From Bacteroidaceae bacterium (lineage in GTDB: Bacteria > Bacteroidota > Bacteroidia > Bacteroidales > Bacteroidaceae), in the NCBI GenBank assembly GCA_017450985.1, contig JAFSSN010000057.1:1-39780 (forward strand): DNA of 39,780 nt, read 5' to 3'. The position numbers were made by a program, and so were the translations under genes. Positions 1 to 39,780 of the stretch are shown here, one piece after another (the stretch's first letter is position 1; each line of letters begins with the position of its first letter). Below the pieces are notes generated by a model that did not search any database, had not been told where the DNA came from, and saw only the letters and a list, made by a program, of their open reading frames with translations.

Positions 1-1
1 C

Positions 2-388
2 GTTCCACCACCATTGGCATTCGACATCCTGCACGAGATTGAGAAGAAACTTCCTGGATTCCCAATCGTTCTCCACGGTTCTTCTTCTGTTCCAATGGAG
101 GAGGTTAACACCATCAACAAGTACGGCGGTAAGCTCGAGGCAGCTATCGGTATTCCAGAGGAGCAGCTCCGCAAGGCTTCTAAGTCAGCTGTATGTAAGA
201 TCAACATCGACTCTGACTCTCGTCTCGCTATGACTGCTGCTATCCGTAAGTACTTGGCAGAGAACCCATCTCACTTCGACCCACGTCAGTACCTCAAGCC
301 TGCACGTGAGAACATGAAGAAGATGTACATCCACAAGATTGTGAACGTACTCGGTTCTGACGGCAAGCTCGCTTGCGCTAACAAGTAA
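2..388 (+). CDS. fba: Fructose-bisphosphate aldolase class II, C-terminal fragment (gene starts left of the window)
   Basis: The open frame runs from the window edge. FPIVLHGSSSVP...CKINIDSDSRLAMTAAIRKYL...FDPRQYLKPARE is typical of the class II FBA C-terminus. TAA stop, followed by a hairpin terminator. Confidence 0.9.
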   Translation, partial: VPPPLAFDILHEIEKKLPGFPIVLHGSSSVPMEEVNTINKYGGKLEAAIGIPEEQLRKASKSAVCKINIDSDSRLAMTAAIRKYLAENPSHFDPRQYLKPARENMKKMYIHKIVNVLGSDGKLACANK

Positions 389-427
389 TTTGTACATATA
401 TAAAATAATTTTGTATTGTATTGCTAA

Positions 428-460
428 GGTGTTCTTTCGCGACGAAAGAGCACCTTTTTT
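428..460 (+). terminator. Rho-independent terminator after fba
   Basis: ggtgttctttcg / cgaaagagcacc stem (one G-U pair), 3-nt loop, followed by TTTTTT. Confidence 0.6.
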
Positions 461-570
461 GATGCCGCAGCCGCAAGCATGGGGATTTAGGCAGTTTTTT
501 CGCACTGCATCTTCTCCGTTTCGCAATTATTATATATCTTTGCCACAAGAATCAATTTTGATGATTAGAA

Positions 571-1530
571 ATGAGGATAATAATACTTGACGGATATACA
601 GTTACTCAATCAGACCTTGACTGGTCAGAACTTGAAAAATTAGCAGATGTAGAAGTTTACGACAGAACAACACCCGACGAGATTGTGAAAAGATGTAAGG
701 GCGCGGAAATGGTTCTCACCAACAAGGTGGTTCTTGACGCCGCAACGCTCAATCTCCTTCCAAGACTGATGTACATCGGAGTGCTTGCTACGGGATACAA
801 TGTGGTTGACCTCGAGGCGGCAAACAAGCAGAGCATCACAGTAACCAACATACCATCGTACAGCACCGACAGCGTGGCGCAAATGGCTTTCAGCCACATT
901 CTCAACATTGTGAACCGAACGGATTACTACGCTCAGGAAAACAGATGCGGACGATGGTACAACAGCCCTGACTTCTGCTACGTGAACCATCCTTACCAGG
1001 AGCTTGCGGGCAAGCGCATAGGAATTGTGGGATTGGGCAACACGGGCATGGCAACTGCCAAGATTGCACTTGCTTTCGGTATGTCGGTATATGCCTACAC
1101 AAGCAAGGACGCGGACGAACTGCCTTCTGACATAAAGAAGATGGAGATGGACGATCTCTTTGCTACATGCGACATCGTGAGCCTCCACTGCCCCCTCAAC
1201 GAAGAGACGCGCGAACTGGTGAACGCACAGCGCCTGGAGACGATGAAGCCTAACGCCATCCTCATCAATACGGGACGCGGCGGTTTGGTGAACGAGAAGG
1301 ACGTGGCTGATGCGCTGAACTCAGACGTTATTGCTGCATACGGTGCCGACGTGTTGTCGCAGGAGCCTCCTACCGACGACAATCCACTGCTGAAGGCTAA
1401 GAACTGCTATCTAACACCGCATATTGCATGGGCAACGCGCGAGGCACGACAGCGTCTGATTGACACGTGTGTGGCAAACGTGAAGGCTTTCATCGACGGC
1501 GAACCTATAAACCAGGTTAACAAGGAATAG
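571..1530 (+). CDS. D-isomer-specific 2-hydroxyacid dehydrogenase (glycerate dehydrogenase-like)
   Basis: 319 aa. NAD-binding GIVGLGNTGMATA (GxGxxG), RGGLVNE and the catalytic-His region TPHIAWATREA. Confidence 0.9.
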   Translation: MRIIILDGYTVTQSDLDWSELEKLADVEVYDRTTPDEIVKRCKGAEMVLTNKVVLDAATLNLLPRLMYIGVLATGYNVVDLEAANKQSITVTNIPSYSTDSVAQMAFSHILNIVNRTDYYAQENRCGRWYNSPDFCYVNHPYQELAGKRIGIVGLGNTGMATAKIALAFGMSVYAYTSKDADELPSDIKKMEMDDLFATCDIVSLHCPLNEETRELVNAQRLETMKPNAILINTGRGGLVNEKDVADALNSDVIAAYGADVLSQEPPTDDNPLLKAKNCYLTPHIAWATREARQRLIDTCVANVKAFIDGEPINQVNKE

Positions 1531-1566
1531 ACGGTCGGCTCCCTGACGAGGGTGCATAGACATACA

Positions 1567-1616
1567 AAAATACTCGTGATGCTATACGTTATCTGCATCA
1601 CGAGTATTTTCGTTTT
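1567..1616 (+). terminator. Rho-independent terminator after the dehydrogenase
   Basis: Perfect 14-bp stem aatactcgtgatgc / gcatcacgagtatt, 12-nt loop, T-rich tail ttcgtttt. Confidence 0.7.
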
Positions 1617-1660
1617 ATGTAATGAAGAGGGGCGATTCGCGTAATATGGAGCTTCACATC

Positions 1661-1870
1661 GCTTCATGAGTTTTTGTGCGTCACTTCATGAAAGCTTTTG
1701 TTGTGCGTCATGAAAACCTGTATGTCATGTCATGTGAAGACTCACGCTGCTTCATGAAGTTCTGTGCGTCACTTCATGAAAGTTTTTGTTGTGCGTCATG
1801 AAAAACTGTATGTCATGTCACGTGAAGATTCACGCTGCTTCATGAAGTTTTGTGCGTCACTTCATGACGT
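1661..1870. repeat. Tandem repeat, 88-bp period, about 2.4 copies
   Basis: gcttcatga recurs at 1661, 1749 and 1837 (exactly 88 bp apart) with near-identical flanks. It lies in a convergent intergenic gap. Confidence 0.9.
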
Positions 1871-1935
1871 TTTTCTTATTGCGTTACGAGGAGTTTCATT
1901 TCGCGCACCGTCGATGCATACTCCCTGCGCCTTTG

Positions 1936-2490
1936 TCATTCAAACTTGCCGTCCTTCCACTCGAAAGTCTTAGGTTCTGGCTCCTTGACGTTCTTGTCCA
2001 ACTGGAACGGATCGGAGAAGGAAATGTTCAACGACCATGAATGTGGCTTGAAGGTCATGGCGCAGAAATGCTCCTTGTCCTCGAACTTGAGGAAACGTTT
2101 CCTCGGCAGTATTGCCCAATCGGGCGAATAGAAGGTCAGTTGGCTGTCGGTGTACTTGTCGTTGGCAACGACCGACCACACGACTGCCACGACGTAGGAG
2201 CTGTCCTTTAGCGGCAGTACCTTAAGCTCTACCGTGCTGCAAGCAGATACCCTTATGTGTGCAAAGTCGTCTGTGAGCGTCGTCATCTCGCTCTTTCCTC
2301 CCAGCTGGTTAGTCACCTCCGCCTTCATCTTGCTGTCGATATAATCGACGAAATCGAGGCGGTTGTTGAGTGAAAGAAGCGGTATAATGCTGTCTGGCAT
2401 AGTTCTTACGATGTCCTTCATATTCTGTGCCATGCCTTCGGTGAAAGACAAGCATGACATAACAATAAGCAATATTATATTTTTTCTCAT
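1936..2490 (-). CDS. Secreted hypothetical protein, DUF3256-like
   Basis: 184 aa. Signal peptide MRKNIILLIVMSCLSF. MPDSIIPLLSLNNRLDFVDY...NQLGGKSEMTTLTDDF resembles Bacteroidales DUF3256 (recalled from memory, not searched). Confidence 0.6.
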   Translation of the reverse strand: MRKNIILLIVMSCLSFTEGMAQNMKDIVRTMPDSIIPLLSLNNRLDFVDYIDSKMKAEVTNQLGGKSEMTTLTDDFAHIRVSACSTVELKVLPLKDSSYVVAVVWSVVANDKYTDSQLTFYSPDWAILPRKRFLKFEDKEHFCAMTFKPHSWSLNISFSDPFQLDKNVKEPEPKTFEWKDGKFE

Positions 2491-2575
2491 ATTCTATATA
2501 TCATATACGATGCAAATGTAACCATTTTTTAATTAAAAGATAGCATGCCGGTGCGCCAATTCGGCCGATTTTCAC

Positions 2576-2583
2576 TATCTTTG
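2576..2583 (+). promoter_or_regulatory. Bacteroidetes-type -7 box (TAtcTTTG)
   Basis: Matches the TAnnTTTG consensus. It lies 22 nt upstream of ATG 2605 and inside the longer ORF-track start at 2545, so it argues for the 2605 (or 2593) start. Confidence 0.5.
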
Positions 2584-2604
2584 CACATACAAATGACAAA
2601 CGTA

Positions 2605-3984
2605 ATGAAAAGAGACATACTCAAAAGCACATTACCTATAGCTCTCTCTTTCTTCCTCAAACCTATGCTGCACGCGCAGGAAAGCGTTGACGCGGAGTAT
2701 TACCGTCGCCTCGATTCCATCATGCAGCGCAGGAATGCAGAGCAGATGGCACAACAAGCTGTCGTGCTCGGCGACTTCAAGCGGCTGGAGGACGAGATGG
2801 AGTTTCACTTCGACTGGGCACATCCCATGACGAAGGGCTTGGTGCTGTGCTTCACGCAGTCGTCGTTCCGTGAGCGCGAAGCCACGTTCCGCGAGTACCA
2901 TAAGAGCAAGGAGGATTACGCAGTGGCGGCGGCTCCGTTTGCCATTAACTGGGCTTTGAAGGCTGCCGGTGTGAAGAGCCAGAGCAGTACACAGCGCATG
3001 ATTACGGCTAACGCCATGGCGCTGGCGCTTCATGTCGGGCTTACACAAGGCATAAAGACGGCGGTTGACGAGCCGCGCCCTAACGGGGTCGATAACAAAT
3101 CCAATCCTTCCGGCCATACGTCGCTGGCATACATGAGTGCGGCTATTCTCAGCCGTGAATACGGGTATCTGAGCCCCTGGGTGACGGTGGGAAGCTACGG
3201 CTGCGCCACAGCCACGCAGTATCTGCGAATGAGGCACAACAACCACTGGATTAACGACACGTTCATCGGGGCGGGAATCGGCATGCTGTCCGTTGACCTT
3301 GCCTACTACCTCACCGACCAGCTGCTCGGAGCAAAGGAGATTAACAACCTTGGCAATACGCGCCTTGACCTCCTGCGCATGGCGAAGCAAAACACCATGC
3401 CGTCGGGATTGCGCTACATGGCAGGTACGGAATCAGGTTCTAAGACGATACACATGCGCGACCTGCAGATACTGAACGGATATGGGGGCACAGCTGAGGT
3501 GAAGACGAGTGCCGCCTACGCCGTTGGTGTGGATGCAAGTTTGTTTCTCAATCCTTACTTCTCTATTGAGGCTCTGGCGCGTATGTCGTCGGCACATGCA
3601 AAGGTTGACGCCACGCCTTCGGCAAGTAAGTCGGAGTTTTTCAGCGGCGACAGCTTCACAATGTACCACTTCGACCTGGCAGCCAACTTCGGCTTCCCAT
3701 ACAACATAACAAAGCGACTGGGATACAAGGCACTCTTAGGAGTACGCTCTACCCAATCGCTTACGCTTGACAGCTACACAACAGACGCTGCCGGTAACCT
3801 TAATTCCACTCCCTTCATCCATGTTCCAGGGCAGACGAAGTTCGAGGTCGGTGCGGGCATGAGCTACGACGCTCTCGACCATAAGAACTATGCTGTAGGT
3901 TTCAATATCGAATATTATCATACTTTCTCGTCGATAATGCCTAACCGTTACACGGCATTAGCAACGTGGAAAGTATTCTTTTAA
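2605..3984 (+). CDS. PAP2-superfamily phosphatase with signal peptide and C-terminal beta-barrel-like domain
   Basis: All three PAP2 motifs are present: KTAVDEPRP (Kx6RP), PSGH and RMRHNNHWIND (Rx5Hx3D). The N-terminal signal is MKRDILKSTLPIALSFFLKPMLHAQ. The last ~200 aa have alternating beta-strand character and a terminal WKVFF. Confidence 0.8.
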   Translation: MKRDILKSTLPIALSFFLKPMLHAQESVDAEYYRRLDSIMQRRNAEQMAQQAVVLGDFKRLEDEMEFHFDWAHPMTKGLVLCFTQSSFREREATFREYHKSKEDYAVAAAPFAINWALKAAGVKSQSSTQRMITANAMALALHVGLTQGIKTAVDEPRPNGVDNKSNPSGHTSLAYMSAAILSREYGYLSPWVTVGSYGCATATQYLRMRHNNHWINDTFIGAGIGMLSVDLAYYLTDQLLGAKEINNLGNTRLDLLRMAKQNTMPSGLRYMAGTESGSKTIHMRDLQILNGYGGTAEVKTSAAYAVGVDASLFLNPYFSIEALARMSSAHAKVDATPSASKSEFFSGDSFTMYHFDLAANFGFPYNITKRLGYKALLGVRSTQSLTLDSYTTDAAGNLNSTPFIHVPGQTKFEVGAGMSYDALDHKNYAVGFNIEYYHTFSSIMPNRYTALATWKVFF

Positions 3985-4030
3985 GCATTAGCACATAGTG
4001 GTGCCAGCGCACCTGCACAGCGACAGAAGG

Positions 4031-4624
4031 CTAAAGGTCGTCTTCTGTCGTAGCACCACGCACGCGAGACAATGTCTCCGGCGTCATCTGCAAGTAGGAA
4101 GCCACATTGTGCAGCGGTGCACGGCGCACGATGTCGGGGTTCTCTCGCAAGGTGCGAAGGTAGCGTTCCTTGGCACTCTCAAATCGAATGACATCGGCTT
4201 TCTGCTGTGATATGATGAGCGAGCGCTGCTCTATGGCGAAGATGAGCTTGCAGAACTCGAACGAGCTGCGTGCAAGCTCATAAAGTTCATCATGAGGAAT
4301 ACCATATATAATGCCCGGTTCAAGCATAACAATTCCTATCTTTGAGGGTTCGCGAAGGAAGAAACTCTCAATGCAAATTACCATATCGCCTTCGTGTGCG
4401 ATATGTTCCGTTACAGACATCTTACCTTTACGGTAGTATTGCAGCACAAGGCCGCGCTCAACGTAATACATATAGTCGCACACCTCGCCCTCTGTCAGCG
4501 CATGGGCACCGCGGAGAAGCTTTCGTGGCAACAGTATCTCTGCAAACCGCTCCATGTTCTCAGGACTTAATGCTACGTTGTATGAGCGGCATATCTCACG
4601 GGCAACATCACGTTTTTTTTCCAT
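4031..4624 (-). CDS. Crp/Fnr family transcriptional regulator
   Basis: 197 aa. Cyclic-nucleotide-binding-like N-terminal domain, and a C-terminal HTH (HNVASYLQMTPETLSRVR). Confidence 0.85.
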   Translation of the reverse strand: MEKKRDVAREICRSYNVALSPENMERFAEILLPRKLLRGAHALTEGEVCDYMYYVERGLVLQYYRKGKMSVTEHIAHEGDMVICIESFFLREPSKIGIVMLEPGIIYGIPHDELYELARSSFEFCKLIFAIEQRSLIISQQKADVIRFESAKERYLRTLRENPDIVRRAPLHNVASYLQMTPETLSRVRGATTEDDL

Positions 4625-4714
4625 AATCTTAGTTTATAATTCTTCTTAAGTGTTGATTAGTTGATTTCTGTCTTTTTATTGGTTTCTGTAATGCATGGCG
4701 GTTGTTTTTACCCG

Positions 4715-5401
4715 TCACACCGCGGTAAACGGCTTTGAATAGTCGCGTTCGCCGAATATCATACTGCCGACGCGCACCATCGTGCTATGCTCCTGCTGTG
4801 CGATGAGATAGTCGCCGCTCATGCCCATGGACAATTCGCGGAATGAGGCTTCGGCAGGGAAATACTTGTCACGCACCTTACAGAAGGTGTCGTAGGCAAG
4901 ACGGAACTCCGAATGAATCTGCGCCTCGTCGTCGGTATTCGTTGCCATACACATAAGCCCTACTACCCTCACCCCGTGCAGCTCACGCCATTCTTCCTGC
5001 GAAAGAACGTCGAGCAGCTCGTCAGGTGCAAAGCCGAACTTGGTTTCTTCCTGTGCCACATGCAGCTGCAGCAGACAGTCGATGACGCGTCCGCACTTCT
5101 GCGCCTGCTTGTCAATCTCACGCAGCAACTTCATGCTGTCCACTGCATGGATAAGGCTGACAAACGGTGCGAGGTACTTCACCTTGTTAGTTTGCAAGTG
5201 TCCTATGAAGTGCCATTCAATGTCCTTCGGCAAAACCTCGTACTTGGCGACAAGCTCCTGAACGTGGCTCTCGCCGAACACACGCTGTCCGGCATCGTAA
5301 GCCTCCTGAAGCTCAGCCACAGGATGGTACTTCGACACGGCAACAAGACGAACGCCTTCCGAAAGGCTTTCCTTAACCCTGTTCAAATTCTGGCTTATCA
5401 T
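4715..5401 (-). CDS. yggS: YggS-family pyridoxal-phosphate homeostasis protein
   Basis: 228 aa. LVAVSKYHP (PLP lysine), HFIGHLQTNKVKY and LSMGMSGDY. Confidence 0.9.
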   Translation of the reverse strand: MISQNLNRVKESLSEGVRLVAVSKYHPVAELQEAYDAGQRVFGESHVQELVAKYEVLPKDIEWHFIGHLQTNKVKYLAPFVSLIHAVDSMKLLREIDKQAQKCGRVIDCLLQLHVAQEETKFGFAPDELLDVLSQEEWRELHGVRVVGLMCMATNTDDEAQIHSEFRLAYDTFCKVRDKYFPAEASFRELSMGMSGDYLIAQQEHSTMVRVGSMIFGERDYSKPFTAV

Positions 5402-5855
5402 TCTTCTCCGGTTTTGTAGTGTAAGGGAAAACGTCGAGGATTGTCGTCTCAGTAACGGCAGCTATCTCGTAGTCGCTCATAGAGCCTTTCATTCCCTCAT
5501 CAAAATAACGTATAGCTTCACGAACATCTCCTGCCTGAACAAGAATATTCTGTGACGAACGCTTTTCCTGCTGTGTCTTCTCGTCGAGCGTTATGAACAC
5601 ACATTTTACCTTGTACCACTTATCGGCACTATCAAGTTCGCATGGGAACATTTCCGCATAGCGTGCCTTCTTAATGTTTTCAACATCGAGCTGACCGCTA
5701 CAATACGGAGATATCTCCTCTATGATTCTGGCTTCTGCTTCAGTGAAGTTAAGCGCGTCCACGAGATAAGTCTCAGGCACTTTCTTGGGAAGGTCACTAC
5801 CCTCCACCTGCTTCTCCACCTTCACCTTACACTCAAACCATCCGTTAATAATCAT
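5373..5855 (-). CDS. DUF4494-like hypothetical protein
   Basis: 160 aa. Its 3' end overlaps the yggS start by 29 nt. MIINGWFECKVKVEK...LNFTEAEARIIEE resembles DUF4494 (recalled from memory). Confidence 0.65.
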   Translation of the reverse strand: MIINGWFECKVKVEKQVEGSDLPKKVPETYLVDALNFTEAEARIIEEISPYCSGQLDVENIKKARYAEMFPCELDSADKWYKVKCVFITLDEKTQQEKRSSQNILVQAGDVREAIRYFDEGMKGSMSDYEIAAVTETTILDVFPYTTKPEKNDKPEFEQG

Positions 5856-5925
5856 AATCTATAATAGTTTTAATTGTTGAATATTTCTTTGCTTTATCCT
5901 ATTCCGCAATCGGGAATAATAGTCG

Positions 5926-5933
5926 CAAAGATA
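5926..5933 (-). promoter_or_regulatory. Candidate -7 box for the DUF4494-yggS operon
   Basis: CAAAgaTA on the + strand equals TAtcTTTG on the minus strand, about 70 nt upstream of the start at 5855. Confidence 0.4.
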
Positions 5934-6071
5934 TAAAAAAACAACAATAGCCTTACACTTTTCCGAAGACTTTCACACATTATTGCAAAATATTCACGAA
6001 ATTTGCCGTCGTTTTTCAATTACAACTTAATAGATTCAGAACAATTTTATTGATACAAAACATTTAAATTT

Positions 6072-7208
6072 ATGAAGAAACTATTCAGTTATGCTCTCAT
6101 GGCGTCACTTTTGTCCATGCCGGCATATGCAGAGAATGAGACAACAGACATTGTCACTAATAACAATTCAGCAACAGAGGAAACAACTGCCGGTGTTGAC
6201 GCACCAGAGCCAGCAGGCTTCCTCACAAGCGCCATCAACGAAAGCCTCGCACAAGCTGCAGACGATGTTGAGTACGGACGCAAAGTGACTCAGTATGCAA
6301 GCGCACCTAAGTTCGGCGGCTACGCCATCGGCAAATACACTTACTCTGACAAGGACGGCGCAAAGGGCGGCACAGGCTTCTCACAGCGTCTCATCCGTCT
6401 CTATGTGGACGGTACTATCCTCAACGACTTCAAGTACCGCATCCAGATTCAGACAAACAACAACACATTCCACATGAAGGATGTGTTCATCGAGTGGCAG
6501 AAGTACGAATTTGCCAAGATTAAGGTAGGTCAGTTCAAGCGTGCTTTCGGATTTGAGAACCCTATGAACCCATGGGACATCTCAACCGGCGACTATTCTT
6601 ACTTCACTAAGAAGATGACTGGCGACTACAGAGGCGACTCTTGGAGCGGCGGTGGTCGTGACCAGGGTATCCAGGTACAGGGTGACTTCCTCAAGGTGGG
6701 AGAAGACAACCACAACCTCATCCACTATCAGCTTGGCATGTGGAACGGCGAAGGCATCAATACTAACGATGCTGACGGCGAGAGAGATTACATCGGTACT
6801 ATACAGTTCCAGCCAGTAAAGGGCTTCATCATCGGTGCTTTCGGCTGGACAGGCGAAAACGCAGGTGAAAAGCGCAACCGCTATGCTTTCGGCGTGAAAT
6901 ACGACAACAACGACGGATGGTGCGTACGCGGTGAGTGGGGACACAGCCACTACACTACCGGCAGCGACGATGCTTGGTACTTATTGGTTGGAAAGACTCT
7001 CAACGACTGGTTCAAGCTCTCTGCTCAGTACCAGACTTTCCGCTACAACAAGTCATGGCAAAATGCACAGTGCACATACTCACTCATTCCTGAGTTCCAG
7101 CTGCACAAGAACCTGAAGTTCCAGATTCAGTACAATTTCAACAACTTCAGAGCTTCTGCCGACCGTCACCACAACGAGATTTGGGCAGAGACTTACTTCC
7201 GCTTCTAA
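6072..7208 (+). CDS. Outer-membrane porin (phosphate-selective porin O/P-like family)
   Basis: 378 aa. Signal peptide ending AYA, beta-strand periodicity throughout, and C-terminal ETYFRF. Confidence 0.7.
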   Translation: MKKLFSYALMASLLSMPAYAENETTDIVTNNNSATEETTAGVDAPEPAGFLTSAINESLAQAADDVEYGRKVTQYASAPKFGGYAIGKYTYSDKDGAKGGTGFSQRLIRLYVDGTILNDFKYRIQIQTNNNTFHMKDVFIEWQKYEFAKIKVGQFKRAFGFENPMNPWDISTGDYSYFTKKMTGDYRGDSWSGGGRDQGIQVQGDFLKVGEDNHNLIHYQLGMWNGEGINTNDADGERDYIGTIQFQPVKGFIIGAFGWTGENAGEKRNRYAFGVKYDNNDGWCVRGEWGHSHYTTGSDDAWYLLVGKTLNDWFKLSAQYQTFRYNKSWQNAQCTYSLIPEFQLHKNLKFQIQYNFNNFRASADRHHNEIWAETYFRF

Positions 7209-7234
7209 GCATCGGAACGAACAGACATAAGAAT

Positions 7235-7274
7235 TCCAGTTAGAGAAGAATAAATCTCTAACTGGATTTTTTTC
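7235..7274 (+). terminator. Rho-independent terminator after the porin
   Basis: Perfect 12-bp stem tccagttagaga / tctctaactgga, followed by a T7 run. Confidence 0.75.
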
Positions 7275-7403
7275 ATAATGGAACGGTATCTGCGCAAGTC
7301 ATTACTCATTGCCCCGAAGAAAAAAAAGAAAGGCCGTGCAGTCTTTGACAGCATATTTGTATCTATATAAATGGGGCTTACCACGATAGTACCCATTGAC
7401 ATT

Positions 7404-9095
7404 ATGGATTTAGACGCTTTAATTCAAAGGGCCAAAGAAAAAGACCCTAATGCTTTCGACATAATATACAGGACATACTATCCCAAGATGACTGGGATAT
7501 GTATGAACATCATTAAGTAGGACAAGGCTACAGTTGACGACCTTGTCCATGACGCGTTTATCATGGCATTCGTGTCTATAGGAAGTCTCAGGGACAACAG
7601 CAAACTCGGCGAATGGCTGACATCCATAGTACGTAATGTAGCACTAAAGCATGTGGAGCAGAGAAAAAGGATTCGCACGCTGTCCCTATCCGCTGTCAAC
7701 AGCGAGGAAGCGGCATTCATCGACTCTTCAGCATCGCCCGATGCCGACCTTAGCCACAAGGAACTGCTCGAGCTTATCAGCTTACTCCCCGAAGGCTACA
7801 GCAAGATTCTCCGCCTTTCGGTCATCGACGGCTTTTCGCACAAGGAGATTGCCGACATGCTGGGCATAGAACCGCACAGCTCATCGTCGCAGCTGTCAAG
7901 AGCCAGGCGTCTGCTGAAACGCATCATCAACAGCAGGATTGCGGGCATGATAGTCATTTTGCTGTTGCCTTCCACATGGTATTTGCTATTCCGTCAAGAA
8001 AAGGACAAGGGCGCAGAAAAGGAAATAGTAAGCATAAAGCACGGCAAACAGCCAGAAACTGACACCAGAAACAATCTCGCCGAGCAGCAAGAGAACGCAG
8101 AAAACAGTCATGAGACACGACATCGTGCACCAACAAGCGCGGGAAATATATTGACGGTTCATTATGACATTACGCCATCATCATCCGGCACTGACTCCGT
8201 TGCCGTCACTCCTCAACATGACATCAGCGGCGACATCATCATATCAGAACGCACAAATGACTCACTCGACACGAGCAATCAGAAATCCGCAACGAGAGAC
8301 ATCACTTTGCCAGAGGACGATAATGCCGTAAGGTCTCGCAAGAAGAAATGGCAGTTCCTCGCAGCCGGCTCTCTCGGTCCTGCACTGGCACAGAATGTTT
8401 ACAAGCTGATTGCCGTAAACCGTTCTTGCAGTTCTGATATTGACTCAGATGGGACAGACACACCTATCCACACAAACACGTGGGAGGAATTACACCAAAT
8501 TCTCTCTGCCAACACTTCAGCCATAACCTCAGCCGACACGCTTGCCATGATGGAGATTGCAAGCCACAACGCAGGCAAGATAGAACAGAAAGAACATCAC
8601 GACCAACCTGTCACCTTCGGCATTTCGATTACCAAGTCCATCGCCAAGAACTGGGCACTCGAAACAGGCCTGCAATATTCTATTCTCAACTCACAATTCT
8701 ATTTGGGCGAAAACGGCTATTCGGTCATCGACAAGCAGAAAGTTCACTATCTCGGCATCCCGCTCCGCGCATCATACACATGGATGAATCACAAACGGCT
8801 GTCGGCATACAGTTCGGCTGGAGTGACCATGCACATTCCTGTATATGGAAAAGTGAAGAGCAACTACGTCGTCAACTGGCAGGACGCCTACTCCGAGAGC
8901 AGGCATTTCACTCCATCCATGCAATGGCAGACGGGGGTAAGCCTCGGATTGCAATACAAATTTGCGCCAAACGCCAATTTGTTCGTAGAACCAACATTCA
9001 ATTGGTTCATTCCTTCCGGTAACGACACACATACCACCTGGACAGAGCATCCATTCATGTTCACATGTCCGTTCGGAATTAGAATAACATGGTAA
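7404..9095 (+). pseudogene. ECF sigma-70 factor fused to a TM segment and a C-terminal OMP-beta-barrel-like domain, interrupted by an in-frame TAG at 7518-7520 (longest intact ORF 7563-9095)
   Basis: ATG 7404 is in the same frame as ORF 7563. MDLDALIQRAKEKDPNAFDIIYRTYYPKMTGICMNIIK-TAG-DKATVDDLVHDAFIMAF...WLTSIVRNVALKH forms one continuous ECF region 2. Region 4 is LPEGYSKILRLSVIDGFSHKEIADMLG. The TM segment is IAGMIVILLLPSTWYLLF. The C-terminus resembles the OMP_b-brl_2 type. Confidence 0.65.
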
Positions 9096-9324
9096 TTCGC
9101 ATACGGCAACCATACGTTTATAAGAATGTTTCTTGTTTCGCAAATGCCCAACTTGTAAAATTATCAGATTATGAGTGTATGTAACACTAAAAACAAACGC
9201 ACATTTACCACATAACAATCGCAATAACACGGTCTTAATTTCCGTACGAAGCTTCAGTTTCCTCAACAAGACACGACGAAACTGAAGTTGACGGAAGTTG
9301 AGTTCGTCAATAATGCAACGAACC

Positions 9325-9445
9325 TTCTACGCACCTTCTACGGGTATTCTACGGATATCCTACGGATGTTCTACGGCTTTTCTACGGGTACAATCCGTAG
9401 AAATGCGGAGAAAAGCCGTAGAATATGCGGAGAGAATGCGGAGGA
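9325..9445. repeat. Dispersed iteron element, copy A
   Basis: Six direct TTCTACGG units spaced exactly 11 bp apart (9325-9390), then CCGTAGAA x2 interleaved with TGCGGAGA x3. Confidence 0.85.
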
Positions 9446-9808
9446 AACCTTAGTCAGTCACGGTGAGGTATCAGAAAAGAGTTATCTATTTTTTAAGTTT
9501 AAGAGTCACGATGACTATAGATTTGCATCTACAAATATAGTAATTTTTCACTTTCAAAACTAATGTAAGAATATTTTTTTCATCTGCCATGCAGTCTTTG
9601 AAGCCTTGACGGCATCCATATAAGTGAAGAGCCAGTCAAGTAAGGACGTGGCACTTCATTTAGGCTTAAGGCTGTTACTGGCAATTAGCTTCAGAGAGGC
9701 TCAAGTGTTTTGCTAAGCAGACGTATGCCACAAACACGCATAAGCGCAACGAGCTATGACGCCACACACGCCACGCCGTCATGTGTAACTTTTTAAAACA
9801 TAATCGAT

Positions 9809-10855
9809 ATGAAAAGACATTCTGCTATCAAGATAGCCTTTGCAGTTCTGCTATCAGCAAACACCTTAGAACTGTGCGCCCAACATCACTGGGCAATGGC
9901 AATAATGGAGAAAGGCATGGAAAGACCTGTCGTCATGCAATATCATGGCAATAAAGAAACGGCGGAAAACGGAATTGGGTATTATCGTATCTTTAACAAC
10001 GAATATGTGTTGTGTAATGATGATTACATTCCTGTCAAACTGCAATACGGCTACAGGTTGGCTGACAAGAAAATATTCGTCTATGACTTCAACAACAATG
10101 AGGAGACACTTGCTTTTGACTTCAACCTCTCGGCAGGCGACCAATTTACGACGTTCAACGGCATGGAATGGGAAGTCGAGGCTGTCAAGGACACACTTGT
10201 GAACATATATTATGATATGACTAAGGGAGCAGAATCGAAGAAACTGCTAAGCGTCAAATCACTTGACGGTCAACTGACGGATAAATGGTTGGAAGACTTC
10301 GGCTCGTTCACCTATCATTTCATGATTAACAGCATGGAGAACATCGTATGTGCTCAAACATTATGGATGGAATATAGTTTTGGCGACTATATTTCACGCG
10401 AAGTTCATGCAGATCCTATATACTCTCATGATTCCGGCTACCAAGAGGGAACTTATGACAATAACTATTCATCTGAATATACCAAATGTACTTACGAGAA
10501 CGGGCAAGTGGTATTTGAGAATGTTAAGTGGTGGTATCCACATCGTGAATATTCCTGCTTTTATAGAGAAGGAGACGACATTTACAGAGTGTACGATTGT
10601 GAAATGAATCCTATGGTAGATATACAAGTTTGCGATCTGGTCGAAGACGTTATTACGTTCAACGGATTGCCGGCTCCTGCAAGCGGAAAATATACCATAC
10701 ATTATGACAATAACAATTATGCAACGGGAATTGAAAACATTAGTAATATACCCGATTTGAACGGCGGCATGTATGACATGCAAGGACGACGCTTGCTGTC
10801 TCAACCGACCAAGGGGATTTACATTAAGGACGGAAAGAAACATTATGCTAAATGA
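9809..10855 (+). CDS. Secreted hypothetical protein with T9SS (Por) C-terminal sorting domain
   Basis: 348 aa. N-terminal signal peptide. The C-terminus GMYDMQGRRLLSQPTKGIYIKDGKKHYAK fits the T9SS type A CTD pattern. Confidence 0.75.
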   Translation: MKRHSAIKIAFAVLLSANTLELCAQHHWAMAIMEKGMERPVVMQYHGNKETAENGIGYYRIFNNEYVLCNDDYIPVKLQYGYRLADKKIFVYDFNNNEETLAFDFNLSAGDQFTTFNGMEWEVEAVKDTLVNIYYDMTKGAESKKLLSVKSLDGQLTDKWLEDFGSFTYHFMINSMENIVCAQTLWMEYSFGDYISREVHADPIYSHDSGYQEGTYDNNYSSEYTKCTYENGQVVFENVKWWYPHREYSCFYREGDDIYRVYDCEMNPMVDIQVCDLVEDVITFNGLPAPASGKYTIHYDNNNYATGIENISNIPDLNGGMYDMQGRRLLSQPTKGIYIKDGKKHYAK

Positions 10856-11113
10856 CATGAAGGAAAGGCTTGTGGGTATAGCTGATAAGACTGTCCGGTA
10901 ATGCAGATTCGGGGCAGACAGCATTCGTGCCTTGGTTTTAAAAACTATAGTTTGATAATCGCACGACAACTGCGACGTATAATAAGATGCAAACAACGAT
11001 GTGGGAGGAAGGGCATCGGAACGCACGTATTCAATCCCTTATGGATGCCAACTCTCTTTCTAAGGAAATCAATTTAAGCATTAGCATCAACTGCGCATCG
11101 GCACGGCTTCAAA

Positions 11114-11494
11114 TTGGAGAATGAGGACAACAGCATTACTACCATTCAATCTGCCGACGGACGATGTAAGGACGTAATGCGGTACAAAGTTCATTCGTCG
11201 AAAGAGACCGTTGGAAGATACCTCGACGGCAGCCTTCATTGTCGAACATTCTACCATCCAACAATAGGTAGTCATAATATAGCAACCTGCTACGACTGTC
11301 CATCATATCATTCTCCAAGCGGAACAGTTTATTCAAACATACACGATGAAACAGAAAGCACCAGTTATTATTCCATCTGTGGCATCAATATGCCTTATCC
11401 TACCAATGGCACATATATAAAATTTGTACGCTTCAAGAATGGGCATACCATTCGAAGCAAAGTTTGGAGTGGTTATGGTAAGACTGGGATATAA
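11114..11494 (+). other. Doubtful ORF, possibly a remnant of a T9SS-cargo gene
   Basis: 126 aa with no signal peptide. The C-terminal YYSICGINMPYPTNGTYIKFVRFKNGHTIRSKV loosely resembles a T9SS CTD. A terminator hairpin follows. Confidence 0.3.
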
Positions 11495-11501
11495 AAACAA
11501 A

Positions 11502-11527
11502 TCGTGCGGGCCATACAACCCGCACGA
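11502..11527. terminator. Bidirectional hairpin between the 11114 ORF and aqpZ
   Basis: 9-bp GC-rich stem tcgtgcggg / cccgcacga with an 8-nt loop, flanked by A-rich sequence on the left and T/A-rich sequence on the right. Confidence 0.55.
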
Positions 11528-11597
11528 TAATAAGCTAACAAGCTATAATATTATCCAAGACTTTTTAGAAATCATTTATTATAGACTTTGGAAATCA

Positions 11598-12272
11598 TCA
11601 ATTTTCTTCTGGCCCAACAAGTTTCCAGAGGCAAGCAGCGATGATGGCTCCGGCGAATGGTCCAACAATAAATACCCACAAGTCTGACAATGCCTGACCA
11701 CCCTCGAAAATAGCAGGAGCAATAGAACGAGCAGGATTGACAGAGGTACCTGTGTAATGTATTCCTACAAAATGGATGAGAATAAGTGAAAGGCCAATAG
11801 CAAGACCTGCAAAGTTTCCTGCACCCACCTTTGAATCAGTAGTGCCAAGAACGACAAACACAAAAAGTGCCGTGAGAACAATCTCCGCTATAAGCCCTGC
11901 AGCAACACCGTGAGCTCCACAACTGTTCGCACCAGTCAGTGTGCCACCTGCCAATGAAGCATCAGTACTTGTAAGAGCAAAAAGAATTGCCGATCCTATG
12001 AACGCTCCAATAACCTGGAACAACATATACATCATTGCATCCTTAGCATCGATGCGCTTCGTGAGCAGACATCCAAGAGTAATGGCTGGGTTGATGTGAC
12101 AACCGCTTGTACCACCAATAGTATATGCCATCGCAACCACTGCCAGACCAAACGCCATAGCAGTACCTACCACACTGGCAGTATCTGTTCCACAATTAAG
12201 ACTAACGGCTGTGCCGCAACCGAGAAGTACGAGAACCATTGTTCCCACCATTTCTGCTAAATACTTTTTCAT
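11598..12272 (-). CDS. aqpZ: Aquaporin Z (MIP family channel)
   Basis: 224 aa with both NPA motifs (HINPAITLG and SVNPARSIAP). Confidence 0.92.
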   Translation of the reverse strand: MKKYLAEMVGTMVLVLLGCGTAVSLNCGTDTASVVGTAMAFGLAVVAMAYTIGGTSGCHINPAITLGCLLTKRIDAKDAMMYMLFQVIGAFIGSAILFALTSTDASLAGGTLTGANSCGAHGVAAGLIAEIVLTALFVFVVLGTTDSKVGAGNFAGLAIGLSLILIHFVGIHYTGTSVNPARSIAPAIFEGGQALSDLWVFIVGPFAGAIIAACLWKLVGPEEN

Positions 12273-12644
12273 GATTTGTTTTGGTTATTAAAGGCATGTT
12301 CTAAACAAAATATTCCTTAAAGTTATCGTCGAGCACACTTCCACAGAAAGTTATCTTCGCAAGCCATGCAAACAAGCTTCTGCCTTCAACAATGCACATA
12401 CTGCATCAGAATAAACTCTCAAACAATCCAAAGACTATTATTAGAATCTGCCAAATTTGTTAAACATTGATTATAACTTAGGTTAAGACAATACCATAAA
12501 GGTATCATTTTCTCATCCTTCGTGGCAAATATAGTGATTAAATCTATATGGCAAGCAACAAACACGCATAAAAAATCACATTTCACAACATACACTCGTC
12601 TAAATGTCACAAATTGTAACCTGTGAAACGTCATTTCACACTTG

Positions 12645-13403
12645 TCACAAACCAAAAATATAGCCGACATTCACACTTATCTTATTTTGCCGAGTGTCAA
12701 AACCCTCTGTGAGCTTATGATTGTTCAAGCCATGCGAATACGTGAACCCTGCCTCAAAATGCTTAATCTGCAACCTCACCGTCAACTCTGACGACACATT
12801 CAATCGTTTTGGCCAAATGCCACCCCCATATCGCTGTGACTCATGCGCACCGTCTTGATGGTAATCACCCCAACTATCATAGTAGCCATCATCATCAGCA
12901 AACTCACCATACACAGCCAAATTAAGGCCAAAACCACCCGTAATTTTCAAATAACACACATCGCGTATTACAGGAACACAAAACATTGCATGAAACGGTA
13001 TGTACAGACTACTCTCCGTGAAATGGTCATACTGCATAGTATTCCTGACGTATGCACTCTGCGAATAATAATATTCATAATATAAACCAGAATGCAGGCC
13101 GAGGCCATGTGTAAACAAAAGATCATAGCCGATGCCCAATTGCGCACCATGTAATCTCCTGCCTTCCTCTCCCCAGAAGTTCTCATGCACAGTCTTCCAA
13201 TGCATATCCGTGACCCAGTCCTTATTCACATATCCAGCTACAAATGTGAAATTATGCTTACCAAGTATAATATCATAATCATCAGACTCGTCCGTATCAA
13301 GCATAATAGGCTGACCACCATTGTATGATACATCATCAGACTGCGCTGAAACATCAGCACAACGGCATAACATCATAAATATAACAAGACAAATATTTCT
13401 CAT
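12645..13403 (-). CDS. Outer-membrane beta-barrel protein (OMP_b-brl_2-like)
   Basis: The start is trimmed to MRNICLVIFMMLCRCADVSAQ (signal peptide). The sequence has alternating aromatic/Gly beta-strand character. The upstream 34 codons of the ORF track have no support. Confidence 0.65.
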   Translation of the reverse strand: MRNICLVIFMMLCRCADVSAQSDDVSYNGGQPIMLDTDESDDYDIILGKHNFTFVAGYVNKDWVTDMHWKTVHENFWGEEGRRLHGAQLGIGYDLLFTHGLGLHSGLYYEYYYSQSAYVRNTMQYDHFTESSLYIPFHAMFCVPVIRDVCYLKITGGFGLNLAVYGEFADDDGYYDSWGDYHQDGAHESQRYGGGIWPKRLNVSSELTVRLQIKHFEAGFTYSHGLNNHKLTEGFDTRQNKISVNVGYIFGL

Positions 13404-13612
13404 AACAAGGATTAATATATTTATTCGGTGCAAAAATACAAAAACATGGTCTAACACAAAAGAAACAAGCACTTTAATCCATACTTTTAGCAACTTTACA
13501 TACATTCTCTACCAACAACAAGTACTATTGTACCACAACACGCACCACATACCTGCTACAACATAATGTCCCTATCTCGGAAACTAAAAACCTTCCGTAA
13601 CATTTTACATCA

Positions 13613-13660
13613 GGGGCAAACAAAAGCAGAACCAATTTCCTAAAGGAAAATGAGTTCTGC
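13613..13660 (-). terminator. Terminator of the rnf operon
   Basis: On the minus strand: gcagaactcattttcc ttt aggaaattggttctgc, followed by ttttgtttg. Confidence 0.6.
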
Positions 13661-13709
13661 TAAAGTATATTCATCTGCGAAATGGTCGTCAGGCCAATTC
13701 ACATATAAA

Positions 13710-14321
13710 TTAAAGTCCGAATACAACCTTAAGATCGCCGTCCACACCGCTGAAGCCCATGAACGCCATAGCGAGAAGGCTGGCAGTAACAAGTGCAATA
13801 GGAGTACCCTCGAATGCCTTTGGAACACGACTCATTGCAAGCTGTTCACGAAGACCAGCAAAGAGAACCATTGCAAGAAGGAAACCGAGACCTGTGCCTA
13901 CAGCATAAATAACACCTTCGAGCAAGTCGTAGTTCTTCTGGATGACAAGGATTGCCACACCGAGAATACAGCAGTTTGTTGTGATAAGTGGGAGGAACAC
14001 TCCGAGTGCCTGATAGAGAGCAGGCATAGTCTTCTTAAGGAAAATCTCTATCATCTGCACAAGTGCAGCAATGACGAGGATGAAGGCTATTGTCTGCAGA
14101 TACTCAAGACCCAAAGCCTCAAGCACAAACTTCTGAATACAGAACGTTACGATAGTTGCCACGAGGAGCACCGCAGTAACCGCCATACCCATACCACTTG
14201 CAGTATCCACTTTCTTTGAAACTCCAAGGAAAGGACAGATACCAAGGAACTGAGCCAACACGACGTTATTAACGAAGATGGCAGTAATGATAATCAATAC
14301 AAGATTTAATACGTAGTCCAT
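13710..14321 (-). CDS. rnfA: Rnf electron-transport complex subunit A
   Basis: 203 aa polytopic membrane protein of the NqrE/RnfA family (FVNNVVLAQFLGICPFLGVS). It is the last gene of the operon. Confidence 0.92.
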   Translation of the reverse strand: MDYVLNLVLIIITAIFVNNVVLAQFLGICPFLGVSKKVDTASGMGMAVTAVLLVATIVTFCIQKFVLEALGLEYLQTIAFILVIAALVQMIEIFLKKTMPALYQALGVFLPLITTNCCILGVAILVIQKNYDLLEGVIYAVGTGLGFLLAMVLFAGLREQLAMSRVPKAFEGTPIALVTASLLAMAFMGFSGVDGDLKVVFGL

Positions 14322-14326
14322 AATTT

Positions 14327-14911
14327 CTATGCTTTCTTGAGTTTGTTAAATATTGCAATGAGGTAACCGAGAGCGAGGAACGCACCAGGTGCAAGCACGA
14401 AGAGAAGCATTCCGTAATTCTCAGAATAAACATTAAATCCAAAGATGCTGCCCGTACCAAGAATCTCACGTACAGAACCGAGGATTGTAAGACCGCAAGT
14501 GAAACCAAGACCAATACCAATACCGTCGAAGATAGAGGCAAGCGGATTGTTCTTTGCAGCAAATGACTCCGCACGACCAAGGATAATACAGTTTACCACG
14601 ATGAGCGGAATGAAGAGACCGAGGCTCTTGTCAATTTCTGGAGCATAAGCCTTGATACACATCTGCAACATTGTCACAAGGCTGGCAATGATGACAATGT
14701 AAGAAGGGATACGCACCATGTCTGGCACAAGCTTCTTTACAAGCGAAATGAGGAAGTTGCTCACGATGAGCACACACATTGTTGCAAGTCCCATCATCAT
14801 ACCGTTGAGGGCTGATGACGTTGTACCCAGTGTAGGACACATACCAAGGAGAAGGACAAAAGTAGGATTCTCCTTTACGATACCATTGATGATAATCTTG
14901 AAGTAATTCAT
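14327..14911 (-). CDS. rnfE: Rnf complex subunit E
   Basis: 194 aa, NqrD/RnfE family (ENPTFVLLLGMCPTLGTT). Confidence 0.92.
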   Translation of the reverse strand: MNYFKIIINGIVKENPTFVLLLGMCPTLGTTSSALNGMMMGLATMCVLIVSNFLISLVKKLVPDMVRIPSYIVIIASLVTMLQMCIKAYAPEIDKSLGLFIPLIVVNCIILGRAESFAAKNNPLASIFDGIGIGLGFTCGLTILGSVREILGTGSIFGFNVYSENYGMLLFVLAPGAFLALGYLIAIFNKLKKA

Positions 14912-14928
14912 AATCTTTTCCTTTCCTT

Positions 14929-15696
14929 TTATTTATTCATACCTTCACAGCACTTAGCCTCTAACTTATCGCACTTCTTATTGCAACCACCGTCCTTGCA
15001 AGCCTTCTTGCAGTCACCGCAGCCTTCGTGCTTGTCACACTCATTGCCGCAACAACCTTCCTTGCAGTCACCGCACTCCTCGTTCTTATCACAGTGCTTC
15101 TTCTGGGCAGATGCACTTGATGTTCCGTCCATCTGAGCAGCAATCACATTGTCGTAAGCATTCTTAACGGCAAGGAGGAATGCACGTGAAGTGATAGTAG
15201 AAGCCGTGATGGCATCAACATCACCACCGTCCTTTGACACGGTGAAGTTGCCCTTGCCAGGGTTCATACCAATTATGTCGCCCTTCTGGCCCTTCTGGAA
15301 CCAAGAATCAGCCTTAGCACCAAGTCCTGGAGTCTCTGAAGTCTGAAGAATAGTGTAACCGAGGATGTTACCCTCATTATCGAAACCGACGAGCACCTTG
15401 AGATCACCGCCGAAACCGTTTGTTGAACTTGTCACTGCACATCCGAGAGCATTGCCCTGGGCATCGCTCACCTTATAAGATGTGTAGCCTTCAATCTCAA
15501 CTGGCTCAGCCACCTGTACATCGTCAGAACCCATAACAGCCTTGATACCATCGGCAAGGTTCTTTGCATTAATCTTCTCAATCTGTGGCGCAGTAACGGA
15601 ATTGACCATAGCCAAAGCTCCGCCTGCAATAACAGCGATGACGGTAAGCACCGCCAGCATGTTTGTTAATGATGATTTAAGCTTTTCCATGTTCAA
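14929..15696 (-). CDS. rnfG: Rnf complex subunit G (FMN-binding) with Cys-rich C-terminal tail
   Basis: N-terminal TM anchor. FMN-attachment region DAITASTITSRA. An extra tail of about 60 aa carries 13 Cys. Confidence 0.9.
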   Translation of the reverse strand: MNMEKLKSSLTNMLAVLTVIAVIAGGALAMVNSVTAPQIEKINAKNLADGIKAVMGSDDVQVAEPVEIEGYTSYKVSDAQGNALGCAVTSSTNGFGGDLKVLVGFDNEGNILGYTILQTSETPGLGAKADSWFQKGQKGDIIGMNPGKGNFTVSKDGGDVDAITASTITSRAFLLAVKNAYDNVIAAQMDGTSSASAQKKHCDKNEECGDCKEGCCGNECDKHEGCGDCKKACKDGGCNKKCDKLEAKCCEGMNK

Positions 15697-16689
15697 TTAC
15701 TTTTTTGCAGGTACCTCGCCAAAACGCTTTGGCTTGCAGTACTGATTGATAATTGGCGTAAAGGCATTCATGATGAGAATGGCAAATGACATTCCCTCTG
15801 GATATGCACCGAATGTACGGATAATAACCGTCAACGCACCGATTGCCACACCATATACAAGCTGTCCCTTCTTTGACATTGGTGAAGTGACATAGTCAGT
15901 TGCCATGAAGATGGCACCGAGCATAAGACCACCACTAAGAATCTCAGCCACAGGGTTAGCAAATCTGATTGGGTCAACAAGGTTGAACAATCCTGAAAGT
16001 ACAAATACTGTAGCAATGATGCTTACAGGAATGTGCCATGTGATGACCTTCTTGACGAGAAGTATTACCAAACCGAGAATCATTGCGAGAGCGCAAACCT
16101 CTCCGAGACATCCGCCCGTATTGCCGATAAGCATATCCCATGCCGATGGCAACTGGCTGAGGGCTGTTGTGTCACCCTTGAAAGCCTGACTCATGAGAGC
16201 AAGAGGAGTAGCAGCAGTCTCAGCATCGAGATATGTGTTGAAACTCTGTCCTACAACCGGCCATGTAGTCATCTGTACAGGGAAAGAGATGAGGAGGAAA
16301 GCACGTGCGGCCAAGGCTGGATTGAAAAGGTTGCATCCAAGACCGCCGAAAGTCATCTTAACTACACCGATGGCGAAGAAAGCACCTATAACCACAATCC
16401 AAGGAGCAATGTTGCTTGGCATGTTGAATGCGAGAAGCACACCGGTGAGAACGGCTGAGCCGTCACATATTGTACACTTATCGCTCTTCATGATGAACTT
16501 AGTGATAGCCCACTCGAAGAACACACATGATACTACGCTAATAGCAGTAGTAATAATGGCGCCAACACCGAAACCGATGAACGAGCAGATAAGAGCAGGC
16601 ACAAGGGCAGCAAGTACCCAGTACATGTTCTTTGCTACAGAATCACCAGAGTGTACATGTGGTGAAAGCGAAACGACTAATTTATTCAT
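15697..16689 (-). CDS. rnfD: Rnf complex subunit D
   Basis: 330 aa polytopic protein of the NqrB/RnfD family. FMATDYVTSP carries the FMN-binding Thr motif. It abuts the rnfG start. Confidence 0.92.
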   Translation of the reverse strand: MNKLVVSLSPHVHSGDSVAKNMYWVLAALVPALICSFIGFGVGAIITTAISVVSCVFFEWAITKFIMKSDKCTICDGSAVLTGVLLAFNMPSNIAPWIVVIGAFFAIGVVKMTFGGLGCNLFNPALAARAFLLISFPVQMTTWPVVGQSFNTYLDAETAATPLALMSQAFKGDTTALSQLPSAWDMLIGNTGGCLGEVCALAMILGLVILLVKKVITWHIPVSIIATVFVLSGLFNLVDPIRFANPVAEILSGGLMLGAIFMATDYVTSPMSKKGQLVYGVAIGALTVIIRTFGAYPEGMSFAILIMNAFTPIINQYCKPKRFGEVPAKK

Positions 16690-16841
16690 TGTTTTCTAAA
16701 TGAAGAATGAAGCATGACGTATGAAAGAATCAGCATTAACAGCAAGAACTCTCCCTATCATCTATCATTCAAGTTTATAACAATTAATATTACGAATGAC
16801 CATGAAGAACAACCATACGGTTGAATCTCCATTCTTCATTC

Positions 16842-18194
16842 TTATTTCTTAGCCGCCTGACGGCTACGAATAATTCCCATAACTGTTTGCTTACCCATGC
16901 GGATGTTATCGAGCAAAGGACGCTTTGAAGGACAAGTGAACTGACATGAGCCACACTCAATACAGCTGGTAATGTCCTCAGCCTCAACTTTGTCCCACAT
17001 CTTCATGCTGCTTGCAGTCGCAAGGAGGTAAGGCTCTAGACCCATAGGGCAGGCACTCACACACTTTGCACAGCGGATACATGGCTGTGGTTCTCCGCGA
17101 CGAGCTTCCTCATTGTTCATGATAAGCACACCTGACGAACCCTTGCAGATTGGCACCTCAATATTGACGAGTGCCTTACCCATCATAGGACCGCCACCGA
17201 TAACCTTACCAGTGTCGGCAGGAAGTCCGCCGCAGGCATCTATCAACTGGCTCATAGGAGTACCCATACGAGCAAGAAGGTTGCTTGGGTGAGCAAGGCT
17301 CTTACCCGTAACAGTCACGACACGCTCAAAGAGCGGCTTGTTCTTCATCACAGCCTCATAGACAGCGTATGCAGTACCTACGTTCTGAACGATAGCACCC
17401 ACATTAACCGGAATTGCAGGAGGTGCTGGCACCTGACGTGCCACTACTGCATCGATGAGCTGCTTCTCACCACCCTGCGGATACTTTGTCTTAAGAGGTA
17501 CAATCTCAATATCAGGATAGCCGGCAGCAGCCTTCTCCGTCATGAGCTTAATGGCATCAGGCTTATTCTCCTCAATACCGATGAATCCCTTGTTCACCTT
17601 GCCAGCCTTCATCAGGAGGTCAACACCCACGAGAATCTGGTCAGCCTTCTCAAGCATCAGACGATGGTCGGCTGTGAGGTAAGGCTCACACTCAACGGCA
17701 TTGATAATGACCCACTCAGGCTTTGCACCTGGAGGAGGAGTGAGCTTGACGTGTGTTGGGAAACATGCGCCACCCATACCAACGACACCTGCCGCCTTAA
17801 TCTTATTTACTATATCCTCAGGAGTAAGCTCTGGCTTATCCTTCAATGTCACGAGCTTCTCGCTACGGTCAATGGTCTCTTCCCACTCATCACCCTCAAC
17901 GGCAATGAACACAGCAGGCTTGGCATAACCACTGGCGTCGATGACAGTATCAATCTTCTGCACAGTACCACTGACACCTGAGAAGATTGGGGCTGAAACG
18001 AAACCGCCCGCCTCAGCAATCATGGTACCCACCTTAACCTTGTCGCCCTTCTGCACCACAGGCTTTGCTGGCGCACCGATGTGCTGACCCATCGGATACA
18101 CGGCAACCTTAGGGAGGTCTGCGACCTTTATTGGTTCAGCAGCAGACAACTTGTTCTCTGCTGGATGTACTCCACCTATTCTAAATGTCTTCAT
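16842..18194 (-). CDS. rnfC: Rnf complex subunit C
   Basis: 450 aa. GMGGACFPTHVK, plus two 4Fe-4S motifs CIRCAKCVSACP and CIECGSCQFTCP. Confidence 0.93.
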   Translation of the reverse strand: MKTFRIGGVHPAENKLSAAEPIKVADLPKVAVYPMGQHIGAPAKPVVQKGDKVKVGTMIAEAGGFVSAPIFSGVSGTVQKIDTVIDASGYAKPAVFIAVEGDEWEETIDRSEKLVTLKDKPELTPEDIVNKIKAAGVVGMGGACFPTHVKLTPPPGAKPEWVIINAVECEPYLTADHRLMLEKADQILVGVDLLMKAGKVNKGFIGIEENKPDAIKLMTEKAAAGYPDIEIVPLKTKYPQGGEKQLIDAVVARQVPAPPAIPVNVGAIVQNVGTAYAVYEAVMKNKPLFERVVTVTGKSLAHPSNLLARMGTPMSQLIDACGGLPADTGKVIGGGPMMGKALVNIEVPICKGSSGVLIMNNEEARRGEPQPCIRCAKCVSACPMGLEPYLLATASSMKMWDKVEAEDITSCIECGSCQFTCPSKRPLLDNIRMGKQTVMGIIRSRQAAKK

Positions 18195-18205
18195 TCTCTA
18201 ATTAC

Positions 18206-19309
18206 TTATTTAAGTCCAAGCAGAATCATCTGGCTTGGTGGAAGTGGTGCGTCTGTACGCTTTGCTTCAAATTCAACTTCTTTACCTGCTGCAACAGGGT
18301 TGCTGATGTCCTTAGGACCGGCAAGCAGAACCTGCTGAGATGGCAGCAATGCTGCATCATACTTGATGTCGATAGGCTTCCATTCCTTTGCCGGCTTGGC
18401 TGGAGCCGCACTTGCAGCAGCACCCGCTGCCTTTGGAGCAGCAGCCTTAGGAGCAGCCTTCTCTACCTTCTTGCGCTGAATGCCCTTAGCTGAGAGTGAA
18501 ACGATAGTGCCACGAGGACAAGCGTCGAAACACTGACCGCAGAGCACACAAGTCTCAGGGTTGATGTATGCCACGTTGCCTTCAACATGAACAGCATCGC
18601 TGCCACAGGCAGTCTCACACTTCTTACATGCAATACATGACACAGCACATGCCTTCATGGCCTGAGCTCCCTTATCCTTATTGACACACTCAACGACAAA
18701 AGCGTCCTTGCTGTCGCCGCTCACCGCACGAATCTCGATGATTGAACGTGGACAAGCCTTGGCACATGCGCCACAGGCAGTACACTTTGAGGCATCAACC
18801 TCAGGAAGTCCTGTTTCTGAATTCATCTTGATGGCGCCGAACTGACAAGCAGCAACACAGTCGCCACAGCCCAGACAGCCATAAGCACAGGCTGTATCGC
18901 CCATACATGTGGTATTAGCCACTCTACAACTCTTCACACCGTCGTAGATAAGTGTCTTCGGACGGTTAGCACACGTACCGTTACAGCGTACAACAGCCAA
19001 CTTTGGCGTAGCCGCTCCAACCTCCATGCCAAGAATACCCGCGATGGCCTCCATCGTAGCCTGACCACCCACTGGACAGTTCAAGCCATCAAGCGAACCG
19101 GCGTCGGCAGCCTTCACACAAGCCGCAGCCATACCGCCACAACCAGGGAATCCACATCCGCCACAGTTAGCACCAGGCAACACCTCTGCAACCTGACCGA
19201 TACGCGGGTCTTCCTTAACTGCGAACTTCTTGGACATTGCATAGAGGGCGCCCGCCAAGACGAGACCCAACAAGCCCAATACAGCCACAGCGATTAGAAT
19301 TACGTTCAT
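18206..19309 (-). CDS. rnfB: Rnf complex subunit B (polyferredoxin) with C-terminal extension
   Basis: N-terminal TM segment, CGGCGFPGC, and several CxxCxxCxxxCP ferredoxin motifs. An Ala/Pro/Lys-rich linker plus a terminal segment of about 57 aa follows. Confidence 0.9.
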   Translation of the reverse strand: MNVILIAVAVLGLLGLVLAGALYAMSKKFAVKEDPRIGQVAEVLPGANCGGCGFPGCGGMAAACVKAADAGSLDGLNCPVGGQATMEAIAGILGMEVGAATPKLAVVRCNGTCANRPKTLIYDGVKSCRVANTTCMGDTACAYGCLGCGDCVAACQFGAIKMNSETGLPEVDASKCTACGACAKACPRSIIEIRAVSGDSKDAFVVECVNKDKGAQAMKACAVSCIACKKCETACGSDAVHVEGNVAYINPETCVLCGQCFDACPRGTIVSLSAKGIQRKKVEKAAPKAAAPKAAGAAASAAPAKPAKEWKPIDIKYDAALLPSQQVLLAGPKDISNPVAAGKEVEFEAKRTDAPLPPSQMILLGLK

Positions 19310-19481
19310 AAGCTTTCTATTATTTTTATTTTATTATAATGTTACACAAATTATCCAAATCTTCATATTGAGGGGTGTGCACCACACGCTTAAAAACAGG
19401 CATTGACGATTCATTAATTGGTGTTTCAAAGATGAGCAATTCACATTTCCAGCATCACCGCTACATCCGCCTCCTCACATA

Positions 19482-19919
19482 TCAATACGCCACGTGCTCC
19501 TTCGGACGCTCTATCCACATCACGAACTTGCGCTCTATCTTGTCACGAACCATATACATGGCTGCGAAATAGCATCCCGCCACGGCAAAGGCCGCAAGCA
19601 CCGACACACCGTCGGAACATCCCAACGCAAGCTTCGAAACCAACAGAGCGATCACAATCAGCACAGTAGGCACGCCGAAAGCCTGCCACACAGCCCTTCG
19701 ACCCATGGAAAGCGTACCGCACACATTCACGGCCTCGCCAACCTTCCAACGTTCGGAATTGTCGTCATACACATCCACGAACTTTTCCTTAGTCTCCGAC
19801 TGACTGCACAGCGACTTAGCCTTACAACCGGCACAAGCGGCAACCTGCACAATGCGAACACGCACACGACTGCCATCTATCTCATAAATTTCTCCGCTAT
19901 GCTCAATAATATCATTCAT
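19482..19919 (-). CDS. rseC: RseC/MucC-family (SoxR-reducing system) membrane protein
   Basis: The start is trimmed to MNDIIEHSGEIY. It has a CAGCKAKSLC motif followed by two TM helices, and sits immediately upstream of rnfB. Confidence 0.8.
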   Translation of the reverse strand: MNDIIEHSGEIYEIDGSRVRVRIVQVAACAGCKAKSLCSQSETKEKFVDVYDDNSERWKVGEAVNVCGTLSMGRRAVWQAFGVPTVLIVIALLVSKLALGCSDGVSVLAAFAVAGCYFAAMYMVRDKIERKFVMWIERPKEHVAY

Positions 19920-19961
19920 TACTTTCCCTGGTTTTGCAATGTCATTATTGCAAATAACATG

Positions 19962-19969
19962 CAAATGTA
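19962..19969 (-). promoter_or_regulatory. Candidate -7 box for the rseC-rnf operon
   Basis: CAAAtgTA on the + strand equals TAcaTTTG on the minus strand. It overlaps the longer ORF-track start (19964), which supports the start at 19919. Confidence 0.45.
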
Positions 19970-20064
19970 AGATAATTTAACTGAACAAAGACACTTAAAC
20001 ATAAAAAAAAGACACATAAAACAACACTTTTGACGGAAAAACTGCTTTTGGCAAAAAAAAGCCG

Positions 20065-20072
20065 TACCTTTG
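20065..20072 (+). promoter_or_regulatory. Candidate -7 box (TAccTTTG) for rpsP
   Basis: Matches the TAnnTTTG consensus 70 nt upstream of ATG 20142, with a TTTG upstream at 20047-20050. Confidence 0.5.
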
Positions 20073-20141
20073 CAACGTCGTTACGAGTTAGCGACATTTC
20101 AAATCATTTTTTTACAACTAATAAATTACTATTTTTAACAA

Positions 20142-20594
20142 ATGGCAACTAAAATTAGATTGCAGCGTCACGGTCGCAAGAACTACGCTTTCTATTCAAT
20201 CGTGATTGCTAATGCAGACGCACCACGTGATGGTCGCTTTATTGAGAAGATTGGTACATACAATCCAAACACAAATCCTGCAACTGTTGATTTGAACTTT
20301 GAACGTGCTCTCCATTGGGTACTTGTAGGTGCACAGCCAACAGACACAGTACGCAACATTCTCTCAGACGAGGGTGTATATCTTAAGAAGCACCTCCTCG
20401 GTGGTGTTAAGAAGGGCGCATTCGACGAGGCTAAGGCTGAAGAGAAGTTCGCTGCCTGGAAGAAGGAGAAGGCTAACAAGGCTCTCGCTATCGCTGACAA
20501 GAAGGCTGCTGACAAGAAGGCTGACGCCGCTGCACGTCTCGAGGCTGAGAAGAAGGTAAACGCTGCCGTAGCCGCTAAGGTTGCGGAGAAGTAG
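20142..20594 (+). CDS. rpsP: 30S ribosomal protein S16 with Ala/Lys/Glu-rich C-terminal extension
   Basis: [21 protein letters not shown]...GTYNP is the canonical S16 core. The ORF ends at TAG 20592. The same frame stays open for 27 more Ala/Glu-rich codons to TAA 20676-20678. Confidence 0.93.
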
Positions 20595-20740
20595 GCTGCC
20601 GCTGCTGCCGCTAAGGCTGAGGCTGAGGCTGCCGCTGCAGCAGAGACTGCAACTGAGGAAGCACCAGCAGAGGCTTAATCAGGCACAAGGTAGAATGTAA
20701 CTATGAGACCCAGCGTCTCACTCTTACAAGATACGGAAAT

Positions 20741-20776
20741 AAGGGGAGGTTCTGTGGAGAGACCTTCCCTTTTTTA
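20741..20776 (+). terminator. Probable rpsP terminator
   Basis: Stem aaggggaggt / accttccctt (one G-U pair), 11-nt loop, then TTTTT. It lies downstream of both the TAG and the TAA. Confidence 0.5.
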
Positions 20777-20985
20777 TGACAAAGCAAACCTACGACACAC
20801 GCACAAGCACACGGCGAAGTATGAAAACCACACAAAAATGGCGTGCCACGTACTACTACATAACACGCCAATAAATATATGGTGGTAACATCATTTTCAA
20901 AGCGTTAGCCCTCCCGACAGCAACGGGGAGCGACAACGATGAAACACACGTTTGCGGCAAGTCCGAACCGGCCCAAATATAATAT

Positions 20986-21125
20986 TTCTACGGAAATCCT
21001 ACGGTAATTTTACGGTAATTCTACGGATTTCTACGGATAAAACCCGTAGAACACTCGGAGAACACCTGAAGAAAATGCGTAGAACACTCAGAGAATGTTC
21101 GGAGCAGAGTCGAAGCAGACTCGGG
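20986..21125. repeat. Dispersed iteron element, copy B
   Basis: Five TTCTACGG-like units at 10-11 bp spacing, then CCGTAGAACACTCGGAG, GCGTAGAACACTCAGAG and CGGAGCAGA. It shares an exact 22-mer (aaaacccgtagaacactcggag) with copy C. Confidence 0.85.
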
Positions 21126-21205
21126 AAAATACACACAAAAGTCAAAAACAAGCCTGTGGCAATTGCCGTCCGGCTACTGGCTTGAGAGCAAGCAGGCTGG
21201 AGTTG

Positions 21206-22030
21206 TTACAATATTGGACGGAGCAATTCTGCCATCTGGCAAGCCACCTTCTTAGCCTCCTCACCTGCTACGCGGGCAAAGTTTTCTGTCTTGTCGGCAT
21301 AGATGATTGCTCGGCTTGAGTTGACGATAAGTCCGCAATCCTTGTTCATTCCATATCGGCACACGTCCTCAAGGCTACCGCCCTGCGCACCAATACCCGG
21401 AACGAGGAGGAAATGGTCTGGCACAATCTTACGAATGTCCTCGAACATCTTACCCTGAGTGGCTCCGACAACATACATCATGTTGTCCTTGTTGCCCCAC
21501 TCTTGACTCTTACGAAGCACCTTCTCGAACAAACGCTCTCCATCCTTGTCCTCCGTAAGCTGGAAGTCGTGGCTTCCCTTGTTTGAAGTAAGTGCAAGAA
21601 GGATGACCCACTTGCCCTCATACTGAAGGAATGGGCTTACGCTGTCCTCGCCCATATAAGGAGCGACTGTAAGCGAGTCAAGCTTAATCTCCTCAAAGAA
21701 AGTACGTGCATACATGGCACTGGTGTTGCCTATGTCGCCGCGCTTGGCATCGGCAATGATGAAGTGGTTAGGATACTTCTCGTTGAGATAGGCAATAGTC
21801 TTCTCGAACGAAATCCATCCCTTCACACCCATGCTCTCATAGAAGGCGAGATTTGGCTTGTAGGCTACGCAATATGGTGCCGTAGCGTCGATGATAGCCT
21901 TGTTGAAAGCAAAGATTGGGTCTTCCTCGCCCAACAGATGCTCAGGTATCTTCTTGATGTCGGTGTCAAGTCCGACGCAAAGGAATGTCTTCTTTTCCTT
22001 GATTTGATTGATAAGTTCTTGACGTGTCAT
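21206..22030 (-). CDS. pyrF: Orotidine-5'-phosphate decarboxylase (type 2)
   Basis: 274 aa. [22 protein letters not shown] and [11 protein letters not shown]. Confidence 0.92.
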
Positions 22031-22138
22031 AATATACGTTATTTAATACTATTATTATTTCTTTACACATTCATTTCCTGCTTGCCACACGTTGCGGGAA
22101 GGATCTAAAGCCACTCGCTGCCCGGACATGCATCGACG

Positions 22139-23026
22139 CTACTTGAGCGAGGTACGGAAACGGTCAGCCAACTTGTAGGCAGCATCGACATACGGACTTG
22201 TGCCGGCAAATATCTCGTGTATGTATCCGCGGCATTTGTACTCAGGTTTGTTGAAGACCTGCCATATAGCCACAGGAAAGGCGTCGCGGAAATAGTCATT
22301 GCGCATAGTAAGGTATTCACCGTCGGGCTTGCGTATGAACATCGTGTCGCCCTCAAGTCGGAGCGAGACGGAATACACATCGCCGTAGTCCTTGGTGGCA
22401 TAGCGTCCGTGGCCGCCCAGCCTCTCGCAGTCGTAGCGGAAGTCACCGCCGTCGCGGGTGTTGATAGCCACGTTGTCACGGTAGAACATGACGTGCAGTA
22501 TGTGGGTCCACGTTTCTTCCTTCTTGGCAAACATCACAACGCATGGCGGAACGGCATCCATCGTTGCCTCGTCATCGTCCACCTGCGAGTAGGAGAATGA
22601 CATGCCGATGTAGTTCAACGGTTTCTCCCCAGGAACGTAGATGTAGTAGTTCTTGTTGTTGTACGTCTTGCCGTCCTTGAGTCCCGTGTCGTGTGCGCCT
22701 AATCCTGTCACACGGATGGTATGTCCGCTCTGCGTGGTCATTTGGGAGATGTCGCGTACATCAGCATTCTTGCCGAAGTCGTTATAGATGTTCGTATTGT
22801 CGTCTCGCACGGCAAGCAGTTCGTCCACACCAGCAATGTAGGCAGAGTACTTCCCTGCCTTTGCCTTCTCAAGCTCGTCGGAAGACATGAGCGGAAAAGT
22901 GACGGAATCGACATCCTCGACGGGGAAAGTTACTATGTTTCCACGAGTATGGATATTGACCTGCTGCTGCGCTCCGGCATGAGACGCACACACGACAGAA
23001 AGTAATAAAGACGTTAGTAGTCGCAT
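22139..23026 (-). CDS. Secreted hypothetical protein
   Basis: 295 aa. Signal peptide MRLLTSLLLSVVCASHAGAQ. I recognise no family motif. Confidence 0.65.
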   Translation of the reverse strand: MRLLTSLLLSVVCASHAGAQQQVNIHTRGNIVTFPVEDVDSVTFPLMSSDELEKAKAGKYSAYIAGVDELLAVRDDNTNIYNDFGKNADVRDISQMTTQSGHTIRVTGLGAHDTGLKDGKTYNNKNYYIYVPGEKPLNYIGMSFSYSQVDDDEATMDAVPPCVVMFAKKEETWTHILHVMFYRDNVAINTRDGGDFRYDCERLGGHGRYATKDYGDVYSVSLRLEGDTMFIRKPDGEYLTMRNDYFRDAFPVAIWQVFNKPEYKCRGYIHEIFAGTSPYVDAAYKLADRFRTSLK

Positions 23027-23152
23027 TGCTGTAATTATCTATTAGTGTGACATGTGAGTAAAACGGCTTGCACAGGCATCGTGGAGACGCCACGCAAACG
23101 GACATAAAAATCTCCCATGCCCTGACATGAGAGCATGGGAGACTTCACGAAA

Positions 23153-24217
23153 TCACTCGGCAGAGAACTGCTTGATGCGCTGTTCTTCTTCGAGCTTGCA
23201 TATAAGTAATGTATTGTCCTTCTCTGCCACGATGTAGTTTTCCAGTCCCTGGATAACCACCTTGCGCTCTTCCGTAGTGTGGACAACACAGTTCTTTGTC
23301 TCATAGAGATGTATGTTCTGACCGATAGTATTGTTACCGTCCTTGTCGGCCTTTGCGATAGTGTGGAGAGAGCCCCATGTGCCTACGTCGCTCCATCCGA
23401 AGTCGGCAGGGAACACGAATATCTCGTCGGCCTTCTCCATGACAGCATAGTCAATGGAAATGTTCTCGCACTTAGGGAATCGCTCGTTAATGGTTGCCTG
23501 TTCCTTGTCTGTGCCATATACAGGAAGCATGTCCTCGAATATTTGCGACAGCTCTGGCTGATATACGCGGAGGGCGTTGACGATGGTCTTGACGCTCCAG
23601 ATGAATATACCTGAATTCCAGAAGAACTCCGGTTCGCGTACATACTTGGTTGCTGTGGCGAGGTCTGGCTTCTCGCGGAACGAGTCAACACGGAATATCT
23701 CTTTGTTCACGAGCGAAGGCTCCTGAAGGTCGGCGCGTATGTAGCCGTAGCCTGTCTCAGGGCGTGTAGGGTGCATACCGAGTGTTACGATAGCGTCGGT
23801 CTCCGCTGTAAACTTCAGTGCAGACGAGATGACGCGCTGGAACTCTACCACGTCTGTAACCAAATGGTCGCTCGGAGTAATTACGAGATTTGCATTAGGA
23901 TTCTTTGCCTTGATGCGCCAGCTGACGTATGCGATGCATGGAGCTGTATTGCGGCGACAAGGTTCAAGAAGTATGTTACCTACAGGAATGTCGGGCAACT
24001 GCTGCTGAACGAGATCGGCATACTTTTCACTTGTCACGACCCAAACGTTCTCGGGTGCGACCACACCTTTAAATCGGTCGTAAGTCATCTGCAGGAACGT
24101 GCGTCCTGTTCCAAACACATCAATAAACTGCTTTGGACATTCTGGGGTACTCATAGGCCAGAAACGGCTACCAACTCCGCCCGCCATTATCACAAGATTG
24201 TTATCAACTTTACTCAT
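23153..24217 (-). CDS. Mannose-1-phosphate guanylyltransferase (nucleotidyltransferase family)
   Basis: The start is trimmed to MSKVDNNLVIMAGGVGSRFWPMS (GxGxR nucleotide-binding loop). It contains LEPCRRNTAP. Confidence 0.87.
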   Translation of the reverse strand: MSKVDNNLVIMAGGVGSRFWPMSTPECPKQFIDVFGTGRTFLQMTYDRFKGVVAPENVWVVTSEKYADLVQQQLPDIPVGNILLEPCRRNTAPCIAYVSWRIKAKNPNANLVITPSDHLVTDVVEFQRVISSALKFTAETDAIVTLGMHPTRPETGYGYIRADLQEPSLVNKEIFRVDSFREKPDLATATKYVREPEFFWNSGIFIWSVKTIVNALRVYQPELSQIFEDMLPVYGTDKEQATINERFPKCENISIDYAVMEKADEIFVFPADFGWSDVGTWGSLHTIAKADKDGNNTIGQNIHLYETKNCVVHTTEERKVVIQGLENYIVAEKDNTLLICKLEEEQRIKQFSAE

Positions 24218-24290
24218 AAAAACTATCCTGAAGCTAAATTCTTGCAAGCCAACGTACGCGGCTTACACGTCCTAATATCTTTTCTTTGCG

Positions 24291-24298
24291 CAAATATA
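24291..24298 (-). promoter_or_regulatory. Candidate -7 box for the guanylyltransferase gene
   Basis: CAAAtaTA on the + strand equals TAtaTTTG on the minus strand, 74 nt upstream of the start at 24217. Confidence 0.45.
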
Positions 24299-24374
24299 AT
24301 TACTTTTTCACAATTAATCTACGTAGAAAAGAAAAAAAAAGTAAGTTGGCATGCGTAAACAAATTTATATTTAT

Positions 24375-24382
24375 TATTTTTG
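24375..24382 (+). promoter_or_regulatory. Candidate -7 box (TAttTTTG) for the BadF-type kinase gene
   Basis: Lies 22 nt upstream of ATG 24405 and inside the longer ORF-track start at 24351. Confidence 0.45.
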
Positions 24383-24404
24383 CCTCCGGATAAACAGAAA
24401 ATGT

Positions 24405-25253
24405 ATGATTTTAATTGCAGACAGCGGTTCGACGAAAACGGCATGGTGCGTCTTTGACAAAGACACACGGGATGTCGTGAACACTCAGGGAATCAACCCT
24501 TATCAACAGACAGAGCAACAGATTACGCACATTCTTCACTCGGAATTGGGCAACGCACTCCCCAAAGACACGAGCATAAGCCACGTGTACTTCTACGGGG
24601 CAGGCTGCACGGCAGAAAAGAGTCCGGTTGTGCAGAGAGCGATACGAAGCCTCATACCGGAGGCAGCAATATCAGTGGGGAGCGACATGCTGGGTGCTGC
24701 GCGCTCACTATGCGGCGACGAGGCTGGCATAGTCGGCATACTCGGAACGGGCGCAAACTCATGCTTTTACGACGGTAAGGACATCATAAGAAACGTTTCG
24801 CCGCTCGGATTCATCCTCGGCGACGAAGGCAGTGGCGGCTACATAGGCAAGCGCCTCGTGGGAGACTGCTTCAAGGGACAGCTGACCGAAGGCATAAAGG
24901 AGATGTTTCTGGAGGAAACGCACGAAACGGCAGCAACCATAATCCAGAAGGTCTATCGTGAACCTCTGCCTAACCGCTTTCTCGCAAGCCTCTCCCCTTT
25001 CTGCGCACGCCATCGCGACGAACCGAGCATCCACGCCTTGCTCATAGACTGTTTCCAACAGTTCTTCATTCGCAACATCTACGCCTACGACGATATTAAC
25101 CCTACGCTCCGTACCGTCAACTTCGTCGGCAGCATAGCGAAAGTGTACGAGGAGGAACTGACCGAAGCCGCCAACTCTTTAGGCTACGACATAGGGAAAA
25201 TCATTCAAGTACCGCTCGAAGGGCTGGTGAAATATCACGAGAGGGCATTATAG
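24405..25253 (+). CDS. BadF/BadG/BcrA/BcrD-type ATPase (N-acetylglucosamine kinase-like)
   Basis: MILIADSGSTKTAW, GILGTGANS and ILGDEGSGGYIG are the ASKHA phosphate motifs. Confidence 0.85.
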   Translation: MILIADSGSTKTAWCVFDKDTRDVVNTQGINPYQQTEQQITHILHSELGNALPKDTSISHVYFYGAGCTAEKSPVVQRAIRSLIPEAAISVGSDMLGAARSLCGDEAGIVGILGTGANSCFYDGKDIIRNVSPLGFILGDEGSGGYIGKRLVGDCFKGQLTEGIKEMFLEETHETAATIIQKVYREPLPNRFLASLSPFCARHRDEPSIHALLIDCFQQFFIRNIYAYDDINPTLRTVNFVGSIAKVYEEELTEAANSLGYDIGKIIQVPLEGLVKYHERAL

Positions 25254-25281
25254 GCTCAAGCGACCACCCTATTCTGTGCAG

Positions 25282-25445
25282 TTACCTTTTGAAAGTTATT
25301 TTGGTTTTGCACCGTCATTATCCGAAAGCCACTTCGGTTATGCACCGATTTCACTCGGAAGTTCACCTTGTTCCACGCCGGCATAACTCGAAAGCAATTC
25401 TGTTATGGGGCCATCGTCATTCGAGAGTCATCCGTGCTTCGTTCG
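25282..25445. repeat. Degenerate 33-bp tandem repeat (at least 5 units, decaying rightward)
   Basis: Units start at 25282, 25315, 25348, 25381 and about 25413. The shared core is CGAAAG-N8-GTTatGCACCG. Confidence 0.6.
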
Positions 25446-25854
25446 AAGTTTCAGCAATTCCAAGGCCGATAATTGTGCAAGAGTACCCCAACATTCCACG
25501 AAACAGTCATCGTTCCATGTCAAGCGAGCATCAACGGTCATCACGGAAAAGGATGCACACAAGACAATATAACATTATCACCCGTTCCGACTCTGCCGCA
25601 CTCAAATATCGTCAGACTCAGCATACGGCATCAAAAGAGAGTCGGCTTGACACCAAGGCTGCGACGCATTGATGCGACAACGCTCGAAAAGATGATGCAA
25701 GAGGAAACAAAAATAAAACCAAGACGATAGAGCATAGATGCGACGGCACATAAAAAGAAGGCACAAGAGGATACAAACTTAAAGCTAAGACGATACAGTA
25801 TTCACACGACGGTGCATGAGAATAAGATATATGAGAAAACAAATACAAAACCAA

Positions 25855-25892
25855 GTCGGGGGCTGAAGAATATTGCTTCTTCTGCCCCCGAC
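25855..25892 (-). terminator. Terminator of hslR
   Basis: 16-bp stem gtcgggggctgaagaa / ttcttctgcccccgac (one mismatch), 6-nt loop. The minus strand is followed by ttggttttg. Confidence 0.75.
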
Positions 25893-25906
25893 TGTTATCT
25901 TATATG

Positions 25907-26368
25907 CTAAAACTTCTCAAAGTCCCCATCATCAAAGCCGTCGTCTTCATCGTCCTCATCATCAGCGAAATCGTAGTCGAAGTCACCGAAGAATGCAGGT
26001 TCTATAAACTCGTCAAGTTCACGGCGTTCCTTCTTAGTCGGACGTCCAGTACCTCGAGCACGACCCACGAAACCGCTTATACGATTCATCTCCAACAGTT
26101 CAAGCTGCTTTGGAGACGTCACATTCTCCAGCACCTCAGGAACGAGCTTTGCCCCGACACGATTCTGTACGGCCTTCAGCACCTTGAAGGAATAGACAAT
26201 AGGTCCCTTCTTCACATCGATGACCTCACCCTCCTTCACCATCTTAGAAGGCTTCTGCTTCACACCACCGATCATGACACGTCCGTTCTTGCAGGCATCC
26301 GCCGCCAGCGTACGCGTCTTGTATATGCGTGCCGACCACAGCCACTTATCTATACGCGCTTCTGCCAT
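25907..26368 (-). CDS. hslR: S4-domain RNA-binding protein (Hsp15-like ribosome-recycling factor) with acidic tail
   Basis: RIDKWLWSARIYKTRTLAADACKNGRVMIGG is an S4 domain. The C-terminus is FGDFDYDFADDEDDEDDGFDDGDFEKF. Confidence 0.85.
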   Translation of the reverse strand: MAEARIDKWLWSARIYKTRTLAADACKNGRVMIGGVKQKPSKMVKEGEVIDVKKGPIVYSFKVLKAVQNRVGAKLVPEVLENVTSPKQLELLEMNRISGFVGRARGTGRPTKKERRELDEFIEPAFFGDFDYDFADDEDDEDDGFDDGDFEKF

Positions 26369-26377
26369 AAGCCTCTC

Positions 26378-26941
26378 CTATTTCTTATTAAACTGATTCA
26401 TGGTGATGTCAAGCCCTGCAAGGCAGAATGACTTAATCATTTCGCCGACATACTCAACCTTCTCGTCGATTATCTTATTGTCCTCGTCGGAGAACTGCCC
26501 AAGCACAAAGTCAACCTGTCCTCCTTTATGGAAGTCGTTGCCAATGCCAAACTTAATACGTGCATAAGTCTGAGTGCCGAGCAACTGCTCAATATTCTTC
26601 AAACCGTTATGTCCGCCAGCACTACCATTTCCGCGCATACGTATCTTGCCGACAGGAAGCGAGAGGTCATCAACTATGACGAGCACGTTCTCAAGCGGAA
26701 TCTTCTCCTGCTGCATCCAGTAACGTACTGCCTGGCCGGAAAGGTTCATGTAAGTGGAAGGCTTCAACAGAGTCAGCTCCGCGTTCTTCACCCTGCAATG
26801 AGCAATAGCGCCATAACGCTTATCCTGCCATTCCACGCCCTGAGCCTTGGCAAATGCATCCACGTTTCTGAAGCCAATATTATGGCGCGTGCCCACGTAC
26901 TCGTCGCCGATATTTCCCAAACCTACAATCAGATATTTCAT
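26378..26941 (-). CDS. pth: Peptidyl-tRNA hydrolase
   Basis: The start is trimmed to [24 protein letters not shown] (canonical Pth N-terminus). It contains GGHNGLKN. Confidence 0.93.
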
Positions 26942-27003
26942 ACTATTGTCTGTTTCCTCTTTATGTCTGAATAAATCAAATAGCCACATACTATAGAAAC
27001 TAA

Positions 27004-27031
27004 AAAGAGGCTGCACAAAAAGATGCAGCCC
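27004..27031 (-). terminator. Hairpin between rplY and pth
   Basis: On the minus strand: ggctgca tctttttg tgcagcc, followed by tcttttta. Confidence 0.5.
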
Positions 27032-27057
27032 CTATTTTGTCAGTTACTCAATCCAAA

Positions 27058-27651
27058 TTAAGCTTCTGCCTGAGCAGCAGCACGAGCAGCACGAGTCATA
27101 CGTACAGCGCATACTACAACCTCCTTTGGAGTGACGATCTCAAGTCCCTCGAAAGAGAGAGCTGACACCTTCATAGACTTACCAAGACCGAGGCTTGTAA
27201 CGTCGATGTCGAGTGTGTCAGGGAACTGAGTGTACTTAGCCTTAACAGCGAGCTTGCGAACGTTAAGAGCGAGCTTACCACCGGCCTTAACACCTTCAGC
27301 AAGACCATTGAGCTTTACAGGAATCTGCATAACAATAGGATTCTCCTCAGTAATCTGGTAGAAGTCAACGTGTACTGGGTGATCAGTAACGAAGTCAGAC
27401 TGGAGGTCCTTCAAGATTGCCTTTACAACAGTACCCTCGATGTTGAGGTTTACGATGTAAACATTTGGAGTATAGAGAAGCTTAGCGAGCTCCTTCTCAG
27501 TAATCATGATTGACTTAGCAACTGGAGCGCCGTTAGCGTCCTTTTCTACACCGTAAACTACTGCTGGCACGTTACCTGCGCGACGCATGTCACGGCTTGC
27601 CTTCTTACCGAACTCAGTACGAACCTGAGCATTGAGAGTAATCTCTTTCAT
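27058..27651 (-). CDS. rplY: 50S ribosomal protein L25 / general stress protein Ctc
   Basis: 197 aa. RTEFGKKASRDMRRAGNVPAVVYG, plus the C-terminal Ctc domain. Confidence 0.92.
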   Translation of the reverse strand: MKEITLNAQVRTEFGKKASRDMRRAGNVPAVVYGVEKDANGAPVAKSIMITEKELAKLLYTPNVYIVNLNIEGTVVKAILKDLQSDFVTDHPVHVDFYQITEENPIVMQIPVKLNGLAEGVKAGGKLALNVRKLAVKAKYTQFPDTLDIDVTSLGLGKSMKVSALSFEGLEIVTPKEVVVCAVRMTRAARAAAQAEA

Positions 27652-27862
27652 CGTTGAATTGTTTGTTAAATGTGTTACTATAAATTAAGTATTTTATGCT
27701 TAATTCGCCATCACACCATGAGCCTAAGCCCTTTCTGTGTTGCTCAAAAAGCGGCGCAAAGGTACGACTTTAGTCCGTAACAGCCAAAGTTTTCCCTTCT
27801 TTTTATTTCAAACCGAGCCACATTTTCCCTTTCAGAGGGCAGAAATGCGCCCCGGACGCATG

Positions 27863-28225
27863 TTAAAAGTCCAAATCCACGTTCAGCGGAGCCTCTTTAG
27901 CTTCTACTCCATTGTCCGCACTATTTCCCTCCGCGCCCTCAGGCCTATGGCGCTTGAAGCGTGGAGTATGGTCGTTTTCCTTTGCAAACTGCAACGCCTT
28001 CAGCATGGCAGTCGTAAACTTGTCGTAGTCCTCTCTGTAAAGGAACAACTTGTGTTTCTCATAAGAAGCACGTGAATTGTCATTCACAGCATCCCCGACT
28101 TTCTTACTTTCCGTAACAGAAAGATACAACTCGCCCGTGCGAGTTTTCTTTACATCGAAATAGTAGATTCTCTTACCAGCCTTAATGCTTTCAGAGTAAA
28201 CAAGGTCTTTCTCAAAATCGCTCAT
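27863..28225 (-). CDS. DUF3276 (PUR-alpha-like nucleic-acid-binding) protein
   Basis: 120 aa. IKAGKRIYYFDVKKTRTGELYLSVTESKK is typical of the family (recalled from memory). Confidence 0.7.
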   Translation of the reverse strand: MSDFEKDLVYSESIKAGKRIYYFDVKKTRTGELYLSVTESKKVGDAVNDNSRASYEKHKLFLYREDYDKFTTAMLKALQFAKENDHTPRFKRHRPEGAEGNSADNGVEAKEAPLNVDLDF

Positions 28226-28364
28226 TGGAATTTATTATTGTTTAGTTGTAACTTACAAGGTACAAAATTAAGAAAAAAAAATGATTTATTCAAGAAAAGT
28301 TATCTGTTTTTGAAAAAAGAATTAACAAACATCAATTTTTCTCCGCAAAACAAAAAGAAATCCC

Positions 28365-28372
28365 TATATTTG
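28365..28372 (+). promoter_or_regulatory. Candidate -7 box (TAtaTTTG) for the nusB operon
   Basis: Matches the consensus 75 nt upstream of ATG 28447. Confidence 0.5.
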
Positions 28373-28446
28373 CAGCAAATTTTTACTGGTTAAGGAAAGT
28401 TAGAGAACAAAAAAAAGAACAATTACAAGAAAAGAGATTTTTGTAT

Positions 28447-29373
28447 ATGATTAACCGTACACTCATCCGTTTAAAGATTGTACAATTGATGTACGCATTC
28501 TATCAAAACGGCGGAAAAGAAATTGAAATGGCTGAGAAGGAACTTCTCTTCAGCTTGTCAAAGGCCTACGACCTTTACAACTATCTTTTGATGCTCATCG
28601 TGGCAATCAACAGATATGCGCTCAAACAGCTTGAGCACAAAGAGGAAGTGAACAAAACTGCTCATATCGATGAGAAGCTAAATCGCCGATTCGTTGACAA
28701 CAAGTTCGCCGTACAACTTGAATCCAACGTCCAGTTGGAGGAGCACAAGCAAAAGATGAAAAAGACATGGGACAACGACATAAACTTCGTAAAGAAAATT
28801 TACGACGAGATTGTTGCGTCCGAGTACTACAAGGAGTACATGGAGATGGAATCCACAACCTACGAAGACGACCGCGAGTTGTGGCGCAAACTCTACAAGA
28901 ACATCATAATGAAGAACGAGGAACTCGACGACATACTCGAGGACCAGAGTCTCTATTGGAACGACGACCGAAGCATCATCGACACATTCGTTCTCAAGAC
29001 CATCAAGCGTTTCGAGGAACAGAACGAGGAAAAGCAGGAACTCATCGCCGACTACAAGGACGACGAAGACCGCGACTTTGCGCTCAAGCTCTTCAGACGC
29101 TGCATACAGAACGACGAGTACTACCGCAGCCTCATCAGTCGCTGCGTAAAGAACTGGGAGTTCAACCGCCTTGCTTACATGGACATCGTCATCATGCAGA
29201 TTGCCATCGCCGAGGTACTCAGCTTCCCACTCATCCCGGTATCAGTTACCATCAACGAGTACGTGGAGATTGCAAAGTGGTACAGCACACCTAAGAGCGG
29301 CGGCTACATCAACGGAACACTCGACGCCGTATGCCGAATGCTTCGCGACGAGCACAAGCTCATGAAAGCATAA
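28447..29373 (+). CDS. nusB: Transcription antitermination factor NusB (long Bacteroidota form)
   Basis: MINRTLIRLKIVQLMYAF at the N-terminus and a C-terminal NusB fold (INEYVEIAKWYSTPKSGGYINGTLD). The ATG at 28447 is preferred over the TTG at 28441. Confidence 0.85.
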   Translation: MINRTLIRLKIVQLMYAFYQNGGKEIEMAEKELLFSLSKAYDLYNYLLMLIVAINRYALKQLEHKEEVNKTAHIDEKLNRRFVDNKFAVQLESNVQLEEHKQKMKKTWDNDINFVKKIYDEIVASEYYKEYMEMESTTYEDDRELWRKLYKNIIMKNEELDDILEDQSLYWNDDRSIIDTFVLKTIKRFEEQNEEKQELIADYKDDEDRDFALKLFRRCIQNDEYYRSLISRCVKNWEFNRLAYMDIVIMQIAIAEVLSFPLIPVSVTINEYVEIAKWYSTPKSGGYINGTLDAVCRMLRDEHKLMKA

Positions 29374-29411
29374 AACAACTATTACACATTTAACAATTAC
29401 ACATTATTAAA

Positions 29412-29732
29412 ATGACAACTACATTAACACTCTTGCAAGCACAACAGCAGGGCAGCCAATACTCTTTCCTCATCGTGATCCTGCTCATGGGACTTGTTTT
29501 CTACTTCTTAATATTACGTCCACAGAAAAAGCGTCAGAAGGAAATCGAAGACTTCCGCAACACCCTCGCAATCGGAACTGAGGTCGTAACAGCAGGCGGA
29601 ATCTACGGAAAGGTAAAGCACCTCAACGAAGGCGAAGCATACATCTCAATAGAGGTGGACAAGGACGTAGTCATCAAGGTTGACCGCAACTACGTGTACG
29701 CAAAGGGTAACCAACCAATACAGCAGCAATAA
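29412..29732 (+). CDS. yajC: Preprotein translocase subunit YajC
   Basis: 106 aa. A single TM segment followed by RPQKKRQKE...GTEVVTAGGIYGKV. Confidence 0.9.
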   Translation: MTTTLTLLQAQQQGSQYSFLIVILLMGLVFYFLILRPQKKRQKEIEDFRNTLAIGTEVVTAGGIYGKVKHLNEGEAYISIEVDKDVVIKVDRNYVYAKGNQPIQQQ

Positions 29733-29744
29733 TCCAAACGGAAG

Positions 29745-30752
29745 ATGGATAAACCTAAAAAAAACGAAACATTAATTAGGTTATTAAGTTTCTTCAAACT
29801 GACATACAGAAGATTGCGATTGGTAAAAATCAATCGCAATCTTTTGGTGTATCTCATCTTCCTGTTCATATCTATCGGATTCTGGTGTCTGCAAACCCTC
29901 AAAGAGGACTCTTTGCAGACCATCAACCTCACACTCAACATTACCGGCACACCAAAGAACATCATATTCACGTCCGACATTCCCGAAGCAATAAAGGTGA
30001 ATGCCAAAGGACGAGGATTTGACTTCCTTGAGTTCATGAGCCAGCCAGAGAAAGCCGTCATCGACATCCCGTTCGACAATCTTCAGCGCAAGAACGGACG
30101 AGGAACATACGACGCCATAGCACTGCGCCGACTCATACAGAAGCAGCTCGGCAACTCCATTGCCGTACAGTCATGCTCACCTGCGAGCCTCGACTTCTAC
30201 TACTGCGCCGGACACAAGAAACGCGTGCCGGTATTCTTCGGCGGAAAAGCAAGAGTTGGATTGCAGCACGTGCTCTGCGACATAAAGGTGAAGCCCGACT
30301 CCATCGACATATATGCCCCGAAACATCTGTGCGACAGCATAGATATGGTATATACCGACAAGCCGTTCTACAAGGACCTCGAGGACACGGTCACGCACCG
30401 ACTCCCGCTCCAAAGCATTCAAGGCGTAAAAATGGTGCCTAACAAAGTGGACGTACAGATATGCGTCGATCTCTTCACAGAGAAAACCGTATCCGTGCCA
30501 ATCTACTGCGAGAACATACCGCAGAACAAGATTCTGCGCACATTCCCTATCAAGGCAAACGTGTCATTCCACGTCAGCGCCACTATGTTCAATGCCATAT
30601 CCGAGAAAGACTTCCTCATAGTAGTCGATTACAGGTCACTGAACAAAGGCGAAGAAAAATGTCAGCTCATACTACGAGGACAGCCGCCAGGCGTCTCACA
30701 CGTACAGCTGTCACCCGAATACGTGGAATACGTCATCGAGCAAGCCGACTAA
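29745..30752 (+). CDS. YbbR-like domain membrane-anchored protein
   Basis: 335 aa with an N-terminal TM anchor and repeated beta-rich modules. The yajC-ybbR-coaE gene order is typical of Bacteroidales (recalled from memory). Confidence 0.6.
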   Translation: MDKPKKNETLIRLLSFFKLTYRRLRLVKINRNLLVYLIFLFISIGFWCLQTLKEDSLQTINLTLNITGTPKNIIFTSDIPEAIKVNAKGRGFDFLEFMSQPEKAVIDIPFDNLQRKNGRGTYDAIALRRLIQKQLGNSIAVQSCSPASLDFYYCAGHKKRVPVFFGGKARVGLQHVLCDIKVKPDSIDIYAPKHLCDSIDMVYTDKPFYKDLEDTVTHRLPLQSIQGVKMVPNKVDVQICVDLFTEKTVSVPIYCENIPQNKILRTFPIKANVSFHVSATMFNAISEKDFLIVVDYRSLNKGEEKCQLILRGQPPGVSHVQLSPEYVEYVIEQAD

Positions 30753-30767
30753 TCCCCTAATCGCAAC

Positions 30768-31379
30768 ATGAGAATAGCAATAACAGGCGGAATTGGCAGC
30801 GGTAAAAGTTACATCTGCAACAAACTCCGCGAACACGGCTACCAAGTGTACGACTGCGACAGCGAGGCAAAGCGTCTCATGACACAAAGCCCCGAAATCA
30901 TCGCGTCGCTACAACAGCTTGTAGGCAGCGACGCCTACACCCCCGACGGCCAGCTTAACAAGCCCGTCATAGCCCAGTTTCTCTTTGCCAGCAAGGAGAA
31001 CGGCACAAAGATAAACGCCATAGTCCACCCTGTGGTCAAGCGCGACTTCATGCGCTGGGCAGCAGCCATCGAGCAGGACGGCACACCACAGACAAGCCAC
31101 GTGGCAATTATGGAATGCGCCATACTCTTCGAGTCAGGCTTCGAGGACACAGTCCACAAAGTCGCAGCCGTATCGGCCGACGTGCCCACACGCACACGAA
31201 GAGCCATGAACCGCGACCACGCCACCTCACAGCAAATCGAGGCACGCATGGCAGCACAGATGGACAGCAGCGAAACGGAGAGACGCGCCGACTACGTAAT
31301 CGACAACTCCGACGGAGCAGACACCGAAGCGGAAATCAAGCGTCTCATACACTACATCGAGAATGAAGGGCAGCGATAA
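30768..31379 (+). CDS. coaE: Dephospho-CoA kinase
   Basis: MRIAITGGIGSGKSY contains the P-loop. About 200 aa. Confidence 0.92.
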   Translation: MRIAITGGIGSGKSYICNKLREHGYQVYDCDSEAKRLMTQSPEIIASLQQLVGSDAYTPDGQLNKPVIAQFLFASKENGTKINAIVHPVVKRDFMRWAAAIEQDGTPQTSHVAIMECAILFESGFEDTVHKVAAVSADVPTRTRRAMNRDHATSQQIEARMAAQMDSSETERRADYVIDNSDGADTEAEIKRLIHYIENEGQR

Positions 31380-31426
31380 AGCCCAAAGAAATATAAAAAA
31401 AAACAATTAAAACAAGAATAAGAATT

Positions 31427-31846
31427 ATGTTAAAGACAATCCTCGCCATCTCAGGCAAACCAGGACTTTACCGTCTTGTGTCACGCGGCAATAAGAGCCT
31501 CATCGTAGAGACCGTAGATGCAGCAAAGAAGCGCATGCCAGCCTTCGGAGCCGACAAAGTAGTTTCACTTGCCGACATTTCTATCTACACAAACGACGAT
31601 AGCGAAGTGAGCCTCGCATCAGTATTCGAGTCAATCAAGAAGAACTACGACGGCAAGGCAGTTGACCTCTCTCCAAAGAAGGCAGCACAGGACGACGTCA
31701 TCGCATTCTTTGCTAAGGTTCTTCCGAACTACGACACTGACCGTGTACGCGTAAGCGATATGCGCAAGGTTCTTGCTTGGTACAATCTTCTTATCGAGTA
31801 CGGAATCACAGAATTCGAGGAGGCTGCTCCTGCAGAAGCAGAGTAA
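31427..31846 (+). CDS. DUF5606-like hypothetical protein
   Basis: 139 aa. ILAISGKPGLYRLVSRG resembles DUF5606 (recalled from memory). Confidence 0.6.
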   Translation: MLKTILAISGKPGLYRLVSRGNKSLIVETVDAAKKRMPAFGADKVVSLADISIYTNDDSEVSLASVFESIKKNYDGKAVDLSPKKAAQDDVIAFFAKVLPNYDTDRVRVSDMRKVLAWYNLLIEYGITEFEEAAPAEAE

Positions 31847-31869
31847 ACATCCGCTCACAAAGAAATATA

Positions 31870-31905
31870 AAGGCTGACCTCATCACGAAGTCAGCCTTTT
31901 TTATT
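31870..31905. terminator. Bidirectional terminator between the convergent DUF5606 and S41 genes
   Basis: Stem aggctgac / gtcagcct, 11-nt loop, T6 on the + side and a T-rich tract on the minus side. Confidence 0.7.
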
Positions 31906-31963
31906 GAAGCACCCACACTGTATCATATATGACGTTCCAAATGCGCTTGTTCACTTCACGTCT

Positions 31964-33043
31964 TTATCGCTTCAAGTCCTTAGCCACCCACAGCACCCAC
32001 TCGTCAATATTGTCGGTGAGGCGTTTCGGATATGGAAGGTTGATGCGGACGTCAGGAGCGATGCCAGTTGGGTCAACACATGTACCTTTTTCCCAACGTG
32101 TAGAATATGTTGTTGGGTATTGTATGGACATGCGATGATTTTTGGGAATATAGCTTACACAGTTGCCCGTGTCGATGCAGCCAGCAGAGTTGTCTCGTCC
32201 ATAGATACGTGTACGACGACTGGCAGACCTTGCATCAAGAATCAGTTGCTCAGCCGAACTGGAATTAGCATTATCAATTATGACAGCCGCTTTCTTCGGC
32301 AGGGAACTGACAGAATCAAAACGTAAAGGCATTCCATCCTCCATTTTGACTATGTATTCAGGGGCATGGGAAATGTCTGTAGGATAACCAATGTCTATAA
32401 GATCTTCCTCTGTCCATTCACATCTCCTGATGGATGCAGCCGTATAACGCATGATTGAGCCGTCTCTCTTGTTGTCAGGATTGTCATACAACACCTGCAT
32501 AAGTGGCATGTAATTATCATCTTGCCCACCACCATTGCCACGAATGTCGATAATGAGATTGGAACATCCCGACGCCATATATTCACGAACGCTCAACTCC
32601 ATCCATTTCGATTCTATTGAACAAGAAGGATAACGGATGAGCCAAGTATCATCGTCAACCTTGCAGGACATCGGTTTAGGACGATATTCGTCCATTAGCG
32701 TATTATAATTCAATTGCTTTCTACAATACTTTTGGTAGTTGGTATAGATATCGTTATTTCCATAAGGAAAGAAATGATTGTCGCCAAACCACCCCACATA
32801 GGCACAAACTGCATCCTGCCAAGTTCGTTTACACAACTTGACGTCTTTCACCAACTGTTTTTTCAAAGCAGCATATTCCTTTTTGTTTTCCTTTGTCACC
32901 TTGAATTTGAACGGAGCATAGTCGTGCTCTGTCATATAGACAACAGAGTCAAAGTCAGCCACCAGCACTTTTATGCTATCAGTAACGGCAGCACTTGTGG
33001 CATGAGAAAAGAATGTAAACAGTACGATAAGAAGGTATTTCAT
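31964..33043 (-). CDS. S41-family peptidase-like secreted protein
   Basis: The start is trimmed to MKYLLIVLFTFFSHATSAAV (signal peptide). It contains IIDIRGNGGG and VIIDNANSSSAEQL (catalytic-Ser region). Confidence 0.72.
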   Translation of the reverse strand: MKYLLIVLFTFFSHATSAAVTDSIKVLVADFDSVVYMTEHDYAPFKFKVTKENKKEYAALKKQLVKDVKLCKRTWQDAVCAYVGWFGDNHFFPYGNNDIYTNYQKYCRKQLNYNTLMDEYRPKPMSCKVDDDTWLIRYPSCSIESKWMELSVREYMASGCSNLIIDIRGNGGGQDDNYMPLMQVLYDNPDNKRDGSIMRYTAASIRRCEWTEEDLIDIGYPTDISHAPEYIVKMEDGMPLRFDSVSSLPKKAAVIIDNANSSSAEQLILDARSASRRTRIYGRDNSAGCIDTGNCVSYIPKNHRMSIQYPTTYSTRWEKGTCVDPTGIAPDVRINLPYPKRLTDNIDEWVLWVAKDLKR

Positions 33044-33068
33044 CTTCACTTTTTCATTTAATTTGGCG

Positions 33069-33076
33069 CAAAAATA
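33069..33076 (-). promoter_or_regulatory. Candidate -7 box for the S41 gene
   Basis: CAAAaaTA on the + strand equals TAttTTTG on the minus strand, about 26 nt upstream of the start at 33043 and inside the longer ORF-track start. Confidence 0.45.
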
Positions 33077-33368
33077 ACAAAAACCGACAAAATCACCGAT
33101 TATCAGACAGTAAAAAGAACGGCAAAACACAACATTTCCATTTAATCATTACCCTACATCACATATACCACCCATTTCGAATGCAGTTCAATTCATAACT
33201 ATTCACAAACTTAAAAAGTTCACCAACATATTACATTTTTGAAGTAAAAGGAAGCACAAAGAAGTCTAATCAGCAATGCGCCACGGAGCAAAACAGCAAA
33301 TCCACAAAATGATTTTCAAGCATTTAAGTTTTTCCCTCACAAGAGCATTCACAATACACATTCGAGAC

Positions 33369-33505
33369 ATCATTACGTTTTCTACGGGTATTCTACGAGT
33401 ATCTTACGCATTTTGTACGGATTTCTACGGATAAGACTCGGAGAAAACCCGTAGAACACTCGGAGCGAACCCGTAAGACATCCGGAGAAACAGCGGAGCA
33501 GACAC
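33369..33505. repeat. Dispersed iteron element, copy C
   Basis: Five to six TTCTACGG-like units with 11-bp phasing, then CCGTAGAACACTCGGAG, CCGTAAGACATCCGGAG and CGGAGCAGA. It is in the same orientation as copies A and B. Confidence 0.85.
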
Positions 33506-34106
33506 GATGCAGTCCCCTAAACGAGCAGACAAAAATCCGTGCCGCGAGTTTTGCAAAAAAACAGAAATGATGCTTCATGTTGTTTTTGTTCTTTAGTCAT
33601 CAGACATTAACGTTAACAGCACAAAGATACATATTTCATTTATAACGTCCAAACGGAACCGACATTTCTTGTTGCAAGCATGGAGTGAAATAACAGAAAA
33701 CATATTTGAGTGCGAAACTGTCCTGCCACGCAGAAACCATCATTCCCGAAGCATGGGACTTTCAAGATTCGGGGCACAGTCATTCATTTGCGAAGAAATA
33801 ATAAGGCTGTAATTGCGTAAGAAAAACTCTTCAGTTAGAAAGAAAAAGTTCCTTAGTTGGGCAGGCATAAACATTTATCAGAACGGGGATAAAACAAAGC
33901 CTCCTTCAAGGCTGCCGACAACCTTCAAGAAGGCAAACGAAAAAGGCGATACTTACATGCAGAAAACCTGCATAGAAGTATCGTCTTTATATGTAATGCC
34001 TTACGGCCTGTAATCTATCCTTTTCACATCAGCGAAAGATGCATAAGCCAACGCAGCATAGTCACTTTGCTCAGCCTCAGCCCTCCCCCGCTCTCCCGTG
34101 CGGAAA

Positions 34107-35186
34107 TTATCTCTCAATATCCTTGGCAATATACACCTGAGTTGGGAAGTGGTCGGAATAACCATTCTGCCATACTCCGCTTGCCGTAGTACGGAACGGG
34201 CCGCCCTTCGTACGACCTGACTTTGAGATAATGTAGTCAGGCATGTAAATCTCGTTCTTGAAGAACTTGAATGTTGAACGGTCCTTGCCGATGAGGTTTG
34301 AAGTAAGGATAATCTGGTCGAACAAGTTCCACATTCCGTCCCAGAGAAGCGTGCCCTGTCCCTTCTTGCGAAGCGTGTTGTACCAAGGGTCGAAGAGGTC
34401 CTTAGGTGACTTCACCTTCTTCTCGTCATACACCACTCCGAGAGCCTCCTTCACCGACTTGTTGTCAGGATCGTCGTTCAAGTCGCCCATAATCATGATT
34501 CGTGCATCCGGGTGTACGGCCTGTATAGAGTCCACCACTCCGCGCACGAAGCGTCCCATCCATTCGCGGCTCTCGCTGCCAGCACCGCGTGAAGGCCAGT
34601 GGTTCACGAGGAAGTGGAACGGTTCGCCCAGCAGACTGCCCTCGACGTGGAGCACGCCTCGAGTGATGTGTCCGTTGCTGAATGCCTTATACTGTTCCGT
34701 AGTCGAAATGAGTTCGCTCTTAGTAGGCTTGAACATATTAGGATTGTAGAGACAAGCCACATCCACTCCTCGGCGGTCGTCGCCTTCATAATGGATGAAC
34801 TTGAAGCCCTTCTTGGCGAGTGCAGGACTCTTCACGAGATCCTCCATCACTCGGCTGTTCTCCACCTCCGACACGCCGATAAATGCAGCACCGCCCTTAA
34901 CGCGCTCGGTACAGAGTTCGCTCAGCACCCTCGACATGTTTGCTATCTTGTTTGTATATTGCACGCTGCCCCAATGGTAACCGCCGTTAGGCAGAAACTC
35001 ATAATCGTTCTTTCCCTCGTCGTGAATGGTGTCGAAGAGGTTCTCCAAATTGTAGAACGCGATACCGGTATAAATGGTGCGTTTCTCCTGAACGACCTTC
35101 GTTTCAGGGCGTCCGGCTGTGAACATCAGCCCCATGGTCAATGCCACGAATGACAGAATAACTTTTCTCATAACAATCTTTTCCAC
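34107..35186 (-). CDS. Endonuclease/exonuclease/phosphatase (EEP) family secreted protein
   Basis: 359 aa with a signal peptide. GIAFYNLENLFD, IMGDLND and a C-terminal SDHFP are EEP catalytic motifs. Confidence 0.85.
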   Translation of the reverse strand: MEKIVMRKVILSFVALTMGLMFTAGRPETKVVQEKRTIYTGIAFYNLENLFDTIHDEGKNDYEFLPNGGYHWGSVQYTNKIANMSRVLSELCTERVKGGAAFIGVSEVENSRVMEDLVKSPALAKKGFKFIHYEGDDRRGVDVACLYNPNMFKPTKSELISTTEQYKAFSNGHITRGVLHVEGSLLGEPFHFLVNHWPSRGAGSESREWMGRFVRGVVDSIQAVHPDARIMIMGDLNDDPDNKSVKEALGVVYDEKKVKSPKDLFDPWYNTLRKKGQGTLLWDGMWNLFDQIILTSNLIGKDRSTFKFFKNEIYMPDYIISKSGRTKGGPFRTTASGVWQNGYSDHFPTQVYIAKDIER

Positions 35187-35386
35187 TTTTTACAAATCCC
35201 TGCCCCTCGCATCCGTCATTTTGTTTCTCACAGTCCGGGCGGCATGGAATGTTTTTTATATTATTCGTTAAATAATGTTTACATTTGATGTAGCAAATAT
35301 CACATTTTTTTTTGAGAATACTCATAAGTTTAGCACACAAAAGCAGAATTTTGAGAAAAAGTTAAAAACGACAACCTAATTTTTCT

Positions 35387-35394
35387 TATTTTTG
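35387..35394 (+). promoter_or_regulatory. Candidate -7 box (TAttTTTG) for the receptor operon
   Basis: Lies 95 nt upstream of ATG 35489. A second match (TAcaTTTG) is at 35280-35287. Confidence 0.4.
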
Positions 35395-35488
35395 TATCGT
35401 GTTATGCAAATAAATGTAAGAGGCCTCCTGCATGGGGAGGAGAACAACTACAAAGAAATTAAGAATAAAAATCAATAATATTTAATTT

Positions 35489-38179
35489 ATGAGCAAAGGT
35501 GTAAAACTTATGGCTGCGGCACTCTGCCTCTCAACGGGAGCATTTGCCCAAACCGTCAAGCCCGACACCATCAAGGCTGGCCTTGATGACTTCGACTTCT
35601 CGCTTACCGAGGGTCAGATTGACGAGGATGCTGATGCCGCCAGCACTATTACTACCGTGCAAAGTACGAAGGACCCATACATGAGCGAAGTCGGCTACAC
35701 ATGGTCGGCTATGCGCTTCAAGTACCGTGCCCTCGACAATGCTTATGTAGGTAACTACATCAACGGCGTCAAGTTCAACAACGTGGAGAACGGACGCTTC
35801 AGTTTCTCCGGTATCACGGGTGGTCTCAACGATGCCACACGCAACAAGACGGGTGCATCTAACTACGACCAGAACGACTTCTCCTACTCACCACTCGGAG
35901 GAGCCACAAACATCGACATCCACGCCAGCCACTATGCGGCAGGCCACAAGGTGGGACTGGCTGGAACTAACCGCAACTACGTGCTTCGCGGCACATATAC
36001 CTATGCCAGCGGTCTGCTCAACAACGGATGGGCATTCATGGGTAGCGTTGCCTACCGATGGGCCAAGCAAGGAGTCATAGAGGGTACGTTCTACAACTCT
36101 TTCTCTTTCATGTTCGGAGCAGAGAAGCAGATTAACGACCAGCACTCTATCGCCTTCAACATCTGGGGCGCACCAACAGAGCGCGGACAGCAGGGAGCTG
36201 CCACTGAGGAGGCATACGCGCTTGCAAACAGCCACTACTACAACCCTTACTGGGGTTACTACAACGGCCAGAAGCGCAACAGCCGAGTTGTGACAGAGTT
36301 CTCTCCTTCATTCCTCACCACTTGGGACTGGAAGATGAACGAGAATACGAAGCTCTCCACTTCAGCTGCTGTAACGTTGACTAACTACGCGTCAACGGCT
36401 CTCTCATACAACAACGCGTACAACCCACGTCCTGACTACTACAAGAACATGCCGTCTTCGGCTTTCAACGTATATAGCGACCAGTACAACAACGACGAAT
36501 GGCTCAGCGAGAACACAGGTGTGCTCTCTACATGGCAGAGCCTCTACGACAACTGGACAAGCTGCGCAGCCAACCGTCAGGTGCAGTGGGATTTGCTCTA
36601 TGCACAGAACCTGGCTAACAACGCTACCGGCAAGAACGCTCTCTACTATCTGGAGAAGCGTCACAACGACCAGCTTGCGTTCAACCTCAGCTCGGTTCTC
36701 AACGGCAAGCTCAACCCTATCAGCACTTACACCATCGGCGTGAACGTAAACTCTACTAAGGGTATGCACTACAAGACGATGGCAGATCTGCTCGGAGCTA
36801 CCACATTTATCGACTACGACAACTACTCGCTCAACAAGTACGGTTCAAAGAGCAACGAGTATCAGAACGACCTCGACAATCCTAACCGTAGCATCAAAGA
36901 GGGCGACAAGTTCGGCTACAACTACAACATCTACGTGAACAAGGCAAGCGGCTTTGCCCAGAACGCATGGCAGTTCGGCGACTTCACTCTCCGCTACGGA
37001 GCCGACATCGAAGGCACCTGGATGGAGCGCGAGGGTCTGATGCGCAACGGACGTGCGGCAGAATACTCTAAGGGCAAGAGCGGCGTGGCTTCATTCCTCG
37101 GCGGCGGCGGTAAGGTTCTCCTCGAGCAGAAGATTGCCACATCACGCCTCTATGCAGCCGCAACCATCGAGAGCCAGGCACCACTTGCCTACAACGCTTT
37201 CATGGCTCCACGTATCCAGAACAACTACGTCACTAACCTCAAGAACGAGTGGTTCTGGAATGCCGAGGCAGGCTACCAGTGGTACTTCGGTCCTGTCAGC
37301 GGTAAGGTGAGCGGATACTACACTAAGTTCTTCGACAAGACTCAGCAGACTGCGTTCTACAACGACGACGCATCATACCTCACATACCTCACCATGACAG
37401 GCATCGAGCAGGAGTACATGGGAGTTGAGGCAGCTGTATCTGTAAAGTTGGCACGCAATCTCAAGCTCAACCTCCTCGGAACAATCTCCGATGCCAAGTA
37501 CGCTAACAACCCTATGGCAGAGCTTTCATACGAAGGTTCAAACGCCGAGACTGTAAAGACCATCAACGCATTCCCTAACCAGGTAACTGGCGGCAACAAC
37601 CAGCTCCTCGTGTTCATGAAGAACGTGAAGATGGACTCTACTCCTCTCACAGCGGCTTCCGTAGGTCTGTCATATAACACAAACGGATGGTACTTCGACG
37701 CAAAGCTCAACTACTACGACCGTGTGTATGTGGGTGCTTCACGCTATCTCCGTCTCAGCAACTCTACAGAAGGCGGCGTGAAGGGCTTCGCAAGCAACAT
37801 TCAGGACGTGAACGTGACTACCGGCGAATACACTACTGCATGGGACTATGCCAAGCAGCAGGCTGAGAACGGACACGCTGCCTACGTCTATGATGCTACT
37901 ACAGGCGAGGTGCTCGACGGCTACTCACCTAAGCAGGAGAAGTTCAAGGGCGGATTCATGCTCGACGCTTCTATCGGTAAGAGCATACGCCTCAACGGCG
38001 GACAGCGTCTGAGCATCAACCTCCAGGTACAGAACATTACTAACAACACAGATATGCGCACAGGCGGCTACGAGGAGAACCGTGCGGACCGTTCTTACGA
38101 CTACATGTTCTCTAAGAACTCCCACTACTACTACGCCAACGCCATCAACGCATTCCTCAACGTATCTCTAAAATTCTAA
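35489..38179 (+). CDS. TonB-dependent receptor-like outer-membrane protein (no SusD partner, short plug-like N-terminus)
   Basis: 896 aa with a signal peptide ending AFAQ. A plug-like segment (YINGVKFNNVENG...GGATNIDI) is followed by a long beta-barrel and the C-terminal NVSLKF. Confidence 0.8.
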   Translation: MSKGVKLMAAALCLSTGAFAQTVKPDTIKAGLDDFDFSLTEGQIDEDADAASTITTVQSTKDPYMSEVGYTWSAMRFKYRALDNAYVGNYINGVKFNNVENGRFSFSGITGGLNDATRNKTGASNYDQNDFSYSPLGGATNIDIHASHYAAGHKVGLAGTNRNYVLRGTYTYASGLLNNGWAFMGSVAYRWAKQGVIEGTFYNSFSFMFGAEKQINDQHSIAFNIWGAPTERGQQGAATEEAYALANSHYYNPYWGYYNGQKRNSRVVTEFSPSFLTTWDWKMNENTKLSTSAAVTLTNYASTALSYNNAYNPRPDYYKNMPSSAFNVYSDQYNNDEWLSENTGVLSTWQSLYDNWTSCAANRQVQWDLLYAQNLANNATGKNALYYLEKRHNDQLAFNLSSVLNGKLNPISTYTIGVNVNSTKGMHYKTMADLLGATTFIDYDNYSLNKYGSKSNEYQNDLDNPNRSIKEGDKFGYNYNIYVNKASGFAQNAWQFGDFTLRYGADIEGTWMEREGLMRNGRAAEYSKGKSGVASFLGGGGKVLLEQKIATSRLYAAATIESQAPLAYNAFMAPRIQNNYVTNLKNEWFWNAEAGYQWYFGPVSGKVSGYYTKFFDKTQQTAFYNDDASYLTYLTMTGIEQEYMGVEAAVSVKLARNLKLNLLGTISDAKYANNPMAELSYEGSNAETVKTINAFPNQVTGGNNQLLVFMKNVKMDSTPLTAASVGLSYNTNGWYFDAKLNYYDRVYVGASRYLRLSNSTEGGVKGFASNIQDVNVTTGEYTTAWDYAKQQAENGHAAYVYDATTGEVLDGYSPKQEKFKGGFMLDASIGKSIRLNGGQRLSINLQVQNITNNTDMRTGGYEENRADRSYDYMFSKNSHYYYANAINAFLNVSLKF

Positions 38180-38183
38180 GAAG

Positions 38184-39050
38184 ATGAAGAAAGTTATATT
38201 TACGATATTCGCAGGAATGCTCGCTATGACATCCTGCATGAACGACTGGGATACGGAGCAGATTAGCACAAACCAGTTTACCGCCTCAAGCATAGGCGAG
38301 GCTAACACGAGCTTGTCAGACCTGCGCAAAGACTATGCCACAGAGATTGAGAACAGCTCCTATAAGAAGGTGGACAGCGCTGCTGTGATTGAGGGCATCG
38401 TGGTTGCCAACGACATTTCCGGCAACATCTACCAGTATATCTACATTCAGGGCATCAACGCCGACGGTTCTCTCAATACTAAAGAGGGCGGAGTGGCAGT
38501 AGGTGTCAAGGGACTTGGCGCTCTCTACACCATCTTCCCTGTAGGACAGAAGATTCGCGTTGACCTCAAGGACCTCTACGTAGGAGGCTATGGCAAGTCA
38601 CCACGTATCGGTATGCCTTACATCAACACTAACGGTGCCATGCGCATGGGTCCTATGACATTTGCCATGATGCAGCAGCACATCCAGAAGGTGGGCGAAC
38701 CACAGCCTGAAATCGTTGTGCCACGCACCATTACTGCCAGCGAACTGACAGAAAGCAACATCGACAAGCTTACTCCGATGCTCGTTCAGATTAACAACGC
38801 AGAGATTAGCGACGCCGGATGGCCATACGCTCACTGGGAGGTAGGCGGCGACACCTACTCTGAGTATCACGACATCAAGGCTGACGGAAGCACCCTGAAG
38901 CAGTTGCTCTACACCAGCACAAGCTGCACATTTGCAGGCGACACAATCCAGGCTGGCAAGAAGAACATTAAGGGCCTTCTCAACCGTTACTCTTCAAGCT
39001 ACCAGCTCACGCTCCGCAGCTTGGACGACGTGATTGAGCTTGGCAAGTGA
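38184..39050 (+). CDS. Lipoprotein, DUF5689-like (OB-fold-like)
   Basis: Lipobox AMTSC. VIEGIVVANDISGNIYQYIYIQ resembles the DUF5689 core (recalled from memory). It starts 5 nt after the receptor stop. Confidence 0.6.
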   Translation: MKKVIFTIFAGMLAMTSCMNDWDTEQISTNQFTASSIGEANTSLSDLRKDYATEIENSSYKKVDSAAVIEGIVVANDISGNIYQYIYIQGINADGSLNTKEGGVAVGVKGLGALYTIFPVGQKIRVDLKDLYVGGYGKSPRIGMPYINTNGAMRMGPMTFAMMQQHIQKVGEPQPEIVVPRTITASELTESNIDKLTPMLVQINNAEISDAGWPYAHWEVGGDTYSEYHDIKADGSTLKQLLYTSTSCTFAGDTIQAGKKNIKGLLNRYSSSYQLTLRSLDDVIELGK

Positions 39051-39089
39051 GAAATAATTGAGTATTGATAACTGAAAATTGACAATCAA

Positions 39090-39780
39090 ATGAAAAAGAT
39101 ATTTTCTATTCTGCTGGCATTAGCAGCAACTATAGGCGTCACAACATCATGTTCTGACGTTCCAATGCCATACGACATTAACAATGGCTCTGCATCTTTC
39201 GGCAAGAAACTGCCTTACAAGAATGCATCACTCTCTACATTCAGCATGTACGATACGAAAGGCGTAGCTGCATGGAGTGCAGGTTCAAGCTATACTCAGG
39301 CAACAGGCTACCAGAAGTGGGACGGCGCAGACGCCAAGTCAAACAAGGAGGTTGAGTCATACCTCATCTCTCCTGCTCTCTGCACAAACTGCACAAGCGG
39401 CAAGGTGCGCATTTCTTTCGACAACACCATCCGCTACGAGAACAAGGTTACTGACTGGCAGAAGTATCACAAGATTTATATTTCTAAGGACTACGACGGC
39501 AACACAGTTGATTTCGACACGGCTAAATGGACTGAGCTTGCTTTCACTCCAAAGGCTTCAACTACACACGACTGGACACTCTACAACTCCGGCTATATTG
39601 CTATTCCTGATGAGTTCGTAAATCACGACTCTGTATATGTAGCATTCTACTTCTATGCTCCTGCAGAAAACTCAACTACATGGGAGCTTGAAAACTTCCT
39701 CATCGAAGAGGGCGAAGCTGACAACAACGGAGGCGGCACTACTACCGAGACATTCGTAGGTACAAAGGAGGCACCTGTCA
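39090..39780 (+). CDS. Lipoprotein with choice-of-anchor J-like domain (5' part; continues past the window)
   Basis: Not in the ORF track because no stop falls within the window. My own translation gives MKKIFSILLALAATIGVTTSC (lipobox) ...AWSAGSSYTQATGYQKWDG...ESYLISPAL...VRISFDN...YISKDYDGN...WTEL. The frame is open to position 39780. Confidence 0.7.
   Translation, partial: MKKIFSILLALAATIGVTTSCSDVPMPYDINNGSASFGKKLPYKNASLSTFSMYDTKGVAAWSAGSSYTQATGYQKWDGADAKSNKEVESYLISPALCTNCTSGKVRISFDNTIRYENKVTDWQKYHKIYISKDYDGNTVDFDTAKWTELAFTPKASTTHDWTLYNSGYIAIPDEFVNHDSVYVAFYFYAPAENSTTWELENFLIEEGEADNNGGGTTTETFVGTKEAPV

Follow-up and report, generated by a model that had tools for sequence, protein, structure and literature searches.

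The window, by which we mean the whole stretch of 39,780 nucleotides that was analysed, contains three copies of a dispersed, gene-less palindromic tandem-repeat element, which by its architecture probably belongs to a widespread but little-described superfamily of selfish cassettes built around a four-helix-bundle gene (PF05635/TIGR02436), the copies in the window being probably old relics. What defines the element is the convergent arrangement of direct and then inverted units, which makes a long palindrome, rather than the direct array; two arms of one unit of about 11 nt abut in opposite orientation across a short loop, so that either single strand, of DNA or RNA, can fold back on itself as a long hairpin. 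A sequence-only reading had claimed a dispersed repeat whose architecture and orientation are the same at three intergenic sites; direct reads, TRF and a profile search confirm it as genuine. The features are as follows.

9314-9447, plus strand: copy A, located by direct reads, TRF, a palindrome scan and the nhmmer profile
9325-9387, plus strand: left arm of copy A, six direct 11-bp units with TTCTACGG cores
9388-9394, plus strand: loop of copy A, gtacaat
9395-9445, plus strand: right arm of copy A, inverted CCGTAGAA / CGGAGAA / CCGTAGAA / CGGAGAG / CGGAGG at a spacing of about 10-12 bp
9288-9563, plus strand: mechanically called ORF of 91 aa with a TTG start, running across copy A and judged not to be a gene
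20986-21125, plus strand: copy B, located by direct reads, TRF, the palindrome scan and the nhmmer profile
20986-21036, plus strand: left arm of copy B, five units, the fifth at 10-bp spacing
21037-21043, plus strand: loop of copy B
21044-21125, plus strand: right arm of copy B, CCGTAGAA / CGGAGAA / TGAAGAA / GCGTAGAA / CAGAGAA / CGGAGCAG / CGAAGCAG
33380-33512, plus strand: copy C, located by direct reads, TRF, the palindrome scan and the nhmmer profile
33380-33430, plus strand: left arm of copy C, five units, the fifth at 10-bp spacing as in copy B
33431-33448, plus strand: an extra CGGAGAA unit and the loop of copy C
33449-33512, plus strand: right arm of copy C

Common to all three copies is a plan of 5-6 direct TTCTACGG units spaced by 10-11 bp, followed by 4-5 inverted CCGTAGAA/CGGAGAA units, which gives an element of about 130 bases in the window with loops of 7-18 nt. 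Read directly, the unit cores of copy A are, in order, TTCTACGC, TTCTACGG, TTCTACGG, TCCTACGG, TTCTACGG and TTCTACGG; the units start at 9325, 9336, 9347, 9358, 9369 and 9380, thus in exact 11-bp phase, and the last direct and first inverted unit (9380-9402) make a perfect 8-bp hairpin, TTCTACGG-gtacaat-CCGTAGAA, just as had been described. Strict 11-bp phase is confined to this left arm. Alignments of copies B and C reveal a derived 10-bp fifth unit, 'ggatttctacggataa', followed by 'ggataa(a/g)ac', in both of them, which argues for descent from one already gene-less master copy and not for an independent origin in place. TRF reports period-11 arrays at all three copies. In the window, TTCTACGG with at most one mismatch occurs 46 times (21.8 +/- 4.1 expected), and a pattern of two phased units 17 times (0.34 expected), a number reached in none of 100 shuffles. 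An nhmmer profile built from copies A-C has exactly three matches in the window, with E values of 1e-35 to 1e-45, and the copies score lower on the opposite strand; the palindrome is therefore asymmetric and the element has a definable orientation. A single orientation for all three copies is not significant in itself (p=0.25), and GC skew is negative over the whole window, which places it within one replichore.

The window copies are long imperfect palindromes with arms of 24-44 nt that are 71-88% complementary, copy A having 44-nt arms (75%) and copy C 24-nt arms (88%), and their spacers are non-complementary between the two arms. Copy A is predicted to fold at -54.2 kcal/mol as RNA (z -6.0) and at -32 kcal/mol as DNA (z -6.9). 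For copies B and C the plus-strand RNA folds have z -2.7 and -3.0 and the DNA folds z -3.1 and -3.7, so that all three copies fold only moderately better than shuffles. Near-perfect hairpins, 90-96% self-complementary, are found among the relatives from other genomes that are treated below, two of which fold at -98.6 kcal/mol (L072, z -16.8) and -113 kcal/mol (L062, z -19.7).

Copies A, B and C all lie between protein-coding genes, and the neighbours are of the housekeeping kind: a sigma-70-region-4/beta-barrel protein, ribosomal protein S16, OMP decarboxylase, an S41 peptidase and an endonuclease/exonuclease/phosphatase protein. The housekeeping genes of the window include rpsP, pyrF, rnf, an S41 peptidase, NusB and YajC, and the closest homologues of the window proteins are proteins of Prevotella or Bacteroidaceae MAGs. 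The three contexts differ, copy A lying among co-directional plus-strand genes, copy B between convergent genes and copy C antisense to both neighbours. No PF05635 match was obtained anywhere in the window, and no rep, integrase, transposase or other DNA-binding gene adjoins any of the three copies. Copy A was recovered in one further strain contig (L227) with a single base changed inside the element, at the loop; four more differences of this 401-bp alignment fall into the right flank of the copy. Copy B is present in six of six other strain contigs of the same species with point substitutions only, at a level of conservation no higher than that of the flanking intergenic DNA. Copies A and B are fixed and stable among the recovered strain contigs and are not recent insertions. 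For the gene flanking copy C no exact match is on record. An empty site was found for none of the three window copies; in the case of copy B, pyrF homologues (86-93% identity) offered no orthologous intergenic region, as relatives do not keep the same gene order near pyrF.

Outside the window, the pattern TTCTACGGNNNTTCTACGG was scanned over one genome per species (596 Gb), where about 280 matches are expected by chance. Among the matches listed, about 28 are true elements in nine rumen, gut or faecal Bacteroidales MAGs, the rest being mostly chance matches. The window profile matches the MAG copies over nearly the whole length of the profile, with E values of 1e-9 to 1e-20 that are inflated by the repeated units. 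Every listed Bacteroidales member is convergent, direct units preceding inverted ones, and hairpins of 50-60 bp, near-perfect, are frequent among them. Two unit types alternate in the family, the TTCTACGG type (gTTCTACGGtt) and the TTTAACGG type (gTTTAACGGtt); the loop is about TTTAAA, and the outermost units fade into GC-rich 11-mers (ctccgtacccc ... ggggcggtgaa). Each genome has its own spacer trinucleotide (TTG, TAT/TAC or TCG); in the window the spacers are mixed. Four copies from MAG RGIG6831 align as an element of about 150 bp with shared ends and show no target-site duplication, which leaves classical cut-and-paste mobility unsupported; none is evident at the window copies either. Members are intergenic, often 6-25 bp past a stop codon, and lie between co-directional (9), convergent (8) or divergent (3) genes, small counts that come from crude ORF calls.

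The sequence-only reading had also not recognised the element as a described Bacteroidota repeat family, and this agrees with our searches. Rfam 15 gave no match in the window at gathering thresholds, rRNA included, and in E-value mode only sub-threshold generic miRNA-hairpin models appeared, the best being mir-135 with 25.6 bits (threshold 59.2). We found no paper describing the Bacteroidales 11-nt family in the open-access text.

The link to a gene comes from an Acidimicrobiia MAG, in which 6-7 direct GTTCTACGG 11-bp units and 6 inverted units bracket an ORF of 128 aa (L069). This ORF is a PF05635 '23S rRNA intervening sequence protein' (E 7.5e-25), also recognised as the TIGR02436 four-helix bundle, and the same MAG harbours a gene-less hairpin version of the arrays (L024). 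A second Acidimicrobiia locus (L080) was rejected as a cassette, its arrays flanking 530 bp without a recognisable PF05635 ORF. Since the gene-bearing locus had been selected by the search pattern itself, the cassette architecture was tested independently of it. We fetched 80 metagenome loci by PF05635 alignment, 72 of which had enough flank, and scored how well the upstream flank aligns with the downstream flank in reverse complement. These alignments had a median of 42, and 47 of the 72 loci scored at least 35; pseudo-genes displaced by about 1.2 kb within these loci had a median of 19 and a maximum of 33 (none of 37 at or above 35), and shuffle and direct-orientation controls scored about 20. 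The arm periods were 7 (16 loci), 8 (7), 9 (5), 10 (4), 11 (2), 12 (2) and 13 (1), and in 31 of 41 loci the PF05635 gene pointed the same way as both its neighbours.

Homologues of a Bacteroidales PF05635 protein abound, and very many of them come from contigs of 0.5-2 kb, which is what flanking repeats would lead one to expect. On contigs of the Prevotella type the gene lies inside operons, on the operon strand, and is flanked by inverted arrays of short units; one such site is between a HAD/serB-like gene and mutY, another between mlaE and an mlaF-like ATPase. In one cassette, four GAAGTTAAA units face their exact reverse complement (L120), and in the group at the mla site (L130-139) the arms consist of GGAGTTCN units with a 'gacaaatg' foot, a 55-bp left block being present from 2 to more than 8 times in different strains. 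Further examples with inverted arrays were read directly in L112 and L018. On the Nostoc punctiforme plasmid pNPUN02, the four-helix-bundle gene NPUN_RS35280 is flanked by arrays of the heptamer GGAGTCA. In the cassettes whose ends are analogous to those of the window element, the four-helix-bundle protein is the only product, and no transposase was found in them. The protein is a relative of Avd, with a weak match to NF033474, and has no known catalytic activity. In the open-access text, we found no paper that describes inverted arrays of short tandem repeats as a general flank of PF05635 genes.

Gene-less convergent arrays with other unit types were numerous in a self-palindrome scan of all fetched loci. 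One of them, L062 at 2501-2595, has GGAGTTCA units and the gacaaatg foot, which is the arm type of the cassettes at the mla site; another (L144, 1391-1557) adjoins a cassette with the same GGAGTTAAA units, and L149 is a further clear case. The scan also lists candidates with other unit types in L022, L091, L094, L098, L166, L172, L189, L198 and L209. How such arrays originate can be followed where mlaE meets mlaF, an orthologous site in related Prevotella lineages whose MlaF proteins are 84-100% identical. There, an empty state with an 18-bp spacer (L259-261) is found beside a full state with PF05635 cassettes (L130-139), a gene-less hairpin remnant of 146 bp, GGAGTTCGGGA ... CTCCTGAACT around a loop of about 30 nt (L254-257), and a pyrimidine-rich solo-arm remnant of 62 bp (L258). 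These four states show that the cassettes have been inserted and that they give rise to gene-less arrays; for reading the insertion boundaries, the spacers have diverged too far.

We therefore favour a scheme in which a full cassette consists of an array of a 7-13-nt unit, the PF05635/TIGR02436 gene (S23p) and the inverted array, and in which gene-less forms would be left after loss of the interior or be copied on their own. By analogy with the IVSs of 23S rRNA (PMC4990558), the arms of a full cassette may base-pair within the transcript of the host, giving a dsRNA stem as a substrate of RNase III; cutting of this stem would make sense-strand insertion inside operons or rRNA tolerable. Of the superfamily features, the window element has both inverted arms able to form a stem and arms made of short tandem repeats, and as no PF05635 gene lies between the arms, it can only be a gene-less derivative. 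Fixation among strains together with partly decayed stems suggests that the window copies are probably old relics. The link to the cassettes is architectural: among about 100 PF05635 loci and 24 viral contigs we found no PF05635 gene with TTCTACGG or TTAACGG arms, and the only cassette with arms of the TTCTACGG kind is the pattern-selected one from Acidimicrobiia, so that for a Bacteroidales element the connection rests on a single cross-phylum example.

The window arms pair weakly, their spacers are non-complementary and the 8-bp cores are conserved, a pattern that suits sequence recognition better than a constraint on hairpin formation only. The copies could accordingly be phased binding-site arrays on double-stranded DNA, the 8-bp core TTCTACGG being recognised by a transposase/recombinase-like factor, a nucleoid protein, a repressor or the four-helix-bundle protein itself; a spacing of 11 bp would put the sites on one helix face, and the inverted half would yield a symmetric nucleoprotein complex. 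We regard this as unlikely, even if several observations agree with it. Cores diverge far less than the 3-bp spacers between copies B and C (5/40 vs 7/11, p=0.0015) and between A and B (3/40 vs 8/11, p=3.5e-5), while the difference is not significant between A and C, and register shifts between repeated units can produce the same contrast. The core is identical in nine genomes and the spacer genome-specific, but the former is circular because the search pattern imposed it. The left arm of copy A keeps exact phase, and the sequence-only reading had taken the 11-bp period for roughly one helical turn; the units of architectural relatives range from 7 to 13 bp, 7 being the commonest, so that helical phasing is not a conserved property. 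On a viral contig (L238), nested convergent TTCTACGG arrays bracket an AT-rich core of about 100 bp just upstream of an ORF that by eye resembles a terminase small subunit, a layout typical of protein-loading sites. The three window sites, however, differ in context and have no DNA-binding gene beside them, and many family members are near-perfect hairpins, spacers included.

A tentative extension goes further than the favoured scheme and seems to us rather improbable: PF05635 genes with inverted 7-13-nt arrays might form a distinct cross-phylum class of mobile elements with a copying mechanism that has not been described, the gene-less arrays being non-autonomous passengers. The small protein would then recognise the tandem units, about five units per arm serving a pentamer. 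Avd, a four-helix-bundle pentamer, works with a reverse transcriptase in diversity-generating retroelements, and by this likeness mobility might run via an RNA or hairpin intermediate. If true, this would bring 23S rRNA IVSs, the convergently paired heptamers known from Xanthomonas and some of the STRR repeats of cyanobacteria under one scheme.

Alternatively, the element might serve the host as an RNA hairpin in neighbouring mRNAs, as a 3'-end stabiliser, an RNase III processing site or a transcription barrier, in the manner of enterobacterial REP/BIME, a possibility to which we give still less weight. It suits the frequent position of family members 6-25 bp after stops and the excess of co-directional and convergent over divergent sites, although those counts are small and derived from crude ORF calls. 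IVS stems are proven RNase III substrates (PMC4990558), but the stems in the window are weak and interrupted, and their orientation with respect to the neighbouring genes is not the same from site to site. Copy B has the pyrF stop (21206, minus strand) on one side and a minus-strand terminator-like hairpin (20870-20839) on the other, and hence is probably within the pyrF 3' UTR, whereas copy C lies beyond the terminator-like site of the minus-strand gene transcribed from upstream and is probably untranscribed. A position of copy B between two convergent terminators was considered and dropped, as the scan supports the minus-strand hairpin only and an rpsP terminator at about 20737-20775 was seen by eye only. 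The conservation of copies A and B in the recovered strain contigs would agree with a host function, but does not exceed that of the flanking intergenic DNA. Scans for sigma-70 promoters, with a model that does not cover Bacteroidetes promoters, returned none at the three sites. An antisense promoter box had been proposed at 9532-9539 (TAtaTTTG); a TTTG lies only 15 nt upstream of it, and the usual spacing of Bacteroidetes promoter boxes is longer.

The emphasis which the sequence-only reading had placed on iterons, arm sites and operators did not survive, and an iteron-type replication origin or an integrase arm-site cluster of an integrated mobile element is effectively refuted: tandem phased short repeats do resemble iterons, but these are convergent palindromes in three copies within 25 kb among the housekeeping genes of a chromosome, with no rep, integrase or transposase gene adjacent, dozens of family copies in other MAGs and no BLASTN match of copy A in plasmid and phage collections. 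A CRISPR array was likewise ruled out, the units being contiguous without spacers, as was a coding remnant, there being no conserved frame.

The nearest counterparts on record are rRNA IVSs that bear S23p (PMC4990558) and, in Xanthomonas, heptamer pairs in convergent orientation (PMC4692102). 23S rRNA IVSs with an S23p ORF are known from Coxiella burnetii, Leptospira, Brucella and Xanthomonas; in Coxiella, terminal inverted repeats form a stem that is cut by RNase III, the S23p ORF is placed in the loop, and tandem GACAGAT heptamers vary between strains (PMC4990558). The window element shares with them inverted arms forming a long stem and short tandem repeats in the arm region, and the surveyed PF05635 cassettes outside rRNA follow the same plan; IVSs are also regarded as selfish and tolerated in transcripts. 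Unlike an IVS, it has no ORF, is intergenic instead of being located in rRNA helix 25/45, and consists in its arms entirely of 11-nt units with decayed stems, and RNase III processing would apply to it by analogy. The GGGAATC heptamers of Xanthomonas form 70-75 convergent pairs per genome, able to adopt stem-loops or cruciforms, and their G-rich 7-nt unit has been interpreted as G-quadruplex-forming (PMC4692102). With these and the cyanobacterial STRR repeats (PMC4692102; PMC4679880) the Bacteroidales element has in common that it is an intergenic short tandem repeat, and it differs from these heptamers by its 11-nt unit with a TTCTACGG core. The arrays beside the Nostoc punctiforme gene NPUN_RS35280 are heptamer arrays of this kind. 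Neither of the two papers links the heptamers to four-helix-bundle genes: 'helix bundle' and 'intervening' are absent from both, and 'S23' from PMC4692102.

Like MITEs, the element is 100-150 bp long, gene-less, dispersed and intergenic with inverted ends, and has gene-carrying relatives with the same ends; in contrast to them, no target-site duplication was found, the gene of its full-length relatives is not a known transposase, and its 'ends' are whole subunit arrays that meet in the middle. REP/REPIN sequences, which are mobilised by RAYT (PMC3116915), are similarly abundant extragenic palindromes without target duplication, and GTAG is contained in the inverted unit CCGTAGAA. REPs, however, are single imperfect palindromes of 20-40 nt (PMC3116915), whereas the element comprises arrays of non-palindromic 11-mers, and an unsystematic look saw no RAYT gene near the copies.

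Viewing these elements as one architectural superfamily around the four-helix-bundle gene would give an annotation rule, and it offers a concrete hypothesis on how 23S rRNA IVSs and the heptamer arrays between bacterial genes, both long unexplained, came about. Should the arms be acted on by the small protein or by RNase III, the elements would be natural modules insulating or splitting operon transcripts in abundant gut bacteria such as Prevotella. They are also frequent, with three copies per 40 kb here and, across the loci fetched, a gene-less array about every 20-40 kb, and they break metagenome assemblies and attract spurious ORF calls. The ORF at 9288-9563 is very likely a case of the latter, as had been supposed: it has no Pfam match, and no ORF of at least 80 aa runs over copies B and C.

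Arrays of the TTCTACGG type, which in the window form dispersed and gene-less convergent elements of 11-bp units, also occur in loci fetched from other genomes and metagenomes; the loci listed here hold such arrays, other repeats or a PF05635 (four-helix-bundle, 23S rRNA IVS protein) gene:

L238 (IMG/VR UViG_3300031867_005300, phage-like contig), 3263-3576: nested convergent TTCTACGG arrays around an AT-rich core of ~100 bp
L080 (Acidimicrobiia MFD01275), 3802-4419: convergent TTCTACGG arrays bracketing about 530 bp
L018, 160-260: one-directional 11-bp array, its unit shifting from ACTTCTACGGT (two copies) via ACTCCTGCGGA to ACTTGTGGGGT (five copies)
L018, 1558-1923, minus strand: PF05635 gene lying between GTTAAT(T/G) heptamer arrays in inverted orientation, in the same locus as the 11-bp array
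L064 (RUG061), 553-894: GC-rich hairpins of the 'atggaaccccgacggggttccat' type, present in several copies that have conserved flanks and are oriented either way

The nested array of the phage-like contig could represent the insertion of a mini-element or else a site for protein loading (an origin or a pac/cos-like site); it is located just upstream of an ORF which, by eye only, resembles a terminase small subunit. No PF05635 ORF was recognisable in the about 530 bp between the L080 arrays, and this locus may represent a degraded cassette or a cassette with different cargo. The REP-like hairpins of L064 constitute a repeat family distinct from the TTCTACGG element, which they adjoin.

For a large share of the PF05635 homologues in our protein list, the only source is a contig of 0.5-2 kb, as would be the case if flanking repeats interrupted short-read assemblies; both the abundance and the context of this family are therefore probably under-represented in MAGs. 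Among the full cassettes at the Prevotella-type junction of mlaE and mlaF (L130-L139), the left arm (about 2430-2990) consists of a 55-bp block, composed of units plus 'gacaaatgcttttaa', whose copy number varies by strain from 2 to >8. Several of these scaffolds carry N-gaps exactly at this arm, which thus grows and shrinks rapidly and breaks assemblies.

Two further features are found within the window itself:

Window 1661-1874: 88-bp tandem repeat, 2.4 copies with 92% matches
Window 9236-9320: weak hairpin (GCTTCAGTTTCC...GGAAGTTGAG / CTGAAGTTGACGG; DNA fold z -2.2) directly left of copy A of the TTCTACGG element

The tandem repeat, intergenic and situated past a hairpin at 1575-1612, is built of CTTCATGAAG palindromes, GTGCGTCA motifs and a TGTCACGTGAAGA segment; it is separate from and unrelated to the TTCTACGG element. 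The weak hairpin, with a sub-threshold Rfam hairpin match (E-value mode) at 9237-9318, contains GAAGTTGA-like units similar to the arm units of PF05635 cassettes and may represent another element at a later stage of decay.

The strain contigs around rpsP (L114-L119) and the window differ at the 3' end of this gene by a polymorphic stop codon within a tail of low complexity: in the window (TAG at 20592-20594) and two strain contigs, S16 terminates inside its Ala/Glu-rich C-terminal tail, giving a product of 150 aa, while in four others AAG replaces TAG and S16 extends to 178 aa.
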